Notes under the pieces: model-generated | Seen by the model: the letters and a program-made list of their open reading frames with translations, nothing else | The model's database searches: none | Told to the model about the DNA's origin: nothing | Assembly (NCBI GenBank): GCA_030688365.1 | Contig: JAUYIE010000005.1 | Span: forward strand, 5,764-69,763 | Direction of reading: 5' to 3' | Source of the DNA: a bacterium | Lineage (GTDB): Bacteria; Patescibacteriota; Patescibacteriia; JACQRZ01 | Length of the DNA: 64,000 nucleotides | Shown: positions 1 through 64,000 of the stretch, one piece after another | Position numbering within the stretch: position 1 is the stretch's first letter | Layout: every line of letters begins with the position of its first letter | Position numbers and translations under genes: made by a program

Positions 1-676
1 GATATACCAGTTTGTGGCACCAACCAACTTCATTATGCCGATTTCCTCTTTCCTCGTATAAATAGTAATGCGGATAGTGTTGTAGACGATGAGCACTGCA
101 ATTGCTAAAAAGAAAATATTTATAATCCATCCCACTTGTTGAATACGCTGTTTGATGTTACTCAACGTGCTGATGACTTTACTCTTATCATCCAAATTTG
201 TTTTTTCAATAATCGGTTCGTATTGTGATTGACTGATAATCTGGGTGATTGCCGGATAGTAATTGATATCTTTGGCCTTGATCAACAAACTCGCAAATAA
301 AGGATTTTCTTCAAACTGGTCAAGAGAATCCGTTACAATCGTATTCCCCTCTTTTTCTTGTTTGGCTCGAAATTTTTCAAATGCGATCTGTTTTGATATA
401 TATACGGCGCTTTCTACATATGAATTTTTTTCTACCGCATTTTTTAACACTAATATATCCGGTTCCGATGCGGTTGTTTTAAAATTAACGGTAATATTGA
501 TGCGATTCTCAACTGCTTGAATGGTCGTGTCCACCAACGCATTGGTAAAAATAAAAAAATTCACGGAAAGAAACGAGAGTGTAATAATGGAAATAGTAAC
601 GATGGAAAGCCAAAAATTGCGCCAAAAGTTTTGAAATGCAAATTTTACGACTCTGTATAGATGAAGGAACATAGAA
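1..676 (-). CDS. ftsX: Cell division ABC transporter permease FtsX; C-terminal part lies beyond the window edge
   Basis: Not in ORF track. Manual minus-strand translation from ATG at 674-676 gives MFLHLYRVVKFAFQNFWRNFWLSIVTISIITLSFL... with a long periplasmic loop, FtsX-like; sits directly downstream of ftsE. Confidence 0.75.
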
Positions 677-678
677 TG

Positions 679-1359
679 TTATAAAATATATTTCCCCGTT
701 TCTTTATCGCCTTTAACTTCACCGTCTTCAATGGTGACAACGCGCTTTTTTAACATATTCACTATATCTCGATTGTGCGTTACAAATAAAAGTGTCGTAC
801 CAAACTCATTGATTTTGGTAAGTAAATCAACAATGCTTTTTGCAGTAATAGTGTCCAGATCCCCCGTAGGTTCATCCGCTATCAATATTTTTGGGCGATG
901 AACGAGCGCGCGCGCAATAGCCACTCTTTGTTGCTCACCACCAGAAAGCTGACGTGGATAGCGATGTACTTTTTCTTCTAACCCTACGATCTTAAGTACT
1001 TGAGGCACGACGGTCTTAATGCGAGAAATGGGAGCGCCACATACCTCCAATGCAAACGCTACATTTTCATGTACTGTTTTTTTAGGAAGTAATTTAAAAT
1101 CTTGAAAAATAACGCCAATTTGACGACGTAATGTCGGTACATCAGCACGGCGAATTTTTGTGATATCCCAATCACCAATCATCACACTTCCCTTTGTAGG
1201 CCGTTCTTCGGCAGTCAGCAGTTTTGCTAATGTTGTTTTGCCGGCACCACTTTGTCCTACAATAAAAATAAACTCTCCTGCTTGTACTTCAAGGTCAATA
1301 TTTTTCAGTGCGGTAAAATCAGGGGGATATATTTTGGAAACACTTGAAAACCGAATCAT
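679..1359 (-). CDS. ftsE: Cell division ATP-binding protein FtsE (ABC ATPase)
   Basis: Walker A GQSGAGKT, ABC signature LSGGEQQRVAIARAL, Walker B ILIADEP; 226 aa. Confidence 0.9.
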   Translation of the reverse strand: MIRFSSVSKIYPPDFTALKNIDLEVQAGEFIFIVGQSGAGKTTLAKLLTAEERPTKGSVMIGDWDITKIRRADVPTLRRQIGVIFQDFKLLPKKTVHENVAFALEVCGAPISRIKTVVPQVLKIVGLEEKVHRYPRQLSGGEQQRVAIARALVHRPKILIADEPTGDLDTITAKSIVDLLTKINEFGTTLLFVTHNRDIVNMLKKRVVTIEDGEVKGDKETGKYIL

Positions 1360-1365
1360 AGAGCA

Positions 1366-2091
1366 TTAAAAAAGTTTTTCTATACGAATATGAATCAATC
1401 CTGCTCGAGGATCTGCTATTTTACTAAATGCAGTTTTTACAAGATCCAAAATGCGAGTTTTGTCAGGATTGTCCCACGTAGATGTAGTGGTGATACCGGT
1501 CACGGCTCCCGTATCCAAATTAGTAACCTTTAAGTGTGTCCCTACAGGATATAAATCAGTCGCACCACCATCAGTATATCTACGATCAGCATACCAACTG
1601 CCCGTACCTTCGTACATAGCATCTGGCTCCGTCATAACCGCAATCTTTGCATACGCAAGATGGATACTGGTTGTCATAACTTTTGTAATACGATTCATGA
1701 TCGATGGTATCATGATCCATTTCTTTTTTCCTCCATCCCAATAATACACGTGTGGACGATAGCCCTTATCATCCCCATAATGTAGTGAAAGTTGCAATGG
1801 GTATGCATTGTTATAAAGATGGTCGTCATCAACATCAAACTGACAAATCGGACTGATTGCTTCTAGTGTCTGTCCATTATCTTCATTATCACGTGGATCA
1901 GAGACGGACGTTATAGCAACATGACCTTGTATTGCTATAGGTACTGACATTTCAAGTATACAGTCCGCACTGGTAATAGAAACATATTCAGGCGCTAAGA
2001 TAGTTTTTTCACTAGCCACGACAGCAGTAAACAAAGATGAAAACATTAGTAGACAGACTATGATAGTGCCCCCTATCCTATAGTTGATCAT
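1366..2091 (-). CDS. Secreted RlpA/3D-like double-psi beta-barrel domain protein (tentative)
   Basis: ORF track extends to 2256, but its N-terminal 55 codons are antisense translation of two tRNA genes (LYQLSYIGMWSGIRESNPC signature); true start taken as ATG at 2091 (MINYRIGGTIIVCLLMF signal/TM). C-terminal region GSWYADRRYTDGGATDLYPVGTHLKVTNLDTG...ILDLVKTAF resembles RlpA/3D-fold proteins. Confidence 0.45.
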   Translation of the reverse strand: MINYRIGGTIIVCLLMFSSLFTAVVASEKTILAPEYVSITSADCILEMSVPIAIQGHVAITSVSDPRDNEDNGQTLEAISPICQFDVDDDHLYNNAYPLQLSLHYGDDKGYRPHVYYWDGGKKKWIMIPSIMNRITKVMTTSIHLAYAKIAVMTEPDAMYEGTGSWYADRRYTDGGATDLYPVGTHLKVTNLDTGAVTGITTTSTWDNPDKTRILDLVKTAFSKIADPRAGLIHIRIEKLF

Positions 2092-2152
2092 TTTAGTAAT
2101 TTGAGTTAATATAATGCGTGTTGTATCTGCGATCCTCGCTTGAGGTCTTGTC

Positions 2153-2226
2153 GCGGGATTAGTTGAATGGTACAACGCGACCTTCCCAAGGTTGAGGCAC
2201 GGGTTCGATTCCCGTATCCCGCTCCA
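2153..2226 (+). tRNA. tRNA-Gly (anticodon CCC), CCA encoded
   Basis: GCGGGAT acceptor pairs ATCCCGC; D-arm GTTG/CAAC; anticodon stem CGACC/GGTTG with loop TTCCCAA; T-arm ACGGG-TTCGATT-CCCGT; terminal CCA. Confidence 0.85.
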
Positions 2227-2229
2227 CAT

Positions 2230-2302
2230 GCCGATGTAGCTCAGTTGGTAGAGCAATGCTTTCGTAAAGCAGAGGTCGTGGGTTCGACTCCCACCATCGG
2301 CT
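2230..2302 (+). tRNA. tRNA-Thr (anticodon CGT)
   Basis: GCCGATG acceptor pairs CATCGGC; D-arm GCTC-AGTTGGTA-GAGC; anticodon loop TTCGTAA; T-arm GTGGG-TTCGACT-CCCAC; 3 nt after tRNA-Gly. Confidence 0.85.
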
Positions 2303-2320
2303 TATCACCAATGTAGTATA

Positions 2321-2824
2321 TCATTCATTATTATTGTGAGCAAAAAAGTAATCCCACCATTTTGCAGGATTGCTTTTTTGTTTTTCCACAGAAACTCCCA
2401 TACTTGACGTAATATCAGCATGCGATGTGATACCGGATGTCGGCGATACCGTATGAAATGATCTGGAATCACTTGATTCTTTTTGGACTGAAGCACCAGT
2501 ATCATTGAGTACGACAACTTCTTCACCAACTTTTTGCATTCCCAATTTCAACCGTGCTTCTTTTTCTGCGAAAAAATCAGTTCCCAAAAATTGGTTAAGT
2601 TCTTGCAACCTATTTTGTGTACTCTGCAAATCGCTCACTTGTTTTTCAAATGTTTTGATGTCACTTTCTGTCTTACTCCGTTTGACCATCACCTGTAGAG
2701 TCTGGTAAGCAAAAAAAATCGATACTACAATCACCACATACAACAATATTTTTGAAGATATCAAATCCATTGGTCGCTGTCCTGATAATCGCATTCCAGA
2801 AAAAAGATGATGAGATGGTTTCAT
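2321..2824 (-). CDS. Septum formation initiator family protein (FtsB/DivIC-like)
   Basis: N-terminal TM helix, coiled coil, motif FFAEKEARLKLGMQKVGEEVVVL typical of FtsB/DivIC; true start may be the internal M (MDLISSK). Confidence 0.5.
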   Translation of the reverse strand: MKPSHHLFSGMRLSGQRPMDLISSKILLYVVIVVSIFFAYQTLQVMVKRSKTESDIKTFEKQVSDLQSTQNRLQELNQFLGTDFFAEKEARLKLGMQKVGEEVVVLNDTGASVQKESSDSRSFHTVSPTSGITSHADITSSMGVSVEKQKSNPAKWWDYFFAHNNNE

Positions 2825-3387
2825 ATATTAAAATGAGAAAACACTTTTGGATCCGTAGGTGGTGATATCGGCGAGGTATGATATGAGCTGACATCGTGTG
2901 AAAATGTAGTATGTTTACCAATAACCTCCATGAGTTCCTTTGGTCTTACAATCTTTTCAATTAAAAAGGGATCTGTAGCTGATTTCAAAATACATTCTAC
3001 ACTCCCAACATTACTTACTGAATTTACCATCCCGCGTCGAATATATCTACTACGAACAATTTCCTTGTATGCTACTTCTCTGACCTCCTTTTTCCAAAAC
3101 CCTTCACGTTGGACCACGATAAGTCGCGCAGTGGTGGTAATACAGACGCTTCCTAGCCATTTAAACACAGCACGCCACCCGGTAAGGCCACACATCGCCA
3201 AAATTACTAAAAAAAAGCCAACACCCCATGGGCCCGCTCGAAAGAGTGGTGTCATAAAGAAAAATAAAATAAGCACAATGACACTATCTATCAAAAAAAA
3301 TCGTATCGTTGAACCCTTTTCGGTACGAAAAATCTGTACCACTTCCTCGTGATCCTCAAGATTTACAGTTTCCCAAAGCGTTATCAT
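2821..3387 (-). CDS. Membrane protein with bacterial PH (YdbT-like) domain, hypothetical
   Basis: Two TM helices followed by a beta-rich domain; weak family assignment. Confidence 0.35.
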   Translation of the reverse strand: MITLWETVNLEDHEEVVQIFRTEKGSTIRFFLIDSVIVLILFFFMTPLFRAGPWGVGFFLVILAMCGLTGWRAVFKWLGSVCITTTARLIVVQREGFWKKEVREVAYKEIVRSRYIRRGMVNSVSNVGSVECILKSATDPFLIEKIVRPKELMEVIGKHTTFSHDVSSYHTSPISPPTDPKVFSHFNI

Positions 3388-3446
3388 ACGAAATACAGTA
3401 TATCACATTCCTTCGTCAATGACATCAACCGCTTGTACATCAATCG

Positions 3447-4130
3447 CTAAGGCAATAACGTATCAATTAATACTTTTTTTGGTCCTTCTAAAACAGTAAA
3501 AAGGAAACGATCAGTTACACTTTTGCGCATTTTAAACTCCTCGAGTGGCATAATGGTATATTTCAAATCTTGATCGATTTCTTGCTCTACTCGCTTGAGT
3601 GTTGAATCCCATAATGTTTTATTAACCGTGCCCACCAATAAGATATCAACAGGTGAATCAAGCAATCCTACAAAAAAGCCAGTTAAAATGCCATATTGCA
3701 CTGTTCCCATTTGATCGATCACCCTGGACAAATCACGTTCAACAATAAGCGGACTCTTTTCAAAGAGTGCTCGCAATTCTTTATATAAAACAAACGTGGG
3801 ATCTACGCGGTAATATTTCTTGGCCTGTTTATCGGCCTTATCCTCGAGAACACTCTCTTTTACCTCAGGTGCTATACCACCGAACAGCAATCGAGACATA
3901 CGATTTGGATCATCAAGATCCTTCATACCTCGCTTGGCTTCCTCTTCAGAAACAGTAATGATTAATCCACAGTCCTCCAGGTTAGTCAATTCTCGACGTA
4001 CCGAGTTGATCTGAGTATCAATCACGCGAGTCAGCTCACGAATATAAAACGCCTGATGTGGGTTGGTTAAAAAAAGTTTCAGTAGCTTTGTTCTTGTACG
4101 TGATCCAAATAATTGTTCAAGCATGTTCAT
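3447..4130 (-). CDS. Putative winged-helix transcriptional regulator (hypothetical)
   Basis: N-terminal wHTH-like region (FYIRELTRVIDTQINSVRRELTNLEDCGLI); remainder uncharacterised. Confidence 0.35.
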   Translation of the reverse strand: MNMLEQLFGSRTRTKLLKLFLTNPHQAFYIRELTRVIDTQINSVRRELTNLEDCGLIITVSEEEAKRGMKDLDDPNRMSRLLFGGIAPEVKESVLEDKADKQAKKYYRVDPTFVLYKELRALFEKSPLIVERDLSRVIDQMGTVQYGILTGFFVGLLDSPVDILLVGTVNKTLWDSTLKRVEQEIDQDLKYTIMPLEEFKMRKSVTDRFLFTVLEGPKKVLIDTLLP

Positions 4131-4233
4131 AGGGTTTGGAAGGAATAATCGTATGGATACAATTAGTATTCATGTCTTTGTTGCAATAAATCGTTCTTAT
4201 AGTATACTGATTCTTGAAATCCGTAAATAGCAC

Positions 4234-6591
4234 ATGCATTGTATGCCCAAAAAAACAAGCATAGCGACAGCCAAAATATCAATTCCAGGGACTCAAAGCG
4301 ATGAGCTCTGTTATCTTTTCTCTCAGCAATTGGATGAACGAGACCCTCATTCTGATACAGTGTTTGGAATTTTTCAAATCCGAGCATCAAGTGAGGCCTA
4401 TCATAGCATAATTGAACACATCGTCAAACACCTCTTAGACTTCTATTATCGTGCTCAAGAAAATAAAGCAACCATGCATAATGAGCAGGCAGTTGGCGCT
4501 TCTGAATTTCTCTTTGAAAATGCCTTGCAATATGTGAATGATCAGGTCGTCAATATGATTGATGAACTACACAATTTTCCACAAGGACATGTGGCGATTG
4601 ACCGAACGCGTATTTCCTTATTGATTGGCGTGATATCAGGCGATGAACTATTTTTAACGAGTGCGGGAAATCTTGTGAAAGCGTATATGCTGTATCCTGT
4701 CAGTCGTAATGGTGTTTTTTCACATTATTCGGCCGTGACAATTTCAGATGATGAAAATCAAGAGCGTTACATTGATGCAAAAAAATTATTTACAAATGTC
4801 ATAGCGGGGACATTTGCCATTCCAGGCAGTACGCTTGTGGTAGCCAATGCACGATTCAATGACTACATACCTGTTGATCAGATCAAGCAAATTGTAACGA
4901 GTTATCCGTTTGATCATATCACGAAATATCTTTATAATTTACTCGGAAAAGCAAACGAAAATGCCGATTTTAATGCATTGTTTTTATCGCTACAGAAATC
5001 CGAGGCAACTGACACTTGGGGTGGTCGTCATCAGACACGATCTGATGATTCCATTAATGGTCTTGTAGAACAACAACGAAATACACAACATATTCTTTCA
5101 CCTGTAATAGCAATGCATATAAAAAAACAGGTGTCTCATTTTGTTGATCAGTATATTATCAAAACAGCCAAAGTTCTTCTTCAGCGCGTTAAGGAAGTTG
5201 ATTACAGAAAACATGCAAAGACAGCGCGAACATGGGGAAAACATGTGTCTATTCACGCCAGAAAAAGTGTCGGCCACTTGAAAAAAAATTACAAAAATCC
5301 ACTGCCCGTTATCAAACATGCAGCATCAGCAGTTTCGTCATCGCAATTTAAGACTTCAGCAATTGTCTTTCTTAAAAAATGGTCAAAGAAGATTTCTCAT
5401 AATTGCATTGAATTTTATTCATCTTTGAAAAAAAATGGCCCACGATACATCATTAGCTGGTTTAAGGGCTTAACGATGCTTTCCAAAAGTCTGTTGGTAT
5501 TGGCGATTATCTTTATTTTTTTATTTACAACGAGCATTATAACCTTACAAAGAAAGCGGGTAAATGAATCAACGCAACATGCGTATTCTCAACAAGTGGT
5601 GAGTATAGAAGAAAAAATTAATCAAGCAGAATCTAGTATGATATTTTCAGATGAGGAACATGCTATTCAGCTGTTGGCCCAAGCGCAGGATGACCTTACA
5701 GGATTGTCCAGGACATCTCCTGATAAGATCAAAACTGCAGATGAATTACAAACTCGTATCACGCGTGCTACGCAAAAGATTAATAAGATATATTCAGTAG
5801 AATCTACGATGGTAGCTAATTTTGATGGTCAAATACCCACACTAGACAACATTTCTATGCTTTCCACTGAAAACAAAACTATTGTCTACAATACTGAAAG
5901 TATTTATCTTTTGTCTTCAAACGACGGCTCTGTTCGTAAAATCAACACACAAGCAAAAATACCTAGCATTGGGTGTGGTGCATTTTTATCTGATGATCTA
6001 GTGTATTTTTGTGGTAAAGAAGGTGATCGTCTCTACGAGTTAAATCTAAAAAATAATGAAACGAAACAAGTAGCTATTTCACTGGCTAAAAACGAATCAT
6101 TACGACACATTACCTTTTATAGTGATCGGCTCTATGTCCTTGATGATACATCTGAGATAATATACCGCCACAGTAAAACAAATAATGGTTTTGGAGATCC
6201 TACAATCTGGTATCGGGGTGCCAACGCCACATCTCTGGCTGATGCGCGACAGATTTTGATTGATGGTGTTGCATATGTATATGAAGTTCCCGCAACACTC
6301 CTTCATATTTCAGGTGGAAAAGTTGTACCATTAGCGCTGACTGGAATTGAGCCGCCCCTTACCTCTATAGACAAATTTTGGATATCTGAAAGATCTACGT
6401 CCTTATATGTGCTTGATAAGACAAATCAACGAATCGTCATTTTTGATAAAAAAACTTTAAAAATAATTGGCCAGCTCACTAGTGATATTTTTTCAGAAGC
6501 AGAGTCCTTCAGTGTATTAGAAACTAAAATGAAAATTTTTGTTTTGACTTCGCATGGTGTTTATAGTATTCCTTTGGATTATCTGAAATAG
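4234..6591 (+). CDS. Large hypothetical membrane protein (cytoplasmic N-domain, central TM, repeat-containing extracytoplasmic C-domain)
   Basis: 785 aa ORF; TM segment LLVLAIIFIFLFTTSIITL; C-terminal YVLD-type repeats suggest a beta-propeller; start uncertain. Confidence 0.45.
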   Translation: MHCMPKKTSIATAKISIPGTQSDELCYLFSQQLDERDPHSDTVFGIFQIRASSEAYHSIIEHIVKHLLDFYYRAQENKATMHNEQAVGASEFLFENALQYVNDQVVNMIDELHNFPQGHVAIDRTRISLLIGVISGDELFLTSAGNLVKAYMLYPVSRNGVFSHYSAVTISDDENQERYIDAKKLFTNVIAGTFAIPGSTLVVANARFNDYIPVDQIKQIVTSYPFDHITKYLYNLLGKANENADFNALFLSLQKSEATDTWGGRHQTRSDDSINGLVEQQRNTQHILSPVIAMHIKKQVSHFVDQYIIKTAKVLLQRVKEVDYRKHAKTARTWGKHVSIHARKSVGHLKKNYKNPLPVIKHAASAVSSSQFKTSAIVFLKKWSKKISHNCIEFYSSLKKNGPRYIISWFKGLTMLSKSLLVLAIIFIFLFTTSIITLQRKRVNESTQHAYSQQVVSIEEKINQAESSMIFSDEEHAIQLLAQAQDDLTGLSRTSPDKIKTADELQTRITRATQKINKIYSVESTMVANFDGQIPTLDNISMLSTENKTIVYNTESIYLLSSNDGSVRKINTQAKIPSIGCGAFLSDDLVYFCGKEGDRLYELNLKNNETKQVAISLAKNESLRHITFYSDRLYVLDDTSEIIYRHSKTNNGFGDPTIWYRGANATSLADARQILIDGVAYVYEVPATLLHISGGKVVPLALTGIEPPLTSIDKFWISERSTSLYVLDKTNQRIVIFDKKTLKIIGQLTSDIFSEAESFSVLETKMKIFVLTSHGVYSIPLDYLK

Positions 6592-6681
6592 TGTTATACA
6601 CAGGGTGTACCAAAAAATTGAAAAATTTGTGATATACTATATACATAAATATAGCTCATTTAATTTTTAAAAAACCATGCA

Positions 6682-7014
6682 ATGCCAATTTTGAAAAGAA
6701 AAAAAATGCGATTGCCCATCACGTCACTGTTCAATGCAGTGTTAATAATGTTTATAATCATTAGGGCTACACTATCAGTAATGGTGCAACCGATAAACAG
6801 TACAACCAATTCTTATCTAAGTATCTTGCTTGCTGGGTATCCCACAACTGGTTTTGTCGCAATGTTAATCATTGCACTGGCTATTATTATGTGGAGTGCG
6901 CACCTTCTTCAAATATTTTGGAATAGATTTTTTGCAGATATGTTTTCACTTCGTGATCTAGAATATCAAGAAGCACTGGCAATCATTTTAATGATCGCCG
7001 TGATCATTCCATAA
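6682..7014 (+). CDS. Small integral membrane protein, hypothetical
   Basis: 110 aa with three predicted TM helices. Confidence 0.35.
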   Translation: MPILKRKKMRLPITSLFNAVLIMFIIIRATLSVMVQPINSTTNSYLSILLAGYPTTGFVAMLIIALAIIMWSAHLLQIFWNRFFADMFSLRDLEYQEALAIILMIAVIIP

Positions 7015-7027
7015 GAGTATAATAAAA

Positions 7028-7062
7028 AAGCCCCATCCAATAACGGAATGTGGGCTTTTTTA
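7028..7062. terminator. Bidirectional intrinsic terminator between convergent genes
   Basis: aaaaaaGCCCC...GGGCtttttt hairpin flanked by an A-run and a T-run, between 6682..7014(+) and rplL(-). Confidence 0.45.
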
Positions 7063-7074
7063 TTATCTGTGTAC

Positions 7075-7518
7075 TTATTGTAATGTAACTTTTGCGCCTG
7101 CCTCTTCCAATTTTTTCTTCATTTCTTCAGCTTCTGCTTTAGCAACACCTTCCTTTACTACTTTTGGTGCTGCATCAACGAGATCTTTTGCTTCCTTCAA
7201 TCCTAGTGCAGTAATTTCACGGACAACTTTGATAACTGCAATCTTTGTAGCACCTGAATCCGTGATCTCAATGTCAAACGCTGTTTTTTCTTCAGCGGCT
7301 GCGTCTCCTGCACCACCATTTCCTGGCATTGCTGCCATTGCCATCATTGGTGCTGATGCTGATACCCCAAACTTTTCTTCTAACACTTTTACCAATTCTG
7401 CCAAGTCAAGAACTGAAAGTTTTTCAATACTTGAAACAATATCCTTAAACTTCGCAGGTACCTCCACACCTTTTTTTTCTTCATTGATTGTTTCGTCTGC
7501 CATATAATTATTGTTCAT
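7075..7518 (-). CDS. rplL: 50S ribosomal protein L7/L12
   Basis: [14 protein letters not shown], Ala/Gly-rich hinge, C-terminal [37 protein letters not shown]; alternative start at 7503 (MADETINEE). Confidence 0.9.
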
Positions 7519-7526
7519 TAAAAATC

Positions 7527-8069
7527 TTACACGTTGGTCTTTTCACTCATTGCATGAAGCACAGTGACCAGACCTCTTAGATTACCCGCTAGTACATTGA
7601 CTATGCCAGAAACTGGCGCATTGAGTGAGCCCACAAGCTTAGCAAGTAGCTCTTCTCGTGAAGGAAGCGTTGCGAGCTGATTCAATGATAAAGTATCAAG
7701 CAAACGATTACCTGGTGCTTCTGACATCATCAAACCCGCTTTCATGCTAAATCCCTCATGATCTTTTGCAAATCGCGTAAAAAGCTTTGCAGGTGCTATT
7801 TCATCCTCCATACTAAACGTCGCCGCAATCTCTCCTTCAATCGTACGCGGAGTGACTTCAGTGATCCCTGCATCTTCCAGCGCCTTTGCCAAAAGTGTTT
7901 TTTTGGCGACCAGACAACGAATACCTGCTTGGTCACATTGTGTACGCAGATCATTAGCAGATTTCACGGTCAGTCCTTGCATATCCACAAAGACAATTGA
8001 CTTGCTTTGAGGAATATAGTCATTGATACGAGCGAGTATGGCTTTCTTTTTCTCTCTGGTTGTTGCCAT
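7527..8069 (-). CDS. rplJ: 50S ribosomal protein L10
   Basis: [35 protein letters not shown]... L10 family; start set at ATG 8069; the ORF-track N-terminal extension is the leader. Confidence 0.88.
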
Positions 8070-8183
8070 ACGACTGTATATAATTAAAAAAACTGTGGTA
8101 CGACCACAGAAAGCTCTCCCACTCGGGAGAAAGAGTATATACCCTACTATCGGCATTATTAAGTCCTGCTTCGGGCAAGACAC
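8070..8183 (-). promoter_or_regulatory. Structured 5' leader of rplJ-rplL (candidate L10 autoregulatory leader)
   Basis: Hairpins CTGTGGTACGACCACAG and CTCTCCCACTCGGGAGAAAGAG immediately upstream of the rplJ start. Confidence 0.4.
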
Positions 8184-8251
8184 CTATAGTCTTTGGATCG
8201 TGAAATCAATATACAGCGATTTTAAAATAATGTCAAATCGTTCCAATATAA

Positions 8252-8280
8252 TATAAAAGCCCCTAAATATTCGGGGCGAT
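8252..8280 (-). terminator. Intrinsic terminator downstream of 8309..8851
   Basis: Minus strand CGCCCCGAATATTTAGGGGC followed by TTTTATATT. Confidence 0.4.
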
Positions 8281-8308
8281 CAATTGATATATTTTTGCGT
8301 ATTTACAC

Positions 8309-8851
8309 TTACTTAATATTTTGGAACTGTTCCCTTAATGACAGTTGATACACCAAAATTTGGCCCATATACGTACTGGACAACCAGGCATGGAGCTCTG
8401 GAGAAATATATTTCATATCCAAAATATCATCATCATGAGCCAGAACTGTAATATGCGTCTCTTCTGATAATGTTTTGATATTCTGTGTCAAACACACCAA
8501 CATATCTGCAAGCCAAGATATCACACGTGATGAGTCTTCATCGGGATAGGTTTGCCTATCATCGCGAAATATCCATTCATTTAAATACGCTTTTTTTATT
8601 TTCAAAGCATTAAGAAATAATGGCAAGACCGATAAAATACCTCGTTCATTGACTGATAGTTTATTATTGGTCATAGGATCTATATTTAGCATAAGGAGTT
8701 TCATATAGTTATATTCTTCAGCCGATGAAATATTTAACATCAAACAAATAAAAGATAATTTTCGGTATCGTAATGCTTTCTTGGTTGCTTTTCTGTCTTG
8801 TATTTTTTTTGATATGAAATCCCCTAGCACATCAAATATATTTATGTTCAT
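8309..8851 (-). CDS. Hypothetical protein
   Basis: 180 aa ORF, no recognisable motif. Confidence 0.35.
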   Translation of the reverse strand: MNINIFDVLGDFISKKIQDRKATKKALRYRKLSFICLMLNISSAEEYNYMKLLMLNIDPMTNNKLSVNERGILSVLPLFLNALKIKKAYLNEWIFRDDRQTYPDEDSSRVISWLADMLVCLTQNIKTLSEETHITVLAHDDDILDMKYISPELHAWLSSTYMGQILVYQLSLREQFQNIK

Positions 8852-8962
8852 TTTTTTCTCCTTTTTTTCTAAATGATAGATCTGTTGGTTGTAAAATAAC
8901 CTACTGTACTTTTACAGTACTCTCGCTGTTTTGTCAATGGATGAGTATTAAATGGTTGAGCA

Positions 8963-9997
8963 TTATGGGGCGATGGATGGCAAATACTTCCTCTTATTTG
9001 CCAAGTGTTCTTCGTATGTTTTGCTATAAATTGCGTTTCCTTGTCTATCAGTCAAAAAATAAAGATACGGTGTTTTTGTATAGTAAATAACCGACTTGAT
9101 GGATGCAAGACCGGGATTATCAATAGGACCTGGTGGTAAACCTGTATGTTTGTAGGTGTTATATGGTGAATCTGATGCAACATCATCAAATGTTGGTTGT
9201 GCCATACTTTTTCCCGTTACGTAATTCACCGTTGCATCGGAGCCCAAAGTCATACCCAGCGCCATGCGTTTATAAAAAATACCCGCTACAATAGCACGAT
9301 CTTCATCTGTAGCTACTTCTTTCTCCACAATCGATGCCAAAGTAATTACATCAAAAATTGTCCGTTTTTGTGCGACAATATCATCACGCATCTGCTGAGT
9401 AAACTTGATATCAAAATTTTCGAGCATGGCGTTTATAATATCATCAGCAGTGGCATCTGGATAAACCCGATACGTATCGGGAAAAAGATATCCCTCCAAC
9501 GTGGCGGTCCTTGGTAGATCAACAAGAAATGGATATTCGTCTTTGGGTACTTGCTGTGTAGCTTGTAAAAAGGTTGCCCCAGCCGGATGCCCTTGTTCTT
9601 TTAAATACTCACCAAACCCTGCACCGGTAAGCCCTTCACGAAATGTCAATGTCACTTCCGGTACGTATTGTGGTTTTGTCATAGTATGTACCACCGATGA
9701 AAGTGTAACCTTACCTGCGAACGAATATGTGCCTGCCTGCAAATGTCCATCGTTACCGGTAATAAAAAGATAAACACCAGCTAAAAACGGATTACTGATG
9801 ATATGATTATCATGAAGAAAAGCCAAGGTTTCAGAACCACGCTGCCCTGGGGGTACGACAACTTCTACTTCATGTTGGATGGAATGTGGTATAAACCAAA
9901 CATACAGCGCATAAACCCCATACAATACTATGATCAAACTTCCGATAGTTAAAAATCGTCTTGCAAAAAAACGAAAAATGGTCATGAAAACAGTCAC
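8963..9997 (-). CDS. mltG: Endolytic murein transglycosylase MltG (YceG family)
   Basis: N-terminal TM; YceG motifs SPYNTYKHTGLPPGPIDNPG and EKEVATDEDRAIVAGIFYKRMALGMTLGSDATV. Confidence 0.85.
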   Translation of the reverse strand: MTVFMTIFRFFARRFLTIGSLIIVLYGVYALYVWFIPHSIQHEVEVVVPPGQRGSETLAFLHDNHIISNPFLAGVYLFITGNDGHLQAGTYSFAGKVTLSSVVHTMTKPQYVPEVTLTFREGLTGAGFGEYLKEQGHPAGATFLQATQQVPKDEYPFLVDLPRTATLEGYLFPDTYRVYPDATADDIINAMLENFDIKFTQQMRDDIVAQKRTIFDVITLASIVEKEVATDEDRAIVAGIFYKRMALGMTLGSDATVNYVTGKSMAQPTFDDVASDSPYNTYKHTGLPPGPIDNPGLASIKSVIYYTKTPYLYFLTDRQGNAIYSKTYEEHLANKRKYLPSIAP

Positions 9998-10003
9998 TAA
10001 TAA

Positions 10004-10567
10004 TCAATGCGCAATCAATCGACGTCCGACAAAATAGACTAGCATACCGCTAAATATACCAACAATCATTCCTCCTACAACATCAGTAGGATAATGCACG
10101 CCCACGTATATACGAGAAATACCGATCAACAACGCGATAATATATGATACAATCCCCCATTTGCGATTATGCAAAAATACAACAGTAGCAAGAGCAAATG
10201 CCACAGTAGTATGATCAGAGGGAAATGATTTATCAAGACCGGATTTTTCAATCAGTAAATGTACTTGTTCGTGTGCAATAAATGGACGATAACGAAAGGC
10301 CAAAAAACCTATCATTGCATTAGTAAATAACGCAAAACCACTCGCAAGTGCACTTTCTAAAATCATTCGTAGGCGATGACCTTTTCCCTTTATCAACGCA
10401 ACAAGTAAGATCATGACAAAGATCGCCATTTCAGCGAGAAATATGCCTACTGAATCCAAAAATGGTGACATACCTGCCAGATTATTGATTGCACGAAAGA
10501 TGATGTAATCCATATAATTTAAACTAAAATAGGGCACGAACATCTTTGACTGTCGCCAAGATGACAA
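10004..10567 (-). CDS. PAP2 family phosphatase (undecaprenyl-diphosphatase-like)
   Basis: PAP2 motifs FRYRPF ... SFPSDHT ... SRIYVGVHYPTDV; polytopic membrane protein. Confidence 0.75.
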   Translation of the reverse strand: MSSWRQSKMFVPYFSLNYMDYIIFRAINNLAGMSPFLDSVGIFLAEMAIFVMILLVALIKGKGHRLRMILESALASGFALFTNAMIGFLAFRYRPFIAHEQVHLLIEKSGLDKSFPSDHTTVAFALATVVFLHNRKWGIVSYIIALLIGISRIYVGVHYPTDVVGGMIVGIFSGMLVYFVGRRLIAH

Positions 10568-11621
10568 TAAGTATAAGCAAGAAAAACCCTATCAAGTGAG
10601 CGGTATTTTCCGCATTTTTTGGCATCGGCTTTCCGCGAAGTTTTTCAATTATGGCAAATAATGCTCTTCCCCCATCTAATGCCGGAAGAGGAAGAATGTT
10701 CAAAATTGCCAAACTTAAGGACAATTGAACCATAAACAGTAGAATATACGCAAAACCTTCCCGCATTGCAACCCCTGTATATGCCGCGATGCCGACTGGA
10801 CCTGAAAAATCGCTAAATACCATAGTCTGAAATGCATGAATCAAGAACACAATGATGGTGTAGATCATCATTGCAACCGCTGAAAATGCAACGGGAATTG
10901 ATTGAAAAAATGAATACGAAACTATACCACCATCAGTTAGAGCTACTCCAAGACCAGCTTTTTGCACAGTAATCTCGTTCCCATTCTCGTCTTGTGATTG
11001 GAATGCTATTGTCCCAATTGTTGGCGTAACTACATGTTCCTCTTTTCCTCTTTTCAGTACCATATTTAGTTTTTTACCCCCGCTATCAGACAAATATGTG
11101 GTAACTTCACTGTATGTAGAGAATTCATTTCCGTCGATACTGATAATCTTATCATTGGGTTGTATATCCACCATTGATGCTGCTGTATCAGGTAAAACAC
11201 TTGTGACTACAACAGCGCGATCGCGAATTGTGCCTGTACCATCATAATCAGTCACATCAGCCGGCATACCAATGTTAAAACCAATACACATTAATATAAT
11301 TGCCAATAAGACATTCATTCCCACTCCAGCTGACAAGATAATAAGACGTTTCCATATAGCTTTTCCCGCAAAACTATCCTCATCTTTTGCATCTTCGCCT
11401 TGTTCCCCTTTAAGACGCACAAAACCACCCAAAGGAAGCCAATTTATAGTAAACATGGTCTTTTTACCCTGAATTTTCGCTGCGCGAGGAGGAAAACCAA
11501 TCGCAAATTCATCTACATGAACACCAAAAAGTCGGGCACTAATAAAATGTCCCCATTCATGCGCGATCACCAATATACTGAGAATTAAGACAAATACAAT
11601 TATCGTCAAAAAAATCATCAT
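10524..11621 (-). CDS. rseP: RIP metalloprotease RseP (site-2 protease)
   Basis: HEWGHF (HExxH), PDZ domain, LNILPLPALDGG motif. Confidence 0.85.
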   Translation of the reverse strand: MMIFLTIIVFVLILSILVIAHEWGHFISARLFGVHVDEFAIGFPPRAAKIQGKKTMFTINWLPLGGFVRLKGEQGEDAKDEDSFAGKAIWKRLIILSAGVGMNVLLAIILMCIGFNIGMPADVTDYDGTGTIRDRAVVVTSVLPDTAASMVDIQPNDKIISIDGNEFSTYSEVTTYLSDSGGKKLNMVLKRGKEEHVVTPTIGTIAFQSQDENGNEITVQKAGLGVALTDGGIVSYSFFQSIPVAFSAVAMMIYTIIVFLIHAFQTMVFSDFSGPVGIAAYTGVAMREGFAYILLFMVQLSLSLAILNILPLPALDGGRALFAIIEKLRGKPMPKNAENTAHLIGFFLLILIVILATVKDVRALF

Positions 11622-11623
11622 AA

Positions 11624-12178
11624 TTATATGGTAATGATTTCTTGCTCTTTTTTATCGCCAATGTCCTGCATTTTTTTTGTATAATCCTTTGTTATCAAAT
11701 CAAGCTGTTCCAATAGCTCATACCGGTCATCTTCGGTAATCTCCTTATTTTTTTCAGCTTTCAATATTGATTCTTTTATTGAGTCACGTATACTCCGCAA
11801 TCCAACGCGAGCCGTCTCAAGTTTTGCATTCATTACCTTTACCATCGCGTTTCTACTTTCTTCTGTCATTTCTGGAAAAATGATACGAATTGTCGTTCCT
11901 TCATTAACAGGATTTACACTAAGATTTGCGTTCGAAATCGCGGTTTCAATACTTTTAATCACGGATGGATCCCAAGGAGAAATCACTAAAGAACGAGCAT
12001 CAGGCACACTTATAGAAGCGACTCCTTTTAATGGAGTCATGGATCCATAAACATCAACCATAATGTTCTCAATTAAAGTGGCACTTGCCCTGCCGGTACG
12101 AAGTCCTGAAAGCTCTTGTTTTAGATGCTCGACACCTTGAGAAAATTCTTGTTCATGCGCTGTAATCAATGTATGCAT
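11624..12178 (-). CDS. frr: Ribosome recycling factor
   Basis: 184 aa, RRF family pattern (LSGLRTGRASATLIENIMVDVYG...). Confidence 0.9.
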   Translation of the reverse strand: MHTLITAHEQEFSQGVEHLKQELSGLRTGRASATLIENIMVDVYGSMTPLKGVASISVPDARSLVISPWDPSVIKSIETAISNANLSVNPVNEGTTIRIIFPEMTEESRNAMVKVMNAKLETARVGLRSIRDSIKESILKAEKNKEITEDDRYELLEQLDLITKDYTKKMQDIGDKKEQEIITI

Positions 12179-12188
12179 AGATGGTGTG

Positions 12189-13295
12189 TTATTTAAAATA
12201 TGGTGATGGAGGTGAATAGATGTTTGTACCTAAATAAATAGTAGCGGTATTATACGGATCAAACAAGAGTTGAGACGATGATCTATTACTTGGCAATGGA
12301 CGAGATATCCAGTGTGCTCCACCATCAGTCGTACGGTAAAAGGTAGATTGTGTTGCATACACAATTTCATCATCATTATTTGGGTTGACAGCCACGGAAA
12401 AAATCAAAGCACGCCCCGATGGAGTAAGCAATGGAACTTTCTCCCATGAATCCCCCATTGAGCTAGTTCGATACATTGTATCGTCATTTACAAATAGTAG
12501 TCCTCCTGTTTTTTTCAATGTCCCGACCCACCGGAACACTGGCGAAGAAAAATCTCTTTTTAAAGGCTCTGACACATCTTCCCATGACAATCCCTTATCC
12601 TTACTACGAAAAATACCTTTTTTACGGGTTGCCACATATATCACATGTGAATCAAGCCGATCAATAACCAGATCATCAATTTCTATGTTTGGAAACCTAT
12701 ATATTGCTGTCCATGTATTTCCACGATCAGTGCTTTTGAGAATATCTCCCTTTGTAGTCGTTAGATAGACAATTTCTGGTTTGATCGGATCTGTTTCCAC
12801 ACTTGTTAGCGAAGTCATTCGGCGTGTTTCATCATAACTGATTGTCCATTCCGTACCACACTTGGTCGTTTTATGCAGCTGTGTAGGCGTCAAAACATAT
12901 AAGACACACCGAGAATCAGCGTCAAGTGCTATATCAACGACTTTTTCATTGGGTAGGGTGTTTGTCCATGTTTCCCCGGCATTGGTACTGGTAAAAAGCC
13001 CCTTTGCAGTCGTCCCCGCAAAAAGATTGGCTCCGTTTCGTGGATCTACCTTTATTGAAAGTACTTGCTCGTTTCCAAAACTCTGTTTTTTCCCATCCAT
13101 AGTAACAACAGAGTGCTTTGACACCCATGTCTCCCCACTATCAAGAGTTTTCCATATACCACCTTGTGGCGAACTGCCAAATTTCAAGGTACACCCTGCA
13201 CCAAGAAGTAATATGGCGGAAAACATGAAAATTGATAATAAAAAACGATGCATATTAGAAAAAAAGATGTTCGGAAGCATTTTGAAATGTTCCAA
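12189..13295 (-). CDS. BNR/Ycf48-like repeat lipoprotein
   Basis: Seven S/G-x-(D/E)-x-G-x-(S/T)-W BNR motifs (SGETW, AGETW, CGTEW, RGNTW, KGLSW, MGDSW, GGAHW); signal peptide with LGAGC lipobox-like cysteine. Confidence 0.6.
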   Translation of the reverse strand: MEHFKMLPNIFFSNMHRFLLSIFMFSAILLLGAGCTLKFGSSPQGGIWKTLDSGETWVSKHSVVTMDGKKQSFGNEQVLSIKVDPRNGANLFAGTTAKGLFTSTNAGETWTNTLPNEKVVDIALDADSRCVLYVLTPTQLHKTTKCGTEWTISYDETRRMTSLTSVETDPIKPEIVYLTTTKGDILKSTDRGNTWTAIYRFPNIEIDDLVIDRLDSHVIYVATRKKGIFRSKDKGLSWEDVSEPLKRDFSSPVFRWVGTLKKTGGLLFVNDDTMYRTSSMGDSWEKVPLLTPSGRALIFSVAVNPNNDDEIVYATQSTFYRTTDGGAHWISRPLPSNRSSSQLLFDPYNTATIYLGTNIYSPPSPYFK

Positions 13296-14067
13296 TTTGT
13301 GCCGCTGAATGTACGGCTATATAATGATTATTATATGATATGAATAATTTTTTTTCGTCTTCTCGCGTGGAGTACGCCATTTGTGATAATGCAATTTCTA
13401 CATCAACCAGAGCTTCTTCAGTCAATGCCGACGAGACTGCTAACTGTTGGTATGCGGGAGACGTAAACTGTTTTACATCAAACTGCCCTACTTCATCAGG
13501 ACTACGTAATGCTATACCTGGCAGACCACATGAATGCATCACTATCCTCTCGTCAACATTCATACCACATTTTTTCATATCTTCTTGCATCACTTTTAAG
13601 GGTATCTGACGAAATCTGACAACACATGCACGAGATAATATCGTCGCAAGCAATCGCGAAACTCTATGAACAATCAAAATAAAAAGGACGCGCGCTTTTG
13701 GTTCTTCCATCACTTTTAAAAGCGCATTGGAAGCACCCTCCGATAGATGATCTGCACCATCAATCATAATGATGTGCCATGCTTCAGTATTTTTTGTATA
13801 CAACGATCCGGAAATACATGTGCGTATTTCATCAATACTGATTATCTTGTGTACTCGCCGCTCCTCTTCCCATGAATTGATATGGTGTACCGCCGATACA
13901 GGGTGTGCCTGTTTCATCTGTTGTACAAAAATATCCGCAACAGTACGCTTTCCCACATGCTCTGGGCCTGCAAATACCATACATTGCGGTACTATATTCT
14001 GCTCTAATACATGCTGTAGATAGCCGATGCTTATTTTATGACCTATGATGGATTGCCAGTCATTCAT
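13255..14067 (-). CDS. holB: DNA polymerase III subunit delta' (AAA+ clamp-loader subunit)
   Basis: FAGPEHVGKRTVA P-loop-like, LLKVMEEP, SRC-like SRACVVRF; 270 aa. Confidence 0.7.
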   Translation of the reverse strand: MNDWQSIIGHKISIGYLQHVLEQNIVPQCMVFAGPEHVGKRTVADIFVQQMKQAHPVSAVHHINSWEEERRVHKIISIDEIRTCISGSLYTKNTEAWHIIMIDGADHLSEGASNALLKVMEEPKARVLFILIVHRVSRLLATILSRACVVRFRQIPLKVMQEDMKKCGMNVDERIVMHSCGLPGIALRSPDEVGQFDVKQFTSPAYQQLAVSSALTEEALVDVEIALSQMAYSTREDEKKLFISYNNHYIAVHSAAQIGTFQNASEHLFF

Positions 14068-14140
14068 ATATGGTTAGTGTAGCAGGTTTTGGAAGAAAAG
14101 AGAATATGATGAAAATGACAGGTGTATACACATCATCACT

Positions 14141-15265
14141 TCAAGTCAACAGCTCCAATGTCTTTTTTGCGCATTTCTCCCAACTAAATCTCTTGATATT
14201 CTCAAGTCCTTTAATAATCAAATCTTGCCTCAAAACGCTATCATTCATCAGTCTGTTCAATTTTTCTGCTAAGTCTTCACTTGAATGAACATTATGATAT
14301 AACGCTCCACCACCTCCCACTTCAGGTAAACTTGCCGTATACGAAGCAACAACTGGCACGTGACAACTCTGTGCTTCAATGATTGGCAATCCAAAACCCT
14401 CATAAAAACTTGGGAATGAAAATACAGCAGCATTTCGGAGTAGTGCGATTTGTTGATCCTGATCTACCCACCCCAAAGATAAAATATCATCCTTATATCT
14501 ACTGTTTATTATTTTTTCTTCAATCGCGCGTGTAGCGAGACGAGGTTTACCGGCAATGACCAGTTTCAAATCGGGAAATCGTTCCTTCACTACGGAAAAT
14601 GCATCAATAAGAGTCGGCACATTCTTTTTGTGTTCAAGCGGAGAAATGGTCAAAATATAATTTTTGGGTATCAAGTCCCATTGTCTTAATACCAGTGCAT
14701 CAGCGATGGTTGTACTGTCACTTGCCGGTGTATACACACCAGCATCAAACCCCAAAGGTACCACGACAATACGAGTTGGATCAACATGATAATATTTTAT
14801 AATCTCACTCTTTGTAAACTCAGATATTGTAATAATGATATGAGCTCTTTTTACAGCATTTCTTGTCGTCCAATACAGATATTGCTGGCGTTTCCATTCA
14901 TAAATATCCTTATACGGTATAAACCCGACATCGTGAATGGTCGTTATTATTTTTTTTGATTGAATTAACGGAAGGGCATCTGCTGGTGAAAACCAGACAT
15001 CAGGTCGTTGATGTCCTGATGCAAGCAAATTCCATGTCAATCGCGTTTGTGGCCAAAACCATTTTGTTGGAGAATGTAAAATTTTTTCTGTAAAATTTTT
15101 AGGAAAAAAAGATTTTTCATCATCCGGAAATGGATTCGACGTATATAAAATATAGTTGTTCATTGTGTCCTGCAAAGCAAACTGATGCAACAGATGATAG
15201 GTATACCATTCTACTCCTGTCTTTTCCTTGCGAGCGGCAGGAGAAGCGTCAATGCCAATAGTCAT
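14141..15265 (-). CDS. Glycosyltransferase family 4 (GT-B, GT1/GT4)
   Basis: C-terminal EGFGLPIIEAQSCHVPVVAS motif. Confidence 0.8.
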   Translation of the reverse strand: MTIGIDASPAARKEKTGVEWYTYHLLHQFALQDTMNNYILYTSNPFPDDEKSFFPKNFTEKILHSPTKWFWPQTRLTWNLLASGHQRPDVWFSPADALPLIQSKKIITTIHDVGFIPYKDIYEWKRQQYLYWTTRNAVKRAHIIITISEFTKSEIIKYYHVDPTRIVVVPLGFDAGVYTPASDSTTIADALVLRQWDLIPKNYILTISPLEHKKNVPTLIDAFSVVKERFPDLKLVIAGKPRLATRAIEEKIINSRYKDDILSLGWVDQDQQIALLRNAAVFSFPSFYEGFGLPIIEAQSCHVPVVASYTASLPEVGGGGALYHNVHSSEDLAEKLNRLMNDSVLRQDLIIKGLENIKRFSWEKCAKKTLELLT

Positions 15266-15266
15266 A

Positions 15267-16274
15267 TTATTTTGTCGCTAAGATACTGCGCTTATACGCA
15301 TCCAAGTTCTCTAAAACAATACCCGTACCTTTGGCAACACACAAAAGCGCTTCGTCAGCGACATACGCAGTAATACCGGTTGCGCGAGTGATCAACTGAT
15401 CAAAATTGCGTAAAAGAGAACTACCTCCCGACATAATGATTCCTCTATCAATCACATCAGCTGCCAGTTCCGGTGGTGTATCCTGCAACACTGCCTTGAC
15501 TGCTGAAACAATACCATCAAGTTCGTGCGATATAGCGTTGGTCACATCATCAGAACTGATAGTGATCGTTTTTGGTAATCCTGAAATGATATCTCGCCCC
15601 CGCACTTGCATAATCAACTTATCTTCCATATATAGCGCCGACCCAATGGTAATTTTTATCTCCTCGGCAGTACGTTCACCGATAGCAAGGCCATATTTTT
15701 TACGAATATCCTCCACAACAGCCGCATCAAACTTGTTTCCGCCAATACGCACTGAATTGCATGCAACCACCCCACCTAGTGATATGACTGCAACCTCGGA
15801 CGTTCCCCCACCTATATCAATAATCATGTGCCCCGACGCATTACCAATAGGAATATTCGCACCGATCGCTGCTGCTACTGGTTCTTTAATAATATATGCA
15901 GCACGAGCTCCTGCTGCCAAAGTAGCGTCAATGACCGCACGACGCTCTGTGGAAGTGATTCCCGCAGGTACTGCTACCATCACCTCGGGACGAAACAAGC
16001 GAACCCCACCTAATGCTTTATTGATAAAATATCGTAACATCGCTTCCGTCGTCCGATAATCAGCAATAACGCCGTCTTTGAGCGGTCGTGATGCTACGAT
16101 AGTATCTGGCGTACGTCCCAACATCTCCTTCGCTTCATTGCCCACGGCCAACACTTTTTTATCAGCAACAGAAATCGCCACCACAGACGGTTCATTAATA
16201 ACAATACCCTTTTTGGGCATGTGAACCAGTACGTTGGTCGTACCCAAATCAATACCAATTTTTTTGTGTAGCAT
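15267..16274 (-). CDS. mreB: Rod shape-determining protein MreB
   Basis: [30 protein letters not shown], actin-fold ATPase, 335 aa. Confidence 0.9.
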   Translation of the reverse strand: MLHKKIGIDLGTTNVLVHMPKKGIVINEPSVVAISVADKKVLAVGNEAKEMLGRTPDTIVASRPLKDGVIADYRTTEAMLRYFINKALGGVRLFRPEVMVAVPAGITSTERRAVIDATLAAGARAAYIIKEPVAAAIGANIPIGNASGHMIIDIGGGTSEVAVISLGGVVACNSVRIGGNKFDAAVVEDIRKKYGLAIGERTAEEIKITIGSALYMEDKLIMQVRGRDIISGLPKTITISSDDVTNAISHELDGIVSAVKAVLQDTPPELAADVIDRGIIMSGGSSLLRNFDQLITRATGITAYVADEALLCVAKGTGIVLENLDAYKRSILATK

Positions 16275-16277
16275 AGA

Positions 16278-18212
16278 TCAAAGGTTCACGGAAAAAAATC
16301 TATCAACGCGGAGGTCAGATTGTAACTGGACGCTCTTTATATCTATTTTTGTATTGAAAAAACCTGTAGGTGAATATTCCTTAATAGGTTGTTGAAATGT
16401 TAGTTTCGCTTTGAATTGTTGATTGGTGACCCCTGCTTGTTTTTGTGCCAACAAAGTATAATGGCCAGATCGTACCATATCTTCAATGTGTGATGGCAAT
16501 TTGTACTCCACGCTGAAATGCTTTGTGGTACGCGGTTCAACCACAATGTAGGCGCCAAAATACGTCTTGTCAAGTTCTTGACCTACCACGACAGTACCCA
16601 CCTCATCAGATAATTCCTTTTCCATCGCACCCTGTGAGCTGATAAACGTACTACCATTGGGTACATAAATACGTACCCAATCACGGTACCGTGTTGTAAA
16701 CCATGTAAATGAACCATTATTGGTATAATATAAATCAACCCTTCCTCGCAGTGTACCGTCTTTTTGTTCTATCACTGTGTAATCAATATGTTTGTCCATC
16801 ACCGTATCTGTCTTGAGTGAAATCATGTTACTATCAGCTACCATGACAAAATCACCGTCTGTCTCTTTAAATTCACCGGTCCAATTTTGACTACGTGCAA
16901 AATTTTGCAACACAGGATCGTTTAGATACACCATGACTTGTCGTTCCTGCACTAATCTTTGCATTGTAGCAATAACCTCTGATAAACGTTCGGTGGGCAA
17001 CTTGTACAACCTTTGTAAAATTCTATCAGATAGAGTGCCAATAATTTCTTTTCGATTTGATTCTGTCACCCCTCTTTGGTAATACCCTTTTTCAACTTGA
17101 TATTGAAGTTCTGTCTCAAAATTTTCAGCGGTAAATACTATACCTTCCACATCAATAGGACCGACAAAGCGCAATAAGGGAACGATAAAATCCTGTGATA
17201 CTGCAATCACTCCGTCTAGATGTTCTTTACCACCTTCTTGCTCATAAAACCACATCGCTTTTTTAGCAGATTCACTAAAATCCGGTGACCAATTTGAATC
17301 GCGTAAAAACCATTGATTTGTCTTAAAATATTTTGCGATTGGCAATGGAGGTGCCACTTTCAGAGATAGAGCTGCATCATCAAGATTGTAGATATTGTCA
17401 GTTACAAACTCCTTTATTTCGCCGTTGTGCAATTTCAATATTCCATAATTACCAATAAATCCTCCACTTCCGCGCACTTCAGCATTGTTTTGCATCAAAA
17501 AAAGATACGTTTGTTTTTTTGGATACCCTAATAATGCAGGTCCCATATCAAAAAATGGTGAAAATATTTCAAATGCACTATTCAAGACATCAATCCCGTC
17601 AGTCGCTCTTTTAATAGAATCATCAAAAAAAGGATGCAAAATTCCCATATCCATATTGTGCAGTGCACTCTGTTGGAGTAATAAGTCAGCATGTACTGCA
17701 CGTAAATGATCACTTTCTTTTTCAACAAGACTCAATATCAATCCTTTTTGCTCTTCAGACACATCGCGTAACGAATATATGGTATCTCCACCCCCTAAAA
17801 TATCAAAAAAATCATTAGCAATTTCAACCCCTTGTTGTGCATCTATTATTAAGGACTGGCCTATATGGATGAAATTTAGAGTCGATTTATACGGTGTGTC
17901 AACGTAGGGAATGTGTGATAACAAAGTCAAATGACCAAATATTTCATTAAGTTCCTGTGTTGAATTATTCAGAACGTGCAATGCAGATGTTATACCATCC
18001 AAATCTCTGCTTTCTATTAGTACATGTATTGTGGATAATGAGTGTTTGATCTCCAAAGCAGTATGATAGGCGCGATACGCATAAAAACTGACATACAACA
18101 AAATGCTTATGATAAACACCACAAGCAGACTGGTTATCATTTTAAATAGTCGCCATGCAATTGCTCGACGTCTATAGTACCTATGTGAAAAATGTTTAGG
18201 CAAAAGATTCAT
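16278..18212 (-). CDS. DUF4012-like membrane-anchored extracytoplasmic protein
   Basis: N-terminal TM then 600 aa domain; this family is typically adjacent to envelope glycosyltransferases; assignment from memory. Confidence 0.4.
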   Translation of the reverse strand: MNLLPKHFSHRYYRRRAIAWRLFKMITSLLVVFIISILLYVSFYAYRAYHTALEIKHSLSTIHVLIESRDLDGITSALHVLNNSTQELNEIFGHLTLLSHIPYVDTPYKSTLNFIHIGQSLIIDAQQGVEIANDFFDILGGGDTIYSLRDVSEEQKGLILSLVEKESDHLRAVHADLLLQQSALHNMDMGILHPFFDDSIKRATDGIDVLNSAFEIFSPFFDMGPALLGYPKKQTYLFLMQNNAEVRGSGGFIGNYGILKLHNGEIKEFVTDNIYNLDDAALSLKVAPPLPIAKYFKTNQWFLRDSNWSPDFSESAKKAMWFYEQEGGKEHLDGVIAVSQDFIVPLLRFVGPIDVEGIVFTAENFETELQYQVEKGYYQRGVTESNRKEIIGTLSDRILQRLYKLPTERLSEVIATMQRLVQERQVMVYLNDPVLQNFARSQNWTGEFKETDGDFVMVADSNMISLKTDTVMDKHIDYTVIEQKDGTLRGRVDLYYTNNGSFTWFTTRYRDWVRIYVPNGSTFISSQGAMEKELSDEVGTVVVGQELDKTYFGAYIVVEPRTTKHFSVEYKLPSHIEDMVRSGHYTLLAQKQAGVTNQQFKAKLTFQQPIKEYSPTGFFNTKIDIKSVQLQSDLRVDRFFSVNL

Positions 18213-19003
18213 AACGATGTATTGATCCCGTGCTTAAAAAAATATTTTATACTACTCATGATATGAATGCGCGTGATACTCTTAAATATGTCCAAAATAC
18301 CACCACCAGCAGACTCACGATGATATAAGTGTGTCATTGTGGCATTAGGTAAATAATGCACTGCCTTTCCTGACTTCCAAAAGGTTCGACATAAATCCAC
18401 GTCTTCCATATAGAGAAAAAATTTCTCATCCATCATACCTACATCCTCATAATCCTTTCGACGAACACATAAAACCGCTCCCAACAACCAGTCTACCGAT
18501 GTTGGGATATCCAAGGAGACGTCGCGCATGAGAAAATGTTGTAAATGACGTTTCCCCAGCCATGTGCGTGCGAATATAGTGCGACGATACATTGGCGTCA
18601 AAAGTCTATAAAAACGATAATACGATTGCTGAATAGCGCCATCTGGATTATGCAAGCGTGGGCCAACGATCCCCACGTCAGGATGACTACGCAAGTATCC
18701 AACCATTGTGTCCAATGATCCTGCATGAGGAGTAACATCAGGGTTGCAAATAAGGATGTGATCACCGCTTGCGCGCCTGGCACCCGCATTATTGGCCCGC
18801 GACAAACCGACGTTTCTCCCCATTGATATATAGTGTACAGCAGGAAAACGTTCTTGTAGAATCGTCTCAAGACCTCTACCGGGAGAATTATCCACAACAA
18901 TGATCTCCTGCGACAAAGAAGTATGCAAGTGTGTAAATTCCTTCACACATTCTCGGGCAAGTCCTTCCGAGTGGTAATTAACTATAATGATAGAAACATC
19001 CAT
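18209..19003 (-). CDS. Glycosyltransferase family 2
   Basis: MDVSIIIVNYHS..., DxD-type GT-A fold. Confidence 0.8.
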   Translation of the reverse strand: MDVSIIIVNYHSEGLARECVKEFTHLHTSLSQEIIVVDNSPGRGLETILQERFPAVHYISMGRNVGLSRANNAGARRASGDHILICNPDVTPHAGSLDTMVGYLRSHPDVGIVGPRLHNPDGAIQQSYYRFYRLLTPMYRRTIFARTWLGKRHLQHFLMRDVSLDIPTSVDWLLGAVLCVRRKDYEDVGMMDEKFFLYMEDVDLCRTFWKSGKAVHYLPNATMTHLYHRESAGGGILDIFKSITRIHIMSSIKYFFKHGINTSL

Positions 19004-19007
19004 AGAA

Positions 19008-19979
19008 TTATTGCAAAAATTTCATGATCTCATGATTATTGACAAAACGACGAGACATGATCTTTGTTCGTTTAGTTGTCATTTTTTTTCGTAACTTCCA
19101 CATATCCTTTATTCCGGCTAATGTTGCCCGTTCCATTACAAGCAAATAGCATAGTTTAGCAGTCTCATATAGGGTAATAAAAGGGAAACATCGGGCAAAG
19201 ACACCTCCGCTTAGATTTTTTTTTAACATATACCAATGATTCCGATACGACCAATAATTGACTTTTTTGTTGGTTCGTATCAAGGCATCTCCCTTTGTCC
19301 GAAAGTGATATGCGCGCGCACTGGGTACACAATACGATGTCCAGTTGCGCCAGTGCAACCTATACGCAATATCCACATCCTCTTTATACATAAAAAAATC
19401 CTCGTCAAAGTATTCATGTCTACCATCTATATCAATGGCGATATCTTCTAGCGCTGTACGACGATACATAGCGCACGCACCTGACGGACCAAATATCTCA
19501 AACGGTTCACTCCATGACACAACATGTCGTTCATCTTTGACATTGTGGCTTTTTTTGATACGAATACCGCATGTGTCTATATCTTCTGTCTTTTTAATCC
19601 TGCCATCCCCATTCCACTGCGCGCGTTGCAAAATTCCACTTACCGATGCAACAGCCGGATTATTTTCTAAAAATACAACACACTCACGCACGTAATCCGG
19701 CTCAATAATCATGTCTTGATTAAACAACATGACGTAGTCTGATTCACTTTGACGGATCACTTCGTTGTGCCCTACTCCAAAACCATTATTTTTTTCAGAT
19801 AGTATCAGCGTGGTATGCGGTGCATGTTTTTTAATATATGCGACTGACTCATCTGTTGATGCATTGTCCAAAATCACAAGTCGTACGTCTTCTTCCAAAA
19901 GCGCATTCAAGGTGGGTAATGCGTATGGCAAATAACCAACCGCATTGTACGTAACCATGCTTATCGTAACTTTTGCCAT
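19008..19979 (-). CDS. Glycosyltransferase family 2
   Basis: VTISMVTYNAVGYLPYALPTL..., MLFNQD, GT-A fold. Confidence 0.8.
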   Translation of the reverse strand: MAKVTISMVTYNAVGYLPYALPTLNALLEEDVRLVILDNASTDESVAYIKKHAPHTTLILSEKNNGFGVGHNEVIRQSESDYVMLFNQDMIIEPDYVRECVVFLENNPAVASVSGILQRAQWNGDGRIKKTEDIDTCGIRIKKSHNVKDERHVVSWSEPFEIFGPSGACAMYRRTALEDIAIDIDGRHEYFDEDFFMYKEDVDIAYRLHWRNWTSYCVPSARAYHFRTKGDALIRTNKKVNYWSYRNHWYMLKKNLSGGVFARCFPFITLYETAKLCYLLVMERATLAGIKDMWKLRKKMTTKRTKIMSRRFVNNHEIMKFLQ

Positions 19980-19986
19980 AAATCCT

Positions 19987-21471
19987 TTATTTTCGTGCTT
20001 TTTCTGTCACCCAAAATCCTAAATATCGTCCAAAAAACATACGAGTCTGGGCATCAATTGCAGGTAGGGAGCTTAGCACAATCAATGTAATTGGCAAGAG
20101 TATCCACTGGGCGATCATATATATCATTTTGTGTGCAGAATGAGTTTTTGGGCGAGGAGGTAAGGCAATGATCGTGAGTATAGCAATAACAATCACCCCC
20201 ACCAATGTAAGGTTCAAAAGATTTTCAAGTATAAACGGCGCATTTTGCGCGAGTGCTGTTTGAGAAACCTCACCATGAGCAAAATAAAGTGGCAAACGAC
20301 CAAGTGCAAAAATCAAAATTGGAGCCGTCGCCCATGTATACATACCCTCCAACTGTATCCACAAATATTTGATCCTTTTTTTTAATGGAATCAGATTATC
20401 GTGCCAAAATCTCGTTACCATAAACGGAAAATGTTCTACTCCCCACGCCCACCGTCGTTGTTGTTTGTAGAGATTGACCAGACTAGCCCATTGGGTACGT
20501 GCTTGCACGGTATCCATGTTAACGGGCACGTATATCGGTGTTACTGAATAATCTCCATGATACCGCAAAAAACATTGCAAAAATATACGTGAATCCTCAC
20601 TGACAATATCATTTTGCCAAAATCCAACATCAACCAATGCTTTAAAACTCATACTGTGTGAAGAGAATGTAAAAAGACGATCAGGTCGAGCAAGCTCTGA
20701 CAACAACCAAAATGTCGTACCAAATGCCGCCAAACGCATGGGTGCTGATGATTCCCAGATATTGTTATTATACAAAACGACAGGTTGGTAACTGGTACGA
20801 GTTGGATGAGGATGATGCAAATACGCGTGAGTAAGAGCAGCAAAATATTGTGGATGCGGATTTGTATCAATATCAAACGTTGACACGATAATATCTTCAT
20901 AGGGTATATTGAGCGTATCAATGACCTTTTTGACGTGTTTTCCTGCATAATTGATGTTCGCTCCTTTGGAAGCCATTTCGCCAGCAACATTGTCAGGGTG
21001 GAGCGTCACAATAAATTTAAAAAACTTTGGTCCGTATTTTTTCTTCATTTTTTCAGCAATTTTTTCAAAATGCTCTTGCGCCCGCGCTTCACCTGCAAGT
21101 ACAACGATAAATCGCTCCATTGAATAATGGCTCCTTAAAATAGACTGCAATGTGGTGTCAACAATCTCTTCTTCCTCTTTTGACATTGGTAAAAACAAAA
21201 GATGATATATATTTTTCCATTTTTTATTATCTTTCGTCAAAGTATCAAACCAATCCACTCGTAATGCCGACATAAATTTCCGCCAGCCATAGAGTAAAAA
21301 AATAAGAAAATAAACGACACGGTATAGCCAGAGAAGATCAAACAGTATAATAAAATAAATTACCCACAGTGGCTGAAAAAAAGAAAAAACAAGAGCACCA
21401 ATAAAGGTGCCCCAGAGTAAAAATCCCGGTACCATCTCCAACAACCGATATGTACGCGTGCGGGAATTCAT
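19987..21471 (-). CDS. Processive family-2 glycosyltransferase (cellulose/chitin-synthase-like polysaccharide synthase)
   Basis: N- and C-terminal TM helices flanking a GT-A domain; QQRRW (Q-x-x-R-W) processive synthase motif in YKQQRRWAWG. Confidence 0.6.
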   Translation of the reverse strand: MNSRTRTYRLLEMVPGFLLWGTFIGALVFSFFQPLWVIYFIILFDLLWLYRVVYFLIFLLYGWRKFMSALRVDWFDTLTKDNKKWKNIYHLLFLPMSKEEEEIVDTTLQSILRSHYSMERFIVVLAGEARAQEHFEKIAEKMKKKYGPKFFKFIVTLHPDNVAGEMASKGANINYAGKHVKKVIDTLNIPYEDIIVSTFDIDTNPHPQYFAALTHAYLHHPHPTRTSYQPVVLYNNNIWESSAPMRLAAFGTTFWLLSELARPDRLFTFSSHSMSFKALVDVGFWQNDIVSEDSRIFLQCFLRYHGDYSVTPIYVPVNMDTVQARTQWASLVNLYKQQRRWAWGVEHFPFMVTRFWHDNLIPLKKRIKYLWIQLEGMYTWATAPILIFALGRLPLYFAHGEVSQTALAQNAPFILENLLNLTLVGVIVIAILTIIALPPRPKTHSAHKMIYMIAQWILLPITLIVLSSLPAIDAQTRMFFGRYLGFWVTEKARK

Positions 21472-21484
21472 GATCGTTTATCAG

Positions 21485-21868
21485 CTATTTGGTTTTCTTT
21501 GCTTTCTTGGATGATTTGGCTGATTTTGTAATAGGTGTCTTTGTGTCTATCATTTCTTCCAATTCAAGTCCGTTTTTAAAATCTTCCCAACGATCCTTTA
21601 GCGCTATTGCTACATCATTAAGATATTCCTTGCCAATTTTTGAACTCTTTGAAAAATCCTTGACTGACGCCATTACCATATCTTCGTATGCGCCACGTGA
21701 CATTTTTTTCAAATTTTTTGACTGTACTAAAAACTGCTTAGAAAACGTATCAATCAACTTTTTGACATCTTTATGTGTCTTTTTTCCTGACTGTGGCGCC
21801 AAAAACAACGTCGCAACTCCAGCGATCAATGCCCCAAATGCCGCTCCCTTCATAAATGGCTTACTCAT
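21485..21868 (-). CDS. YtxH-domain protein
   Basis: GAAFGALIAGVATLFLAPQSGKKTHKDVKK matches the YtxH/DUF948 N-terminal pattern. Confidence 0.55.
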   Translation of the reverse strand: MSKPFMKGAAFGALIAGVATLFLAPQSGKKTHKDVKKLIDTFSKQFLVQSKNLKKMSRGAYEDMVMASVKDFSKSSKIGKEYLNDVAIALKDRWEDFKNGLELEEMIDTKTPITKSAKSSKKAKKTK

Positions 21869-21910
21869 ATAATATAAAGTTATGAATGTAAAGGTATTAT
21901 AGCACTATTT

Positions 21911-22894
21911 CTATTTTCCGATATAGCCCCAATCTGCTTTTGTTCCCTTGATTCCTTTTTTGTCCATTATATAAAAATAAGCACTCAATCCCGCCTTAGC
22001 GCCATCACCGGCGGAAACGACGATCTGTTGAAAATCAACATTACTCATGTCCCCTGCTGCAAAAAAACCGGGTGTCAATGTGTGTGAATCTTTATCAATG
22101 GGAATACGTTTTTGTGAGTCCAGTTGCACAAATGATTCAAAAAAACTTGCGTCAGAATCATATCCTATCTTAACACAGATAATGTCTACAAGGAGCGGAC
22201 ACACTGTACTTTCCTGCTCGTACGAAAGTGATGAGATTACTTCATCTCCATCAATAGTGCGTACCTCTGCATGAAAAATACATTCAATAGTTGGGGTATC
22301 TTCCACTCGTCGCACAAGGATATCTTCTGCACGAAAGCTTCCTCCACGATGAATGATGTATACCTTTGTGGCGGTTTTTGCATGCAACAGCGCTTCTTCA
22401 AGAGCAGCACTACCTCCGCCAATCACAGCAACAATCTTGTTTTTTGTCTGATCTTCAAGGATATCTGTACTACTATAATACACGCCATTACCCAGCCATT
22501 GTGTCTCATCGGCAATACCAAGATGTCGGGGTCGCTTACCACTTGCCGCAATGAGTGCGGTGCTTGTCTTTGAATGCTGACCCACTTGTATTGTAAATAT
22601 ATCACCATCTTTTGATACGCCATGGATATCACCATACAAAAACTCACAACCAAATCGTTCTGCTTGCTCTTTCATAATGCGTATCAAATCAGGACCTGAA
22701 ATACGTCCTACACCAGGATAGTTTTCAATTTCATACGTAGTGGCAGTCTGACCGCCGACTTCTTTTGTGACAATCAGTGTTTTCATGCCGCGTCGGGCCG
22801 CGAAAATACCGGCAGACAGACCAGCTGCCCCGCCTCCCAATATGATAACATCCCATTGTTGTGTTGTTGTATTCATAATGTAAAACCCCGCCAC
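21911..22894 (-). CDS. Thioredoxin-reductase-like FAD/NAD(P) oxidoreductase lacking the redox CxxC (possible TrxR-like ferredoxin-NADP+ reductase)
   Basis: GGGAAGLSAGIFAARRG FAD site, VAVIGGGSAALEEAL NAD(P) site, C-terminal FAAGDMS...SAGDGAKAGLSAY; the position of TrxB CATC reads YSST. Confidence 0.7.
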   Translation of the reverse strand: MAGFYIMNTTTQQWDVIILGGGAAGLSAGIFAARRGMKTLIVTKEVGGQTATTYEIENYPGVGRISGPDLIRIMKEQAERFGCEFLYGDIHGVSKDGDIFTIQVGQHSKTSTALIAASGKRPRHLGIADETQWLGNGVYYSSTDILEDQTKNKIVAVIGGGSAALEEALLHAKTATKVYIIHRGGSFRAEDILVRRVEDTPTIECIFHAEVRTIDGDEVISSLSYEQESTVCPLLVDIICVKIGYDSDASFFESFVQLDSQKRIPIDKDSHTLTPGFFAAGDMSNVDFQQIVVSAGDGAKAGLSAYFYIMDKKGIKGTKADWGYIGK

Positions 22895-22902
22895 AAGGGC
22901 GG
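22884..22902 (-). terminator. GC hairpin CCCCGCC-ACAAG-GGCGGGG between the zinc-ribbon ORF and the oxidoreductase start
   Basis: Perfect 7 bp stem in an AT-rich spacer; on the minus strand followed by TTTTAC then the ATG of 21911..22894. Confidence 0.4.
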
Positions 22903-22911
22903 GGCAATCAT

Positions 22912-23052
22912 CTAATTATATTCCTCGTCATCAAATGATTCCACCTCCTCTTTTTCTTCTTTCTCCATTTCTACAAGCGGTTGACTACAAATTTCGCAGG
23001 TTCCAGACTTTGGAAAGTCATCACCGCACTGTTCGCATATATATCGTGACAT
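22912..23052 (-). CDS. 46 aa Cys4 zinc-ribbon protein with acidic tail
   Basis: Not in ORF track (<60 aa). MSRYICEQCGDDFPKSGTCEICSQPLVEMEKEEKEEVESFDDEEYN: CxxC-x10-CxxC. Confidence 0.45.
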   Translation of the reverse strand: MSRYICEQCGDDFPKSGTCEICSQPLVEMEKEEKEEVESFDDEEYN

Positions 23053-23076
23053 AACGCGTCAAATGAACATGAATAA

Positions 23077-24594
23077 TTATAGCGCTCTTGATCGTGCGAG
23101 TTCTACAAGGAAACGAACACCCGTGCCACTTGCTCCTTTAGAAAGGAATTGGCCATCACTCGTTGTCATTGTAGAGGCGATATCAATGTGCGCCCACTTT
23201 TTAAACGACTTTGCAAATTGATAAAGAAACATACCGGCATTGATCGTCCCTGCGCTTCTTTTCTGTGAACCAGCATTAATCACATCCCCAAATGTTCCTT
23301 TCACTTCTGATTCATACTCTTCCCACAATGGTAATGGCCACATATAGTCTCCCGCTCTTTCTCCTATTGCGCAAATCTCTTGAGCAAATGCATCATCAGG
23401 AGTAAGCACAGCAGACGCGGTAGTACCAAGTGCTACGACACACGCCCCTGTCAATGTCGCAAGATCCACAACCAATGCAGGGTCATAACGTTTTTCAGTA
23501 TACGTCAATGCATCCGCCAGGACAATACGTCCTTCTGCGTCTGGTGTCAAGACTTCAATAGTTTTACCTGACATTGACTTGAGTAAATCACCGGGACGGT
23601 AGCTTTGTCCGGATGGCATATTTTCAACTGCAGGACAAACACCTACAATGTTTACTTTTAACCCTAGCTTTGCGATTGCACAAACTGCGGAAATTACCGA
23701 CCCTGCACCGGTCATGTCCATGTGCATCTCAAGCATACTACCAGAAATTTTTAAATCAAGTCCTCCACTGTCAAAAGTAATACCTTTTCCTAAAAAAACA
23801 AGTGGTTTTTCTTTTTCATCAGCACCATGATATTCCAAAACGATCAATCGTGCATCTTCCACGCTTCCCTTTGATACTCCTAAGATACCACCCATACCGA
23901 GCTTTGCCATTTCCTCTTCACCGATGATGTCACACGTGGCACCAGAATCCTGTGCCAGCTTTTTTGCTTCTTCTGCTAATATTGAGGGGGTCATATCACC
24001 TCCTGGAGTATTTGAAAGATCACGTGCATGACTCGTGTAAACACCGATTATCGCACCCTGTTCTATCTCATTTAAGATTTTTTCTTTCTGACTTGCGTCC
24101 ACAAGATATGAAAGTTCCTCTACAAAAAACCACCCCTCTTGTGGTGTCTCTTTATACTTCACAAATTCATAGTTTGCCATCTCGGCGTTTATCGCGAAAC
24201 TGCGCATTCCTTCATGCCGTTCAACTTCTATCGGTAAGGGTAAGGCCGAATCAATAACAGCCGATGTGATATGCAAACTACGCATGCCCTTGATAAGCGC
24301 ACGTATTGCTACATTATATTTTCTTGCAGTATATTTTTCACGTTCGCCAAGACCTAATAAAAGAACAATCTTTTCTTCCTGCGCTGGTAATGTGACCTTT
24401 TCTACCTTTCCCAATGTCCCGTCAAAAGAAGAAACGACCTTCTTTATGTACTCGCCTGATTCCGCGGACAATGCAGTAAACAACGATCCCTTTTCATCCA
24501 CTGATTCACCTTTAAAAATAGTTAAAATATAGGTTAAAATCGTTGTTTCTTCCAAAGAAGTGATTGCCTGATGTTTCATACGTTTTGCCGTCAA
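23077..24594 (-). CDS. pepA: Leucyl aminopeptidase (M17 family)
   Basis: NTPGGDMTP, GKGITFDSGGLDLK, TPDAEGRIVLADAL M17 active-site motifs. Confidence 0.85.
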   Translation of the reverse strand: MTAKRMKHQAITSLEETTILTYILTIFKGESVDEKGSLFTALSAESGEYIKKVVSSFDGTLGKVEKVTLPAQEEKIVLLLGLGEREKYTARKYNVAIRALIKGMRSLHITSAVIDSALPLPIEVERHEGMRSFAINAEMANYEFVKYKETPQEGWFFVEELSYLVDASQKEKILNEIEQGAIIGVYTSHARDLSNTPGGDMTPSILAEEAKKLAQDSGATCDIIGEEEMAKLGMGGILGVSKGSVEDARLIVLEYHGADEKEKPLVFLGKGITFDSGGLDLKISGSMLEMHMDMTGAGSVISAVCAIAKLGLKVNIVGVCPAVENMPSGQSYRPGDLLKSMSGKTIEVLTPDAEGRIVLADALTYTEKRYDPALVVDLATLTGACVVALGTTASAVLTPDDAFAQEICAIGERAGDYMWPLPLWEEYESEVKGTFGDVINAGSQKRSAGTINAGMFLYQFAKSFKKWAHIDIASTMTTSDGQFLSKGASGTGVRFLVELARSRAL

Positions 24595-24674
24595 AAAATA
24601 ATATTTCCGAGTATAGCAGAAAAGAAAAAAAGATACCAGTGATTGGGTATCTTACAAATACATATCTTTTATAT

Positions 24675-25367
24675 TTACAGTCGCATGGATGGAGAACCCA
24701 CAGACAGAAGCAAAAAAGATAAGGGAATTCTTTTAATTTTTTTATCATTTCCAATGAGCTCAATCACCACTTCTTTTGTGCTGTATAGTGATAGAGCAAT
24801 GATTTCAAGCGCTTCTATATATGCACCTCCTGAAAAAAAATCCGGATACACATGAAAGGTAACCATAGTGCTACCTAGCTCTATCGAGCGTACCAATCGC
24901 GTTTTTTTTAGCTTGCCGTCGACGACCTCTTCTTTGCAAATTTCCGTCAATGATACAATCGTGCATTGGCACGTAGGCAATTGCGGAACGCTTGAAGTAG
25001 AATGTGATAGTAAATATGTATCAATAACGTAGATAAAAAATAAGGTAATTTTTTTGAAAAAAATATCAATAGCTCTATCTACTCTTCTCTTTTTTATGTT
25101 TTTTTTCTTTTCTATCCGTTTGTGCCAAGCGTCTACTTTTTGTATCTGATCCCTATACTTTAATATAGCATTGGCATAATCCTCATGAAGTTGCCATGCA
25201 CGCACAGGATTCGCTACAGGATCACTCATCTCTGTGTTTAGTGGACAACTTTCATTGCTATGATTCTTTAAAACCGACAGATCTTCTGCACATTCAACAG
25301 AAAGGATATTGTCTTTCTTAACTATCGTCAGGACAGCTTCCTGTTTAATAAAATTTTTAATGTTCAT
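24675..25367 (-). CDS. Hypothetical protein
   Basis: Start chosen at ATG 25367 (MNIKNFIKQ) preceded by GAGGAAAGGA RBS; the ORF-track upstream extension is unlikely. Confidence 0.4.
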   Translation of the reverse strand: MNIKNFIKQEAVLTIVKKDNILSVECAEDLSVLKNHSNESCPLNTEMSDPVANPVRAWQLHEDYANAILKYRDQIQKVDAWHKRIEKKKNIKKRRVDRAIDIFFKKITLFFIYVIDTYLLSHSTSSVPQLPTCQCTIVSLTEICKEEVVDGKLKKTRLVRSIELGSTMVTFHVYPDFFSGGAYIEALEIIALSLYSTKEVVIELIGNDKKIKRIPLSFLLLSVGSPSMRL

Positions 25368-25455
25368 TTTTCCTTTCCTCCTCTCAAACAATATATATAT
25401 ACGAGTAATACAATCTATATCTTTTCTTGTCAAGCCATATGTATATAAACACAAA

Positions 25456-26025
25456 CTATTTTAATATAGCATCCACTAATTCTTGTACGCCAGTTTTCTT
25501 TTTCACAGAAAAAGGGATGATCACATGACCACCTACCACTGTTCGGATGGTCTGCATGTGTGTATCATATTCTGCACTTTTTATCTTATCCACTTTATTT
25601 GCCACCACGATGATATTTTTATTTTTTTCTTCAAGACTGTAGAGCATCTCTTTGTCGTTGTCAGTGAGTCCAATCTTTGCATCAATGATAAGTACGACTG
25701 CTTTTTGCTTATAGTGTGATGTGAGTAAATACCAAAGGATACGATTTTGTATCTTTTGCAAGGTCTGCCATGACGCTTTTGCATAACCATATCCGGGCAA
25801 ATCTACCAGATAGACTGTATCGTTTATCAAAAAAAGATTTATTTCCTTCGTACGTCCCGGCGTTGAACTCGTACGCGCCAGATCTTTTTTGTGGGTAATG
25901 GTATTGATGATACTGGACTTGCCGACGTTTGATCGCCCAATAAAAGCAACTTGAGGGATATCACCCTCAAGTGCCTCGTCGTTATCCACAATACCTTTAA
26001 CAAATTTCGCTGAAGTGATAGTCAT
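25456..26025 (-). CDS. engB: Ribosome biogenesis GTPase EngB/YihA
   Basis: GRSNVGKSSIIN G1, DLPGYG G3, NKVDK G4; start set at ATG 26025 (MTITSAKF); 86-codon upstream extension rejected. Confidence 0.8.
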   Translation of the reverse strand: MTITSAKFVKGIVDNDEALEGDIPQVAFIGRSNVGKSSIINTITHKKDLARTSSTPGRTKEINLFLINDTVYLVDLPGYGYAKASWQTLQKIQNRILWYLLTSHYKQKAVVLIIDAKIGLTDNDKEMLYSLEEKNKNIIVVANKVDKIKSAEYDTHMQTIRTVVGGHVIIPFSVKKKTGVQELVDAILK

Positions 26026-26122
26026 ATGTGTATCATAACAAAAAACCTCCTTTTGGGAAGTTTTTGGGTAAAAAAATGGCGATTGATTTAATCGCCGTGC
26101 TCCAAAAAAAATTTCAGGACTG

Positions 26123-26656
26123 TTAGACCTTATATGGATATATCCACCTTGCATGTTCTGGCTCTTCTGTCTCACCGCGACAATGCGCGGCAATGTTGTC
26201 AGATTGTGTATTGTAATTGGCGGGTCCTGTCCATAATGCCACCTCCCAATTTTGTTTACACATGAATATCTGACGTGGATCAAGAGATTTTAGAATCCTA
26301 CAGTATTCAGTGTGCTTCATTTCTCTTTCATTATGTAATTTCTCAACAACTACACTGTTATACTTAAAAAGATCCCTACGAATATACCTGTTTATATCTA
26401 ACATATCAGTGATTTCTTTCTTTGCCTTCAAATCTTTAAAAAACTGAATCCCGACATCATACCCAATGATTATACAAGCAATAGAATCTTTCAAAAACAC
26501 GTGAGATATGTCACGTATACGCGAACGCATACTCCAGTCGCAGCTTTTTACTTTTTCACACTCCTCCAAAAAACGAGCTTGTTCGTTCTTTAACGCAGTA
26601 AAATAGTCCTGCATGTTTCTGATTCCATTTTCCGGCCTTGTCAATTTACTTTCCAT
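26123..26656 (-). CDS. Hypothetical protein
   Basis: 177 aa ORF, no recognisable motif. Confidence 0.35.
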   Translation of the reverse strand: MESKLTRPENGIRNMQDYFTALKNEQARFLEECEKVKSCDWSMRSRIRDISHVFLKDSIACIIIGYDVGIQFFKDLKAKKEITDMLDINRYIRRDLFKYNSVVVEKLHNEREMKHTEYCRILKSLDPRQIFMCKQNWEVALWTGPANYNTQSDNIAAHCRGETEEPEHARWIYPYKV

Positions 26657-26830
26657 TTTCCCCCCTTTTTTTTTCTAACGTTATATACGCCAGCAATATA
26701 GATTTATATACCGTACTACAGATCGTAAGACAGGTCAATGTGATAGAAGTGACTTCTTTTTTTGCATAAAAACGCTATAATATGGACATACTTCACACTT
26801 TCTTCATTGGTCATTATATAGTCTGGAAAT

Positions 26831-27493
26831 ATGAAAATACTTGTCGTAGAAGATGAGCCAAAACTAAATAAAGGGCTTACAGAAAGCCTCCATACTCGCG
26901 GATACGCAGTGGATCAAGCATTTGATGGTGTAGAGGGCGAGCGTATGGCACTGCTTGGTACTTACGACCTTATCGTACTTGATATCATGATGCCAAAACG
27001 CGATGGGCTTGAAGTGTGCAAGAATCTACGTGCCAGTGGCAACACCACTCCAATTCTGATGCTCACTGCCAAAGATACAGTACGTGACAAAATCACAGGT
27101 CTTGACATAGGCGCTGATGATTATTTAGTCAAGCCGTTCTCTATTGATGAACTTACCGCGCGTATCCGCACTCTTCTTCGCCGTCCGCTAATCATTGCAA
27201 ATGATGTCCTTACCCTTAACGGTCTTACTCTTGACACCCGTTCACAAACCGTCAGTATAGATAAAAAAGTGATAGATCTCACCTTACGCGAATATGGGCT
27301 ACTTGAATACCTTTTGCGTAACAAAGATTCTGTATTGACGCGCGATGATTTGTTGGAACATGTCTGGGATCGCAATTTTGATTCCTTTAGTAATGTCGTA
27401 GATGTCCATCTGAAAAATCTTCGTAAAAAACTACCACCATTGTATGCAAAACGCATTAAAACTGTTTGGGGCAAAGGCTACCGCCTCGTTTAA
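26831..27493 (+). CDS. OmpR-family response regulator
   Basis: MKILVVEDEP, phospho-acceptor D in LIVLDIMMP, C-terminal winged helix (VWGKGYRL). Confidence 0.9.
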   Translation: MKILVVEDEPKLNKGLTESLHTRGYAVDQAFDGVEGERMALLGTYDLIVLDIMMPKRDGLEVCKNLRASGNTTPILMLTAKDTVRDKITGLDIGADDYLVKPFSIDELTARIRTLLRRPLIIANDVLTLNGLTLDTRSQTVSIDKKVIDLTLREYGLLEYLLRNKDSVLTRDDLLEHVWDRNFDSFSNVVDVHLKNLRKKLPPLYAKRIKTVWGKGYRLV

Positions 27494-28493
27494 TGAACAT
27501 TTCCGAAATTCATTGTGGAAATTGACTATCTTATACACGGTCGTGATTGCGACCATTCTTGTTGTGTCTAGCGGTGTCATTTACTCTGCATTTTCTCAAA
27601 AACTGGGCCGTCGCTATCAAGACTTTCGACTTATACCACAAAACCGCCCACTTGGTTTTGAAATAGTTCGTGCAACTATTCCAACACAGGCAGAAGTGCA
27701 AGAAGAGCTCATATATTCCTTGATACTGGTCAATGGTATTTTGATTATCATTGCAGGTATCGCAAGCTATTGGCTTGCACATATCACCCTACGCCCTGTC
27801 AAAGAATCATACGATGCTCAACGCCGTTTTTTTGCCGATGCATCTCATGAACTCCGTACGCCTTTGAGCATTTTAAAAATTGAATTGGAAAATGAACTAG
27901 CAAAAAATGCAGTACCCGTCACACAGCAGGAAAAAATAAGAAGCCATTTGGAAGAAGTAGATCGTATGAGCACTCTCGTATCTGATTTGCTTGTACTTTC
28001 ACGACTCCATGATCAAGACAATAAAACCAACGTACAGCGTTTTACCATTAACCTATCCGCAATGGTGCGAGATATCCACAAGCGCCTCCAACCACTTGCT
28101 AGTCAACATATCGTACACATGACATTACACGAAGCTAATAGTGATATCACCATTTCTTCTGACGAACAAGCTCTATCGCGCGCCATCCTCAATGTCATCA
28201 AAAACGCGATTATTTATAATAAACCAGACGGGATGGTCACCATCACGGTATCAACAAAAGAAAAAAAAGCACTTGTTGAGATCGTAGATACTGGTATTGG
28301 AGTTTCACCCGATGATCTTACCCACATCTTTGAACGATTTTATAGAGCTGACAAAAGCAGGTCGCGCGCCAGCGGTGGTAGTGGCCTTGGACTCTCTATC
28401 ACTCGTTCATCTCTTGAACAATTGGACGGTAGTGTTGACGTAAAAAGTACACTTGAACAAGGCACTACCGTCACCCTGACATTGCCAGTATAA
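27444..28493 (+). CDS. Sensor histidine kinase (HisKA + HATPase_c)
   Basis: Two TM helices, H-box SHELRTPLS, N/G boxes (NAIIYNKPDG, DTGIGV, GGSGLGLSI). Confidence 0.85.
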   Translation: MQNALKLFGAKATASFNEHFRNSLWKLTILYTVVIATILVVSSGVIYSAFSQKLGRRYQDFRLIPQNRPLGFEIVRATIPTQAEVQEELIYSLILVNGILIIIAGIASYWLAHITLRPVKESYDAQRRFFADASHELRTPLSILKIELENELAKNAVPVTQQEKIRSHLEEVDRMSTLVSDLLVLSRLHDQDNKTNVQRFTINLSAMVRDIHKRLQPLASQHIVHMTLHEANSDITISSDEQALSRAILNVIKNAIIYNKPDGMVTITVSTKEKKALVEIVDTGIGVSPDDLTHIFERFYRADKSRSRASGGSGLGLSITRSSLEQLDGSVDVKSTLEQGTTVTLTLPV

Positions 28494-28558
28494 CACTTCA
28501 TATTTTCTTCATCATAGTGTTGATATAATGAGTGTATAATTCTTAAAGCAAAAAACCT

Positions 28559-29116
28559 ATGCAAAAACGCAGGTTCGCGAAGTCGGCGGCGGTCACTGCA
28601 ACGGTCATACTTGGCCTTGCCGGTAGTGGTGCAGGAGTCTTGTACGCGGCAACGGCGACAGGAGGGGCATCACCGGGCAATGCACTCATCACTGCAATCG
28701 CCCAACGCTTTAATCTCAATGAAGACGACGTAAAACAAGTTTTTGATGAACAACGTGCACAAATGCATGAACAAACACAAGAACAACGTCAAAATATCTT
28801 GCAAAACCGACTGACCAAAGCAGTCGCCAACGGCACCATCACACAAGCACAAGCTGATGCGATTAGTGTCAAAGAGCAAGAAATAAATAATCAAATGGAT
28901 GCTCTCAAGGATAAAACTCCTCAAGAACGTCAAAGCGCGCTAAAAGCGCAACACCAAGCCCTCAAACAATGGGCAACAGATAACAATATTCCACAGAAAC
29001 TCTTTCCATTTGGTGGTCCTCGTATGGGATATGGTCACCAAGGATTCAAAGGATCTTCGGGACATAACGAAGGAGAGGTACCACGCGAATTGCGTCCTCG
29101 ACCAAGGGTACAGTAA
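28559..29116 (+). CDS. Secreted Gln-rich hypothetical protein (possible periplasmic stress protein downstream of the two-component system)
   Basis: Signal peptide, Q/A-rich helical repeats, Gly/His-rich tail. Confidence 0.35.
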   Translation: MQKRRFAKSAAVTATVILGLAGSGAGVLYAATATGGASPGNALITAIAQRFNLNEDDVKQVFDEQRAQMHEQTQEQRQNILQNRLTKAVANGTITQAQADAISVKEQEINNQMDALKDKTPQERQSALKAQHQALKQWATDNNIPQKLFPFGGPRMGYGHQGFKGSSGHNEGEVPRELRPRPRVQ

Positions 29117-29157
29117 TTCAAACGGTATGCATCGTGCAAGCATGGCATAAAACAAAC

Positions 29158-29193
29158 TCCGAGGGCAGAAATGCCCTTGGTGTTGTTGTTTTG
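29158..29193 (+). terminator. Intrinsic terminator after 28559..29116
   Basis: CCGAGGGCA-GAAA-TGCCCTTGG 9 bp stem with GAAA loop followed by TGTTGTTGTTTTG. Confidence 0.6.
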
Positions 29194-29560
29194 AATAAAA
29201 AAAATAGGAGTAGTAAGACTCCATTGATTCAAAATTAATAATTTTTTTAGCTGGAAGGATCTTTTTGATGCTTCACTGGCTTTTTTGGGGGCGAAATGAG
29301 GTATTGGAAAAAATCATCCATTTTATCTGGAAATATATTTCCAGCATTACTTCCATCCAATATCTCCACAATACTTTTTTTTCTTTCTCTTTCTTCTGTC
29401 ATTTTTTACTTTACCTTTCGATCGTTACCTTGCTTACTCAAGGTTTCGCTAATATAATATAAAAATAGTATATGTAGTCCGGTAACCGATGTCAAGAATA
29501 TACAATACACGTATTAAAAAAGCATTCTCATATATGAGAACACCTTTTCGATTGGTGCAA

Positions 29561-29977
29561 TTAATATTCCTGATAATCTTTTGTTGCAAAACGCTTGTTT
29601 ACGCGTTGTGCAACGGCAGACAGAACATCCTTGTCACCTTGAGAGAGTTTGTTATATCTCTCTCCCCATTTTTCTTTTACAGCATCTTCAACTCTATATT
29701 GCCGATATCCTGGTCCATGTCGGATTAGGTACCCATATTCACACAGTTCGTCTATATGATGCCCAAGCTGTGAGTTATACAAATCAGAATCATATTGCCA
29801 CTGATGAATAAATGTGGGTATGTTTGTTATCGGATTTCTCTTCAAATCGACAAAGATTATCTGCCATATTTTGTCATGTGGCATCAAATCCACATTATTT
29901 ACACTACACTGCCCCATATGGTTATCGCGTAGTAGCAACACCATATCAAAAAAATCCTGTAACATTGATATTCCCAT
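29561..29977 (-). CDS. Hypothetical protein (possible mobile-element cargo)
   Basis: Start set at ATG 29977 (MGISMLQ) preceded by strong RBS AAAGGAGGT; no family assignment. Confidence 0.4.
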   Translation of the reverse strand: MGISMLQDFFDMVLLLRDNHMGQCSVNNVDLMPHDKIWQIIFVDLKRNPITNIPTFIHQWQYDSDLYNSQLGHHIDELCEYGYLIRHGPGYRQYRVEDAVKEKWGERYNKLSQGDKDVLSAVAQRVNKRFATKDYQEY

Positions 29978-30196
29978 ATCAACCTCCTTTTTATTCCCCA
30001 TTGAATAAAATGAACAATATCGACAACCCGAATATAGCACAATAGGTTATTTTTGCAAGCTAGGACGGTAGTGGACTTAAATTTTTGGCACCAAGTCACA
30101 AAACCAAAATCCCTTTGTAACAACGTTTAGAGGTAGTCTGCAATCACTGCCTGATTTTACCTCAAGTGGTTTATATACATGTTCACCAACTAAAAA

Positions 30197-30411
30197 ATGG
30201 ATTTTGTTTTTGAATTCAGGGAAAAAATGGGGTTGGGTTCAGGCGGGCTCCAAAACCCTCAAGCCCCCAAAGGGGGCGAAAGAGGAGACATATACACAAA
30301 CCTGTCTCTCCTGAACGAAATCCGAACTTTTTTTCAAAAAAATCCAGACGCGGAATTTTAAACTGGTGACATGGCGGAATTCCCCCCACACCCCCCTTCC
30401 GCCATGTTTTT
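30197..30411 (+). repeat. Structured ~215 bp repeat, copy A (direct); ends in terminator-like hairpin plus T5
   Basis: Near-identical to reverse complement of 32466..32680 and to 34161..34264; hairpins GCCCCC-AAA-GGGGGC, GGAGACA..TGTCTCC, CATGGCGGAA..TTCCGCCATG+TTTTT. Confidence 0.8.
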
Positions 30412-30451
30412 GTGTAGGACATTTTTTTGGCTCGCAAGAGGGTAATCAAGT

Positions 30452-31282
30452 CTATCTCTCTAATTTTTTATTATTCTCTTTCTCAAGTTTTTTCTTTTCT
30501 TTTTTCAATTCTTTGATATGCCGTTCGGGAGGTAAATTTTCAGGTAAAATGCCACCAATATCCTTGATCGTCTGTCGTACTTTTCCGCCAACCATATTGT
30601 GAGTATTGATGGCATCCCTCTCCGAATCAACCTCATCTTTTTTAAGCTTTGAATCGGTTTGGGTAATACGAAAAAGATTTGCCGCCAATTCGGTCGAACC
30701 CGATCTGTCTAGTAGTTCTCCCTTCTTAATCCCCTTTCTTATTTCAACATCACCAAGAGGCATACCATACAGACCACTATACCCTGCATCATTGAATACC
30801 CCAAAGTGGGTCACGCCTGCCTGTCGAGCTGTTTTTGCCAGCTTTTTGTTCTGATTACTGACCTCGTCACGAATAAATAATCGTTTTTCGTTTAGACTCA
30901 TCTCCTCAAATAATTCTTGCTTTCTTGTCTGTAGAGCAAAGTATGTCTGCGCAAGTGCAATTTCCGTTTTTGACGGATCGCCATTTTGAGCTATCAAATA
31001 ACACGCATAGCGATCAAGCTTGTAATCATCCACTTTTCTCATGGTATTTGAACCGATCGAGACCATTTTGCTGATATCAGCAAAATGGTTATCCACAGCC
31101 TGTCCGCTCTGAATACAAGCCCGTGCCGCTTTTGCGATAACTTCTGCAAAATTTCTCCATTGAGCATAATCAAGCAAGCTCATCAATTCGCGAGCTGTCC
31201 AATACTCAATCCCATTCTCGTCAATTTTTTTAATGCTCTCAAAATCCTTGTGTGGACTTGAGGGCAGTAGCTCATGTGGCAT
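30452..31282 (-). CDS. dinD: DNA damage-inducible protein D (DinD)-like protein
   Basis: WTARELMSLLDYAQWRNF, RYACYLIAQNGDPSKTEIALAQTYFALQTRKQEL, GSTELAANLFRITQT closely parallel E. coli DinD (recalled from memory); start at ATG 31282 or upstream 31369. Confidence 0.65.
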   Translation of the reverse strand: MPHELLPSSPHKDFESIKKIDENGIEYWTARELMSLLDYAQWRNFAEVIAKAARACIQSGQAVDNHFADISKMVSIGSNTMRKVDDYKLDRYACYLIAQNGDPSKTEIALAQTYFALQTRKQELFEEMSLNEKRLFIRDEVSNQNKKLAKTARQAGVTHFGVFNDAGYSGLYGMPLGDVEIRKGIKKGELLDRSGSTELAANLFRITQTDSKLKKDEVDSERDAINTHNMVGGKVRQTIKDIGGILPENLPPERHIKELKKEKKKLEKENNKKLER

Positions 31283-31392
31283 ATTTAGTATTTGACTATG
31301 AACTATTATTACATCCGATGGTACCATGTTTAGATAACAAAGGATGTTCCCGTACTGGCAAACAATCAATATTGCGTTCCCATTTGAGTAAT

Positions 31393-32280
31393 CTACTTTT
31401 CAACACTACCGAGTCTATATCCTATTGTTCGTCCCTTCTTACCTTCAGAAAAAAGTACTGTGGGGCCTCCAGCAAAGAACTCAAGTGGCGCAAGTTTTGA
31501 AATCGCTTTGAACAAATCTAAGCTAGTGGAATAAACCAATTTCTCAATTTCAGGATTATACCCATCATAATATACTGCCACCTTTTTGGGACCTTCCAGA
31601 TTTTCACTATCAGGATATTCTTCATTAACTTTATATTTCTCATACCTATCATCCAGTTTTTTAAATACCATACTACGCCTAGCGTAAGAAAAGGAAATTA
31701 TATTCTTTTCTTTATGTAAAGCAATATAGATAGGCAAAAGCATTTGATCATTCTCAATTATCAATGTTGTCTGTCTATCCCCATCACACATCTCCTTAAT
31801 AATGTCATCAGAATTAATGAGATTGTCATTGGGAATTAATTTCAATTTTTCGATTGAGGGTATTTCTATATCTCCTAATTTCTGGTTTATATCCCGCATG
31901 GCTATTCTAATATCTTTATAGGCAACGAGACCAGTTTTTTCTCCACAGTGTTCTTTGAAAACCTCAATTATTTTAGAAGCTTCTATGTCTTTCACGTTTA
32001 TTGCGACATCGAAATTACTAAATGATAGAAACTTCTCCAATTGACTTTCGTGAGACTCATTCTCACGACCCCATAATGTAGCATAAATTTCTGCCATTTT
32101 ATCGGTATCCAAGTCGTCACCATTTAAATATAAATATCTTCCATTGTCTTCAATCACATAATCTCTAACCTTTTCAAGTCTATCTACATACTCCTGCGAA
32201 ACCTCGCCTTCAATTTTCAAACCGTGCTTGTCTGTATCTAATGCATTTACATTATTAGGTTGTTCAAATTTTGGATCCAT
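31393..32280 (-). CDS. Hypothetical protein co-transcribed with dinD-like gene
   Basis: 295 aa ORF, 24 nt upstream of dinD-like; no recognisable motif. Confidence 0.4.
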   Translation of the reverse strand: MDPKFEQPNNVNALDTDKHGLKIEGEVSQEYVDRLEKVRDYVIEDNGRYLYLNGDDLDTDKMAEIYATLWGRENESHESQLEKFLSFSNFDVAINVKDIEASKIIEVFKEHCGEKTGLVAYKDIRIAMRDINQKLGDIEIPSIEKLKLIPNDNLINSDDIIKEMCDGDRQTTLIIENDQMLLPIYIALHKEKNIISFSYARRSMVFKKLDDRYEKYKVNEEYPDSENLEGPKKVAVYYDGYNPEIEKLVYSTSLDLFKAISKLAPLEFFAGGPTVLFSEGKKGRTIGYRLGSVEK

Positions 32281-32465
32281 AAAATTTAATATTAATAATG
32301 TTCAGATATTACTATAAAACCTAAACGACTCATGGCCATCATAAAATAATCTTTACTCACACTATGACATAAACTTGTGTTTAATACAACAGTCCTAATT
32401 TGGATTAGCGCAGTCATTTCTTTCTTGCAAACTCTCCTTAAAAAGCATATCGTTAGTAATATAAA

Positions 32466-32700
32466 ACCATGGCGGAAGGGGGGCGTGGGGGGAATTCCGC
32501 CATGTCACCCATTTTAGAATTCCGCGTCTGGATTTTCTTGAAAAAAAGTTCGGATTTCGTTCAGGAGAGACAGGTGTGTGTATATGTCTCCTCTTTCGCC
32601 CCCTTTGGGGGCTTGAGGGTTTTGGAGCCCGCCTGAACCCAACCCCATTTTTTCCCTGAATTCAAAAACAAAATCCCATGGTTTGTTGAAATCCACTTTC
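32466..32700 (-). repeat. Structured repeat, copy B (inverted relative to A)
   Basis: Reverse complement ~97% identical to copy A over ~215 bp including the terminal hairpin; lies ~190 nt upstream (same orientation) of 31393..32280. Confidence 0.8.
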
Positions 32701-32758
32701 CACCTATGGCGGAAACATCCAAAGCGACATACAACATAATTCATAGCCTCCAAGCGAT

Positions 32759-34324
32759 ATGAATACGTTCTTTCTCTACGCTCGCAAGTCAACAGATGAG
32801 CCAGATCGTCAGATATTGAGTATTGAAGCCCAGATCACCGAGCTTCGCGAATTTGCCCAACGAGAACATCTTGATATTGTGGATACATTTATCGAATCCC
32901 AAACAGCAAAAGAACCGGGGCGTCCCATATTCAACAAAATGCTTGATCTCGTAGAGAAAGGTGGTGCAAATGGAATTTTGGCGTGGCATCCCGATAGACT
33001 CGCTCGCAACAGCGTTGATGGGGGGCGCGTAATTTATCTCACCGACACGAGAAATCTCACTGACCTCAAATTCCCTACCTTTTGATTTGATGCCACGCCA
33101 CAGGGCAAATTCATGCTCAATATCGCTTTTGGACAGAGTAAGTACTATGTGGATAATCTCTCGGAGAATGTGAAACGAGGATTACGGCAAAAAGTACGGC
33201 GTGGTGAACAAGTTGGGCGAGCACCGATGGGATATCTCAATGATCTTGTCGCCAAGAAAATGATACCCGACCCCCTACGCTTTCACCTTATTCACAAAAT
33301 GTTTGAACTGTATGTGACTGGTAATTATTCTTTGAAATCCCTCCGAGAGATTATCTTTGAGAAAGGACTGATGAGTGGAACAGACAAAAAGCTCTCTATT
33401 TCGATGATACAAAAAATACTCACCAATCCGATGTATTATGGTGCCTTTCTTTTTAACGGAGAGCTTTTTGCTGGCACTCATGAGCCATGCGTGTCAAAAA
33501 AACTGTTTGATGGAGTGCAAAGTATTCTGACAAGCAAAACAAACCCCAAGAAGCGAGGCGAGAAGCAGTATCCCCTACGAGGATTGTTTGTATGCGGTGA
33601 ATGTGGGTGCAGTATCACGTCAGAAACGCATAAAGGACATGACTACTATCGATGCACCAAGAAAAGGGATGCAAAATGCTCACAGAAATATATTCGAGAA
33701 GAGCTTCTCGCCCAGCAACTATCAACAATAATTCAAAACGTTTCTTTGCCAAAAGATTGGACGGACAATATACTTGAGCAACTACAAACGGAGAAATCGG
33801 ATACCGCCCAATCTGATGCCCTATTCGCTCAAACAATTAAGGATGAGGTAAAAGTATATGAAAACAAGCTTGATACCTTGCTGGACGCACACCTTGAGCA
33901 ACTCATCACGAGAGAAGAATATACCACCAAGAAAAACAAAGTATTGTCTCAAAAGATGGACTTAGAGCAAAAACTAAAGGATTTTGAGCGAAAGGGCAAC
34001 GCATGGCTCGAACGTACTCGTGCGTTCATAAATGCTTGTATCCAAGCGGAAAATGTCGCTTTGGATGAAAATATTTTTGCAAAAAAAGATTTTCTGAAAA
34101 AACACGGCTCGAACCACCTCCTCACTGACAAAACGGCTTGGGTGGATTTTCTCGCACCATGGGATTTTGTTTTTGAATTCAGGGAAAAAATGGGGTTGGG
34201 TTCAGTTGGGATTCAAAACCTTCACGCCCCCAAAGGGGGCGAAAGAGGGGGCATATACACACACCTGCGGGACATGGACTCGAACCATGATACCATCCTC
34301 CAGAGGGATGTGTCCTACCATTAG
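32759..34324 (+). pseudogene. Large serine recombinase interrupted by an in-frame TGA at 33083-33085; C-terminal ~60 codons run through repeat C and tRNA-Gln antisense and are probably not native
   Basis: Resolvase catalytic domain YARKSTDE...SIEAQ...ESQTAKEPGRP; same frame continues after TGA: FDATPQGKFMLNIAFGQSKYYVDNLSENVKRGLRQK, recombinase domain, Cys zinc ribbon CGECGC...YYRC, coiled coil; functional part ends near 34140. Confidence 0.75.
34141..34264 (+). repeat. Structured repeat, copy C (partial, direct), abutting the 3' end of tRNA-Gln
   Basis: Shares ~110 bp core with copies A and B but lacks the terminal hairpin; fused directly to tRNA-Gln. Confidence 0.75.
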
Positions 34325-34335
34325 ACGATCCCGCA
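34265..34335 (-). tRNA. tRNA-Gln (anticodon CTG), U1-A72
   Basis: Minus strand TGCGGGA-TC-GTCT-AATGGTA-GGAC-A-CATCC-CTCTGGA-GGATG-GTAT-CATGG-TTCGAGT-CCATG-TCCCGCA-G. Confidence 0.85.
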
Positions 34336-34358
34336 GGTCTATGTACATGTTATGACTT

Positions 34359-35441
34359 CTACTCTCGTATACATCCTTTCACAATCGCGACTTCAATAGG
34401 CAGTTGTGGCAAAGAAAACCACCGCGCATCCTTTTGTGCCGCCATCCAATGACTGACAAGCGCGAGGATATCTCTCATGCTAAGCAATGTCGCGAGTTCT
34501 GTGAGACTTTTTTCCGTCGTTTCATCCGTATCCACAAGATTGGTCACATTATTTTTATATAACATGATATTGCGCAAGTACTCTATCATATCCCCCACAA
34601 ACACATCAAGATCAACACCATTGTCAATCAACTCCTGTACGATAGCCAATGCTTGTTCATTGCGCTTATGACTTATCGCATCAGCAAGTCGACGCACAGC
34701 GACGTGATCTGTGCGTGGCAACAGCGCAGAGGCAAAATCGTACGTGATCGTATCCCCCAGTGAAAATATCTGTCCCAGCAAACTTTCTGCATCCCGCTGG
34801 CAACCTTGCGAAAGTCGCACAATCTCATTGATCACCTCTTTTTCAACACTCTTTTTTTCTTTTTTTGCAATAAGCATCAAGCGGGCAAACATCTGCTTGG
34901 CAGGAATCTTTTTAAAATCAAACCGTTCGCATCGGGAAATAATAGTAGGCGGTACCTTATGCAACTCTGTCGTAGCAAGGATAAAAACAACATGAGACGG
35001 TGGTTCTTCAATAAGTTTGAGTAGGGCATTAAAGGCAGAGATGGAAAGCATGTGCACTTCATCAATGATAAACACCTTATTCGTAAGTTGCGTGTGAGCT
35101 ACTTTTGCCGTTGCAATGATGTTATCTCGAACATTATCAACGCCAGTGTTGGATGCGGCATCAATCTCAATAATATCTAAACTTCGATGCTCCAAAATAG
35201 AAAGACATGGTTCACACTCATTGCACGGCTCTGGGACGCCTGTTTTACGTTTGATGCAGTTGATAGCGCGCGCAAACACTCTCGCAGTCGTGGTCTTTCC
35301 CACTGCGCGGGGCCCAGCAAACATGTACGCATGTGCAATACTTCCTCTACTGATTTCGTTTTCCAATGTCATCTTGATGGGCTCTTGCCCTATGATATCG
35401 GCAAACAACTGCGGACGATATTTTCTATAGAGAGCGCTCAT
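34359..35441 (-). CDS. dnaX: DNA polymerase III subunit gamma/tau (short form)
   Basis: FAGPRAVGKTTTARVFA Walker A, zinc module CNECEPC, DEVHML, SRC; 360 aa. Confidence 0.85.
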   Translation of the reverse strand: MSALYRKYRPQLFADIIGQEPIKMTLENEISRGSIAHAYMFAGPRAVGKTTTARVFARAINCIKRKTGVPEPCNECEPCLSILEHRSLDIIEIDAASNTGVDNVRDNIIATAKVAHTQLTNKVFIIDEVHMLSISAFNALLKLIEEPPSHVVFILATTELHKVPPTIISRCERFDFKKIPAKQMFARLMLIAKKEKKSVEKEVINEIVRLSQGCQRDAESLLGQIFSLGDTITYDFASALLPRTDHVAVRRLADAISHKRNEQALAIVQELIDNGVDLDVFVGDMIEYLRNIMLYKNNVTNLVDTDETTEKSLTELATLLSMRDILALVSHWMAAQKDARWFSLPQLPIEVAIVKGCIRE

Positions 35442-35443
35442 GG

Positions 35444-36322
35444 CTAAAACTTTTTAATAATATTTTCTACCGCAGCCCATTGTGTTGACTTATCCCGAGG
35501 GATCAGGATCACTACTTCATCACCGGGTACGCCTTTGAAATACGTAACGCTGGCAGTCAGCACGCGCCATACCTGTCCTTCGCCTTTTACCACAAACGTA
35601 TGTGTTTCCTCATCTGTTTCCAGTATGCCTATCACTCTGCGACGTGCAATCGGCCCTATTTGTTTATAAATAAACGATCCATTGTGACTAATGGTCAATT
35701 TTAGTATATCACCTTCTACGAGTTTTGATTTGGAGGCATAGTTGGGTGGTATAGAATACTGTTTACCATCCGGCCCGACCATCCCCTGCCCGTCAAACAT
35801 TCCTTCAAGGATATTTCCCTCATCGCCGTTGTTATCAATATGTGCCGGTGCAGTTCCAGGATGAAAAATATGCCGTGTCGTATCAATCGCCATACCAGGT
35901 ACGAGTTGTGAGAGTTGTGAAAATCGTGCAGCATCGTGAGTACCCATAGGTGTACCATCGCTTGCCAACTCTTCACTCAACAAATCAATCGCTTTTTGTG
36001 CGTTCTTTTTTATATCTTCAAGTGTGTGTTTTAAAAGTTCCAAACGCGGGTGTGCAGAGGGTTGTGTTATAGAGGCGGGAGCGACAGGAGTGGACGGATG
36101 AGCTACGGGATCTACAGCATCTGTTGGTTGTATTGTCACTTCCGTGTCGCTTAGCATCTCTTTTTCTATATCAGAAAGCGCATCATCAAGACTTTTTTCG
36201 CTTGGATGTTCAGATGAGACGACACTGGGAGTGGTAGTTGGTAAGGGGGTAGTTGGGGGATCATTAGGTGTTATGTTACCCAGATTTTGCTGTTTCGGAA
36301 AAAACCAGAATGGATCTGACAT
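35444..36322 (-). CDS. Pro/Thr-rich hypothetical protein with C-terminal beta domain
   Basis: Low-complexity PTTPLPTTTP linker; C-terminal FVVKGEGQVWRVLTASVTYFKGVPGDEVVI. Confidence 0.3.
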   Translation of the reverse strand: MSDPFWFFPKQQNLGNITPNDPPTTPLPTTTPSVVSSEHPSEKSLDDALSDIEKEMLSDTEVTIQPTDAVDPVAHPSTPVAPASITQPSAHPRLELLKHTLEDIKKNAQKAIDLLSEELASDGTPMGTHDAARFSQLSQLVPGMAIDTTRHIFHPGTAPAHIDNNGDEGNILEGMFDGQGMVGPDGKQYSIPPNYASKSKLVEGDILKLTISHNGSFIYKQIGPIARRRVIGILETDEETHTFVVKGEGQVWRVLTASVTYFKGVPGDEVVILIPRDKSTQWAAVENIIKKF

Positions 36323-36408
36323 ATCTTTTTTCTTTATATTTTAGTCTGTTTTTGTTTATTGTTTTGATCCTAGCATTTTTTACAATGTATTTCAAGCCCT
36401 CTTTTGGT

Positions 36409-38979
36409 CTACTCCTCTTCTCCGCTCTGATCGTCCTCATCTTCATCTTCGTCGTCTGGAGTCTCATGTTTGGCGCGCCGTAAGATTTCACGCTCCACCA
36501 ATTCACGATCTCTCCCATATTTGAGTTGAGATAGCTGACCGATCGCATTTGCGATTTCGTCGTCACCGGCAGTTGGCGCAAACGTACGCATATTAAACGG
36601 GCGCGCAGCCGTTCCATTAATCAGTAAACGCACATACGCGTGTGTACGCTCTATATTTATTACATCAAACTCATTAAACACAGGTGCCATTTGTTTTGCA
36701 ATCAATTCGGCATCATCCACACCCACGCGAAAGTTGACAATCGTTCCTACGTTTCCAAATACTGCATCACGAACTTTGGTATCGCCAGTCTTTGGTGTAA
36801 GTTGTGCAATATATTGATGCCCGATAGTCAAACACAGACGGTATTTACGCGCCTCTGACAAAATAATCGCAATGCTGTCAGTGATAAAATTTTGAAACTC
36901 GTCAATATACAAGAAAAAATCTTGACGTTGCTCCGGATCCGCGATATCACCACGCGACAATGCGGCCATGGTTATTTTACCTACCATAATCAATCCTAAA
37001 AGATACGCGTTAAGATCGCCCAACTGCCCTTTGCTCAATTTCACTAACAAAATCTTTTTTTGATCCATGACCTCGCGCACATTAAATGCGCTTGTCTGTT
37101 GTCCAATGATCGGACGCATGATGTCATTGGATACAAATTGATTCAATTTTGAAGTAATATAGGGCACCATATTGGCAAGAGCCGCTTCACCGCCTGCTTT
37201 TTGCGCTTCCTTTACCCAAAAATCACTCACGACGGAATTTTTACATTTTGACAACTTATATGATCTAAACTCTTCATCAGCCAACACTTTTGAAACTTCC
37301 ATAAGTGTAGACCCTGACTCGGGATCCTCCATGATTAAAAGTAACGCATTACGCAAATATTGTTCAAACATCGGCCCGCCAGTGGCTCGCAAATCATACA
37401 GTTTATCCAAAATCATCACAAACTCATTGATAACGAACGTTTTTTGTTCGGGATATTTCGGATCAAACTCCAAAAGATTCAGCCCCTTAGGACGCTGGTA
37501 ATCAGCAGGATCAAACAAAATCACATCATCAGCTCGCTCCGGTGGTACCAGAGAAAGAATATGATCAACCGCTTCACCATGAGGATCAATAAAGCAACAA
37601 CCTTCTCCATTTTTGATATCCTGAATAATCATGTTTTCCATCAATGTTGTTTTTCCCGAGCCAGTCATACCGATGACATACGTGTGTCTACGACGATCAT
37701 CGCGAAGCATGTGTACTGGCGTTGCCGTACCTCTATATACATTTTCTCCCAACAATACCCCTTCCTGTGGCATATTGACGGGAGGTGGAGCACTGCGTGA
37801 TTTGAGCCAATCAATATTGGGTGTCTCGGTTGTACTTAATGGCAAATGAAAAATACTCGCCAATTCCTCGGCATTTAAAATAAAACAATGACGCGCGTCA
37901 AAATGGCGATAAATTGAATGTTCCACCATTGCTGATTTTGGTATCCTCTTATTTTTAACCAATGCGATATTTGATTCCGGGCCAGTATATTGCGCAAATG
38001 AATTGACTACATTGTATACTTGCATATCTGCCAATTCTTGTGTTTGTGCAGATCCGATAATACGTATATTCACTTGAAAGCCCGCCTTTGATCCTTTTTC
38101 CTCAACTACTTTGACTAATTCTTGTTCTAGAGGAGACATACGATATTCAGGAGAGGGATGTGCCGTGTTTTTACCTGTTGATCTTAATATGTCTACCGTG
38201 GTACCCCCTGCAGTATTTAAAGCACCCCATGCAATATCGCCTATTGAACCGACATGTGCCGCCTGCATCGCCTCTTTAACACTTTTTCCTTTCTGCATTT
38301 CGCGAGCAAATGCTTGTCCTTTTGTGCGCCATCCTCGTGGAGCAGTACGGATAGTCATTTGCAATATGATACCTTGTCCTTGTCCCGCCTTACTCAATGC
38401 GTTGGTCAATGCATTGAGTGGGTCAGAATCCATTTTGCGATACGTCCGTAATGGAAAAACCCAATGCCTGTTCAGCTGCAATGTAGCCGCTGCGACACTG
38501 CCATGCGGTAAAAAAATATTATAATCCGGCGTTTCTTCAATCTGCGCCGAAGGATATTGGGCGAGCAACTGTTGTTCAAAAAAACTTTGCAAATAATCGG
38601 GAACAATAGCAAAAAATTTAATAAGTCCGTCAATGGCGACAATTTCAAATGTAATTTCATCTTCCCGACCCAAAAAAAATGCTTTAAATATATCGCGCGA
38701 TCGCATTCCACCAAGACCTAAATACAGAGATTCAGCAACGGCTACCACTTCTTGATATTCTCCCTTTCCTCCTTTATCTTCTTCTTCTCCCTTTGACCCC
38801 TCCTTAGAAACGCGCAATTGAAAGACTTTTTTATGCAATGCATTGTGCGCAATATGCTGACGAACAAGAATCGCGCGGATTATCATCACAACCAAAACTA
38901 TTACAAGACATATCAGGATTGTCCACCAGAAAGTGGCAAAGAGGATATTGGTGGCAATAAGGTTGCTGATGACGTCCAT
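36409..38979 (-). CDS. Membrane-anchored VirD4/TraD-like AAA ATPase (type IV coupling-protein-like, DUF87/TrwB-type)
   Basis: N-terminal TM helices; Walker A GMTGSGKTT; Walker B LYIDEFQNF; acidic C-terminal tail. Confidence 0.5.
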   Translation of the reverse strand: MDVISNLIATNILFATFWWTILICLVIVLVVMIIRAILVRQHIAHNALHKKVFQLRVSKEGSKGEEEDKGGKGEYQEVVAVAESLYLGLGGMRSRDIFKAFFLGREDEITFEIVAIDGLIKFFAIVPDYLQSFFEQQLLAQYPSAQIEETPDYNIFLPHGSVAAATLQLNRHWVFPLRTYRKMDSDPLNALTNALSKAGQGQGIILQMTIRTAPRGWRTKGQAFAREMQKGKSVKEAMQAAHVGSIGDIAWGALNTAGGTTVDILRSTGKNTAHPSPEYRMSPLEQELVKVVEEKGSKAGFQVNIRIIGSAQTQELADMQVYNVVNSFAQYTGPESNIALVKNKRIPKSAMVEHSIYRHFDARHCFILNAEELASIFHLPLSTTETPNIDWLKSRSAPPPVNMPQEGVLLGENVYRGTATPVHMLRDDRRRHTYVIGMTGSGKTTLMENMIIQDIKNGEGCCFIDPHGEAVDHILSLVPPERADDVILFDPADYQRPKGLNLLEFDPKYPEQKTFVINEFVMILDKLYDLRATGGPMFEQYLRNALLLIMEDPESGSTLMEVSKVLADEEFRSYKLSKCKNSVVSDFWVKEAQKAGGEAALANMVPYITSKLNQFVSNDIMRPIIGQQTSAFNVREVMDQKKILLVKLSKGQLGDLNAYLLGLIMVGKITMAALSRGDIADPEQRQDFFLYIDEFQNFITDSIAIILSEARKYRLCLTIGHQYIAQLTPKTGDTKVRDAVFGNVGTIVNFRVGVDDAELIAKQMAPVFNEFDVINIERTHAYVRLLINGTAARPFNMRTFAPTAGDDEIANAIGQLSQLKYGRDRELVEREILRRAKHETPDDEDEDEDDQSGEEE

Positions 38980-38982
38980 AGT

Positions 38983-39468
38983 TTATTCTTTTGTGTTGAG
39001 AAATAATATCTTCTCGGCTTTAATTTTTGCTTCCTGTTCCAAAAAATACTGATTCACTCGCGGAATAAGCAACAACCATCGTCGGATCAATGATACGAGG
39101 TAATCAATTTTTACCTTCACGTGAGCTAAAAGATATTCAATACGTGAAGCAGTCAGCTCACCCTGTTGGCGAAAGGTCAACTGACGATCTGGTTCAAGCT
39201 CTAAATACAAAGAACGAAGATCTTCTTCAAGTATCTTCTCTATGTTATGTCGGAGGGGAGATTTTGTTGTGGCTACCAACGCTGTTTGTTGTGAAGCAAC
39301 CGGCACGATCGCCGTAGGAGGCGACTCTTGATTTACTGACTGTTTTTCTTGTTGCGGTATCTCTCGTTCATCTGCCTTTTCTTGTTTTGGTATCATCAAT
39401 TCAGGCGTTGGCATTATCTCCGGTATTTGAAATGTCTTTTCACCCACGGGGCGAGCGGAATCAGGCAT
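38983..39468 (-). CDS. Hypothetical protein
   Basis: 161 aa ORF immediately downstream of the ATPase. Confidence 0.3.
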   Translation of the reverse strand: MPDSARPVGEKTFQIPEIMPTPELMIPKQEKADEREIPQQEKQSVNQESPPTAIVPVASQQTALVATTKSPLRHNIEKILEEDLRSLYLELEPDRQLTFRQQGELTASRIEYLLAHVKVKIDYLVSLIRRWLLLIPRVNQYFLEQEAKIKAEKILFLNTKE

Positions 39469-39483
39469 ACACTAATGACTTAT

Positions 39484-40005
39484 TTACTTCACTTCCTTTC
39501 GTCGCATTAAAAGCATAGCGAGTATGGGACCAAGCATCCAGATAGAGCGGGAAAGAGATGAAGTAAAAAATTGAGTTGAGATCGCACTGTTAATTGATTC
39601 TTGTGGTAAAAACATCAATACACTACTCATCAACAAACCTACTTGCAATGCACTTAACAAAATACCGTGAATCCATGAATGTCCTCCTTCTGCACGCAAT
39701 GCCATATTGTGAGAAAATAAAACATACAACAACAAAAAAGTGCCGACAAAAATGCCAAGCTGATACATGAAAAATTGCGATGGCTGAACCGCCGCAAGCC
39801 AATCTTTGATTGCAGGGGTGAGCATGGTAACCGACAATGCGGAATAAATACTGATAAGCACTACCGTCAATCGTTCACGACTGGCAAAGAATGAATATAA
39901 AATCACTGCCAGAATATAAAACAAGATTAAAAAGGTATCCCAGCTAGGATTACTAAGATTAACAAACGACGAATCAACATTTACATTTACAAATGATGCA
40001 AGCAT
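39484..40005 (-). CDS. Hypothetical polytopic membrane protein
   Basis: 173 aa with ~5 TM helices. Confidence 0.35.
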   Translation of the reverse strand: MLASFVNVNVDSSFVNLSNPSWDTFLILFYILAVILYSFFASRERLTVVLISIYSALSVTMLTPAIKDWLAAVQPSQFFMYQLGIFVGTFLLLYVLFSHNMALRAEGGHSWIHGILLSALQVGLLMSSVLMFLPQESINSAISTQFFTSSLSRSIWMLGPILAMLLMRRKEVK

Positions 40006-40081
40006 GGAAATAGTAACTCTCTTTCGTTATACATACAGTATACCACGAACAAGAAATATTATGGACAATGATATCCACACC

Positions 40082-42064
40082 TTAATATACGATCAATAAA
40101 CGTAATTTTTCCGTATCACCTGATATCTTTATTGTATTTAAACTACTCGGATTTCCCGTAGCTCCCCACATCGTATGCGATCCATCCAAAGTGATGTGCT
40201 CGGTATTTTCATTGGAAACCACATCAAATATATGAGGATCAATAGATAGATTCTCTATGTGTTTTATTAAATATAGTGTTTCGGGTACTGTGTCTGATAT
40301 CTCCGCATCGTGATGTAATGTATCACGAATACCATTTTCTTCGTCTCCAAATGTCAATCCAACGATTGCGGTCAAAGCAGTGGCATATTTCGCTTTGCCA
40401 TACGCGTGGGGAATTTTTATGTGATAACCGGATGCATCATGCACTAAATAATCTTTCAACGTATCATGATACACAATACGCGTATATTCTGTCGCACCAA
40501 GCCGATCAAGCCCTAATCCTAGATATAAACGATCTATAGGAGTCAACGTTGGATTATTGAGCAGATTCACTTGTTCTTGGACATAGGGCTGTCCCAAAGA
40601 CGCGAGACCAAAGGCCGCTTGTGCACGATCTGATGCTGTCGCATCATAAGAAAAATATACTGATTCAAAATAGGCCGTCAATGTACTTTTTGGAAAAAAT
40701 GAGACATTCGCATACGCAATCAATGCCAATAACTCTGTCACTGAAAGTTCATCATTGGGATACCCAAAACTATGCTGATTATTCACTGTTGTATTGATTT
40801 TTATTTGTGAAAATGAAGGATTTCCCAAGCCGTACGTTTCAAAATAAGAACGTATGATAGCTTCGTCTATCTTGCTATGAAGATCGCCATACGTGTAAAA
40901 ACCCATCAGAGCTCGTTGCCATGTTGCTGCTAATTCTGCCGGTACTACATACGCGTCCATATTCACTTGAGATGGCAGTTGATCAAATGGTATCGCTTCA
41001 TCCAGACCTAACGATATGACACCGCGATAGGTATTCATATCTACTGTGGTAACCTCATTTTTTCTTTCAAAAGGATACATACCAAAATCATGAAGCGCCA
41101 TCTGTTGTTGTACCGTCAATGAAATCCTCAATCGATCCGGAATAAACGATTCAGGATTAGATAATGATGCGCCGGTACTTTTTGTAAATGTCTGAAAACG
41201 GAGCGCGATATCATGATCCAAAACCGAACCACTTTTTTTGATAGGCATACCCTTTTTTAACGTAACAGTATACCATGTAGAATCCTGCCAAAACTTTTTT
41301 GGAACAAATAAATATTGATTAAAATGCTGTGTAATCGTTCCTTCCATTGCCGGTTGAATATTTAAAAACGTACTCATCACCATCGGATCAATATTATCAG
41401 TGCTCATAGTCAATAAGATCGGACTATTTACAGAGACATTGATTGCGTTATCGCGTGGCATACTTTCCCGAACATACAATGATCTCTTAACTTCATACCC
41501 CCATTGATACTTTCTTAATATACGTACTTCGTTTTGCACATAAAATGTGTCTAATGAAAAACGATACAATGTTCCGTCTTTTAGAGGGATCGTTGGTTTT
41601 ATCTTTATTTCCCGAGATGATTTTGAGATCACATCATAATCAAATGCAGGCGCAATAGCCAAATGAAACAAGACCGTATCAACGTCCATGTCTGTTTTAC
41701 TTGTCAAAACTATCTCGGACTGTGCACCCATCCCCATAGCATCAAATTCAACAGGATTTAAACCAAAGTTGTCTTCCCCGACTGATGAAGATACGATCAC
41801 CTCCCCCATCGCTTGAGGTGAATTTTCATCAATAATTGTAGTGTCCACAACATCCGTTGGTGTGGATTGTTCTAGATGCGTCGTCGGCCATTTTGGTATT
41901 AAAAAAAGAAGACGTGATCCTCCTATAAACACACCTGCTACAAGCACAACACAGATCGCGCCTACGATTGATATAACCACAAGATTTTTCCTCCACCATT
42001 GATGCGGAATGAGTTGAGGTGCAGGCGTCCGTCGCGGTGGTAATGAAGAAATCGGTGACGGCAT
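40082..42064 (-). CDS. Large membrane-anchored extracytoplasmic hypothetical protein
   Basis: 660 aa; N-terminal TM (VVISIVGAICVVLVAGVFIGG) then beta-rich domain. Confidence 0.4.
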   Translation of the reverse strand: MPSPISSLPPRRTPAPQLIPHQWWRKNLVVISIVGAICVVLVAGVFIGGSRLLFLIPKWPTTHLEQSTPTDVVDTTIIDENSPQAMGEVIVSSSVGEDNFGLNPVEFDAMGMGAQSEIVLTSKTDMDVDTVLFHLAIAPAFDYDVISKSSREIKIKPTIPLKDGTLYRFSLDTFYVQNEVRILRKYQWGYEVKRSLYVRESMPRDNAINVSVNSPILLTMSTDNIDPMVMSTFLNIQPAMEGTITQHFNQYLFVPKKFWQDSTWYTVTLKKGMPIKKSGSVLDHDIALRFQTFTKSTGASLSNPESFIPDRLRISLTVQQQMALHDFGMYPFERKNEVTTVDMNTYRGVISLGLDEAIPFDQLPSQVNMDAYVVPAELAATWQRALMGFYTYGDLHSKIDEAIIRSYFETYGLGNPSFSQIKINTTVNNQHSFGYPNDELSVTELLALIAYANVSFFPKSTLTAYFESVYFSYDATASDRAQAAFGLASLGQPYVQEQVNLLNNPTLTPIDRLYLGLGLDRLGATEYTRIVYHDTLKDYLVHDASGYHIKIPHAYGKAKYATALTAIVGLTFGDEENGIRDTLHHDAEISDTVPETLYLIKHIENLSIDPHIFDVVSNENTEHITLDGSHTMWGATGNPSSLNTIKISGDTEKLRLLIVY

Positions 42065-42085
42065 GGGTACGTAGAAAAAAGCGTT

Positions 42086-43162
42086 TTAAAGTTTCTCATC
42101 ACGCAGTTGTTCCAACAGTGCACGTTGTTGACGAGAAATATGTTTGGGAACGATAATGTCGGTATGCACCAGCAGATCTCCTCTGCCACTTCGGTTAGTA
42201 TACGGCACTCCCAACCCGCGTAAACGAAACATCGTCCCATTTGCAGTTCCAGCAGGGATCTGTACTTCATACGCACCATCTGGTGCTGATACGGTAATCG
42301 TATCACCCAGCACCGCCTGTGTAAAGCTAATGGGCACACGCACGACCAAATCATTTCCATGACGCGCAAAAATCTTGTCAGGACGTATGCGTATCGTGAT
42401 ATAAATATCTCCGGCTGGCGCACCGTACAATCCTGCGTTTCCTTGTCCACCCAATCGCAATGTCCCTCCGTCGGAAATCCCAGGAGGAATATTGACTTCA
42501 AGAGTAGATCGCTCTTTCAATACACCGGGGCCGTTGCATGTACGACATACATGCTTTGGTTTGCGTCCTTGTCCTTTACAATCCGGACATTTCGTACTCG
42601 TTTGAATATTCCCTATAAGGGTGCGGTGGATACTCATCACCTGGCCTGATCCTTGACATCGTGCACATGTTTCAATTGGTGAACCTGGTTCTGCTCCTCT
42701 TCCTTGACAATGCCCGCACGACACGGTTCGCGCAACCGAAATCTCACGTTTTGCACCAAACAATGAATCGTTAAAATCCACGATCATTTCAAACGCCAAA
42801 TCTTCCCCTTTTGCCACATGTTCTTTCCGACGACCTCCACCAAATCCAAAAAAATCTCCAAAAATATCACCGAGGTCTCCCATATCAAAATCAGCGGTGT
42901 TAAACCCATATCCACCGGTATTTCCCCACGCTGAACCCGCCGCACCTCCTTGAGAAAATGCGGCGTGTCCAAATTGGTCGTACTGTGCACGCTTCTGGCT
43001 ATCTGAAAGTACTTGATATGCCTCATTAAGCTCCTTAAACTTTGCTTCATCGCCTCCTTTTTTATCAGGATGATGTTGATGTGCAAGTTTACGAAATGCC
43101 TTTTTTATCTCATCATCAGATGCAGTTTTTGAAACGCCCAGTATGTCGTAATAATCTTTCAT
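42086..43162 (-). CDS. dnaJ: Molecular chaperone DnaJ
   Basis: J domain with HPD, G/F region, four CxxCxGxG zinc-finger repeats. Confidence 0.9.
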
Positions 43163-45129
43163 TATTCGTCTTTCTTCGTAAATTCAGCATCAACGGCGTC
43201 TTTTGGTGGTGTTTGCGTATCTGTACCAGATTGTCCTTGCTTTGATGGGTCTTGATGAGAAGAATCTTGCGCAGTTGTTCCTTCAGCTGCCTGTCCTTCG
43301 CCAGTGTCTGGTGTGCCTGCTGGAGGCGTTTGCTCTGCATACATTGCACTTCCCACTTTGGAAAGAGCTTCATTAAGCTGGTCAGTCGCAGATCCAATCG
43401 CATCAGCGTCTGATCCATCTTTGACTGTTCTAAGACTGTCCATTTTTTCTTGTAGCGGCTTTTTAACATCTTCAGCGACTTTTTCACCATGTTCCTTCAA
43501 TACTTTTTCCGCCTGATATAACAGACTCTCCGCATTATTTTTCTTTTCAATCAAATCGCGTTTCTTTGCATCTTCATCCGCATGCAACTCTGCTTCTTTT
43601 TTCATACGATCTACTTCTGCGTCAGAAAGTGATGTGGAAGCGGTGATTGTGATCTTTTGCTCGCGTCCTGTTGCCTTATCTTTCGCAGAAACATTGAGTA
43701 TACCATTGGCATCAATATCAAATGAAACCTCAACTTGTGGCACACCGCGTGGTGCTGGAGGAATACCATCCAAGATAAACCGTCCAAGTGTTTTGTTGTC
43801 ACCTGCCATCTCTCGTTCTCCTTGTACGACATGGATCTCAACAGAAGTTTGATTATCACCTGCTGTTGAAAATGTCTGTGACTTTGAAGTTGGGATAGTT
43901 GTATTGCGTTCAATGATTTTTGTTGCAACTCCTCCCAATGTCTCAAGTCCGACAGAAAGTGGTGTTACATCCAAAAGCAAGACATCACGCACTTCTCCTT
44001 GCAACACACCGGCCTGTACTGCAGCCCCGATTGCTACTACCTCATCAGGATTGACGGTAGAGTTTGCTTTCTTTCCAAAAAAGTTTTCTACCATCTGTTG
44101 AATCAACGGCATACGGGTCATACCACCAACCAAAATAACTTCATTGATCTGACTAGTACTCAAATGTGCATCCTTGAGTGCATTACGACATGGTTCAAGT
44201 GATTTTTCTACCAAATCCCGAATCAGTTCTTCCAGCGTAGAACGCGTCATAGTCAATACAAGATGCTTTGGACCTGATGCATCAGAGGTGATAAAGGGTT
44301 GATTTATTTCAGTTTGAACGGCGGTAGAAAGTTCATGTTTTGCTTTTTCCGCTGCTTCTTTCAAGCGTTGAAGTGCAAGTTGATCCTTAGAAAGATCAAC
44401 ACCGTGCTCTTTCTTAAACTCATCAATGATCCAACGAATAATGCGTTGATCAAAGTCATCCCCTCCCAAGTGTGTATCACCATTGGTTGCTTTGACTTCT
44501 ACAGTATCGGCCGCTACTTCCAATACAGAAACGTCAAATGTACCGCCACCCATATCATACACAACGATCTTTTCATCTTTTTTCTTGTTAAAACCATATG
44601 CGAGTGCGGCAGCAGTAGGTTCGTTGATGATACGTTTGACATCAAGACCTGCAATACGTCCCGCATCTTTTGTCGCTTGGCGCTGTGAATCATCAAAATA
44701 CGCAGGAACAGTAATGACTGCCTCGGTGATTTTTTCACCAAGACGTTCTTCGGCATCTGATTTTAATTTCTGCAAAATCATTGCGGAAACTTCTTGCGGT
44801 GAATATTCTTTGCCACCCATCACCACCTTGAGCGCATCCCCGCTCTTGACAATCTTATATGACATCAAGGAAAGATCTTTTTGTACTTCCGTATCCTCAA
44901 AACGACGACCAATCAACCGCTTGACTGAAGCGATCGTATTGTCTGCGTTTGTCACTGCTTGACGCTTGGCAAGTAACCCTACCAAACGTTCGCCTGTCTT
45001 GGTAACCGAGATGACTGATGGTGTCGTACGGTTTCCTTCTTTGTTCTCAATAACACGTGGCTCTCCTCCTTCGATCACGGCCATACATGAGTTAGTAGTA
45101 CCGAGATCGATTCCGAGTATCTTTGGCAT
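43162..45129 (-). CDS. dnaK: Molecular chaperone DnaK (Hsp70)
   Basis: [35 protein letters not shown]; 655 aa. Confidence 0.95.
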
Positions 45130-45239
45130 ATCAACAACGCTGATTACAATTTAATTTGGTGAAAACCTTTTGATGATAGGTTCTCGATTCCGGAGACATC
45201 ATCGATCCCTCCGGCGTTTGAGATCCCATCAGCAATATA

Positions 45240-45695
45240 TTATCTAGATTTAAGTGATTTTTTGACGGTAATCTTCTTTGCTTTTGCTTGTGGCGCTTTT
45301 GGAATAGTGATTTTTAACACACCATTTTCAAACTGCGCGTCTGCTTGATCACCTACGACATGAGTTGGTAGAGCGACTTGACGATAAAAACTGCCACTTC
45401 GCACTTCTTTTCGCCAATAATCCTTGTCATCCACTTCTGATTTTTTTTCCATACTTCCTTTGATGGTCAGCACATCGTTCTCAATAGAGATATCAACATC
45501 ATCGGAATCAACGCCAGCAAGCGCAGTTTCAACGACAACACTGTTATCATTTTGGTACAAATCAATGTCGGGTGTAAAACCGCGACGCGTACCTTCTGAT
45601 GCGGGAAAATCGCGCATCATGCGATCAAAATCCTCATCAAATGGCCATAGAGGCGACCAACGAACTATTGCCATATTTTTCTCCTTATTCACCAC
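45240..45695 (-). CDS. Hsp20/alpha-crystallin family small heat-shock protein
   Basis: Alpha-crystallin domain (LPGVDSDDVDISIENDVLTIKG...FENGVLKITIPK); likely start at 45674. Confidence 0.85.
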   Translation of the reverse strand: MVNKEKNMAIVRWSPLWPFDEDFDRMMRDFPASEGTRRGFTPDIDLYQNDNSVVVETALAGVDSDDVDISIENDVLTIKGSMEKKSEVDDKDYWRKEVRSGSFYRQVALPTHVVGDQADAQFENGVLKITIPKAPQAKAKKITVKKSLKSR

Positions 45696-45715
45696 GCCTC
45701 AAAGTGCGAGGTGAA

Positions 45716-46246
45716 TTATGAATTAGCTATAATTTTATTGATAACAACCTTTGCCGGTAGCACGACCTTCCCATAGAGAGTATATCCCGCATTCACCTCT
45801 TTCAAGATAACACCTTCCTCTTTTGACGTATCTGATTCTGTACCGACCGCTTCGTGCTGTTGGGGATCAAACGACTGACCTTCCAGACTAGTAACTTGCT
45901 CTACACCAAGATTTTTCATTCCTTCTTGCAATTGCTTGTATATCTGATCTATTCCTGCCACCCAATCCGACCCCTTCAAATCAACAGGAACTTGATCAAA
46001 TGCTTTACGAAAGCTTTCCATCACTGGAATGACCTGTACGACTGCTGTCAATCCTGCAAACTGAGCTAACTCCCGTGACCGTTTCTCTTGTTCATTTTTA
46101 TAATTTATATAATCCGCTTTTGCACGTTTCCATCCGTCCAGATAATCTTGTGCTTCTTTTTTGGCTTTTTCAAGAGCTGATTGCGTCTGTGCGAGCGTCG
46201 TGGACTTTGTAGGAGATGATGTGATGTTATTTTTCGCCTCTTCCAT
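45716..46246 (-). CDS. grpE: Nucleotide exchange factor GrpE
   Basis: Coiled-coil N-region and C-terminal GrpE beta domain. Confidence 0.85.
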   Translation of the reverse strand: MEEAKNNITSSPTKSTTLAQTQSALEKAKKEAQDYLDGWKRAKADYINYKNEQEKRSRELAQFAGLTAVVQVIPVMESFRKAFDQVPVDLKGSDWVAGIDQIYKQLQEGMKNLGVEQVTSLEGQSFDPQQHEAVGTESDTSKEEGVILKEVNAGYTLYGKVVLPAKVVINKIIANS

Positions 46247-46252
46247 AGATAC

Positions 46253-46936
46253 TTATGTATTAATAATACTACGCGTTTCTTCTAAAAATGCCTTATTCAA
46301 CGAGTAATTCATTCTCATAGGCCCCAATATTCCCAAAAGACATACCATATCGTTGAGAGTATACCGCATCACAAGTGTACTGCAAGCAGGGCCAAAACAA
46401 CTTTGAGAGCCAATATATACAGATACATCATCTTTTTCGTCGTTTAGGACTTCCTCCAGCACGCGATCAAGGTGATCAATCAACCCTGTAATATCAGCCA
46501 AAAGCTCTTGTTTGCAGAATTCCGGTTTACTCACAAGATGAGACAAACCAGTATAATACGTATCATTTCGGCCAAACGCGATATATATCATCTCACCCGT
46601 ATTTTCCGCAATATATTGCGCGACTGCTTTAAGATTTTCACGATTCATAGACGGAATACGATGCGCAATCTCCTGTGCCAGTTTTGGCGACAATGAAGTC
46701 ATACCCAGTGATTTGACGTATGCTTGATATCCTTTTTCACTCGGTATGCGACCCGCAGAAGTATGCGGTTTTTCAAGATACCCTTCTTCTTCAAGCTCTG
46801 CCATGATATTTCGTACTGTCGCGGGGCTCACACAGGGATTATGTACCCCCGCCAAATAACCGGAGGAAATGGGTTGTCCGGTTGAAATATAATGCTCAAT
46901 GAGCTCGTCCAAAAGTGAAAAATGCCGTAAATTCAT
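46253..46936 (-). CDS. hrcA: Heat-inducible transcription repressor HrcA (short form)
   Basis: N-terminal wHTH SPATVRNIMAELEEEGYLEKPHTSAGRIPSEKGY; start set at ATG 46936 rather than the upstream GTG. Confidence 0.85.
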   Translation of the reverse strand: MNLRHFSLLDELIEHYISTGQPISSGYLAGVHNPCVSPATVRNIMAELEEEGYLEKPHTSAGRIPSEKGYQAYVKSLGMTSLSPKLAQEIAHRIPSMNRENLKAVAQYIAENTGEMIYIAFGRNDTYYTGLSHLVSKPEFCKQELLADITGLIDHLDRVLEEVLNDEKDDVSVYIGSQSCFGPACSTLVMRYTLNDMVCLLGILGPMRMNYSLNKAFLEETRSIINT

Positions 46937-46938
46937 AG

Positions 46939-46965
46939 TTAGCACTCTCGTTATTTGACTGCTAA
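46939..46965 (-). promoter_or_regulatory. CIRCE operator (HrcA binding site)
   Basis: TTAGCACTC-N9-GACTGCTAA; one mismatch to consensus TTAGCACTC-N9-GAGTGCTAA; immediately upstream of hrcA. Confidence 0.65.
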
Positions 46966-46969
46966 CTGT

Positions 46970-46998
46970 ATATTAAAAAAAAATAGGAAATATGTCAA
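46970..46998 (-). promoter_or_regulatory. Sigma70-type promoter of the hrcA operon
   Basis: Minus strand TTGACA-17 nt-TAATAT ending 4 nt before CIRCE. Confidence 0.45.
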
Positions 46999-47047
46999 GA
47001 GTTGAAAATCAGACAAAAAAAATGGCTCACAAATGGTAAGCCAAGAA

Positions 47048-47761
47048 TTACACATACGCAAGACCTGATGAAAACATGCTATCAACATATTCTTCATCAT
47101 TATTATTTTTTTGAAATAACGGATCTTGCGCAAATGCTTTTTGCGCATCCGCCCGCGCGGATTTTAGATACGTTTTACCCCACACAAAATTTCTTTCATG
47201 TGATAAAATTTTTTTGTACTCTGGTATGGTTTCCAAATAACCATGCTTTTCCCAGACTTTATACAAATCAGCTAACAATTTATTAATACTATGAACATCT
47301 CTCCTTTTCAGGCGATGTGACATAGCTTTTGCATATTCACTGGTAAGTAACTCCGGATCCAACGCATATTCATTGTATTCCCTAAGGCACCTCTCTTCTT
47401 GCATATCCAGACGATATGCATGAGAAATAGCACAAATGAACGATGGATTGTATGTTGGCATAAGCTCTTGCTTTCTACAGCTCGCGTATATTGCCTGTCG
47501 TAAACAGCGCGGAGTAGGATTTTTTGCCTGAATTACGTGTTGAAAAATTCTTAATCTATACCGTACCTCTTTTTCCGGTATATCATACTTTAATCCAAGC
47601 CAGAGAATTTCTTCCTCATCACTTTCGTATCCTTCCATATATTTCTCTGGAAACATTATCAACAAGAACGTGCCCCGATAATTCTCAGGAATATTATTTT
47701 CTCGTGATAACCTCTCAATCTCTTGCCGAATCTGTTTTTTAGTTACCTTCCTCTCCTGCAT
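47048..47761 (-). CDS. Hypothetical protein
   Basis: Start at ATG 47761 (MQERKV) preceded by AAGGGGGA RBS. Confidence 0.4.
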   Translation of the reverse strand: MQERKVTKKQIRQEIERLSRENNIPENYRGTFLLIMFPEKYMEGYESDEEEILWLGLKYDIPEKEVRYRLRIFQHVIQAKNPTPRCLRQAIYASCRKQELMPTYNPSFICAISHAYRLDMQEERCLREYNEYALDPELLTSEYAKAMSHRLKRRDVHSINKLLADLYKVWEKHGYLETIPEYKKILSHERNFVWGKTYLKSARADAQKAFAQDPLFQKNNNDEEYVDSMFSSGLAYV

Positions 47762-47908
47762 CGTGTTCCCCCTTTTATTATAATAATTTTTAATATACGA
47801 TTCGCATAGTGTACACACACTACAATAAAAAAATAGTTTTGACAAGGGAAAGGAATCCTTGACAATCAGTACCTATAGAATACACTAGCCATTAGGAGGT
47901 ACGTTGAA

Positions 47909-48268
47909 ATGAATAAAAAGTTGATTGAAAAATGGTTTCCAACTATAAGCCATTTTTTATACGATTTTGATGATAGAGTACAGGTTCAGCCAGTTTTTAT
48001 AGGAATCATACTTTTTTTAGGCACAGGACTGGCCTTTGCTACACTTTATAGAATCCGACCAATGGAAAGACCATACATTATGATGTTTTTTTGGATTGTG
48101 ATTGTATGGTGCATCTATCGGGTATGTGCTGCTCTAATAGAGATGTGGCAAAATAAAAAAGATAAGAAAGCATTCTTCGATGGCCGAAAAAAAATTGGCA
48201 TCGTAGTATTTTTATCAATTATATTAACGATTATTAGTGGACTCATATATCTACCATACATCTCTTAG
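47909..48268 (+). CDS. Small membrane protein, hypothetical
   Basis: AGGAGG RBS 8 nt upstream; three predicted TM helices. Confidence 0.4.
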   Translation: MNKKLIEKWFPTISHFLYDFDDRVQVQPVFIGIILFLGTGLAFATLYRIRPMERPYIMMFFWIVIVWCIYRVCAALIEMWQNKKDKKAFFDGRKKIGIVVFLSIILTIISGLIYLPYIS

Positions 48269-48294
48269 ACGTCCATTAATAATCCTGTATTAAA

Positions 48295-48328
48295 AAGAGA
48301 ACCTCTTAAATCAAGAGGATTTTTTTTA
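48295..48328. terminator. Bidirectional intrinsic terminator
   Basis: aaaaagagaaCCTCTT-aaatc-AAGAGGattttttttt between convergent genes. Confidence 0.5.
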
Positions 48329-48805
48329 CCCTACCTGCTCAAATGGTTTATTTTCTTCAATCGCCTCCAAAAATTGTTTTGCGCCAAGACCATCATGTTT
48401 ATCAGCACGCAATATTTGTGTATAGAGTTCTTTCGCTTTTTCCATTGCACCGGAACGGTAATGCAGGTGCGCAAGCCCAATCAATGCACGCATAGCCGGT
48501 CGATCTTCTTTTTTGAACCAATCCAACCGTTTTGGCCACCGCCCTCCTTCATAATATTGATCAAGTAGATATTTTGCTTCTCGATACCATCGTGTCGCTT
48601 CAAAAAAATCTTTGTGCATGAGATTGACTGCCCCCATACCGTTGTGCGCTTCCACCACATCCAAAACACCGATCTGTGGATCGTCCTCATTTTCCAACAC
48701 TTCGCGAAAGTGTTCTTCAGCCCTATCAAAATTGCCGATCTCATACGCACCCCATCCTTCGGCAATCAGATGGCTATATTTAGTGGTAAGGAGAGCTAAA
48801 AGCAT
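48326..48805 (-). CDS. Tetratricopeptide repeat protein
   Basis: Repeated W-LG-x-Y / A-x-x-Y helical-pair motifs (AEGWGAYEIGNFDRAEEHF, ATRWYREAKYLLDQYYEGG). Confidence 0.55.
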   Translation of the reverse strand: MLLALLTTKYSHLIAEGWGAYEIGNFDRAEEHFREVLENEDDPQIGVLDVVEAHNGMGAVNLMHKDFFEATRWYREAKYLLDQYYEGGRWPKRLDWFKKEDRPAMRALIGLAHLHYRSGAMEKAKELYTQILRADKHDGLGAKQFLEAIEENKPFEQVG

Positions 48806-48828
48806 ATACGTTTATTATAGCATTTTTT

Positions 48829-49422
48829 ATGACATCATGCATTGAATACAGTCCTCTCTCGTGTATACTGCAATATTATATGAAAATAGTAGATAAACAA
48901 TGGGTCAAAGACAACATAGCCACCATCCTATCGTCTCTCAAACGAGGTGACATTGTCATTTATCCCACTGATACGATTTATGGCATCGGATGCAATGCTT
49001 TGAATAAAACAAGCGTCCAAACACTTCGTTCATTAAAAAAGCGTCCAGAAAAGCCACTTTCAATCATTGCACCATCAAAACAATGGATTGAAGAATATTT
49101 TGTCGTACCTTCTGCTGGACTTGATGTATTACCTGGCCCCGTTACGTTGATTATAGAACCTCGTGACCCGTCATTTTTTCCAAAAATCCTCCACCCGGAC
49201 ACTGATAATATTGGCGTACGTCTCCTTGATCATTGGTGGCAGGACGTCATTACACAACTTGGCTTCCCGTGTGTCACCACATCAGTCAATGTTTCTGATG
49301 AACCACACATGATCAGTGTTGATGACATTCCCTCTTCTTTTCGCGAACACGTCGTATACTGCATCTACGAAGGCCCGATCAACGGTGTCTCAAGTAAAAA
49401 AATTTCGCTTTCTACAACATAA
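48829..49422 (+). CDS. tsaC: L-threonylcarbamoyladenylate synthase (TsaC/YrdC family)
   Basis: YrdC motif IVIYPTDTIYGIGCNALN ... KKRPEKPLSII; probable start at internal M (~48880). Confidence 0.75.
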   Translation: MTSCIEYSPLSCILQYYMKIVDKQWVKDNIATILSSLKRGDIVIYPTDTIYGIGCNALNKTSVQTLRSLKKRPEKPLSIIAPSKQWIEEYFVVPSAGLDVLPGPVTLIIEPRDPSFFPKILHPDTDNIGVRLLDHWWQDVITQLGFPCVTTSVNVSDEPHMISVDDIPSSFREHVVYCIYEGPINGVSSKKISLSTT

Positions 49423-50374
49423 ACAATCTCTGCCGTATTGCTTCCTTATATACATAATACCTGCGTAACACCACATACACTGGCCATTTTGTAAAAAAAA
49501 TCTTGATGTCCCGTTTGCCGTGCATGAGATAGCGTATGAAAAGCAATGGGATAAAAATCAGCGCGGTCAGTATATAGATATAGTCTTTTGGGTTCACTAT
49601 AACGCCATATTTCACCGGTGGACCAAACACCTGATAGTGATGGGGATATTTTTTCTTTAGCACCGGCCATACCGATGCATTGACTGCCGATCGTAGCAGT
49701 GATTTCACTGTCCAATCCATCGCTTGGTGAGATACGATAGCGTTTGGTACTCGTTTGAAAGAAAAACCCTTGCTCACAGCGCGGATAGCCATTTCTGAAT
49801 CTTCGTTGTTATAATCAAAAAAATCCCCATCAAAACCGCCACATACATCAAAGACTTTTTTTTGATACGCAACATTGCACCCCATCGGCCATTTGGCATC
49901 TTTGTTGGAAACCAATCGTTCAGGAAAATATCCTCTGTAATCTTTGCTCACATAAAAGGTTTGCCCAATTACAAGGCCTATATTTTCATTTTCAAAACCA
50001 CCCACCAAAGCAGTAAGCCAATCCTTTGTAACCACGCAATCATCATCAGTAAACGCAATGATATCATATCGTGCGTTCGCTATACCTGTATTTCTTGCCT
50101 CGCTCAAACCCTTGTTGTACGCGTGACGGATGACACGAATTTTTTCATTTGAAAGACTGTTCAAAAAATCAACCGTATTATCACTTGATCCATCATCTAC
50201 AACGACGATTTCATACTGTGAAAAATTAATATCCAAAAGTGCCGGAATACACTTTTTTAAGTATCCAAGCCTGTTGTATGTACACACAACGATTGAACAC
50301 GATGTCGTATCCATGCGATTATTCTTCACCAATAACGTTGACAACGGTACCTTTATAAGGTTCGTATTTCCCAA
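49412..50374 (-). CDS. Glycosyltransferase family 2
   Basis: IVVCTYNRLGYLKKCIPALL, DDGSSDNT, DDD. Confidence 0.75.
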   Translation of the reverse strand: MGNTNLIKVPLSTLLVKNNRMDTTSCSIVVCTYNRLGYLKKCIPALLDINFSQYEIVVVDDGSSDNTVDFLNSLSNEKIRVIRHAYNKGLSEARNTGIANARYDIIAFTDDDCVVTKDWLTALVGGFENENIGLVIGQTFYVSKDYRGYFPERLVSNKDAKWPMGCNVAYQKKVFDVCGGFDGDFFDYNNEDSEMAIRAVSKGFSFKRVPNAIVSHQAMDWTVKSLLRSAVNASVWPVLKKKYPHHYQVFGPPVKYGVIVNPKDYIYILTALIFIPLLFIRYLMHGKRDIKIFFTKWPVYVVLRRYYVYKEAIRQRLFML

Positions 50375-50464
50375 GTTTTATATCAGACATAGGGTGTATA
50401 AGTAAATAATTATAAGGGTACTCCTTGAATATAAAGAAGACAATGCATACTATTGCTTTTTTTC

Positions 50465-50494
50465 TTGACAGGTGAACACTCGTTCACTTATACT
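50465..50494 (+). promoter_or_regulatory. lexA promoter with embedded LexA operator (Cheo-box type GAAC-N4-GTTC)
   Basis: TTGACA(50465-50470) - GGTGAACACTCGTTCAC - TATACT; perfect palindrome GTGAACactcGTTCAC at 50473-50488 inside the spacer; ATG 50504 only ~10 nt after -10. Confidence 0.55.
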
Positions 50495-50503
50495 GATACT
50501 ACT

Positions 50504-51067
50504 ATGAATAAACATTTCAAAAAAATCGCTAACTTCTACAAGAGACATCGTCGTATGCCCAGCTATAGCGAAATCATGAAAAGCACAGGCATCAAATCAA
50601 AAAACGCGGTGTTCAAGGTCATAGAAAAGATGGTCACCGCTGGTCTTGTACAAAAAGATACCACAGGTAGGATTATCCCCCTTCCCGCACTTTTTTCTAT
50701 CCGTGTGTTGGGAACCGTTACCGCGGGATGGCCGTCCCCTGCCGAGGAAGAGTTGAGCGACACCATGAATATGGATGAATACCTTATTGACAACCGCGAT
50801 GCGACCTACTTACTCAAAGTCAATGGAGATTCCATGATAGACGCAGGCATCATGCAAGGAGATATGGTGCTCGTAGAGCGAGGCGTCGCTCCTCATCATG
50901 GCGATATCGTGATTGCTGAAATAGATCACGAGTGGACCATGAAATATTATCAAAAGAAAAACGGCGCGGTCTGGCTGGTGCCTGCAAACAAAAAATATAC
51001 ACCAATAAAAGCGCAAGAAGAGCTCAATATTGCCGCGATCGTCAAAGCAGTCGTACGAAAATACTAA
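50504..51067 (+). CDS. lexA: SOS repressor LexA
   Basis: N-terminal wHTH; S24 peptidase domain with cleavage-site region VAAGWPSP, catalytic S in GDSMIDAGI and K in KYYQK; start at ATG 50504. Confidence 0.85.
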   Translation: MNKHFKKIANFYKRHRRMPSYSEIMKSTGIKSKNAVFKVIEKMVTAGLVQKDTTGRIIPLPALFSIRVLGTVTAGWPSPAEEELSDTMNMDEYLIDNRDATYLLKVNGDSMIDAGIMQGDMVLVERGVAPHHGDIVIAEIDHEWTMKYYQKKNGAVWLVPANKKYTPIKAQEELNIAAIVKAVVRKY

Positions 51068-51078
51068 TCTATCCTCCC

Positions 51079-52374
51079 ATGGCATCATTTTCTCGCGCTA
51101 TTATTCATATTGACGGCGATGCATTTTTTGCCTCCTGCGAACAATCCCGTAATCCCGCGCTTGCCGGCAAACCAGTCATCACCGGCAAAGAACGTGGCAT
51201 CGCATCTTCCATGAGCTATGAAGCCAAAGCAAAAGGCGTCACTCGTGCCATGCGTCTTTTTGAAATCAAACAACTCTGTCCTGATGCGGTCATCCTTCCT
51301 TCCGACTATGAAACCTACAGCATCCTTTCAAAACGGTTCTTTGATATTGTGCGCAGGTATACCGCCGATGTGGAAGAATACAGCATTGACGAATGTTTTG
51401 CCGACTTGACAGGCCTTGATACCGTACGCGGATGCTCATATGAAACTATCGTACAGGATATCCAACGCGTACTTTTTGATGAGCTAGGATTTACGTTTTC
51501 CATTGGCGTGGGCCCAAACAAACTCATTGCAAAGATTGGCTCAAAATGGAAAAAACCGTTTGGCATCACCGTCATTTCCAAAGATATTATTGACCACCAT
51601 CTCGCGTCTATACCCGTCGGAAAGATTTGGGGTATCGGACCACAGACCACGTCCTTGCTTGCCACACGAGGCATATTCACCGCACTTGAGTTTAAACAAA
51701 AATCAAAAGATTGGATCACTTACCACCTTTCCAAACCGTTTTATGAATTATGGCTTGAGATGCATGGACTTTCTATCCTCCCCCTCAATATTAAAGAAAA
51801 AGAACGCTATGACTCCATTCAAAAAGTAAAAACATTTACTCCCCCATCATCTGATAAAAAATTTATATATGCGCAACTTTCAAAAAATATTGAAAGCGCG
51901 TGCATCAAAGTACGAAAATACAATCTTGCTACTAAGGAAGTGTATTTTTTCCTCCGCACACAAGAGTTTCACGATGAATGGCAAAAGATAGTCCTCCCGC
52001 GCTACACTTCGTTTCCTCATGAGATCATCAAAGCATGTGAGGTGCCATTTAATCGTATATTTGACTGTCGCGCTCAATATCGTTCTACTGGTATCACTAT
52101 GACAAAGCTCCTACAAAATCCGTATGCCCAACGTGATATGTTTGGGGAATATGTACAACAAGAAAAACTCGCACGCCTCTATGAAGGCGTGGATGCTATG
52201 AGAAAAAAATACGGTAAATATACAATATTGCTCGGTTCAAGTCTGATGGCAAAAAAATTTTCGCGACATCTGGGCGCGCGCGGTGACGCACCGGCACGAG
52301 CACATACACTTTTTAAAGGTGAGACCCAGCGCAAACGACTCAACATACCTATGTTTATGGGTAAAGTGAAGTGA
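51079..52374 (+). CDS. dinB: DNA polymerase IV (Y-family)
   Basis: IIHIDGDAFFASCEQ, SIDECFAD, Y-family palm/fingers; start set at ATG 51079 (MASFSRAII). Confidence 0.85.
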   Translation: MASFSRAIIHIDGDAFFASCEQSRNPALAGKPVITGKERGIASSMSYEAKAKGVTRAMRLFEIKQLCPDAVILPSDYETYSILSKRFFDIVRRYTADVEEYSIDECFADLTGLDTVRGCSYETIVQDIQRVLFDELGFTFSIGVGPNKLIAKIGSKWKKPFGITVISKDIIDHHLASIPVGKIWGIGPQTTSLLATRGIFTALEFKQKSKDWITYHLSKPFYELWLEMHGLSILPLNIKEKERYDSIQKVKTFTPPSSDKKFIYAQLSKNIESACIKVRKYNLATKEVYFFLRTQEFHDEWQKIVLPRYTSFPHEIIKACEVPFNRIFDCRAQYRSTGITMTKLLQNPYAQRDMFGEYVQQEKLARLYEGVDAMRKKYGKYTILLGSSLMAKKFSRHLGARGDAPARAHTLFKGETQRKRLNIPMFMGKVK

Positions 52375-52887
52375 TTAGTCACGTGCAAATACGATCGGTA
52401 TTTCTAATGCATCGTCATGTTCCGGCAATCCGGATGGATTATCTTTGCGCAGGATGAGTGTCCCTGCATCACTATAGACATCCTTGTCCACAGTAAAAGT
52501 CAATGTGGTCTCAAATGGCACGAACTCCGTAGTCATCCAATCTCCTTTTGCTTGCGCGATACTGTGCGCGATGATCTTACCATCCCAATCAATCAGCACG
52601 ACGGGAAAACTTGCCTCAAAAAACCAAGAACCACGAGCTTTACCTTGCACTATCAACGGACTGCTGATGCTTTGCCCAGGACGAGGAGACGCAAGTTGAA
52701 TAAGCTCATCGTTTGTTGTTTGGTCCATTTCCAAGACATGATCTTTCTCAATCGGAATGACCATTGAGACAGGATCAGTCGCTAGATGTTCTTCTGTTTC
52801 TCTGGTTGATATATAAATAAAAAAACCGAGACAGCAGAGTAATAAAAAACCACCAATAATCAAAATCATACGCATAGTTTTAGACAT
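52375..52887 (-). CDS. Hypothetical membrane-anchored/secreted protein
   Basis: N-terminal TM/signal then beta-rich domain. Confidence 0.35.
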   Translation of the reverse strand: MSKTMRMILIIGGFLLLCCLGFFIYISTRETEEHLATDPVSMVIPIEKDHVLEMDQTTNDELIQLASPRPGQSISSPLIVQGKARGSWFFEASFPVVLIDWDGKIIAHSIAQAKGDWMTTEFVPFETTLTFTVDKDVYSDAGTLILRKDNPSGLPEHDDALEIPIVFARD

Positions 52888-52996
52888 ATATCACCACTGT
52901 ACTCCTCGTAAGCAATTTTGTATAGAACTGTGTTTATTCATCTTCCTGTGGGCAATTGCGGAGAACCAAAGAGATACTAGGTGGGGAGATAATTGG

Positions 52997-53104
52997 TTTG
53001 AGCCGACTCCGCAAGGGAAATTCATGTTTCAAGTGGCGTTTGGGCAGAGTAAATATTTTTCAGATAGTCTTGTTGAAAATGTAAAACGGAGCTCGGTCTT
53101 GTAA
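52997..53104 (+). pseudogene. Relic of a second large serine recombinase (internal fragment)
   Basis: Translates FEPTPQGKFMFQVAFGQSKYFSDSLVENVKRSSVL*, clearly homologous to FDATPQGKFMLNIAFGQSKYYVDNLSENVKRGL of 32759..34324; no intact ORF around it. Confidence 0.5.
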
Positions 53105-53402
53105 AAAGAAAGTGGGAACATGAGGCAATTTCTTCAAGAGGAGACGTTGTTCAAAATCTTAAAGTTAATATTAAAGAGACAGGTACTCTATTCTTCTATC
53201 AAATACCAAATATCAATATTTCATTCTATCCCTATCAACAGGGTTACCAAAACAGCAAAATGGACAAAGACAAAACCCTTTCAATACATTGGGGTGAACT
53301 CTGGGATTTTACAAGGGAAACAAAGGCGGATTTTGAATGCAGGGGCGGGGCGTACGCGCCAGATGGCGCGATGGATTTTGAAAAAAATAATCTTGTAACT
53401 CT

Positions 53403-53477
53403 TGGTAGTCCCACGGGGAATCGAACCCCGATTTGGTCCGTGAGAGGGACCCGTCCTAACCGTTAGACGATGGGACC
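53403..53477 (-). tRNA. tRNA-Glu (anticodon CTC), CCA encoded
   Basis: Minus strand GGTCCCA-TC-GTCT-AACGGTTA-GGAC-G-GGTCC-CTCTCAC-GGACC-AAAT-CGGGG-TTCGATT-CCCCG-TGGGACT-A-CCA; G1-U72 wobble. Confidence 0.8.
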
Positions 53478-53482
53478 ATGTG

Positions 53483-54775
53483 TTATGACCACTCTGCGCT
53501 TTGTCGTACGAGAAGCTCACCTGCACGAAGTGGCTCGGCCATGATTTCCTTTGTGATGCGTTCCATGCGCATACCTTGCGACCCTTTTATCAAGACTACA
53601 TCACCTTTACGCATAAGATTTTGTACATTTTTTTGCGCATCAATTGACGTATCAAACCACGAGATAGCGCTTTTGTCAACGCCTGCCTTTTCTGCTGATT
53701 GGGCAATCATACGTCCTCCCACACCGACAGTCACCAGCAAATCGATTCCCAGAGATGCCACCATGCGTCCCACTTCTTTATGCGCCCCGTCAGTCAAAGA
53801 ACCAAGCTCAAGCATGTCGCCTAGCACCGCAATCTTTCGTGCAGTGGCAACCAAGCGAAACCCCGCCAATGTTTCCAATGCGACATTCATCGCCAACGGT
53901 GATGCGTTGTACGTATCATCTATCACCAATGTACGCTTGATTCCCGGTAGTACATTCATCCTTCCTTGCGGACAGGAATACTCTCGCAATGCGAGTGCCG
54001 ATTCCGTCAAGGAGAGATCATACACGATACCGACACATACAGCGGTAGCGACTGCATAGACATGTTGCATGCCAATCATATCAGTAAGCTCTACATCGGC
54101 CTCTTGATCCTTATATAACAACTTCACCACCATGCCGATCAACTGTCGATCGTCAGGATCAAACTCTGTATGTTGATGCACATGCGCGATGCGTACGTCC
54201 GCACGGTTTGCGGTTCCAAATGTCATAACGCGCGCTTTTGTTTTTTCAACTAACGACATGACACGCGCGTCGTCGGCGTTTAAAATAGCCCACGATTGCA
54301 ATTGATGCATATTGCGAATCAATGTTCCTTTTTCCTCCACCACTGCTTCCAGTGATCCAAATTTTTCCAGATGAGCCGGCGCTATGGTCGTGATCACACT
54401 GACTTTTGGTGTCGCGATGTCCATCAGATACGCGATATCGCCGGGCTTATCAGCACCCATTTCTAAAATCAGCATCCATGGATAATTTTTTGCATAATGA
54501 AACAGTAATCCCAGTCCTTTCCACAAAAGTAATAACCACCCACCGATAGAACGCCCCGCGCTTTGTGAACCCAATACCACCAGTGGTAATCCTATTTCAT
54601 TGTTATAGTTCTTCACCGACGCGCGCACCAAATAGTTTGTTTTCAACACAGTAAAAATTGCTTCTTTCGCCAACGTTTTACCAACACTGCCGGTAATACC
54701 AATGATCTCGGGCTTATATTTTCGTAATACGGCCCGAGCAAGGTTATAGAGCAATTGTTGGATAATAGTTTTCAT
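53483..54775 (-). CDS. murF: Mur ligase family protein (MurF-like, UDP-MurNAc-tripeptide--D-Ala-D-Ala ligase)
   Basis: ITGSVGKT P-loop, Mur ligase middle and C-terminal domains; position after ftsI in a dcw-type cluster. Confidence 0.7.
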   Translation of the reverse strand: MKTIIQQLLYNLARAVLRKYKPEIIGITGSVGKTLAKEAIFTVLKTNYLVRASVKNYNNEIGLPLVVLGSQSAGRSIGGWLLLLWKGLGLLFHYAKNYPWMLILEMGADKPGDIAYLMDIATPKVSVITTIAPAHLEKFGSLEAVVEEKGTLIRNMHQLQSWAILNADDARVMSLVEKTKARVMTFGTANRADVRIAHVHQHTEFDPDDRQLIGMVVKLLYKDQEADVELTDMIGMQHVYAVATAVCVGIVYDLSLTESALALREYSCPQGRMNVLPGIKRTLVIDDTYNASPLAMNVALETLAGFRLVATARKIAVLGDMLELGSLTDGAHKEVGRMVASLGIDLLVTVGVGGRMIAQSAEKAGVDKSAISWFDTSIDAQKNVQNLMRKGDVVLIKGSQGMRMERITKEIMAEPLRAGELLVRQSAEWS

Positions 54776-54778
54776 CGG

Positions 54779-56581
54779 TTATTTGATCTTATGAGAAGCC
54801 GCGCTCGTGCGATCATAGGGTACTTCATAATATGTAAGTAAAAATTTTGCCAAATCGCCAAACAATGGAGCGGCCGAACTTTCCGCCCACGTCACATCTC
54901 GTGGACGATCTATTTTTACTAACATCGCAAATCGCGGATTGTTGACTGGCGCATATCCGGCAAATGAACCAATAGTGACGCCTGACTGATATCCTTGCCC
55001 ATCTTCACGTGGGACTTCCGCTGTCCCTGTCTTTCCCGCCACATAATAATTTTTTACTCCTGCTTGTGTACCATGTCCTTTTTCCACGACATTTACCAAC
55101 ATACCTCCCACCAATGCCGCGGTACGAGACGACACAACTCTTCCACTACATACACCGTTATCTGCTTTTTCTTTACACATTTCCTTTGGTTGAGTTTTGA
55201 CTTTTGTTCCGTCTGGTTTTATCACCTCATCAACGATATATGGTTGCATCATAACGCCTCCATTTGCAAGCATTGCAAATGCGTTTGTGATTTGCAACGG
55301 TGTCATAGTGATACCTTGACCAAATGATGCAGTGGCCAAGTAAATTTCCTGCTTTTCGTTCAAAGTAGATATATTTCCACCCACTTCCGTATCCAACTCA
55401 ATACCACTGGGTACGCCAAATCCAAAAGATTTAAGATACTTTTTAAAATCATCAAGTCCGACAGATTTTGCAACAAATGCTGCACCTGTATTGAGTGACT
55501 TATCAAGCACATCAGTCATTGTTTGAATCCCGTTTGCTTTCCTATCAGAGTTACGAATCGTATATTTTCCGAACACCAACTCACCAGTATCATTGTAGGT
55601 AGTATCGGGACTGACTTTATCTGTATCAATACCGATAGCCATGGTAATAGGTTTAAAAATAGAACCCGGCTCGTAGGGGGTAAAGATGGCAGGGTTGGTG
55701 AGTGTAGTTAACGGGACTTTACCGTATTCACTTGGTTTAAAATCCGGAGTGCTACACATGGCAATAATAGCACCAGTCTTTGGATCCATAATCACAACGG
55801 TTCCCCCGTCCGCACCATGCTGTGTCACCCACGTATGAAGTCGCGCGCATACAGTAGTTTGCACTGTCCGGTCTATCGTCAACACCAAACTACTCCCGTC
55901 TACTGCCTCGGTTACATGTTTTTTACCAATGGGAATCAATGCCCCCACGACATCAGACTCAAACTGTAATGATCCTTCTCGTCCTTTTAAAATGTCGTTG
56001 TAATATCCCTCCAACCCATATTTGCCGGTCGCAGTATCTCCTTTACTTACATAACCAAACAGTTGCCCGCCCAAATCAGGTTCCGGATAAAAACGATATG
56101 TCTCGTTAGTATAATATAATCCCGTCAAACCCAATGCTTTGACTTGATCTGTTTGTTCATCAGTAACTTTCCTTTTTATAATCACGTATGGGTCATCTGA
56201 CCGAGAGAGTTTCTCTTTCAAATCATCAACATCCAACTGTAAAATGGATGCTAGAGTGTTTGCCATACCTTCTGGATCCGAAATAATACGCGGATTTGCG
56301 CTGATGAGATTATATTGCCGATTGGTCACCGCGGGAAATAATTTTTCCCCTGCTACCTCCATAAGATACGGTTGATCGGAGTTTTCCGCTCCTCGTTCTC
56401 TTAAATAAATATCGCCTCTATTAGGATACAACTTTTGAAAAAAGATATGTTCATTATCTGCCAACGCTTTGTACTCGGTATAGCTCAACACCTGCAAATT
56501 AAAAAGTCGCAAACACAGAAGTGATGCGATCACGAGAACAAAGCCTCTAAATAAGGTCATTCTATCAAAAGAAAACTTCAT
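54779..56581 (-). CDS. ftsI: Peptidoglycan D,D-transpeptidase (class B PBP, FtsI/PBP2-like)
   Basis: N-terminal TM; SxxK (SIFK), SxN (SLN), KTG (GKTGTAEV). Confidence 0.85.
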   Translation of the reverse strand: MKFSFDRMTLFRGFVLVIASLLCLRLFNLQVLSYTEYKALADNEHIFFQKLYPNRGDIYLRERGAENSDQPYLMEVAGEKLFPAVTNRQYNLISANPRIISDPEGMANTLASILQLDVDDLKEKLSRSDDPYVIIKRKVTDEQTDQVKALGLTGLYYTNETYRFYPEPDLGGQLFGYVSKGDTATGKYGLEGYYNDILKGREGSLQFESDVVGALIPIGKKHVTEAVDGSSLVLTIDRTVQTTVCARLHTWVTQHGADGGTVVIMDPKTGAIIAMCSTPDFKPSEYGKVPLTTLTNPAIFTPYEPGSIFKPITMAIGIDTDKVSPDTTYNDTGELVFGKYTIRNSDRKANGIQTMTDVLDKSLNTGAAFVAKSVGLDDFKKYLKSFGFGVPSGIELDTEVGGNISTLNEKQEIYLATASFGQGITMTPLQITNAFAMLANGGVMMQPYIVDEVIKPDGTKVKTQPKEMCKEKADNGVCSGRVVSSRTAALVGGMLVNVVEKGHGTQAGVKNYYVAGKTGTAEVPREDGQGYQSGVTIGSFAGYAPVNNPRFAMLVKIDRPRDVTWAESSAAPLFGDLAKFLLTYYEVPYDRTSAASHKIK

Positions 56582-56589
56582 AAATTGGC

Positions 56590-56952
56590 TTAACGAGCAG
56601 AAGCGACGGGTTGATCAGTTGATATAAAATCAAGTGTTGATGTAGAAACCAATTTCATACTATCCATACGCTGACGTAAGGTTGCCATAGATTGCTTTTC
56701 AATGGCGCTTAACTGTAGTTTTTCATTATTTTGCGTCAAAGTATCCACGGTGCGTTGCAATTCTTTTATGCGATATCCTTTCGTTGATAAACTGTTTATC
56801 TGCACGAGATACACTATGCCAAGTACAGCGCTTGTCAACAGAAACATTGCATTAAGACGCTTAAGTTTTTCCCGCGAAAGAGCTGCTTTGTGCAGACTCA
56901 CAATCGTGGTGGTGATTTGTCGAGCTTTTATTTTATAAAACGAATGTGACAT
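56590..56952 (-). CDS. FtsL-like cell division protein
   Basis: 120 aa bitopic membrane protein with coiled coil, located between rsmH and ftsI. Confidence 0.5.
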   Translation of the reverse strand: MSHSFYKIKARQITTTIVSLHKAALSREKLKRLNAMFLLTSAVLGIVYLVQINSLSTKGYRIKELQRTVDTLTQNNEKLQLSAIEKQSMATLRQRMDSMKLVSTSTLDFISTDQPVASAR

Positions 56953-56991
56953 TGCATGGGTATTTAGTATTTGAATTTTCGCTACGTCCAG

Positions 56992-57870
56992 CTATTTCCA
57001 CTCTACTGCGCGAAGTTTTGCGCTCCGTGAGGGTGGATTGGCGAGGATCTCTTCTCGCGTTGGCGGTACCACCTTTTTTGTTAAAACAGTCGCAAACCCG
57101 TCCTTCCCCCACTGCCTGAACACATTTTTTACAATGCGATCTTCCAGTGAATGAAACGTGATGACGACGATCCGGCTTCCGGTGTGTAACAGCGTCGCAA
57201 GACTTTCCAACGAAGACTGCAATACACCCAGCTCATCATTGACGACGATACGCAACGCCTGAAACGTCTGCGTCGCCGGATGAAACTTCCCTCGTCTGGG
57301 CAATATCGTTTCAATGACATTGACCAGATCAAACGTCGTCTCAAACCTCTTTTTGCGCCGTGCTTGCACGATAGCTTTCGCGATACGTCGCGATGCTTGG
57401 TCTTGCCCATATTGAAATATCGCATCAGCTATGTCTTTTTCTTTCCAGCTGTTGACGATATCCATGGCCATCAGATCTTGTTTCGGATCAAAACGCATAT
57501 CAAGTGGCTCATTCTCTTGGAACGAAAACCCTCGACCGCTTTGACGAAGCAGGTCCATTGAAAGACCCAGATCGTAGAGAACGCCGTCTACCTGACCAAA
57601 CCCATGCAAGGTAGCCAAGGAAACAACATCTCTAAAATTGCCCTGTACAAGCACTGCTCGCTTCCCATATTTCTTGAGTCGCGTCTGTGCCTGCACTATC
57701 GCATCTGGACTGGCATCAATCCCAAGGACTCTTCCTTTAGGACCGTTGCATGTCAAAATGCTTTCCGTATGCCCCGCTCCACCGAGCGTGCAATCTATAT
57801 ACGTTCCATTTGAAAGAACTCGCAAGTACTCAAGCACTTCTTGTGGCATGACCGACCGATGAGTCGTCAT
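56992..57870 (-). CDS. rsmH: 16S rRNA (cytosine1402-N4)-methyltransferase RsmH (MraW)
   Basis: YIDCTLGGAGH SAM motif, DLGLS, RsmH family. Confidence 0.9.
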   Translation of the reverse strand: MTTHRSVMPQEVLEYLRVLSNGTYIDCTLGGAGHTESILTCNGPKGRVLGIDASPDAIVQAQTRLKKYGKRAVLVQGNFRDVVSLATLHGFGQVDGVLYDLGLSMDLLRQSGRGFSFQENEPLDMRFDPKQDLMAMDIVNSWKEKDIADAIFQYGQDQASRRIAKAIVQARRKKRFETTFDLVNVIETILPRRGKFHPATQTFQALRIVVNDELGVLQSSLESLATLLHTGSRIVVITFHSLEDRIVKNVFRQWGKDGFATVLTKKVVPPTREEILANPPSRSAKLRAVEWK

Positions 57871-58298
57871 ACTCCCAGCTGTCCCAACTGTTCAGCAATC
57901 TCCCCGCTCTGCTTTTCCGTCTTGGACTTATATGTTTGCCACACTTCCTCAGACCATACTTCGATGCGGTTATAGAGTCCCGCAACGACGACTTTCTTCC
58001 CGAGATGTGCGTATGCTCGGAGATAGTCTGGCAAAATAATTCGACCTTGTTTATCCAACGACACATCCATCGCACCCGCAAGCATGAGCCGGGCAAATGC
58101 ACGTGTATTGGCTTGAGTGATAGAAAGATTGGACAGCTTCTCTGCCAACTTTTCCCATTCTTTCACGGTATACAGAACAAGACAGTCATCCAAACCCTTG
58201 GTAACCACCGCACCTTTGGTAAGTTCCTTACGGTACTTGACTGGTACGGCCATCCGCCCCTTTTCATCCACCGAGTGGTTGTATTGCCCTATAAACAT
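57867..58298 (-). CDS. mraZ: Transcriptional regulator MraZ
   Basis: MFIGQYNHSVDEKGRMAVP and second DxxGR repeat (LDKQGRIILP). Confidence 0.9.
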   Translation of the reverse strand: MFIGQYNHSVDEKGRMAVPVKYRKELTKGAVVTKGLDDCLVLYTVKEWEKLAEKLSNLSITQANTRAFARLMLAGAMDVSLDKQGRIILPDYLRAYAHLGKKVVVAGLYNRIEVWSEEVWQTYKSKTEKQSGEIAEQLGQLGV

Positions 58299-58464
58299 AA
58301 TTAGGAGAGAAACTGGCTTAATACAACGGTTACGTAGCTAAGCACTACGTCCTTTGAGTGGACTAAAGAAAAGGCGAACTGCAACATAGAAACGCCGACC
58401 TTTATGCATTATTGAGGTTTCTCGTGGTTTTTATGGTGAACTATCCCCTGATACACCGGACTTA

Positions 58465-58490
58465 TCCCCACTTTTTCCCACTTTTCACCT
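58465..58490 (-). promoter_or_regulatory. Candidate MraZ operator: direct GTGGG repeats with 10 bp periodicity upstream of mraZ
   Basis: Minus strand GGTGAaaaGTGGGaaaaaGTGGGGat about 170 nt upstream of the mraZ start. Confidence 0.4.
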
Positions 58491-58617
58491 CATGTTTGGT
58501 ATTATACACCACTTCAAGAAGTTTTTCTAGGTATTTATGCACAGGGGCACATAATTATTTTTTGGAAAAGAAAAAAAGCATTCCGGAGAAAGCTTCTAAA
58601 TTCATATACTTCATTGA

Positions 58618-59136
58618 TTATAAAAAACCTACCTGTTTTTCATTTACTACCACAAACTTGTCGTATTGGTTATAAAGTACATTGTATTTAGTGCATATCA
58701 GGCCCATTCTCCAATCAGACTTAACTATGCACACGCACACCAAAGGCGGTTTATGCAATGTTTGTTCCAGACAAATAAGCATCTTACCTTGGCATTTACC
58801 AAAATGCATCTTCAAAAACAAGAGAAACTCACTAATTGTTGCCGGACGAATCTTGGTCTGATCTATCATTTTCAAAACCGAACCAGGCAATAACTCGAAT
58901 CCTGTATGTGCCCATGACATTTCCAATGCACTCCATTCTATTACTCTCTGCCGAGAAAATATCTTGGACGTAATCCACTTTGGAATGTCCATACCCATCA
59001 TTCTCAAGTCGTTCAGTAATAAATCTACTGTTACCACCCTTTCAATAAGGATGATATCATACCATTTTTTAATTTTTACCATCTGTGTGTCTAGACTCAC
59101 CTGCCACCTCACTTCTCTCACAAAATACCTTATCAA
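58618..59136 (-). CDS. Hypothetical protein
   Basis: 172 aa, last gene of a co-directional accessory block. Confidence 0.35.
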   Translation of the reverse strand: MIRYFVREVRWQVSLDTQMVKIKKWYDIILIERVVTVDLLLNDLRMMGMDIPKWITSKIFSRQRVIEWSALEMSWAHTGFELLPGSVLKMIDQTKIRPATISEFLLFLKMHFGKCQGKMLICLEQTLHKPPLVCVCIVKSDWRMGLICTKYNVLYNQYDKFVVVNEKQVGFL

Positions 59137-59183
59137 GAAGAATACGAGATTGCACGAGCCAGGTCAAGTAGCTGTCTATAAAT

Positions 59184-59660
59184 TCAGTAATTCATATTTG
59201 ATAAATCTTCAAGCGCTTTGAGTGCATAAAATTGCACCTTATCAGTTATACCATCCCTATTGCTCTCCAATTCTTCTTTTGTAAACCATCGGCATTCTTC
59301 AGTAATCTCTTCAGCCGACAACTGTAATACATTAGTTTGTGTAGTAGCAAAATATATAAATGCAATATGTTCATGTATGTCATTGATATGATGTCTTTCT
59401 AAATATTGTGGTGGAATGAGCGATTGATCATAATCACCAAAGGCGGGTTGCCTTCCTTCCTCTGTGTGTAGTATCACATCTAACCCAACCTCTTCCTTGA
59501 CTTCTCGCACTGCTGCTTCATTGGGGTCTTCGTGTAATTCAATGTGCCCGCCAACGCTGAGCCACATCTTATATTTGTCATGTTTTCTCAAAAGTACGGT
59601 ATTTTTATACACAATGTATGTCTCAACAACAAAATCTATTTTATCATGGATATGAGGCAT
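59184..59660 (-). CDS. NUDIX hydrolase
   Basis: Nudix box GGHIELHEDPNEAAVREVKEEVGL. Confidence 0.8.
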   Translation of the reverse strand: MPHIHDKIDFVVETYIVYKNTVLLRKHDKYKMWLSVGGHIELHEDPNEAAVREVKEEVGLDVILHTEEGRQPAFGDYDQSLIPPQYLERHHINDIHEHIAFIYFATTQTNVLQLSAEEITEECRWFTKEELESNRDGITDKVQFYALKALEDLSNMNY

Positions 59661-59666
59661 ATATCT

Positions 59667-59897
59667 TCAAATTCCTATATATCGAAATCGTGGCACGTCT
59701 TGTCCATCAATCACAACATTTTCCAAAAACATCGCTTTTGGGCGCACCCAAAGAGTATTTGCCTCCATACCTTTCACAGGATCGGGGTGATTATAGACAA
59801 CCATTTCTTCAAGTGTCTCACTGTGCAACGCGAGGCCAGTTACCTCAACAATAGTTCCTTTATAGTGCTGGTACTTTCCGAGTTTTATATCTTGCAT
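59667..59897 (-). CDS. DUF1653-family small protein
   Basis: GKYQHYKG...EEMVVY...WVRP pattern; assignment from memory. Confidence 0.45.
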   Translation of the reverse strand: MQDIKLGKYQHYKGTIVEVTGLALHSETLEEMVVYNHPDPVKGMEANTLWVRPKAMFLENVVIDGQDVPRFRYIGI

Positions 59898-59910
59898 AAA
59901 AATTTTTTGA

Positions 59911-60357
59911 CTAGGAATTCATACTATCTTTTGATATCTCCTTCAATACCCATTGTTTCACATTTTGAGCAGCTTTATAGGCGTCCTTTGCATCGCCCCA
60001 ATGAAATTCTGGAAAATCGCCGGGATAACGAGTTTGGACATAGTACCCGTTTAAAAAAGTAAGATCTTCTTTGACCTCCTTCATAGAAGGTAAAAATACC
60101 TCTATTGTGGTAGCAATAGCAACAAGATCATGAATTTTTGGAAAAGATCGATCAGCAAAGACGAGTAATCCCTTTAAATACTTTTCTGCGATCTGTTGAG
60201 ATAAAAAACACACCGTGCTTGGCGACCCATGCTGTTCTTTGAGAATAAAACTGGCAGAAAGGTCATCCTCGTCAGCCTTTGCAAACCACTTTTGATAGAG
60301 ATTATTTTGCTTTTTTGGCATAGAGTATTTTGCCTTTTTTAAGGATATCACCAACAA
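59911..60357 (-). CDS. HEPN-domain protein (HepT-like toxin)
   Basis: R-x4-6-H motif in TRYPGDFPEFH, helical; overlaps the MNT gene; start possibly at 60321. Confidence 0.65.
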   Translation of the reverse strand: MLVISLKKAKYSMPKKQNNLYQKWFAKADEDDLSASFILKEQHGSPSTVCFLSQQIAEKYLKGLLVFADRSFPKIHDLVAIATTIEVFLPSMKEVKEDLTFLNGYYVQTRYPGDFPEFHWGDAKDAYKAAQNVKQWVLKEISKDSMNS

Positions 60358-60634
60358 AAAAATCGCCCATATCCATACGTTTTTTTACCTGGACAGGAGT
60401 CATGACAATAATATCAAGGGCTACTTTCCGTCCCCACAAAGCCCCGTCAATCTCTCGCGCAACCTCACGTGTCGATCTCGTTGTTTTTTTGATAACTACG
60501 AGATCAATATCACTGTCTTTATGTGGTTTCCCCCACGCGTGGGAGCCAAAAAGTATTATTTTTTCAGGGTTAAACTCACGAGAGATAATCGCTGTAAATT
60601 CCTCAATTGCTTTTTTGGGAGACGTTGAATACAT
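60302..60634 (-). CDS. Minimal nucleotidyltransferase (MntA-like antitoxin)
   Basis: GS-x9-13-DxD motif LFGSHAWGKPHKDSDIDLVV. Confidence 0.7.
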   Translation of the reverse strand: MYSTSPKKAIEEFTAIISREFNPEKIILFGSHAWGKPHKDSDIDLVVIKKTTRSTREVAREIDGALWGRKVALDIIVMTPVQVKKRMDMGDFFVGDILKKGKILYAKKAK

Positions 60635-60688
60635 ATAGGTCTATAGTATAACAAAAACCACTTTTCTACAACCCATATTGCTCTACTG

Positions 60689-61741
60689 TTACATCGTCAT
60701 CTTTTTTATAACCTCTTCCAACCTGCGCGCATTGCAATGTCCCAACATCCCTAAATATGACTGCCTTGTACTCTCTAATCTTTCTTTGGTGATACGTCCA
60801 AGCTGAAATTCATGGATTCTTTCAATAAGCTTGTTCATCATACGCTTGCGGGTAAGTGGCCGTACGATGGTATGATCAGGAAGTGATATATATCCTAAGA
60901 AATCAATTCCTTGCGACCATTTCCGGATGCTGACTTTTTTAGGATGTAGTTCGAGACACAATCGTTGTGATAAAAATTCCTGCAACCTCATAATCAACTC
61001 CCCAAGCCACACTTTATCGTGACTGATTATCACAAAATCATCGCAATATCTGATATAATAGGTTGCCTTTAATACATGCTTCACAAACTGATCCAACTCA
61101 TTGAGATATATATTCGCAAATAGCTGACTCGTTACATTTCCGAGAGGAATCCCTTTCCCTTTTGACACTTCAAAGCCGACAATAATTTGCTCCAATAGCT
61201 TCATCACCCGATCAGTACCCAACCTATCCCATAATAACTCCAACAGCACATTATGATCGACTGAATCAAAAAATCTCCGCACATCGCATTTGAGCACATA
61301 CACCGGCCGTGTTATATTGTTACTTTCCTTCCTCAGGAAAACACGTAATCTCTCTATTGCGCGATGCGTCCCCTTTCCTAGACGGCATGAATAGGAATCG
61401 AAAATAAACGAGCGATCAAATAGTTGGTATAATATTCGGAAGATAGCATGATGAACTAATCGATCTCTCACCTGCGCTTTGTGGATATGTCGTATTTTTG
61501 GGTCAGTGATGTAAAATGGGGTATAGGCTCCATGGCGATATCGCCCAATGAGGAGTTCTCTATGTAGTGGAAATAGATGATCCTCAAGATGCAACGCAAA
61601 TTCATGAATATCTCCCTTACCCCATTTGCCACGCGAAAATTCTTGCCACGAAATCACGAGATTTTCAAGACTAATTATTACATCAAAAAAACTTGTATGG
61701 TAACCCCCCCCCACGACTTCGGATCGGTTCCTGTTGTCCAT
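60689..61741 (-). CDS. Reverse transcriptase, diversity-generating retroelement type
   Basis: RT motifs DSYSCRLGKGTH, LKCDVRRFFDSVDH, GIPLGNVTSQLFANIYLNELD ([I/L]GxxxSQ, DGR hallmark), YIRYCDDFVII; 350 aa, no maturase or zinc finger. Confidence 0.75.
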   Translation of the reverse strand: MDNRNRSEVVGGGYHTSFFDVIISLENLVISWQEFSRGKWGKGDIHEFALHLEDHLFPLHRELLIGRYRHGAYTPFYITDPKIRHIHKAQVRDRLVHHAIFRILYQLFDRSFIFDSYSCRLGKGTHRAIERLRVFLRKESNNITRPVYVLKCDVRRFFDSVDHNVLLELLWDRLGTDRVMKLLEQIIVGFEVSKGKGIPLGNVTSQLFANIYLNELDQFVKHVLKATYYIRYCDDFVIISHDKVWLGELIMRLQEFLSQRLCLELHPKKVSIRKWSQGIDFLGYISLPDHTIVRPLTRKRMMNKLIERIHEFQLGRITKERLESTRQSYLGMLGHCNARRLEEVIKKMTM

Positions 61742-62056
61742 AAAGCATCAGAGTGGTACAAGACCATTTATAAATTCTCCGCAAAAATCTCCAAGAAAAA
61801 TCGCTTTGGTATCTACTTGCGAATAGAACAGCACTCGCTCGAGCTCATTGACCTGCTTCTTGTCGCTACTCTTGAAAGTAAGGAAAGTAAATCTCTCCCT
61901 CTTCGTCGCGCCCGTCTCAAGATAGAATCCCTCAAACACCTCTTGCGGATATGTTATGAGCTGGGGATCATCGACATCAAATACTATATAAATTTTGAAT
62001 ATCGTCTCCAGGAAATCTCAAAAATGACCAATCGTTGGCTACAGTCTTTGAAATAG
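61697..62056 (+). CDS. Avd-like four-helix-bundle protein (23S rRNA IVS protein family), candidate DGR accessory variability determinant
   Basis: ...VHKASEWYKTIYKFSAKISKKNRFGIYLRIEQHSLELIDLLLVATLES...LKHLLRICYELGIIDIKYY; only in-frame ATG (61697) overlaps the RT start by 45 nt on the opposite strand. Confidence 0.5.
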   Translation: MVTPPHDFGSVPVVHKASEWYKTIYKFSAKISKKNRFGIYLRIEQHSLELIDLLLVATLESKESKSLPLRRARLKIESLKHLLRICYELGIIDIKYYINFEYRLQEISKMTNRWLQSLK

Positions 62057-62060
62057 CACA

Positions 62061-62084
62061 CAGAGCCCGCTTGCGCGGACTCTG
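62061..62084 (-). other. GC-rich hairpin with GNRA-type loop immediately 3' of the VR
   Basis: Minus strand CAGAGTCCGC-GCAA-GCGGGCTCTG (9 bp plus one mismatch). Confidence 0.45.
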
Positions 62085-62095
62085 TATTGGGCATT

Positions 62096-62824
62096 TTAGG
62101 AGACTACCTCACGGAGGCGCAAATTGTCATTGTAGTTGTCAGTGTTGTACCAGTTCACCTTGACCTTACCATCGTTGAAGTTGACGTTGGGAACGTTACC
62201 GTCCACATTGCGAGAACCCGCACAAAGTGTGTAATTTTTTACATCGAGATGTCTTTTTTTCTCCCAATATTTCAAAAGCCCAAGTAAAAGACGTTCCCTC
62301 ACCGTTACACCCTTAATGCTCTTTTCCTTAGCCTTATCTGCCGAAATGTTGGCATATTTTCTGTTAGGCTCAATTGAGCCTTCTACCCAGACAATCTGCA
62401 TACCTTTAGCAGGATCACGCTCAAGATCCGTCACAACTTCATCTAAAGAACGTCCTCCGTATCCGTAAATGGTAATTTCGATCTTTAATTTGGCATATCC
62501 ATCCAATATTTCCTTGTGGGTCACACCCTCAGGGATTATTACCAACTGCCATCCTTTTCCCCGAGGACATTCAGGGATCATATTTTCATCAATGTCGATG
62601 TCCCTATTAAAAACATCTTTAAAAAACTTTTTTTGTTGAGTGATAACATCAAAAATATTTTCTGGATTCTCTGCTGCTTTTTTTTGAGATTCCTGATTCG
62701 AGGCAATAATTTTTTTGACCTTTTCAAGTTTATCTTGAGGAAGTGTCAAAATGTCACTATAATCAATTCCTATCTGCTCTAATGCAAGAGCAACAGAATC
62801 GGCAACGGCGATGATTTTATTCAT
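62096..62824 (-). CDS. Candidate DGR target protein with C-terminal variable region
   Basis: C-terminus TLCAGSRNVDGNVPNVNFNDGKVKVNWYNTDNYNDNLRLREVVS, Asn/Asp/Tyr-rich as in C-type-lectin/FGE-like DGR variable domains. Confidence 0.6.
   Translation of the reverse strand: MNKIIAVADSVALALEQIGIDYSDILTLPQDKLEKVKKIIASNQESQKKAAENPENIFDVITQQKKFFKDVFNRDIDIDENMIPECPRGKGWQLVIIPEGVTHKEILDGYAKLKIEITIYGYGGRSLDEVVTDLERDPAKGMQIVWVEGSIEPNRKYANISADKAKEKSIKGVTVRERLLLGLLKYWEKKRHLDVKNYTLCAGSRNVDGNVPNVNFNDGKVKVNWYNTDNYNDNLRLREVVS
62099..62230 (-). repeat. Putative DGR variable repeat (VR) at the 3' end of 62096..62824
   Basis: Coding strand AAT GTG GAC GGT AAC GTT CCC AAC GTC AAC TTC AAC GAT GGT AAG GTC AAG GTG AAC TGG TAC AAC ACT GAC AAC TAC AAT GAC AAT then GC-rich TTGCGCCTCCGTGAGG; AAC and single-A variants dominate. 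Confidence 0.5.
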
Positions 62825-62985
62825 TATTTTCTCCTATTTCCGAGCTACGCTCGTTTTAAAATTACAATACGATGAACGGAGTAAAGCATATTTTACCATT
62901 TTTGTCAAGAATGTTAGGGACAATATGCCATAAATATAACAAAAGACTCCCTATTCGGATAACATAATTTATGAGGATCGATCAA

Positions 62986-63309
62986 CTACTGACCATTAGG
63001 TGTAATCATTTTCTTTGACAAACTTATATTCGGCTCTCTCCCATACTCCGGCGTGACCACATTGCCGACGGGAACTTTCTTGACCTCAATTATACCAAGC
63101 GCGACGGTCTGCGCAACAGGTCGATCTTCAATCATAGGAATACCAACCACAGGGATCCCTAGTCCAAACGACAATGTATTTCCAACAACAATCCCACTCC
63201 GCAGTGCAGAAAACGCCCCAGGGCCACTGTTTACCACAATACCCTTAAGCGATTCCAATGTCACCCCATTTTCTTTCAAACCTTGCTGAATGCCTTTGAG
63301 TGGATCCAT
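62986..63309 (-). pseudogene. tsaB: N-terminally truncated TsaB/YeaZ homologue
   Basis: LKGIVVNSGPGAFSALRSGIVVGNTLSFGLGIPVVGI matches the TsaB core; upstream frame closed by stops, missing the ~30-40 N-terminal residues; short at ~107 aa. Confidence 0.45.
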
Positions 63310-63651
63310 ATGACCGTTGCCTCGTATATTTATCAATATATGATACTGGCACTTCTATATGTTGGTATGCTTCTGAACCAGGTGCAATTATGCGACATTT
63401 TGGGATCTTTATATCCTTTGACAAGGAAACTCTGTCGGCTTTATAGGTAAATAGAGACCTTTCTGCCTTAAAGAACGACACCGATCTAACCAGCTATGAC
63501 CCGGTTTTATATCAATCTTGTATCGTTTTTTACCCAGCGAGAGTGTGGGAGAGACTCGAATTAGTGTATTACTTTTCATTATTTCATCCCCTATTTTCAA
63601 AATGAACTAGATATCTAGATAGTAAGGTTTTACGTCAATGTAGTCAAACCC

Positions 63652-64000
63652 CTATTTCGTCATAACCAAAAATACGATATACGCAACATACAGTCCAACC
63701 ATCATGATCCCCTGCCAACGTTCCACGACATGTCGTTTCCCCAAAAACATTATAATAAACAAAAGTGCACTGGCACCGATAGTCATCAAAATGTCACCAT
63801 TTGAACTATCATCAAATGGCAATGGACGCACAAGAGCGGAAAAACCCAATATCCAAAATATATTAAAAATGTTTGACCCGACGACATTTCCAATCGCAAT
63901 ATCTGTTTGTTTTTTAAATGCCGCGACAGCAGATGTGGCAAGTTCTGGCAAAGACGTACCAATAGCGACAATCGTCAACCCGATCAATGACTGACTAATA
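63652..64000 (-). CDS. Na+/Ca2+ exchanger (CaCA) family membrane protein; C-terminal part, start beyond window end
   Basis: Alpha-repeat GTSLPELATSAVAAFKKQTDIAIGNVVGSNIFNI. Confidence 0.7.
   Translation of the reverse strand, partial: ISQSLIGLTIVAIGTSLPELATSAVAAFKKQTDIAIGNVVGSNIFNIFWILGFSALVRPLPFDDSSNGDILMTIGASALLFIIMFLGKRHVVERWQGIMMVGLYVAYIVFLVMTK

What the first reader, a model, noticed from the sequence alone, without database searches (positions are those of the whole stretch)
29230..34335. Decaying integrative element at tRNA-Gln carrying a DinD-like gene and a serine recombinase
A large serine recombinase (32759-34140) reads toward the 3' end of tRNA-Gln(CTG). Between it and the chromosomal two-component locus lie a DinD-like gene, two hypothetical genes and three copies of a structured repeat. 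I found no direct repeat of the tRNA 3' end to define attL/attR, and the recombinase has an in-frame stop, consistent with a fixed, decaying element. Cargo is minimal: DinD-like plus a 295 aa unknown partner in an operon and a 139 aa unknown with a strong RBS. The host encodes lexA-dinB, so a DinD-like gene on mobile DNA hints at SOS-linked behaviour. The 295 aa and 139 aa proteins have no recognisable family.
Basis: partly seen in the sequence, partly recalled or inferred. Interest (0 to 1): 0.75.

Follow-up and report, generated by a model that had tools for sequence, protein, structure and literature searches.

The report
Decayed twin-site recombinase element at tRNA
A small mobile DNA element that inserted next to a glutamine tRNA gene of an ultra-small (Patescibacteria) bacterium now sits there with a broken recombinase gene; its "structured repeats" are the element's attachment sites, and they point to a large family of such elements, for which I found no published description, that mostly carry restriction-modification and other defence genes.

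Summary
The sequence features are real. There is a 521-codon large serine recombinase (LSR) gene (32759-34324) with an in-frame TGA at codon 109, reading into tRNA-Gln(CTG). There is also a DinD-family gene, two genes without homologues, and three copies of a repeat.

The repeats are attachment sites, not a structured RNA. Copy C is attR: the element arm P, then the core CTG, fused to the tRNA 3' end. Copy B is a complete second attP, inverted, just upstream of the LSR gene. Copy A is another complete attP, at the place where a related genome has a true attL half-site.

In 83 related loci, 65 LSR genes are bracketed by inverted repeats (median 123 nt, 99.2% identical). 49 loci abut a tRNA-Gln, tRNA-Ser or tRNA-Trp 3' end. 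In 35 of 35 loci the tRNA-like half-site motif sits 5 bp further out in attP than in the tRNA, which is the published LSR signature. The cargo slot is bracketed by a second pair of inverted arms and mostly holds restriction-modification genes.

The window copy is dead: it has a nonsense codon, its arms are only 89.7% identical, and it has no attL. No LexA box precedes the cargo, so the SOS idea is unsupported. The window itself holds an ordinary relic. The family architecture appears undescribed.

The parts
29230..30186 (-). AT-rich stretch to the left of repeat copy A. It holds a 51-aa ORF (29247-29402) and a 138/158-aa ORFan (29561-30040; AAGGAGG ribosome-binding site before the ATG at 29977). 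Whether it belongs to the element is uncertain; it may be a relic of an older insertion.
   Evidence: GC is 36-37% here against 42-46% in the backbone. There is no family hit and no homologue. No synteny with relatives was found. An independent Logan contig, L166, joins this stretch to the start of copy A. No att half-site was found here.
30187..30411 (+). Repeat copy A: a complete attP-type site. The P arm (about 30199-30301) is truncated by about 20 nt at its 5' end. The core CTG is at 30302-30304. The P' arm (30305-30411) ends in a 12-bp hairpin followed by a T run.
   Evidence: Copy A occupies the position where relative L082 has a true attL (chromosomal arm, core, then P'). Its P arm differs from that of copy B at one position in alignment A1.
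30452..31369 (-). DinD-family gene (305 aa, with a Bro-N domain). This is cargo.
   Evidence: NCBIfam NF008573 scores 354 bits against a cutoff of 242. PADLOC PDC-S13 hits at 4e-108. PHROG 8036 also hits, as does Pfam Bro-N.
31393..32280 (-). 295-aa ORFan lying upstream of the DinD gene in the same operon. This is cargo.
   Evidence: It has no family. It matches only itself among 5.8 billion clusters and among 1.84 billion exhaustively scanned representatives. The AlphaFold2 model has pLDDT 40. There is no PDB relative. GC is 32-36%.
32463..32696 (-). Repeat copy B: a complete second attP in inverted orientation, immediately upstream of the LSR gene. P' is 32463-32570, the core is 32571-32573 and P is 32574-32696.
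   Evidence: It is conserved in position and orientation in L082 and in 65 of 83 family loci.
32759..34324 (+). Large serine recombinase pseudogene of 521 codons, with a TGA at codon 109 (33083-33085). The last roughly 40 codons lie in the P arm, and the last 18 codons are the antisense of tRNA-Gln.
   Evidence: The Pfam domains are. Homologue P0001 is 88% identical, 521 aa long, and has Trp at codon 109. TGA is a genuine stop in this host.
34142..34267 (+). Repeat copy C: attR. The P arm is 34142-34264 and the core CTG is 34265-34267, fused to the 3' end of tRNA-Gln.
   Evidence: Similarity to copies A and B stops exactly at the core. The same junction occurs in L082.
34264..34336 (-). tRNA-Gln(CTG), which is the attB target. 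It is intact; its last bases are supplied by the element core.
   Evidence: It is 100% identical to the tRNA in L082. The dnaX-tRNA-Gln synteny is widespread in Patescibacteria.

Best explanation
The region is an immobilised member of a large family of small integrative elements of Patescibacteria, each driven by one large serine recombinase (LSR).

**How the family works**
- The attP site lies inside the 3' end of the LSR ORF.
- The LSR recombines attP with the 3' end of a tRNA gene. For tRNA-Gln the core is CTG, the last bases of the acceptor stem. This leaves the LSR gene reading into the antisense of an intact tRNA.
- Every element also keeps a second complete attP, inverted, just upstream of the LSR gene.
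- As a result, the LSR gene is bracketed by inverted P arms and the cargo is bracketed by inverted P' arms.
- The cargo slot holds 1.6-5.8 kb, mostly type II restriction-modification systems and other defence genes.

**In the window**
- Copy C is attR.
- Copy B is the internal inverted attP.
- Copy A is a further complete attP where attL should be.
- The slot between A and B carries a DinD-family gene (an untested defence candidate) plus an ORFan.
- The copy can no longer move: the LSR has a TGG-to-TGA nonsense mutation, its flanking arms have diverged, and there is no attL.

**Shown versus inferred**
- Shown: the anatomy, the att junction logic, the family-wide architecture, the sporadic distribution and the pseudogene state.
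- Inferred: that the LSR catalysed the integration, that the cargo acts in defence, and how copy A arose. Copy A could come from integration into an older attR, or from loss of a second cassette.
For: **Recombinase.** The LSR domains are present. The nonsense codon replaces a conserved Trp in a host that uses TGA as a stop.

**Related genome L082**.
- It has the same backbone, dnaK to dnaX to tRNA-Gln.
- It has an intact LSR and the same inverted internal copy.
- It has a half copy (core plus P' only) 7.3 kb away, joined to unrelated DNA. That half copy is attL.
- Its cargo is different.

**Junctions.** Three-way junction alignments in 16 of the 18 loci aligned, besides the window, give attL, attP and attR sharing only a short core. 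The core is CTG in the Gln-targeting clade and TGGCGG in the Ser-targeting clade.

**LSR signature.** In 35 of 35 loci the T-arm-like motif ends at +23 in the P' half-site and at +18 in the tRNA half-site. This is the 5-bp attP/attB shift of the zinc-ribbon-domain motif described for LI integrase (PMC3783163).

**Family statistics**.
- 65 of 83 loci have inverted repeats of at least 60 nt flanking the LSR gene.
- The median repeat is 123 nt long and 99.2% identical.
- 49 loci have a tRNA just downstream on the opposite strand: 26 Gln, 22 Ser and 1 Trp.

**Cargo.** The cargo is bracketed by inverted P' arms in about 27 loci. A census of 99 cargo ORFs found 15 DNA methyltransferases, several named restriction endonucleases, 12 HTH controller-type proteins and CBASS parts. 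The DinD-like protein matches PDC-S13.

**Mobility.**
- The LSR is 85.5% nt identical between the window and L082, against 68-74% for backbone genes.
- The same element (99.5% identical over 2.8 kb) sits at tRNA-Ser(GCT) in L154 and tRNA-Ser(TGA) in L155.
- Only 2 of 80 dnaX loci from species representatives carry a family LSR.

**Decay.** The window arms are 89.7% identical, which is near the bottom of the family range.
Against: - No attL half-site exists in the window. Copy A is a full attP, an arrangement seen otherwise only in L089. The history of the left end is therefore unresolved, and the status of 29230-30186 is unknown.
- No family member has been tested experimentally, and no reads were available to show excision or inversion.
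- The role of the internal inverted attP is unknown. Published serine integrases do not recombine attP with attR or attL (PMC3783163 abstract).
- The defence role of the cargo rests on context and on an untested PADLOC candidate. The 295-aa partner has no homologue at all.
- The 80 metagenome loci are the best of at least 570 hits, so they are biased toward close relatives.
Confidence: 0.85

Rival explanations
1. The element is an SOS-responsive mobile element whose DinD-like cargo is under LexA control and links the element's behaviour to DNA damage.
For: The protein is a bona fide DinD-family member. The host does encode lexA (from about 50504) and dinB (50932-52374), with a LexA box in the promoter.
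Against: The only exact GAAC-N4-GTTC in the window is the lexA promoter box. The best site upstream of the cargo operon has 2 mismatches in the conserved half-sites. The same slot in 26 related elements carries restriction-modification and other defence genes, not SOS genes. The name 'DinD' reflects regulation in E. coli, not a conserved regulon.
Confidence: 0.05
2. The inverted pair A/B makes the DinD operon a currently active invertible (phase-variable) cassette. It would be flipped by host RecA or by an LSR supplied in trans. The B/C pair would likewise flip the recombinase gene.
For: A and B are 92-95% identical inverted repeats of about 225 nt flanking the operon. Family arms are typically 97-100% identical, as expected for repeats that recombine often. 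At the orthologous dnaX-tRNA-Gln site, the recombinase cassette occurs in the opposite orientation in L113. Three further loci also have the upstream arm fused to a tRNA.
Against: The resident LSR is a pseudogene. The B/C arms have diverged to 89.7%. No reads were available to show two isomers. Nothing outside the cassette, such as a promoter, is known whose position relative to the operon would change on inversion. The promoter scan was not informative. Known serine integrases do not pair attP with attL or attR.
Confidence: 0.1
3. The mobile unit is only the recombinase cassette. It would be an IS-like element with roughly 126-nt terminal inverted repeats. The cargo and the P' arms would be unrelated neighbouring DNA.
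For: Many homologues sit on 1.8-2.1 kb contigs bounded by the inverted repeats. The start of copy B to the end of copy C spans 1805 bp. In L091 the cassette sits between two tRNA-Gln genes with no cargo next to it.
Against: The short contigs are explained by assembly breaks at inverted repeats. About 19 contigs start or stop at an arm, and Logan contigs from the window's own sample break inside copies A and B and just short of copy C, within the tRNA. The sequence outside the upstream arm (P') recurs, inverted, on the far side of the cargo, joined there to chromosomal DNA at the same core. So cargo plus cassette insert as one unit. L154 and L155 share cargo, attP and LSR at two different tRNAs.
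Confidence: 0.07
4. The 'structured repeat' is a gene for a structured non-coding RNA, such as a guide or regulatory RNA, that happens to be triplicated.
For: The plus strand of copy A folds into a multi-branch structure ending in a terminator-like hairpin, with a z-score of -2.2.
Against: There is no Rfam match at either the gathering or the E-value threshold. The z-score is modest, and it is -0.85 on the other strand. The copies break exactly at a recombination core. Copy C lacks the 3' half. The P part is simply the last roughly 40 codons of the LSR ORF. The hairpin in A and B that pairs GGAGACA with TGTCTCC is absent from L082.
Confidence: 0.03
5. The region is a remnant of a prophage that used the LSR as its integrase.
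For: One IMG/VR contig (L165) has a 49%-identical LSR next to endolysin- and amidase-like genes. The DinD family matches a PHROG.
Against: No structural, replication or lysis gene lies in 29230-34335. Related elements are only 3.5-7.5 kb long and carry restriction-modification cargo. The repeat has no match in viral contigs.
Confidence: 0.02

Closest known systems
Large serine integrases of phages and integrative elements (phiC31, Bxb1, LI/A118, SPbeta SprA, SCCmec Ccr, XisF)
   Same: The domain architecture is the same: Resolvase, Recombinase and Zn-ribbon. The attP and attB sites share only a short core. The half-site motif is shifted 5 bp between attP and attB. The weak best NCBIfam hits are XisF and CcrB.
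   Different: The target is the 3' end of a tRNA gene. The attP lies inside the integrase ORF, so the last roughly 18 residues differ between the integrated and free forms. A second complete attP in inverted orientation is a conserved part of the element. No conserved directionality-factor gene was seen. The elements are tiny (3.5-7.5 kb). All NCBIfam equivalog scores are far below cutoff, so this is not a member of any named subfamily.
tRNA-integrating genomic islands mapped by Islander/TIGER
   Same: The elements insert at the 3' end of a tRNA gene, the tRNA is kept intact, the integrase gene is adjacent to the tRNA, and occurrence among relatives is sporadic.
   Different: According to the Islander paper's abstract (PMC4383910, seen), those islands are usually driven by tyrosine integrases and are marked by a displaced tRNA fragment as a direct repeat. 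Here the enzyme is a serine integrase and only 3-8 nt are shared.
Hin-type invertible segments and the yeast 2-micron plasmid (FLP with 599-bp inverted repeats); comparison drawn from my own knowledge
   Same: The recombinase gene lies inside a segment bracketed by inverted repeats that contain its recombination site. Two unique segments are separated by near-identical inverted repeats. Both orientations are found in nature.
   Different: Those systems use small serine invertases or a tyrosine recombinase and do not integrate at tRNAs. Inversion by this LSR has not been shown. Canonical LSRs refuse attP x attR pairing.
Mobile restriction-modification units (Furuta et al. 2010, PMC2853133, listed)
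   Same: Restriction-modification gene complexes are linked to recombinase genes and flanked by long inverted repeats.
   Different: I did not read that paper beyond its abstract. The tRNA target, LSR and twin-attP architecture described here is not mentioned in that abstract.
Tycheposons of Prochlorococcus (bioRxiv 10.1101/2020.12.28.424599)
   Same: Both are small cargo-carrying, site-specific elements at tRNA genes in a streamlined genome. A minority of tycheposons carry a large serine recombinase.
   Different: 910 of 937 tycheposons use tyrosine recombinases, and many carry replication genes. No twin inverted attP is described for them.

Membership tests
Large serine recombinase (serine integrase) | N-terminal resolvase catalytic domain with a nucleophilic Ser, followed by the Recombinase domain and a zinc-ribbon domain | tested here: met
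   PF00239 hits at 9e-22, PF07508 at 8e-13 and PF13408 at 1e-11. The motif YARKST with Ser11 is conserved in all homologues.
Large serine recombinase (serine integrase) | Intact reading frame | tested here: not met
   There is a TGA at codon 109 where homologues have Trp. TGA is a stop in this host. The gene belongs to the family by descent but is a pseudogene.
Large serine recombinase (serine integrase) | attP and attB share only a short core, and the zinc-ribbon-domain half-site motif lies 5 bp closer to the centre in attB than in attP | tested here: met
   The core is CTG. The motif ends at +23 in P' and at +18 in the tRNA half-site, in the window and in 35 of 35 loci. The rule comes from PMC3783163.
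Large serine recombinase (serine integrase) | Catalyses attP x attB integration; excision requires a directionality factor | not testable with these tools
   No biochemical test was possible. No conserved small gene was found: the divergent ORF through the upstream arm has a ribosome-binding site in only 4 of 64 loci.
Named LSR subfamilies (XisF, CcrA/B/C) | Score above the NCBIfam equivalog cutoff | tested here: not met
   XisF scores 102 bits against a cutoff of 375. CcrB scores 94 bits against a cutoff of 900.
tRNA-integrating genomic island (Islander type) | Tyrosine integrase, and a displaced tRNA 3' fragment as a direct repeat at the far end | tested here: not met
   The integrase is a serine recombinase. 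No tRNA fragment repeat exists in the window.
DinD (NCBIfam NF008573) | Full-length match above the curated cutoff | tested here: met
   The score is 354 bits against a cutoff of 242, covering residues 38-301.
DinD as an SOS gene | LexA operator in the promoter | tested here: not met
   The host box GAACACTCGTTC is found only at 50474-50485. Nothing better than a 2-mismatch site lies upstream of the operon.
PADLOC phage-defence candidate PDC-S13 | HMM match, plus demonstrated anti-phage activity | tested here: inconclusive
   The HMM match is 4e-108. PDC systems are untested candidates predicted by embedding within known defence systems.
Invertible DNA segment (Hin/Gin type) | Small serine invertase, short inverted crossover sites, and two isomers in one population | tested here: not met
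   The enzyme is an LSR and the arms are 85-148 nt long. Both orientations were seen only between genomes, not within one population.

The most novel reading that the evidence does not exclude
The twin inverted attP is a working part of the element, not a relic.

In the free circular form, the LSR segment and the cargo segment would be separated by two near-identical inverted attP repeats, laid out like the yeast 2-micron plasmid. The LSR would flip the segments or integrate through either site. This would explain three observations: the arms stay about 99% identical across a family whose LSRs have diverged to 50% identity; both orientations occur at one tRNA site; and related genomes keep the recombinase module while their cargo differs.

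In addition, attP lies inside the ORF. The integrated and free forms therefore make LSR isoforms with different 18-residue C-termini: a tail encoded by the tRNA antisense versus a tail encoded by P'. These isoforms could set the direction of recombination without a separate directionality factor.
Probability: 0.15. Interest if true: 0.8.

Novelty: new variant of a known kind. Interest (0 to 1): 0.6.

Why it matters
Patescibacteria have tiny genomes and few recognised mobile elements, and how they acquire defence systems is poorly understood. This relic led to a family with at least dozens of verified members (65 of 83 loci examined) among thousands of similar LSR proteins in public data. It is a minimal vehicle for restriction-modification and other defence genes, and it targets conserved tRNA 3' ends.

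Two features are unusual for serine integrases. First, the target is a tRNA gene. Second, a conserved second attP in inverted orientation is kept almost identical to the first. Together with an ORF that crosses attP, these features raise testable questions about how direction is controlled without a directionality factor, and about cassette exchange.

Compact integrases whose natural target is a universally conserved tRNA sequence could also be useful tools for organisms that are hard to manipulate genetically. For the window itself the conclusion is modest: it holds a dead copy carrying a DinD-like gene and an ORFan.

Tried and rejected
1. **Known RNA family.** Rfam found nothing at the gathering or E-value thresholds. 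Fold z-scores were weak.
2. **Repeat in viral contigs.** Two exact-pattern scans returned no matches.
3. **TGA recoding.** Rejected. TGA terminates 7 of 55 long host ORFs. The other disrupted family members carry TAA or TAG at unrelated positions.
4. **LexA control of the cargo.** No operator was found. A 1-mismatch match, GAACTTTTTTTC, lies inside both P' arms, but it is part of the conserved half-site motif.
5. **Small divergent ORF as a regulator.** I considered whether the ORF running through the upstream arm, which duplicates the LSR C-terminus, is a conserved regulator or directionality factor. The window and L082 have a GGAGG-ATG, but only 4 of 64 loci have a start codon with a ribosome-binding site, and 11 have no start codon. 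Rejected as a family feature.
6. **Function of the 295-aa and 138-aa proteins.** No homologues were found. The single-sequence AlphaFold2 model has pLDDT 40, so no fold search was run. PDB matches were only insignificant calmodulin hits.
7. **Left boundary by synteny.** The left flanks of the window and L082 share nothing, even by tblastx. No degenerate P' half-site was found at 29190-29260 by eye.
8. **Both orientation states in one sample.** Too few near-identical pairs were available. The pseudogene's ORFs are not on record in the contig index.
9. **Literature.** Five full-text searches found no description of this family or of twin attP sites. The library lacks most subscription journals.

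Full report
**1. What is in the window**

Between a two-component system (26831-28493) with a 185-aa gene (28559-29116) on the left and dnaX (34359-35441) on the right, the features are as follows.

| Coordinates | Feature |
|---|---|
| 29230-30186 | AT-rich stretch with a 51-aa ORF and a 138/158-aa ORF |
| 30187-30411 (+) | Repeat copy A |
| 30452-31369 (-) | DinD-family gene |
| 31393-32280 (-) | 295-aa ORF |
| 32463-32696 (-) | Repeat copy B, inverted |
| 32759 onward (+) | Large serine recombinase (LSR) gene |
| 34142-34267 (+) | Repeat copy C |
| 34264-34336 (-) | tRNA-Gln(CTG) |

- A 34-mer from the repeat occurs exactly three times in 64 kb, against 0 expected.
- The LSR has Resolvase, Recombinase and Zn_ribbon_recom domains.
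- Its frame is interrupted by a TGA at 33083-33085.
- The frame then continues through copy C and the antisense of the tRNA to a TAG at 34322-34324, giving 521 codons.
- The DinD-like protein scores 354 bits against NCBIfam NF008573, whose cutoff is 242. It also matches PADLOC candidate PDC-S13.
- The host is a Patescibacteria MAG. Its DnaX is at most about 50% identical to species representatives, except for one partial match of 59%. The locus tags are Q8P11_01220 and Q8P11_01230.

**2. The repeats are attachment sites**

Aligning the three copies shows the following.

- A and B share about 225 nt. This consists of a left part (P), the bases CTG, and a right part (P') that ends in a terminator-like hairpin.
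- C shares only P plus CTG. It then continues directly as the antisense of the tRNA.

Full-length LSR homologues explain this.

- Many end in ...LDSNQDTILQRDVSYH, which is a translated tRNA T-arm and acceptor stem.
- P0002 ends in ...LLDKIRTFFKENPTNDDF. This matches the ORF across A and B (...LLNEIRTFFQ[K/E]NPDAEF).

So P is the last roughly 40 codons of the LSR gene. The crossover lies inside the ORF, and P-CTG-P' is an attP.

**3. A related genome supplies the missing attL**

P0001 is 88% identical to the window LSR and has Trp at codon 109. It lies in GCA_023246095.1 (locus L082) on the same backbone, dnaK-dnaJ-...-DUF8128-dnaX-tRNA-Gln. L082 has:

- the same attR;
- the same complete inverted copy upstream of the LSR gene;
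- a half copy 5.2 kb further left, consisting of CTG plus P' only, joined to unrelated DNA.

The three junctions in L082 read as follows.

| Site | Junction |
|---|---|
| attL | ...CACAACTG / TCTCTCTTGAAC |
| internal attP | ...CACACCTG / TCTCTCTTGAAC |
| attR | ...CACACCTG / CGGGACATGGAC |

The cargo between attL and the internal copy is unrelated to the window's cargo. It includes a Schlafen/AlbA_2 ATPase and a trypsin-like protein. The LSR genes are 85.5% nt identical, against 68-74% for dnaX, dnaJ and the other backbone genes. The recombinase module has therefore moved horizontally since the two hosts diverged.

**4. The family**

A metagenome scan with the LSR returned 80 loci, at 51-80% amino-acid identity. 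Scripts on these loci plus the window, L082 and L083 gave the following.

- *Inverted repeats around the LSR gene.* 65 of 83 loci have inverted repeats of at least 60 nt flanking the gene. The median is 123 nt long and 99.2% identical, and 52 of 65 are at least 97% identical.
- *tRNA junction.* In 49 loci the downstream arm runs a few bases, mostly 4-9 nt, into the 3' end of a tRNA on the opposite strand: 26 Gln, 22 Ser and 1 Trp. LSRs at 56% identity or above target tRNA-Gln, and those at 51-55% mostly target tRNA-Ser.
- *Cargo arms.* In about 27 loci the sequence just outside the upstream arm recurs, inverted, 1.6-5.8 kb further away. These copies are 110-276 nt long and mostly 97-100% identical. 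They bracket the cargo.
- *Junction pattern.* Three-way junction alignments were made in 18 loci. In 16 of them the attL, attP and attR junctions share only CTG (Gln clade) or TGGCGG (Ser clade). TGGCGG is the antisense of the tRNA 3' CCGCCA. The window differs in having a full attP at the attL position, and L130 did not align cleanly.
- *The 5-bp shift.* In 35 of 35 loci the motif (A/T)TC(C)GAAC ends at +23 in P' and at +18 in the tRNA half-site. This 5-bp inward shift in attB is what Rutherford et al. described for the zinc-ribbon-domain motif of LI integrase (PMC3783163).

I take these results together as strong sequence evidence for canonical LSR attP x attB chemistry.

The generic map of an integrated element is:

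[chromosome-core-P'] cargo [P'-core-P, inverted] LSR gene [P-core-tRNA]

**5. Mobility and orientation**

- L154 and L155 are 99.5% identical over 2.8 kb (cargo, attP, LSR). They abut tRNA-Ser(GCT) and tRNA-Ser(TGA) respectively.
- Of 80 dnaX loci from GTDB species representatives, 32 hold a tRNA-Gln but only two carry a family LSR.
- In L091, L111, L113 and L125 the upstream arm, not the downstream arm, is fused to a tRNA-Gln 3' end.
- L113 is collinear with the window backbone (dnaK to dnaX to tRNA-Gln(CTG), 66-73% nt), yet its LSR cassette is inverted relative to the window and L082. Both orientations therefore occur at the orthologous site.
- Three of these four 'flipped' LSR genes carry nonsense codons (TAA or TAG). 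Among the 48 loci with only a downstream tRNA, only the window's gene does. My hand-calculated Fisher exact test gives about 7e-4. I have no explanation for this.

**6. Cargo**

- A census of 99 ORFs from 27 cargo slots found:
  - 15 DNA methyltransferases;
  - restriction endonucleases of the HinP1I, BsobI, ScaI, MvaI/BcnI and TdeIII families;
  - 12 HTH_3 proteins matching restriction-modification controller proteins, often a roughly 71-aa ORF next to the internal attP;
  - CBASS parts (SMODS, SLATT_4, AGS_C);
  - AAA_13 and ResIII proteins.
- The window's slot holds the DinD-like gene. PDC-S13 is an untested 'guilt-by-embedding' candidate.
- The slot also holds a 295-aa protein with no detectable homologue in two very large searches. 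Its model is unusable.
- The DinD-like protein also matches the N-terminal part of a PADLOC type I specificity-subunit profile at 1e-74. That is a further association with restriction-modification systems.

**7. State of the window copy**

- TGA is a normal stop codon in this genome, so the LSR is a pseudogene.
- Its flanking arms are 89.7% identical, which is among the lowest values in the family.
- There is no attL. P' occurs only in copies A and B.
- Copy A is a full attP with its P arm truncated by about 20 nt. In alignment A1 its P arm differs from that of copy B at one position. Copy C differs from both at about 9 positions and resembles the L082 copies.
- Only L089 has a comparable arrangement. 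It has two inverted LSR genes around one cargo, and it may be a circular form or an assembly ambiguity.
- Plausible origins of copy A are integration into the attR of an older element followed by deletion, or loss of a second cassette. The data do not decide between them.
- Independent Logan contigs from the same sample (SRR13727534) confirm the junctions. They break inside copies A and B and just short of copy C, within the tRNA.

**8. The SOS idea**

- lexA (from about 50504) and dinB (50932-52374) are present.
- GAACACTCGTTC lies between the TTGACA and TATACT promoter elements at 50474-50485. It is the only exact GAAC-N4-GTTC in the window.
- A single such match is about what chance gives: shuffles average 0.8. 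Its placement in the lexA promoter is what identifies it as the operator.
- The region upstream of the cargo operon has nothing better than a 2-mismatch site.
- The SOS link is therefore unsupported.

**9. Comparison with what is known, and novelty**

The enzyme and its att logic are those of serine integrases. The following are not features of the characterised systems I know of:

- the tRNA target;
- an ORF that spans attP;
- the conserved second attP in inverted orientation, with concerted arms;
- the very small size;
- the restriction-modification cargo.

Five full-text searches found no description of this family. The library lacks most subscription journals, so prior description cannot be excluded. 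I classify this as a new variant of a known kind. The window instance itself is an ordinary decayed copy.

**10. Caveats**

- All functional statements are inferences from sequence.
- The metagenome loci are biased toward close relatives of the query.
- The orientation of segments between long inverted repeats can be mis-assembled.
- The motif-shift count used anchored pattern searches, although the sequences are printed.
- The role of the internal attP is unknown.

Noticed in passing
L091 9712-11537: An LSR gene with a TAA nonsense codon is flanked by tRNA-Gln(CTG) upstream and tRNA-Gln(TTG) downstream, in inverted orientation, each fused to an arm. This is the product expected if the internal attP recombined with a second tRNA-Gln gene, giving a chromosomal inversion.
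   Followed up: partly
L111, L113, L091 (LSR genes): Three of the four loci in which the upstream arm is fused to the tRNA ('flipped' state) have nonsense codons in the LSR gene. Only 1 of the 48 standard loci does. This is unexplained.
   Followed up: partly
L154 1-2791 and L155 1475-4265: The same element, 99.5% identical, is integrated at two different tRNA-Ser isoacceptor genes (GCT and TGA). L155 also has a second tRNA-Ser(TGA) 15 nt from the far P' arm.
   Followed up: partly
L089 1-8610: Two identical LSR cassettes in inverted orientation flank one cargo, with full attP sites on both sides and no tRNA. This could be a free circular form, a composite element, or an assembly ambiguity at the inverted repeats.
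   Followed up: no
window 32514-32737 (-) and L082 9755-9985 (-): A small ORF diverges from the LSR start, preceded by GGAGG-ATG. It reads through the inverted arm and so duplicates the last roughly 55 residues of the free-form LSR. It is not conserved as a gene across the family: only 4 of 64 loci have a ribosome-binding site.
   Followed up: yes
window 50474-50485: A LexA box, GAACACTCGTTC, sits between the -35 (TTGACA) and -10 (TATACT) elements of a lexA-dinB operon. The lexA gene here is short and starts at about 50504.
   Followed up: partly
window 30324-30335 and 32540-32551: A one-mismatch LexA-box look-alike, GAACTTTTTTTC, lies inside both P' arms. It overlaps the conserved TCCGAAC half-site motif, so it is probably coincidental.
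   Followed up: no
L098 9321-9536, L106 9323-9538, L127 9322-9537, L141 4572-4787 and others: A roughly 70-aa HTH_3 ORF, matching restriction-modification controller proteins, recurs directly next to the internal attP in many elements. The window has no such gene.
   Followed up: partly
L165 1-11374 (IMGVR_UViG_3300025323_000028): This is the only IMG/VR hit. It is a 49%-identical LSR at a contig end, next to endolysin- and amidase-like genes and with no tRNA. It may be a phage that uses a distant family member as its integrase.
   Followed up: partly
window 36409-38979 and L082 13693-16209: A conserved 838-856-aa DUF8128 / TraG-TrwB-like ATPase sits two genes from dnaX in the chromosomal backbone of the window, L082 and L113.
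   Followed up: no
window 28559-29116: A 185-aa protein with a hydrophobic N-terminus and a Gln/Ala-rich body gives sub-threshold hits to Terminase_2 and to a phage HTH family. These were judged to be chance matches.
   Followed up: no

Follow-up and report, generated by a model that had tools for sequence, protein, structure and literature searches.

The window analysed here, a 64 kb stretch of DNA, holds a small island at positions 30199-34267 next to a tRNA-Gln(ctg) gene (34264-34336, minus strand; ARAGORN, Rfam 58.2 bits), its probable integration target, which is intact and 100% identical to the tRNA of the closest relative, locus L001. The right part of the island is occupied by a large serine recombinase (LSR) gene (32759-34267, plus strand) with the Pfam domains Resolvase, Recombinase and Zn_ribbon_recom, and its open reading frame continues through the antisense strand of the tRNA as far as 34324. 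An in-frame TGA at 33083-33085 (TGG>TGA) falls where homologues carry a conserved Trp, among them an intact homologue (P0001) that is 88% identical and has W at this codon. TGA serves as a stop in 4 of the 33 long open reading frames of the window, and we consider the island a fossil because of this nonsense mutation in its LSR. Once the TGA was repaired to W, the protein matched PF00239 (E=9e-22), PF07508 (E=8e-13) and PF13408 (E=1e-11). The order of resolvase, recombinase and zinc-ribbon domains is that of serine integrases, and the length of about 500-520 aa is not that of the small serine invertases (about 190 aa). The best PDB match was the SPbeta integrase (E=1e-5, residues 6-231), and identity to phage integrases does not exceed 30%.

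To the left of the LSR lie two cargo genes on the minus strand. The first (30452-31279) encodes a DinD-like protein (DNA damage-inducible protein D; Bro-N) matching NCBIfam NF008573 (E=3e-106), Pfam Bro-N and PADLOC PDC-S13 (E=4e-108), and we regard it as a candidate defence gene. The second (31393-32280) encodes a protein of 295 aa that gave no match in Pfam, NCBIfam or PADLOC.

The repeat is the 3' end of the recombinase gene

The sequence-only reading had described a structured repeat in three copies. Local BLASTN and a repeat search bore this out and moved the boundaries to 30199-30411 (copy A, plus strand), 32463-32696 (copy B, minus strand, inverted) and 34142-34267 (copy C, plus strand). 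A and B form an inverted pair of the identity that had been estimated (about 97%), with 30199-30411 matching 32463-32676 at 96.7% over 214 nt (E=4e-99). Copy C at 34162-34267 matches A directly at 91.5% over 106 nt (E=6e-39), and at 34142-34267 it matches B in inverted orientation at 89.7% over 126 nt (E=3e-44); B and C share 20 nt on their upstream side that are absent from A. Copy C was also rightly placed against the tRNA, since its end at 34267 overlaps the 3' end of tRNA-Gln(ctg) by 3-4 nt. BLASTN detected no additional copy in the 64 kb window beyond A, B and C. A supposed resemblance at 29283-29305 came down to a 10-mer plus 4 nt across an indel; given that we estimate about 26 10-mer matches to the unit by chance in the window, and that the BLASTN list for the unit holds many 11-16-mers, we treated it as chance. 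The GC fraction of the repeat (about 0.48-0.50) is indeed above that of the AT-rich cargo (0.30-0.42) and equals that of the recombinase gene and the host background.

The 56-codon open reading frame noted within the repeat exists, but it codes for the C-terminal stretch of the adjacent recombinase. Copy C supplies the C terminus of the LSR in frame, and A and B encode the same tail, a relation that the sequence-only reading had overlooked. In tblastn comparisons with the recombinase, B corresponds to residues 462-521 and A to residues 469-521 only, the body of the recombinase being absent upstream of A. Homologues of the LSR number in the thousands and end either in a native tail of the form ...W[L/R]xxLxx[I/V]RTxFxxNP or, after the W codon, in translated antisense tRNA; a native or native-like tail was present in about 15-20% of the database homologues inspected, and both types of tail occur inside clusters of 90% identity. 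The tail is under coding constraint, with R in 47 of 47 and F in 46 of 47 sequences, codon-position entropies of 1.06, 0.65 and 1.24, and a saturated third position in its Pro codon. The repeat is thus the 3' end of the LSR gene together with the gene's own terminator, and not a free-standing RNA element.

Read in the direction of the gene, the unit (U) consists of a P arm (35-42 codons leading up to the crossover, with a GC hairpin), a core, a P' arm, a stop codon and an intrinsic terminator, the P' arm holding the last 17-18 codons (SLLNEIRTFFxxNPDAEF) with the heptamer TCCGAAC inside. Copy A, on the plus strand, begins with what appears to be a relic P arm (30199-30304; the last 35 recombinase codons before the crossover, a gene-side arm of 105 nt) with its GC hairpin at 30263-30277 and the core CCTG at 30301-30304. 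It continues in the P' arm that makes up the left end of the island (30305-30411; tail codons SLLNEIRTFFQKNPDAEF), with a T-loop-like heptamer (TCCGAAC, 30321-30327) offset by 16 nt relative to the core, a stop codon at 30359-30361 and a terminator hairpin (30370-30379 / 30397-30406) followed by T5 at 30407-30411. Copy B, on the minus strand, is a complete inverted attP-like unit: its T-run (reverse complement) lies at 32463-32467, its terminator at 32468-32504, its stop at 32514-32516, the heptamer of its P' arm at 32549-32555, its core at 32571-32574 and its P arm at 32575-32696 with the hairpin at 32598-32612, ending 63 nt upstream of the recombinase start. In copy C (plus strand) the hairpin lies at 34225-34241 and the core CCTG at 34264-34267 joins the P arm to tRNA-Gln; homology to A and B ceases at the tRNA end, and copy C reads as a recombined hybrid site made of a P-type half and a tRNA half. 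The hairpins listed in the sequence-only reading exist, and in the window GGAGACA-N12-TGTCTCC flanks the crossover core on both sides. The P arm of A shares 99% identity with its counterpart in B and about 90% with the one in C.

A further resemblance, beside tRNA-Glu, also proved real. A second, heavily decayed member of the family spans 52964-53477, with a fragment of a second recombinase at 52964-53092 (plus strand; tblastn E=6e-11 to 3e-14) and a P-arm-like relic that runs up to tRNA-Glu(ctc) (53403-53477, minus strand).

Related islands and the attachment-site module

About 60 related loci in Patescibacteria share one order: host DNA joined to a P' arm, cargo, an inverted full copy, the LSR, and a P arm joined to an antisense tRNA. 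The three-copy layout, an unusual one, extends to thousands of Patescibacteria islands of this kind. Sixty-one of the 80 genome loci have, 27-260 nt before the LSR, an inverted copy of its 3' end that measures 75-178 nt and has a median identity of 99.3%. This copy extends into P' and flank, which recur in inverted orientation at the distal end of the island after 1.3-8 kb, and its arms usually match the two island ends at 97-100% identity; the lineages that share its position have only about 48-65% protein identity. No start codon for the inverted copy was consistent across the family, and copy B is therefore not an independent gene. The closest relative, L001, combines a clean host/P' left junction, an inverted middle copy (9663-9937) and a tRNA-Gln junction. 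In relatives the P' arm at the left end meets host DNA directly. Of the window's two junctions, the right one (C) is a hybrid of element and host halves, whereas at the left one (A) a relic P arm stands in place of host sequence.

At 59 genome loci the contig includes the junction, and ARAGORN called an antisense tRNA in 44 of these; the target tRNAs among family loci are those for Ser, Gln, Ala, Asn, Gly, Tyr, Leu and Asp. The end of the repeat overlaps the tRNA 3' end by 4-8 nt in these loci. Comparison of the right junction, middle copy and left junction at the 21 loci that have all three gave a common core of 4-11 nt, to which the crossover is narrowed and which is the acceptor end of the tRNA; in the window the core CCTG corresponds to the discriminator and the last acceptor-stem bases of tRNA-Gln. 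The distance from the core to the T-loop heptamer of this tRNA (CTCGAAC, 34279-34285) is 11 nt, compared with 16 nt for the heptamer of A and B; at 36 of 38 loci the P' heptamer shows the same extra 5 nt relative to its counterpart in the tRNA half (4 nt in the other 2 of 38). In serine integrases the zinc-ribbon motif is shifted by 5 bp between attP and attB (Rutherford et al. 2013; PMC3783163), and the offset in the window and the family has the published direction, with the motif nearer the centre in the attB-type site (PMC3783163). The family-wide attP dyad score was not above background, and no convincing dyad partner of the P' heptamer was found in the P arm.

The repeat is very probably the attachment-site module of a small integrative island that is moved by its LSR and inserted at a tRNA gene, so that of the possibilities raised by the sequence-only reading the att-arm sequence of an element family is the one that we retain: an attP-type site of a tRNA-targeting LSR family, with C as the recombined junction. 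In the free, presumably circular element U would serve as attP, and the 3' end of the tRNA gene as attB. The zinc ribbon of the LSR may recognise NTCGAAC, the T-loop DNA of the tRNA half-site, and also that heptamer in P', where it lies 5 bp more distal. Integration would swap the last 17 codons of the LSR and its terminator for antisense tRNA sequence, which would give copy C, and would carry the P' arm to the far end of the island, where it would form the P' half of copy A. Copy B is the further complete U that the family keeps, in inverted orientation, directly ahead of the LSR gene, and it may have a role of its own. The 105-nt P arm of copy A is most simply seen as a probable relic of an earlier tandem element that was later homogenised with B; we added this gene conversion step because a simple tandem relic does not predict a P arm 99% like that of B and about 90% like that of C. 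The attachment-site model leaves the retention of the second inverted attP-like copy unaccounted for.

Excision by large serine integrases yields a circle and a restored attB and usually needs a directionality factor. We observed no circular form, circular contig or empty attB, and a viral scan gave only two family members; no directionality factor was evident in these small islands and we noticed no conserved accessory gene among the cargo. With the crossover 17 codons ahead of the stop, integration exchanges the conserved C-terminal helix (LxxIRTFFxxNP) and the terminator for antisense-tRNA sequence. A speculative and unlikely idea is that the family might thereby set its own directionality through changes to the recombinase gene itself, as a lock/unlock switch without a separate directionality factor. 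If so, excision or use of the second inverted attP would restore helix and terminator, and that retained copy would allow two integrated states at one tRNA: a recombinase with a swapped tail that runs antisense to tRNA read-through, or a native-tailed recombinase downstream of the tRNA, the conserved P-arm hairpin acting as a replacement 3' trailer for the tRNA in both.

Other explanations of the repeat

That the unit might be a structured cis-regulatory RNA (acting ahead of the cargo operon as a leader, an attenuator or a small RNA) was suggested by the terminator of copy B, which faces the cargo genes 183 nt upstream of them, and by the perfect GC-rich P-arm hairpin, whose structure is conserved while its stem sequences vary between lineages. 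Indeed a hairpin of the GCCCCC-AAA-GGGGGC type is present in 76% of 45 family P arms, compared with 7.7% of shuffles and 2% of other windows in the same genes, and it matches no described RNA family. We nevertheless hold a regulatory RNA to be very improbable. The terminator belongs to the recombinase gene, whose frame is conserved as protein across the family with constraint at the codon level; the cargo is wholly different between relatives; the P-arm hairpin has no T run on either side; and the positions of the copies are accounted for by site-specific recombination. An Rfam scan of the window brought only four tRNAs to gathering scores with no match for the repeat, and the fold of the whole unit was marginal (z=-2.0, 7 of 200 shuffles folding as well). 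The idea of a MITE- or IS-like dispersed non-autonomous element with terminal inverted repeats, which could draw on the inverted A/B pair enclosing a two-gene cassette beside a recombinase, is the least credible that we considered: the window has only three copies, all within the 4.1 kb of one island and each a piece of the recombinase gene's 3' end, their flanks show no target-site duplications, and relatives have their copies at the same three positions relative to the tRNA.

Inversion of the cassette by the recombinase had also been raised. Either the B-C segment (recombinase) or the A-B segment (cargo) might flip at the inverted copies, and a flip of the former would toggle a native tail and terminator against an antisense-tRNA tail as well as the orientation to tRNA read-through. 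Such a switch is compatible with the attachment-site explanation. The inverted arrangement is family-wide, with A and B flanking the cargo and B and C the recombinase as in inverted-repeat-bounded segments; the arms are about 100% identical within an element and divergent between lineages, which is concerted evolution; both tail types coexist among close homologues, as described above; and L082, from a different lineage, is the opposite isomer at the same tRNA-Gln/dnaX locus, with the order tRNA, inverted P, LSR with native tail, P', cargo, inverted P'. However, exact look-ups of the predicted flipped versions of specific elements found 0 of 17 in a collection of 15 billion proteins (2 of 3 controls were found), and a crude upstream-tRNA test identified a flipped isomer in 0 of 80 genome loci. 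A circle with two attP copies could produce both isomers just as well, according to which copy is used for integration; the published rules for serine integrases exclude recombination of attP with attL (PMC3783163); and in the window the enzyme is a pseudogene. We therefore think an invertible switch unlikely. Less likely still is that A and B are roleless dead remnants, 3' ends left over from successive insertions at one tRNA. Several features speak for it: the P arm of A is truncated and lacks a gene body ahead of it, the left-end P' of L014 adjoins a 393-nt fragment of an older recombinase, partial P arms occur at the left end in L014 and at other, metagenome left ends (L125, L126, L127, L162, L164, L177), and a second decayed member sits at tRNA-Glu. 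This fits the P arm of A but not copy B, since a complete inverted copy at one position across such divergent lineages, with arms usually near-identical to both island ends, disfavours an origin as random remnants.

Comparison with known systems

Large serine integrases cross over, with a 2-bp stagger, in the middle of an attP of roughly dyad symmetry. The family resembles those of phages (Listeria A118/LI integrase, phiC31, Bxb1, SPbeta SprA) in the order of Resolvase, Recombinase and zinc-ribbon domains with a coiled-coil-like insert, in short att sites with a small common core, and in an outer motif that, compared with the element half-site, lies 5 bp further inward in the host half-site. 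It differs in being only distantly related to them, in targeting tRNA 3' ends with the T-loop as the apparent recognition motif, in having its attP inside the enzyme's own reading frame, and in having a second inverted attP-like copy and no evident directionality factor; its carriers are islands of 3-10 kb in Patescibacteria rather than phages.

A parallel to an attP within an integrase gene is found in myxophage Mx8, whose attP reportedly lies within the 3' end of the integrase gene (intP/intX) and whose integration into a tRNA gene is said to rewrite the integrase C terminus. Mx8 reportedly uses a tyrosine integrase with extended att identity, whereas the enzyme here is a serine recombinase, and we know of no internal inverted attP copy described for Mx8. 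Recombinase genes beside or inside a segment bounded by inverted sites are found in Hin/hix, Gin/gix and the Flp/FRT system of the yeast 2-micron plasmid, and the free circle predicted here, with two inverted sites and two segments, would resemble the latter. Unlike Hin, Gin and Flp, the recombinase is of the large integrase type and the sites are attP and hybrid rather than identical simple sites.

The tycheposons of Prochlorococcus are likewise tRNA-associated, modular, cargo-carrying integrative islands, but overwhelmingly use tyrosine recombinases (a large serine recombinase being present in 27 of 937) and many carry replication genes; the part of the account available to us describes neither an attP inside the recombinase gene nor nested inverted repeats (bioRxiv 10.1101/2020.12.28.424599).

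The repeat as the end of a recombinase gene

In the window the structured repeat proved to be the attachment-site module of an integrative island that is now inactive. The existence of three copies, two of them an inverted pair, was confirmed by matches far above chance: copy A (30199-30411, forward strand) aligns with positions 32463-32676 of copy B (32463-32696, reverse strand) in inverted orientation at 96.7% over 214 nt (E=4e-99), and copy C (34142-34267, forward strand) aligns directly with A at 91.5% over 106 nt (C side 34162-34267, E=6e-39) and inversely with B at 89.7% over 126 nt (C side 34142-34267, E=3e-44). No fourth copy was found within the 64 kb window. Copy C is joined to a tRNA, as the sequence-only reading had it, ending at 34267 within the final bases of tRNA-Gln(ctg) (34264-34336, reverse strand). 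The ORF listing showed that C encodes, in frame, the C-terminus of the product of the gene at 32759-34267 (forward strand); this protein carries Resolvase, Recombinase and Zn_ribbon_recom domains and is thus a large serine recombinase (LSR). The 56-codon ORF noted earlier in A and B is real, but what it encodes is the LSR C-terminus run to its natural stop; it ends in SLLNEIRTFFxxNPDAEF and a stop codon, followed by a hairpin and a T5 terminator.

The LSR gene of the window contains an in-frame TGA (33083-33085) at a place that is Trp (FPTFWF) in all homologues, among them an intact one of 88% identity. Since TGA serves as a stop elsewhere in the window, we consider the gene a pseudogene; recoding of TGA was ruled out by this usage and by the long ORFs obtained under the standard code. 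A stand-alone structured RNA, as proposed from the sequence, found no support: the fold of unit A (z=-2.0) is not convincingly better than that of shuffles, and an Rfam scan of the whole window matched tRNAs only and nothing in the unit. The unit is indeed richer in GC (about 0.48-0.50) than the cargo genes (0.30-0.42), but no more so than the neighbouring recombinase gene and host DNA.

A family of tRNA-linked islands

One protein search scored 7,980 homologues; the bulk are unnamed or annotated as 'recombinase family protein' and come from Parcubacteria, Paceibacterota and other Patescibacteria. Two kinds of C-terminus were distinguished among them, either a native tail (...W[L/R]xxLxx[I/V]RTxFxxNP...) or, directly after the W codon, a translated antisense tRNA (..DSNP.., ..GFEP..), and both are found inside clusters of 90% identity. 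A third tail class (..VxxVRTxxxxNxxV[F/Y]IPNL.. or ..WESIRTNLTINSPIL) was seen in the proteins P0043, P0056 and P0123 and at locus L073; it is native-like without matching the native tail and may represent junctions with degenerate attP-like sites of other elements. Five 'double' recombinases of 865-911 aa were also observed (P0013, P0032, P0047, P0083, P0089), in which the first enzyme runs straight into the body of the second, beginning at a conserved AFGQSKYY motif, and which may be one element inserted into, or fused to, another.

Counts of family architecture rest on 80 fetched genome loci, 59 of them assessable at the tRNA junction. ARAGORN called an antisense tRNA there in 44 of the 59 (Ser 16, Gln 10, Ala 8, Asn 5, Gly 2, Tyr 1, Leu 1, Asp 1), the repeat end and the tRNA 3' end overlapping by 4-8 nt. 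The 3' end of the LSR gene, over a length of 75-178 nt, has an inverted copy that precedes the LSR start by 27-260 nt in 61 of the 80 loci; the median identity is 99.3%, and 39 of 58 intact loci reach at least 97%. On its own strand this middle copy passes the junction into the native tail and stop. Past the junction, a stretch of 150-310 nt (tail, terminator and flank) recurs in inverted orientation, usually at 97-100% identity, 1.3-8 kb further off, and this far repeat stops exactly at the junction with unrelated DNA beyond. A small divergent gene had been considered for B, a 76-aa gene being called in the closest relative (locus L001, GCA_023246095.1), and was rejected because in many family members the arm is not preceded by a start codon; with no consistent start, the middle copy is not a gene of its own.

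The middle copy is an intact, inverted attachment-site unit, which reads as a P arm (the codons before the crossover), a short core, a P' arm (the tail codons with a heptamer), the stop and the terminator. From the positions of the copies the family layout is host / core-P'-flank > cargo < flank-P'-core-P / LSR > P-core / antisense tRNA, and the two island ends together form one such unit divided at the core, which is what site-specific integration of a circle should produce. In the window A corresponds to the left-end P' arm, B to the middle copy and C to the right end; L001 shows the layout cleanly, with the host/P' junction at 4186, the middle copy at 9663-9937 and the right junction at 11509.

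L001 also lies at tRNA-Gln beside dnaX and its LSR shares 88% aa identity with that of the window. Comparison of window positions 32363-36050 with L001 9565-13301 gave 85-92% identity for the recombinase module, merely 72-74% for the host genes (dnaX and neighbours) and 100% for tRNA-Gln, while the cargo is completely different. The higher identity of the module speaks against vertical co-inheritance and indicates that the two hosts gained related elements with different cargo after diverging. In the window the cargo is a DinD-like protein (NF008573, E=3e-106; PADLOC candidate system PDC-S13) and a 295-aa protein without an assigned family, for neither of which homology to any fetched locus was found. 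The relatives carry restriction-modification genes, reverse transcriptase or a Schlafen/AlbA-type ATPase. In the host flank outside the island, an 856-aa ORF (36409-38979, reverse strand) is syntenic with an L001 gene that has DUF8128 matches and faint matches to TraG/VirD4-type coupling proteins.

The resemblance noticed beside tRNA-Glu also proved genuine, being a second, heavily decayed member of the recombinase family (52964-53477). Residues ~99-141 alone survive (52964-53092, E down to 3e-14), and a P-arm-like relic (..WDFTRETKADFECRGG..) extends to tRNA-Glu(ctc) at 53403-53477 (reverse strand).

Attachment sites, isomers and the history of the copies

That the repeat might be attachment-site sequence, one of several earlier suggestions, was borne out by its identity with the LSR gene end, the short cores and a 5-nt shift of the heptamer. 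When both junctions and the middle copy were aligned in 21 loci, a shared core of only 4-11 nt was left, which is the tRNA end and varies with the target (TGGCGG for Ser, TGGTGG for Ala, GGCTCCG for Asn, GCTG for Gln); in the window the sequence common to A/B and C extends through CCTG. The P' heptamer YYCGAAC reproduces the T-loop DNA found in the tRNA half-site (NTCGAAC), and its distance to the core exceeds that in the tRNA by exactly 5 nt in 36 of 38 loci and by 4 nt in the other 2 (16 nt against 11 nt in the window). Serine integrases have been shown to bind one zinc-ribbon motif in both site types, placed 5 bp nearer the centre in attB than in attP (Rutherford et al. 2013, PMC3783163). 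Because the heptamer shift matches this rule, the unit behaves as attP, the tRNA half as an attB-type half-site and C as a hybrid. We infer that the T-loop is the recognised motif, which would account for the wide range of tRNAs that a single family can target. A search for dyad symmetry around the core in 45 attP copies gave no centre clearly over background.

Across 47 distinct P' sequences the tail has an invariant Arg and a Phe in 46, the mean entropy by codon position is 1.06, 0.65 and 1.24, and the Pro codon outside the half-site is saturated at its third position. These constraints show that the tail is translated, presumably as the LSR C-terminus whenever P joins P'. Its Arg codon is nearly always CGA, which reveals an overlapping DNA-level constraint from the heptamer.

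The GC hairpin singled out in the sequence-only reading is structurally conserved in family P arms. It lies at 30263-30277, 32598-32612 and 34225-34241 in the window; in the family (loci L005-L081) 76% of 45 distinct P arms have a perfect GC-rich hairpin with lineage-specific stems at a distance of 26-54 nt from the core, the rate being 7.7% in shuffles and 2% in windows taken elsewhere in these genes. A canonical tRNA terminator is not supported, no T run following the hairpin in either direction. It could be a replacement 3' trailer of the tRNA, since the same P arm abuts the tRNA in both isomers of the element.

These isomers would arise because a circle excised from the family layout would bear attP twice, in inverted orientation, and two arrangements result depending on which of these sites is used to integrate. 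The second was found in L082, a relative at the same tRNA-Gln/dnaX locus as the window, with the order tRNA, inverted P, LSR with native tail, P', restriction-modification cargo and inverted P'. Inversion of the cassette had also been proposed earlier; there was no sign of in-place flipping of a given element, none of 17 predicted flipped proteins being present in a 15-billion-sequence collection by exact look-up (two of three controls were found), a weak negative since the look-up demands exact sequence identity. A viral contig scan gave only two family members, both at contig ends and uninformative on the free form. An operator role for B is unlikely as its core lies 130-400 nt from the LSR start. 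That the middle copy is universal and that its arms evolve in concert speaks for a function or a mechanistic need. Such concerted evolution within a genome is directly evident in L001, whose two P' copies (4240-4290, 9700-9750) share a ~50-nt insertion with a small hairpin between stop and terminator that is absent from A and B of the window. Repeat identity did not correlate with recombinase integrity, nearly all relatives being intact, those with arms of 82% identity and those with 100% alike. At L076 and L079 the P arms of one element differ in blocks typical of different lineages (..AVSYDFTKSENWR vs ..ATSFNFAECKTWR), which suggests module exchange between elements at the crossover.

Copy A departs from the family rule of host directly followed by P', as 105 nt of P arm precede its P' with no LSR body upstream. 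For metagenomes, a pattern spanning the crossover gave no matches and a broader P' pattern was used instead, yielding 80 loci; partial P arms of 13-27 codons were present in about 8 of 83 metagenome P' copies. At L014 a 393-nt older LSR fragment adjoins the left-end P'. The P arm of A is most simply read as left over from a previous element at this tRNA: a new element would have recombined with the resident junction, the old gene decaying afterwards. The P arm of A is, however, 99% like that of B and about 90% like that of C, which does not fit a relic without an extra step, and we therefore invoke gene conversion between the inverted A/B pair as a likely source of the resemblance. For the DNA left of A (29120-30198) no homology to any fetched locus was found.

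Relation to known integrases and islands

For the window itself the result is mostly a clarification, its copy being an inactive member of a large family. The mobile elements of Patescibacteria are poorly known, and these islands are probably a main vehicle for defence genes in them, holding as they do restriction-modification, reverse-transcriptase, Schlafen-like and DinD-like genes. Because an intact attP-like copy stays inside every integrated element, attP, attB, attL and attR can be read directly from a single genome locus, which does away with the difficulty usually met when serine integrases are mined for genome engineering.

Tycheposons (bioRxiv 10.1101/2020.12.28.424599) are tRNA-linked cargo islands of which a minority have serine recombinases. 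In the literature searched there was no description of serine integrases targeting tRNA 3' ends via the T-loop, of a serine integrase gene that contains its attP, or of three copies nested in this inverted arrangement. Three traits of the family stand out as apparently new: the targeting of many tRNA 3' ends, apparently by reading universally conserved T-loop DNA; a putative attP in the enzyme's own reading frame, so that recombination would alter the protein; and the intact attP-like copy retained in every integrated element. The enzyme is a genuine serine integrase, though a distant one, with the SPbeta integrase as its best PDB match (E=1e-5) and 30% identity or less to phage integrases. 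Myxophage Mx8, which has a tyrosine integrase, is a known case of an attP within the integrase gene, whose C-terminus is rewritten when the phage integrates into a tRNA.

Follow-up and report, generated by a model that had tools for sequence, protein, structure and literature searches.

A probable recent nonsense mutation in the serine integrase gene of a small tRNA-associated element from a standard-code patescibacterium

A 64,000-nt stretch of patescibacterial DNA, referred to here as the window, contains a large serine recombinase (LSR) gene whose reading frame is interrupted by one in-frame TGA. We consider it highly probable that this codon arose by a recent TGG-to-TGA nonsense mutation in the integrase gene of a small tRNA-associated element, in a host that uses the standard code, and that it does not mark recoded DNA. 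In the explanation that we propose, one G>A transition would have turned the invariant Trp109 codon, TGG, into TGA within the putative integrase gene of a ~4-kb integrative element (about 30305-34267) situated at the 3' end of a tRNA-Gln gene in a Patescibacteria (CPR) genome. Translation would end after residue 108, ahead of helix E and of every DNA-binding domain, so that no active recombinase would be made, and any product initiated at the downstream ATG (33113) would be without the catalytic domain; the element would thereby be immobilised, capable of neither self-excision nor movement. Since the remainder of the gene is undecayed, the mutation would be recent.

An in-frame TGA at an invariant tryptophan codon

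The LSR frame occupies 521 codons at 32759-34324 on the forward strand, and in a single-frame translation its sole internal stop is codon 109, the TGA at 33083-33085 (+), which stands in the context …CCT ACC TTT TGA TTT GAT GCC… and separates …LKFPTF from FDATPQGKFMLNIAFGQSK…. Listings of open reading frames therefore cut the gene into two, 32759..33085 (108 aa) and 33113..34324 (403 aa). When the stop is masked as X, the Pfam Resolvase match (PF00239; residues 5-150, E 3.7e-22) bridges codon 109, and Recombinase (PF07508; 177-258, E 7.6e-13) and then Zn_ribbon_recom (PF13408; 272-319, E 9.9e-12) follow downstream in the same frame; because homology is present on both sides of the TGA, the continuity of the frame is real and not a product of chance, just as the initial annotation had maintained. 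Codons 1-108 (32759..33082, +) encode the catalytic Ser domain up to a point just before helix E and match the N-terminus of the closest relative, P0001, with 96% identity, and codons 110-521 with the TAG stop (33086..34324, +) encode the recombinase domain, the zinc ribbon, a coiled-coil region and a variable tail, with 86% amino acid identity to P0001 over 412 aa. Alignment with homologues shows that the YARKST motif, including Ser11, is kept. The catalytic serine and the Recombinase and zinc-ribbon domains of an LSR are thus present, and the uninterrupted ORF is lost at codon 109: the window gene is a large serine recombinase by descent and a pseudogene by state. Its domains follow the order found in known LSRs, such as the Listeria A118-type LI integrase, phiC31 and Bxb1, from which the window copy differs by its nonsense codon, and solved LSR catalytic domains show weak similarity to it (3G13, E 6e-8). 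NCBI nr has an entry for the 108-aa product (P0121; one member, from one contig of 112,884 nt), and exact look-ups of the 108-aa fragment, the 403-aa fragment and P0121 found no record.

A protein search returned thousands of full-length LSR relatives, the few with source names being Parcubacteria, Paceibacterota and other Patescibacteria. Tryptophan occupies the codon-109 column in 21 of the 21 aligned homologues (57-88% identity), where the surrounding block, FPTFWFDATPQGKFML, is invariant. P0001, the closest relative (88% amino acid identity), comes from a related MAG (GCA_023246095.1), and its locus, L001, is syntenic with the window, with tRNA-Gln and dnaX adjoining, the same genes to the right and 86.6% nucleotide identity; the L001 codon is TGG, and that of the window differs from it by G>A alone. 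A TGR-tolerant DNA pattern, which required the exact peptide KFPTFWFDATPQGKFM and was blind to TAG at codon 109 and to stops at Gln115, found TGG at 192 of 192 sites (70 loci in species-representative genomes, 1 viral and 121 metagenomic) and TGA at none. Metagenome contigs gave no match to a 51-nt pattern specific to the lineage, in which the variable base was set to R. Among the observations that would speak against recoding, the initial annotation had named a TGG tryptophan codon in homologues, together with TGA/TGG polymorphism among reads and the lack of other evidence of recoding; TGG is the codon that the relatives carry.

The lesion appears to be young. The stop is the only private departure of the window LSR from invariant or near-invariant columns, at which intact homologues show between zero and two departures. 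When the differences between the window and L001 were polarised with three outgroup genes, 29 synonymous and 23 nonsynonymous changes (the stop counted among the latter) fell on the window branch, against 38 and 20 for L001; the difference between the branches is not significant (Fisher p 0.33), and the window branch is far from the neutral expectation of ~74% nonsynonymous changes (p 5e-6). The substitutions on the window branch thus look as though they bear the signature of purifying selection, and selection acting over nearly all of that branch implies that the nonsense mutation is recent. Two alternatives had been offered at the outset, a recent nonsense mutation that left a pseudogene or an origin in a lineage or phage with UGA as a sense codon; the TGG codons of the relatives, the solitary private change and the mark of purifying selection uphold the former, and the latter fails on the evidence presented below.

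Disrupted recombinase genes across the family

Inactivation is common among the relatives. In-frame stops or frameshifts disrupt 14 of the 132 family loci that contain codons 1-465, and the clean single nonsense alleles among them include a TAG at codon 406 and a TAA at codon 144 (L174). A search with the 108-aa fragment recovered P0121 and 119 other short N-terminal LSR fragments, and the ends of these 120 fragments cluster before Trp109, Gln115, Gln126 and Gln144, each one transition from a stop, with several frameshift alleles in addition. Three fragments examined at the DNA level end at genuine stops beyond which the frame continues: TGA at the Trp109 codon in L195, TAG at the same codon in L196, and TAA at Gln115 in L197, where the remaining ~400 codons are intact. 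This is what the expected mutation of an often-inactivated mobile-element gene should look like.

Insertions and fusions occur in the same region. In L201, an IS110-family element (366-2774, with DEDD_Tnp_IS110 and Transposase_20 domains) lies directly after the Trp109 TGG and has TGG at both junctions; its left junction, with …TTTTGG on one side and CTATGCAAA… on the other, is found in L198, L199 and L200 as well and recurs in another LSR lineage, which suggests that the IS110 element has a sequence-specific target inside the conserved LSR block in several lineages. Mutation of codon 109 in three lineages, taken together with IS110-type insertions there, leaves room for a non-random process. 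Seven proteins (P0180, P0181, P0189, P0195, P0203, P0222 and P0239) have LSR residues 1 to ~123 fused to a tail resembling the translated P' attachment arm described below (…MLSIPFYQEVRNYF…, …MLNFSLYEEVRNYF…); judged from their sequences, these fusions look like the outcome of recombination, or of att-arm insertion, within the LSR gene.

The genetic code and other origins of the stop codon

Host and element follow the standard code. When the window is read with code 11, ORFs of 150 codons or more, measured from stop to stop, span 88% of it and 13 of the 71 terminate in TGA, as do 8 of the 54 likely genes, two of them in ATGA start/stop overlaps (2821-2824 and 18209-18212). The other Trp codons of the window LSR are TGG without exception (5/5; six Trp codons when codon 109 is counted), and codon 109 is the only in-frame TGA in the element: both cargo genes, where the initial annotation had proposed counting such codons, and the flanking genes have none and end in TAA or TAG. 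The suppressor tRNA that had been suggested as a further sign of recoding, with anticodon UCA, is absent from the four tRNAs that ARAGORN and Rfam detect in the window (Gly-ccc, Thr-cgt, Gln-ctg and Glu-ctc). With regard to a SECIS or a read-through RNA element, Rfam reports only tRNA in 29900-34500 at E<=1. The GC content of the element is not distinct from that of its flanks.

Stop-codon recoding is exemplified by Gracilibacteria and Absconditabacteria and by recoded phages, which use codes 4 and 25. The window resembles such genomes in having an in-frame TGA where relatives have a sense codon and departs from them in that the TGA is single, code 11 applies otherwise, a suppressor tRNA is missing from the window and the other tryptophans are encoded by TGG. 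Code 25, which had been put forward as one option, is excluded because the aligned residue is Trp and not Gly. For code 4, under which the element would derive from a lineage or phage with UGA as a Trp codon and the LSR would be intact in its native context, the identity of that residue is the one point of agreement, with nothing in support beyond the Trp column itself, and we find this origin scarcely credible: TGA is found at just one of the six LSR Trp codons and in neither cargo gene, the codon is TGG in 192 relatives and in the syntenic orthologue L001, the window holds no tRNA(UCA), the host terminates genes on TGA and the GC content is like that of the flanks. The TAG at codon 109 in L196, moreover, counts directly against any TGA-specific decoding. 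The suggestion that the element stems from a UGA-as-sense lineage or phage is thus not sustained.

Other explanations accept the host code and differ on what the TGA represents. The A at 33085 might stem from faulty base calling or consensus building, or the assembler might have fixed a minority allele, in a population whose gene has TGG. Such an artefact would sit well with an LSR that has no other defect, with the TGG of the closest relative and with the presence of the TGA allele in one deposited contig only (P0121), and contig L196, which appears to hold TAG and TGG versions together, indicates that mixed alleles occur in assemblies of this kind; we nevertheless regard it as unlikely, as the change is a substitution and not a homopolymer-length error, and real in-frame stops are found at codon 109 and nearby in independent assemblies of other lineages. 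In the only independent assembly found, Logan SRR13727534, one contig is 100% identical to window positions 34306-39441, and none covers codon 109: one contig (L193) ends inside the tRNA and another (L194) carries the cargo proteins between repeats A and B unchanged, both breaking at or near repeats. UGA is the leakiest stop in some bacteria, where near-cognate tRNA-Trp would insert Trp. A small amount of wild-type LSR may therefore be made by UGA misreading, and the TGA might then be a real but leaky stop that leaves an attenuated integrase. Because TGA replaces Trp, read-through by tRNA-Trp would, from what is known of UGA misreading, give the native sequence, and the remaining ORF is intact; this account is nonetheless quite improbable, since a TGA seen in 0 of 192 relatives is unconserved and so not programmed, a U follows the TGA, which makes for comparatively efficient termination, relatives with TAG or TAA alleles show plain inactivation, and Rfam finds no read-through element. 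More improbable again is an origin of the TGA as a by-product of the IS110-type element that targets the same TGG in relatives, for instance as a scar left when the element inserted and was then excised. The position of that element in L201, directly after the Trp109 TGG and between two TGG junctions, the identical left junction in L198-L200 and the second change that accompanies TGA in the next codon of L195 (TGATGT against TGGTTT) speak in its favour, but the window site has neither IS110 sequence nor extra bases, the window and L001 differ by one base in that stretch, and a transition at a TGG codon requires no special mechanism. A simple and recent nonsense mutation thus remains our preferred reading.

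Unusual decoding and a divided enzyme were also considered and rejected. A selenoprotein is contradicted by the Trp, rather than Cys or Sec, of the homologues and by the lack of a SECIS according to Rfam; with +1 slippage on U UUU UGA, homology is lost in the +1 frame and kept in frame 0; and a split but functional two-piece enzyme is at odds with a break that precedes helix E and with the breaks of relatives, which fall at various Trp and Gln codons or are frameshifts.

The element and the attachment sites of its family

Repeats in the window and comparison with L001 delimit the element. At its right end, repeat copy C (34142..34267, +; ~125 nt), defined by repeats and alignment and having the same junction in L001 and in the family, comprises the P arm and core within the last ~40 LSR codons and abuts the 3' end of the tRNA, an attR-like (P-O-B') arrangement. 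The LSR ORF crosses this copy and then runs antisense through the 3' half of the tRNA-Gln(CTG) gene (34264..34336, -; ARAGORN, and Rfam tRNA with 58.2 bits), its translation ending in …RDMDSNHDTILQRDVSYH; the overlap of tRNA and element amounts to ~4 nt (the discriminator and 3 nt of the acceptor stem). Copy B (32463..32696, -), identified from inverted repeats and alignment, is a complete inverted attP-like site (P-core-P' plus a GC-rich hairpin), with 63 nt between it and the LSR start downstream, and copy A (30187..30411, +; repeats and alignment) is a direct P-core-P' with hairpin in the attL position, with an atypical P arm. After the common core (…CACACCTG), copy C leads into the tRNA, whereas copies A and B lead into the P' arm (TCTCTCCTGAACGAAATCCGAAC…) and then the GC-rich hairpin; in the frame of the LSR tail, P' reads …SLLNEIRTFFQ(K/E)NPDAEF followed by a stop. 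In L001, the counterpart of copy B is conserved at 9757-9937, as is the tRNA-side copy, and a direct core and P' copy, bordered on its left by unrelated DNA, is found 5.5 kb further left and constitutes a normal attL. This attL bounds a 7.3-kb element in L001 and so, by analogy, gives the window element the limits of about 30305-34267 (about 4 kb). Unusually, copies B and C of the window are just 90% identical; identity is 95% between A and B and 90-92% between either of these and C. The P arm of copy A (30187-30304) stands where L001 and most loci have unrelated host DNA, and it may have arisen when an element integrated in tandem at an older attR, or by gene conversion involving A and B.

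The cargo looks defence-related. One gene (30452..31369, -; stop TAG) encodes a Bro-N domain protein (Pfam Bro-N, E 1.1e-8; phrog_8036, E 9e-95) of the PADLOC candidate defence family PDC-S13 (E 4e-108), and the other (31393..32280, -; stop TAG), recognised as an ORF, encodes a 295-aa protein with no family match in Pfam, phrog and PADLOC searches. The corresponding L001 element has SLFN_AlbA_2/HATPase_c_4 and Trypsin_2/TIG proteins (4396-9533) at the same tRNA-Gln site as the different cargo of the window. Elsewhere in the window, at 52964-53092 (+), there is a relic of another LSR, 43 aa long (…NWFEPTPQGKFMFQVAFGQSKYFSDSLVENVKRS, with TGG for its Trp) and ~300 nt away from the 3' end of a tRNA-Glu gene (53403-53477, -); gene and tRNA have the same relative orientation as at the window LSR, so the relic is what remains, after extensive deletion, of an older element of this kind.

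The arrangement recurs through the family. In 76 of the 130 related loci that reach its 3' end, the LSR ORF terminates within a tRNA gene of antisense orientation, the tRNAs being Gln (51), Gly (13), Ser (7), Lys (2), Arg (1), Trp (1) and Val (1). Of the 49 distinct full-length genes preceded by 800 nt or more of sequence, 40 have an inverted copy of the ORF tail upstream, with medians of 114 nt for its length, 98.4% for its identity and 88 nt for its distance from the start codon. The two copies part at one sharp junction, from which the right copy enters the tRNA and the left copy a conserved (S/C)LLNKIRTFF-type arm, whatever the tRNA target. The motif YCGRAC starts 13 nt from this junction in the tRNA arm and 18 nt from it in the P' arm in 33 of the 37 locus pairs that carry both. 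In the LI integrase system, the zinc-ribbon motifs of attB and attP are related by a 5-bp outward shift (PMC3783163), and the LSR family, in which the element-side motif stands 5 bp farther out than the target-side one in those 33/37 pairs, would appear to share that att geometry. Of 39 loci, 14 have a third, direct attL-type site, situated 2-5.6 kb to the left. In 8 of 114 loci, a sense tRNA precedes the LSR start by 170-470 nt, so that the LSR segment has the opposite orientation; the ORF tails of these loci lie outside the compared DNA. The contigs of L144 and L190 end in the repeat, short of the place where such a tRNA would be seen.

We read these sequences as pointing to a bona fide LSR integration system that would target the tRNA acceptor and T-arm and whose attP core would occupy the terminal part of the LSR ORF; the second, inverted attP might serve, for example, autoregulation, inversion or integration either way round. 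Tentatively, and on sequence comparison, the loci may represent a compact class of integrative elements of Patescibacteria that use the T-arm (TTCGAAC) as the zinc-ribbon motif, place the attP core in the ORF end, keep an inverted attP upstream and carry defence-type cargo. Because the T-arm is universal among tRNAs, an LSR of this class would appear able to land at the 3' ends of many tRNA species; because the attP core is at the end of the ORF, integration would exchange the last ~18 LSR codons for antisense tRNA sequence; and the inverted attP copy just upstream, usually 98-100% identical, would allow both of the orientations that occur beside tRNA genes. A literature search for tRNA-targeting LSR elements in Patescibacteria found no relevant description.

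In comparison with known LSRs, the family is set apart by its tRNA 3'-end target, by a core inside its own ORF and by the second inverted attP-like copy upstream. In SSV1-type archaeal viruses, attP lies inside int, and integration of SSV1 splits the tyrosine integrase gene in two. The window family shares with these an att site that overlaps the integrase ORF, so that integration alters the gene sequence, but its LSR would trade the last ~18 codons for antisense tRNA and leave the body of the protein whole. Islander-type islands (PMC4383910) likewise are small, lie beside a tRNA whose 3' end stays intact and have a tRNA-proximal integrase and variable cargo; they use tyrosine integrases, in contrast to the serine recombinase of the window element, which shares ~4 nt of the tRNA.

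Some features of the assemblies bear on how the repeats are represented. Many family members lie on contigs of 1.8-2.3 kb with little beyond the LSR gene, and L193 and L194 also break at repeats; such breaks would be consistent with inverted repeats having collapsed, or with populations that contain more than one orientation or copy. Where an LSR ORF on such a short contig has a P' tail, the assembler may have run through the inverted repeat, and the sequence may not correspond to a real molecule. In L095 (Ga0210018_1002833, 8610 nt), two inverted LSR copies at the contig ends, each with an upstream inverted tail copy, flank ~5 kb, which is either a composite arrangement or an assembly artefact.

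The TGA of the window LSR is thus real but ordinary, and the gene is a member of a frequently inactivated LSR family. It is to be regarded as a decaying integrase and not to be counted as recoded mobile DNA in a standard-code host. As a calibration case, it shows that a lone in-frame TGA at a Trp column is the product of a single transition and that a recoding call needs several independent lines in agreement. The family context may matter more than the TGA itself: if the proposed architecture is true, LSRs that read the T-arm, together with natural attP/attB pairs from hundreds of loci, would make up a ready set of serine integrases with defined sites.

Follow-up and report, generated by a model that had tools for sequence, protein, structure and literature searches.

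Protein-diversifying retroelements (DGRs) are common in the tiny bacteria of the CPR. The locus described here lies in a stretch of 64,000 nucleotides that was analysed as a whole (the window), and it comprises a reverse transcriptase (RT) gene, an accessory avd gene, a target-family gene, a single repeat that forms the end of this gene, and a GC-rich hairpin (Table 1). A DGR cassette is represented by an RT of the DGR clade bearing [I/L/V]GxxxSQ in motif 4 and the YxDD catalytic motif, by an Avd adjoining the RT, and by a target protein with a C-type-lectin (or Ig) fold for the variable residues.

Table 1. Features of the DGR-like locus, with positions and strands in the window.
Feature	Position	Strand	Basis or remark
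DGR-type RT, 350 aa	60689..61741	-	ORF list; Pfam RVT_1 E 4.6e-21
avd (accessory variability determinant), 119 aa	61697..62056	+	HMM matches below cut-off; synteny
GC-rich hairpin, 11-bp stem including one G-U, GCAA loop	62060..62085	-	MFE and shuffles; TR-type
Target-family gene, 242 aa (NCBI MDP2656200.1)	62096..62824	-	N-terminal helices, then C-terminal CLec/FGE-like domain
Single TR-like repeat, codons C201-S242	62099..62224	-	In frame with target ORF; composition, position, identity

In the RT, the motif LGNVTSQ occupies residues 200-206 (61124-61144) and the catalytic YCDD residues 232-235 (61037-61048). The closest solved relative of the enzyme is the Bordetella phage DGR RT (bRT) 8ub7, with an E value of 2e-44 and 155 bits, compared with 85 bits for the group II RT GsI-IIC and 64 bits for retron-type RTs. 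Other classes were rejected by their own profiles: a group II intron RT/maturase by TIGR04416 (135.7 bits, cut-off 300), a retron RT by the Retron St85 RT profile (52 bits, cut-off 235), and the defence RTs (Drt, AbiA) by Drt3a and Drt2, which scored 82 and 67 bits against cut-offs of 200 and 390, respectively; no group II intron RNA family reached its gathering score anywhere in the window. Relatives with 46-56% identity were found in 80 CPR loci, where they are flanked by A-biased pairs of a template repeat (TR) and its diversified counterpart (VR). The NCBI call for this gene is 322 aa long, and the extra 27 aa upstream in the longer frame are kept in the two closest relatives (L002 and L003). 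With L003 as outgroup, 17 changes in the RT are unique to the window lineage and 14 to the sister L002, which gives no sign of rate acceleration.

The avd gene is divergent from the RT gene, the two standing head-to-head with starts that overlap by 45 nt. Its product matches the Pfam profile bAvd (E 5.6e-8) and the NCBIfam profile DivGenRetAVD (E 3.7e-12), both under the curated cut-offs, and a comparison with solved structures gave no match at E values up to 1. The call is nevertheless supported because the synteny is conserved: in about 60 related loci, tblastn places an antisense avd immediately before the RT gene, with an identity of up to 90% (L002). On these grounds, the HMM matches and the synteny, a 63-aa ORF antisense to avd (61748-61939, minus strand), which was proposed by one gene caller, was dropped in favour of avd. 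The Avd has accumulated one unique change in each of the two sister lineages, again with L003 as outgroup and again with no rate acceleration.

The target protein is homologous to the targets of the relatives and belongs to a family common to about 17 of the 80 CPR loci. The residues that are invariant in this family (H192, L193, D194, T199, C201, G203, S204 and R205) are all present, and the 5' flank of the repeat is therefore true target coding sequence. In its tail the protein departs from its family, since 10 of the last 39 codons of the ORF are Asn codons (AAC/AAT); among 114 family proteins, retrieved from 5.8 billion, the median number of Asn in the tail is 1 and the 113 others hold 0-5, so that the protein from the window is the sole outlier. 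No Pfam or NCBIfam family was assigned to it, and no Pfam domain to any of the 114 members. A Foldseek comparison with the PDB returned nothing significant, the N-terminal helical region being without match, and there is no detectable sequence similarity to the CLec/FGE variable proteins TvpA of Treponema denticola and TaqVP of Thermus aquaticus or to the Lcl/DUF1566-type domain. The protein-coding part of the locus thus agrees with an earlier note made from the letters alone, which had described an RT of DGR type with LGNVTSQ, an Avd-like gene beside it (on the strand opposite to the RT, as it turns out), and a 242-aa protein of a target family with an Asn-rich C-terminus, for which a CLec/FGE-like C-terminal fold is also supported.

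The same note had reported that no TR was to be found. The searches for a second repeat copy covered positions 1-64000 of the window and 5.7 kb beyond its end, that is, 69.7 kb of the 112,884-nt contig, which carries MDP2656198-MDP2656200. Gapless scans tolerant of changes at A, run on both strands with the whole tract and with its halves, gave no partner in the window or in L001. No partner was obtained when the entire window was scanned with any 60-mer of 56-64 kb as a candidate template, and gapped blastn, screened for mismatches biased to A, detected no second copy of the tract; as a positive control, the canonical TR/VR pairs of 67 of the 80 related loci were found in this way. Searches for repeats of any kind, over 56-64 kb and over the entire window, returned only chance matches near the locus. 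Repeats of 90-95% identity at 30.2-34.3 kb, considered as a remote TR/VR pair, were rejected, as they flank an interrupted serine recombinase beside a tRNA-Gln and went unflagged by the A-bias screen. Hence neither a TR/VR near-repeat pair differing at TR adenines nor a diversified VR with a recipient-type 3' end (IMH and VR-side flank) was found in the 69.7 kb scanned. A second locus that seemed to be without a VR, L017, was discarded, as the record shows N letters in place of its VR. The contigs of L002 and L003 end inside avd, next to the expected position of the TR.

The nature of the remaining copy was assessed by comparison with 49-65 related CPR DGRs. In these relatives, the TR adjoins the avd stop codon and the VR lies about 450 nt further upstream. 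In the window, 42 nt separate the repeat from the avd stop codon, where the relatives have a median of 23 nt for the TR and of 471 nt for the VR (minimum 376), and 357 nt separate it from the start of the RT, where the medians are 362 nt for the TR and 804 nt for the VR (minimum 511). Its composition follows the same division: the A content is 26.6%, compared with medians of 26.7% in TRs and 13.0% in VRs (range 3.9-19%), and the number of AAY triplets is 10, which is the TR median, the VR median being 1 (range 0-4). In nucleotide sequence it resembles the TR more than the VR of 16/16 relatives (median identity 0.71 versus 0.60), and the translated tail is 59-78% identical to the TRs in most loci. 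The 3' flank is without the CTTGT repeats found after the VRs of many relatives. Therefore, the repeat is composite in its flanks, its 5' flank being of VR type and its body and 3' flank of TR type. A stop codon follows directly after ...VVS, which is typical of the VR copies of the relatives and not of most TR copies.

The hairpin (minus strand, ACAGAGUCCGC-GCAA-GCGGGCUCUGU) lies 10 nt past the stop codon of the target ORF and 3 nt from that of avd. Its 71-nt context folds with an MFE of -29.8 kcal/mol, the z value relative to shuffled sequences being -5.9. In 52/65 relatives, a stem of 7 bp or more starts about 11 nt after the TR, whereas only 19/65 have one after the VR, where it is found some 25-35 nt downstream. 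This comparison shows that, in the B3 DGRs of the CPR, an AAC-rich tract that adjoins avd and has a hairpin close by is a mark of the TR and not of the VR. The assignment of the Asn-rich tract and hairpin to a VR was rejected on TR-like position, composition, sequence affinity and hairpin, and with it falls the earlier description of the tract as "established DGR target/VR architecture". Of the other points in that description, the hairpin is GC-rich with a GCAA loop as stated, its stem counting 11 pairs including one G-U instead of 9 bp; a second copy is absent on both strands, the lacking part being the diversified VR and the VR-TR spacer instead of the TR; and among the three options offered for the missing TR, a decaying DGR comes closest, by a different and more specific route of decay.

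The known systems closest to this locus are the B3 DGRs of CPR/Patescibacteria, where B3 denotes the architecture TR-(avd)-RT (Wu et al., 2018; PMC5758913), and these correspond to DGR clade 2 (Roux et al., 2021; PMC8144416). In common with them, the locus has an RT at the identity given above, an avd antisense to the RT and immediately upstream of it, an AAC-rich repeat that adjoins the 3' end of avd and has a hairpin after it, and a target gene of the shared family upstream on the RT strand; the reverse-strand avd thus stands between TR and RT, with the TR abutting its 3' end. It differs in having one repeat copy, in the absence of a separate VR and of a spacer of about 320 nt, and in a target ORF that runs directly into TR-type sequence. 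No separate target gene whose VR would lie upstream of the TR by about one repeat period was found, and the median period in the relatives, 448 nt, equals the missing length. The TR is always placed between VR and avd in 63/63 relatives, and the window locus has no such space. Of the closest relatives, P0006 is at 78% RT identity; the closest for which the context is available is P0007 (65% identity), where the distance from the 239-aa gene to the RT is 786 nt, which is the canonical spacing. Another point of reference is the DGR of Bordetella phage BPP-1 (mtd-VR, avd, TR, brt), which shares an RT with the same IG/LGxxxSQ and YxDD motifs, bRT 8ub7 being the best match, and an accessory protein of the Avd family. 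In contrast to BPP-1, the window has an avd that is encoded on the opposite strand with an overlap at the RT start, the hairpin comes after a TR-type repeat and not a VR, there is no TR/VR pair, and the target is a small 242-aa protein and not a phage tail fibre. In the Bordetella system, the 3' flank decides which copy is the recipient (PMC5758913).

The reading considered likely is that of a CPR-clade DGR of architecture B3 in which VR and TR have collapsed into one hybrid repeat. The ancestral order would have been target-VR, spacer, TR, antisense avd and RT, from which a deletion of about 440 nt, one repeat period, would have removed the diversified VR body together with the VR-TR spacer. 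The repeats are identical over 13-20 nt at their 5' edge (CAGSR codons), and replication slippage or recombination within this stretch is the likely cause. The target ORF would thereby have come to run straight into TR sequence, with the C-type-lectin-like binding face fixed in an Asn-rich, template-encoded state, the RT and Avd remaining intact and the tract still transcribable. As there is no separate invariant donor and recipient, mutagenic retrohoming should have stopped; the RT and Avd without rate acceleration relative to L002 fit a recent event. The deletion mechanism, the recency of the event and the loss of activity are what we infer from the observed anatomy of the locus, the fold of its target, the comparison with relatives and the lack of a second copy within 69.7 kb. 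As assembled, the DGR looks switched off, with its target protein frozen in the unmutated template state. The NCBI MAG contig and the Logan assembly SRR13727534 show an identical junction. Several points weigh against a collapse: the structure is known from assembled sequence, apparently of a single sample; a remote VR may lie outside the 69.7 kb covered; the longer 3' identity would be a more expected site for a crossover than the short one on the 5' side; and intact RT and avd genes could also mean that the system is still in use. The stop codon after ...VVS is neutral to mildly awkward for it.

That the junction is an assembly artefact is unlikely. The target 5' flank would have been joined to the TR through shared k-mers, with the VR body and spacer dropped, and the true layout would be canonical. 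TR/VR repeats and hypervariable VRs do disturb assembly, as is seen in the N run situated exactly at the VR of L017 and perhaps in the contigs of L002 and L003 breaking off in the avd region; moreover, the locus is present in a single sample, for when the same strain was sought elsewhere by exact look-ups with the target, the RT and a neighbouring nucleotidyltransferase, one Logan contig was all that came back, and an intact RT and Avd without rate acceleration fit a functional element. The mis-join, however, would be needed at the 5' edge, where relatives share some 13-20 nt before the first variable A, presumably shorter than usual k-mers, and a mis-join in the longer 3' identity would have given a VR-type, Asn-poor body. 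Furthermore, the two different assemblies agree base for base, and the protein collection, including Logan gene calls, contains no alternative version of the target from the source organism. Far less probable is the earlier view of the tract as the genuine VR of a normal DGR with its TR beyond the window or lost, and we give it hardly any credence. The tract does form the in-frame 3' end of a target-family gene, closed by the stop codon after ...VVS as in VR copies, and no TR was found nearby. Against this stand the avd adjacency, RT spacing, A content, AAY count, hairpin and sequence affinity, which are TR-like and outside the VR ranges of the relatives, the absence of an Asn-rich VR from all 113 other family proteins, and the lack of space for a TR between the tract and avd, where all 63 relatives have it. 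Since the tract looks unmutated, any TR elsewhere would have to be nearly identical to it.

There is also a small chance, which we rate as quite improbable, that the tract still works as a TR, one lying within a target-family gene that is expressed, and serves one or more remote VRs, or, as a variant, that it is a self-templating single copy. The intact RT and avd and the preserved TR-side hairpin agree with this, and in five relatives (L045, L047, L049, L059 and L075) there are additional VRs, a second or a third, at distances of up to about 4 kb from the TR. However, a six-frame HMM search of the 69.7 kb detected no second family gene, the same sequence holds no A-variant copy, no other member among the 114 family matches is attributable to the source MAG, and the A-to-N degenerate pattern of the tract matched neither JGI metagenome contigs nor viral contigs (0 in each). 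Under self-templating the adenines would erode, yet the tract keeps its full TR-like A content, and its 3' flank is of TR type and not of VR type. It is very improbable, in our estimate, that the single repeat represents a working arrangement in which a TR within the expressed target gene is transcribed with it and either feeds remote VRs or acts as donor and recipient at once; if true, the latter case would be a DGR needing only one repeat copy.

The locus reveals no new mechanism: it is a member of an ordinary DGR family in an unusual and probably dead condition. For annotation, the rule that in CPR B3 DGRs an AAC-rich tract and hairpin beside avd indicate the TR helps to avoid mis-annotation, and surveys that score RTs without TR/VR pairs as "orphans" could check the end of the target gene for TR-like sequence. 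If the collapse is real, it would represent a natural example of DGR self-inactivation in a single step, the element's own repeats having served as substrates of the deletion, with the target locked in the unmutated "germline" template sequence while RT and Avd are intact. In this case, the locus would also offer an expressed, TR-encoded variant of the CLec fold to be compared with its diversified relatives.

The reverse transcriptase (RT) encoded in the window matched Pfam RVT_1 with an E-value of 4.6e-21 and carries the motifs LGNVTSQ (aa 200-206) and YCDD (aa 232-235). Its top match among solved structures was bRT, the enzyme of the Bordetella phage diversity-generating retroelement (DGR) (8ub7; E 2.2e-44, 155 bits), against 85 bits for the group II enzyme GsI-IIC and 64 bits for retron-type RTs, and by NCBIfam profile comparison it fell far under the thresholds of the group II, retron and Drt families. 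The 119-aa plus-strand ORF matched bAvd (E 5.6e-8) and DivGenRetAVD (E 3.7e-12), each under the curated cut-off. Because of synteny with relatives, including the closest RT relative (locus L002, 78% RT identity), which also has an antisense avd (accessory variability determinant) of 90% identity, this ORF is judged to be a real avd, and the element to belong to the CPR DGR clade of those relatives. Both genes are intact. They start head-to-head with an overlap of 45 nt; since both N-termini are kept in L002 and in another related locus, L003, and avd matches in many relatives likewise start past the RT start, this overlap seems to be a conserved feature of the clade. A 63-aa ORF that one public annotation puts antisense to avd matches no family and is most likely spurious; in the NCBI record a single protein accession stands between RT and target, and this is taken as avd. 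An earlier note had described these features accurately overall; only its strand for avd and its length for the hairpin stem differed.

Features of the locus and its surroundings (window positions unless stated)
Feature	Positions	Strand	Remarks
Recombinase-associated repeat, copy 1	30187-30411		
Recombinase-associated repeat, copy 2	32463-32696		
Recombinase-associated repeat, copy 3	34142-34267		
Genes of the recombinase region	30452-34324		
Large serine recombinase, interrupted	32759-33085 plus 33113-34324		
tRNA-Gln(ctg)	34264-34336		
NUDIX gene	59184-59660		
DUF1653 gene	59667-59897		
HEPN and MNT pair	59911-60634	-	148 aa and 110 aa
RT	60689-61741	-	350 aa
RT/avd overlap	61697-61741		
avd	61697-62056	+	119 aa; between RT and target ORF
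Rejected ORF	61748-61939	-	63 aa
Hairpin	62060-62085		11 pairs including one G-U, GCAA loop; between target and avd stops
Target-family ORF	62096-62824	-	242 aa
Repeat tract	62099-62224	-	3' end of target ORF
TsaD/TsaB and exchanger region	62986-63336	-	
The same, past the window end	4583-4996, 5106-6062 of L001		

A DGR pairs a template repeat (TR) with a variable repeat (VR), and no second repeat was found within 69.7 kb, in agreement with the earlier note. Gapless A-tolerant scans, in which mismatches at template adenines are forgiven, gave no second copy of the tract or its halves on either strand of the window, nor in L001, a Logan contig (SRR13727534) that matches the window exactly from position 57927 and reaches 5.7 kb past its end. 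With each 60-mer of 56-64 kb treated as a potential template, no partner was found in the whole window, and a gapped blastn self-comparison of the window filtered for A-biased mismatches returned no pair. The latter screen is considered validated, since among the 80 related loci it recovered such pairs in 67; the loci missed mostly had the RT at a contig edge, and in one (L017) the VR is a run of N. When the target-family profile was used in a six-frame HMM search, no second gene of the family appeared in the 69.7 kb. The cassette as assembled thus fails to show the TR/VR pair that defines a DGR.

Three copies, 90-95% identical, of a 125-225 nt element with a G/C-rich palindrome lie at 30-34 kb, where they bracket two ORFs and an interrupted large serine recombinase, the third copy adjoining a tRNA gene. 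The arrangement resembles an integrated mobile element whose repeats are att-like, and it was set aside as unrelated to the DGR because the screen flagged no A-bias in its mismatches. Directly downstream of the RT is a HEPN and nucleotidyltransferase (MNT) gene pair, typical of a toxin-antitoxin module, followed by DUF1653 and NUDIX genes. Two short TsaD/TsaB-family ORFs (107-137 aa) on either side of a Na+/Ca2+ exchanger gene may represent a split or duplicated tsaB-like gene.

The comparison set consisted of 80 genome loci, most of them labelled CPR/Patescibacteria, with RTs 46-56% identical to that of the window. Read 5' to 3' on the RT strand, these loci have one order of parts in common. 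The target gene has the VR at its end, a spacer separates it from a TR of ~120 nt, a short hairpin-bearing gap follows, and then come avd and the RT; avd is the only antisense part, its start meeting or overlapping that of the RT. This layout is known as architecture B3, TR-(avd)-RT, described for 90% of CPR DGRs (Wu et al., 2018; PMC5758913), and CPR DGRs have been assigned their own clade (Roux et al., 2021; PMC8144416). Both the RT and the Avd of the window fall within DGR protein families, and the locus is a descendant of the CPR B3 type.

The tract compared with TRs and VRs of related loci
Measure	TR	VR	Tract
Distance to avd stop, nt (49 loci)	median 23, mostly 1-57	median 471, min 376	42
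Distance to RT start, nt (63 loci)	median 362	median 804, min 511	357
AAY triplets	median 10, range 6-15	median 1, range 0-4	10
Fraction A	26.7%	13.0%, max 19.0%	26.6%
Nucleotide identity to tract (16 loci, same target family)	median 0.71	median 0.60	

By nucleotide identity the TR was nearer to the tract than the VR in 16 of 16 relatives, and the translated last 40 residues of the tract shared 59-78% identity with the translated TRs of most loci. The repeat period in relatives has a median of 448 nt, which equals the shortfall of the window spacing against the canonical VR-to-RT spacing. The hairpin (-29.8 kcal/mol for its 71-nt context, z = -5.9) starts 13 nt past the last codon; in relatives, a stem of at least 7 bp starts ~11 nt after the TR in 52/65 loci, and follows the VR in only 19/65, at ~25-35 nt. 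As weaker evidence, CTTGT-type repeats, a post-VR feature of many relatives (at least one CTTGT after the VR in 20/65 loci, after the TR in 6/65), are absent at the tract. These comparisons place the tract at the TR position, and the repeat combines a VR-type 5' flank in the target frame with a body and a 3' flank that are both of TR type, the latter being the hairpin and then the avd stop.

Across relatives, the hairpin between TR and avd stop, 5-45 nt past the TR, is kept in structure and not in sequence (e.g., L022 9650-9685 and L023 9632-9665). An A-run and a T-run often lie on its two sides, as at a bidirectional terminator, and it may terminate transcription or belong to the DGR RNA. In many relatives that share this target family, the VR is directly followed by pyrimidine-rich direct repeats of the CTTGT(A/T)CC-like kind (40-70 nt past it, e.g., L021 9247-9300, L010 1082-1140 and L034 7564-7620), with a hairpin ~35-40 nt downstream; these repeats might serve in recognition on the recipient side or as a promoter of the TR transcript.

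The 242-aa protein has no match in Pfam or NCBIfam, and aligns over 180-236 residues (30-38% identity) with the VR-bearing targets of most of ~17 relative DGR loci. A profile search expanded this family to 114 members, none with a Pfam domain, in which the residues just 5' of the repeat (H192, L193, D194, T199, C201, G203, S204 and R205) are invariant or almost so. The 5' side of the repeat is a true target gene. Asn occupies 10 of its last 39 codons; after the C-x-G-S-R motif, the 114 proteins have a median of 1 Asn and a maximum of 5, except for the window protein with 10, the sole outlier. The comparison list of the target protein includes the C-terminal domain of Bd2740 (8.2), SUMF2 (8.0), the DGR variable protein TvpA (7.7), the C-terminal domain of Lcl (6.6), Mtd (6.3) and TaqVP (5.5), together with numerous animal C-type lectin domains; Foldseek against the PDB gave nothing significant.

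The simplest history of the tract would be a deletion between two direct repeats, removing the diversified VR body and the spacer. The junction would fall where the repeats share a short identical stretch at their 5' edge, the CAGSR codons (13-20 nt in relatives), and the missing length of ~440 nt would correspond to one repeat period. Afterwards there would be neither a separate invariant donor nor a recipient with a VR-type 3' end, and in the Bordetella system it is the 3' end that decides which copy receives the cDNA (summarised in PMC5758913), so mutagenic retrohoming should have stopped. The binding face of the target would stay template-encoded and Asn-rich. When relative rates were compared with L002, L003 serving as outgroup, the window lineage showed no excess of changes in RT (17 vs. 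14) or Avd (1 vs. 1); the collapse would therefore be recent, or else RT and avd are still selected for some unseen reason.

The earlier note had taken the tract and hairpin for a VR whose TR lies elsewhere or is lost, a reading that conflicts with every positional and compositional comparison made with the relatives. A canonical layout collapsed during assembly is rather unlikely. TR/VR repeats do disturb assemblies, as seen in the Ns at the VR of L017 (about 9045-9190) and in the L002 and L003 contigs, which stop (position 1) inside the avd region, adjoining the expected TR site; moreover, the locus is present in only one sample. However, a TR-type body behind a target-type 5' flank would need a mis-join within a stretch of identity that falls short of the usual k-mer length, the locus is exactly the same in two different assemblies, and the protein collection holds no other version of the target from the same organism. 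Given that related assemblies are broken or N-filled at these sites, the collapsed structure is a provisional one. A remote VR beyond the 69.7 kb searched, or a self-templating single copy, is unlikely: none of the 114 family matches is attributable to this MAG, the tract with every A made N had zero matches in JGI metagenome contigs or viral contigs, and its undiminished adenine content counts against self-mutagenesis.

As the assembled cassette shows no TR/VR pair, the locus is described as a collapsed derivative and not as a working DGR. In a limited literature search, no published DGR was found in which the target gene has the element's own TR sequence as its end; surveys routinely leave aside RT genes that lack detectable repeats. 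In essence, the locus is a modest curiosity that brings no new mechanism.
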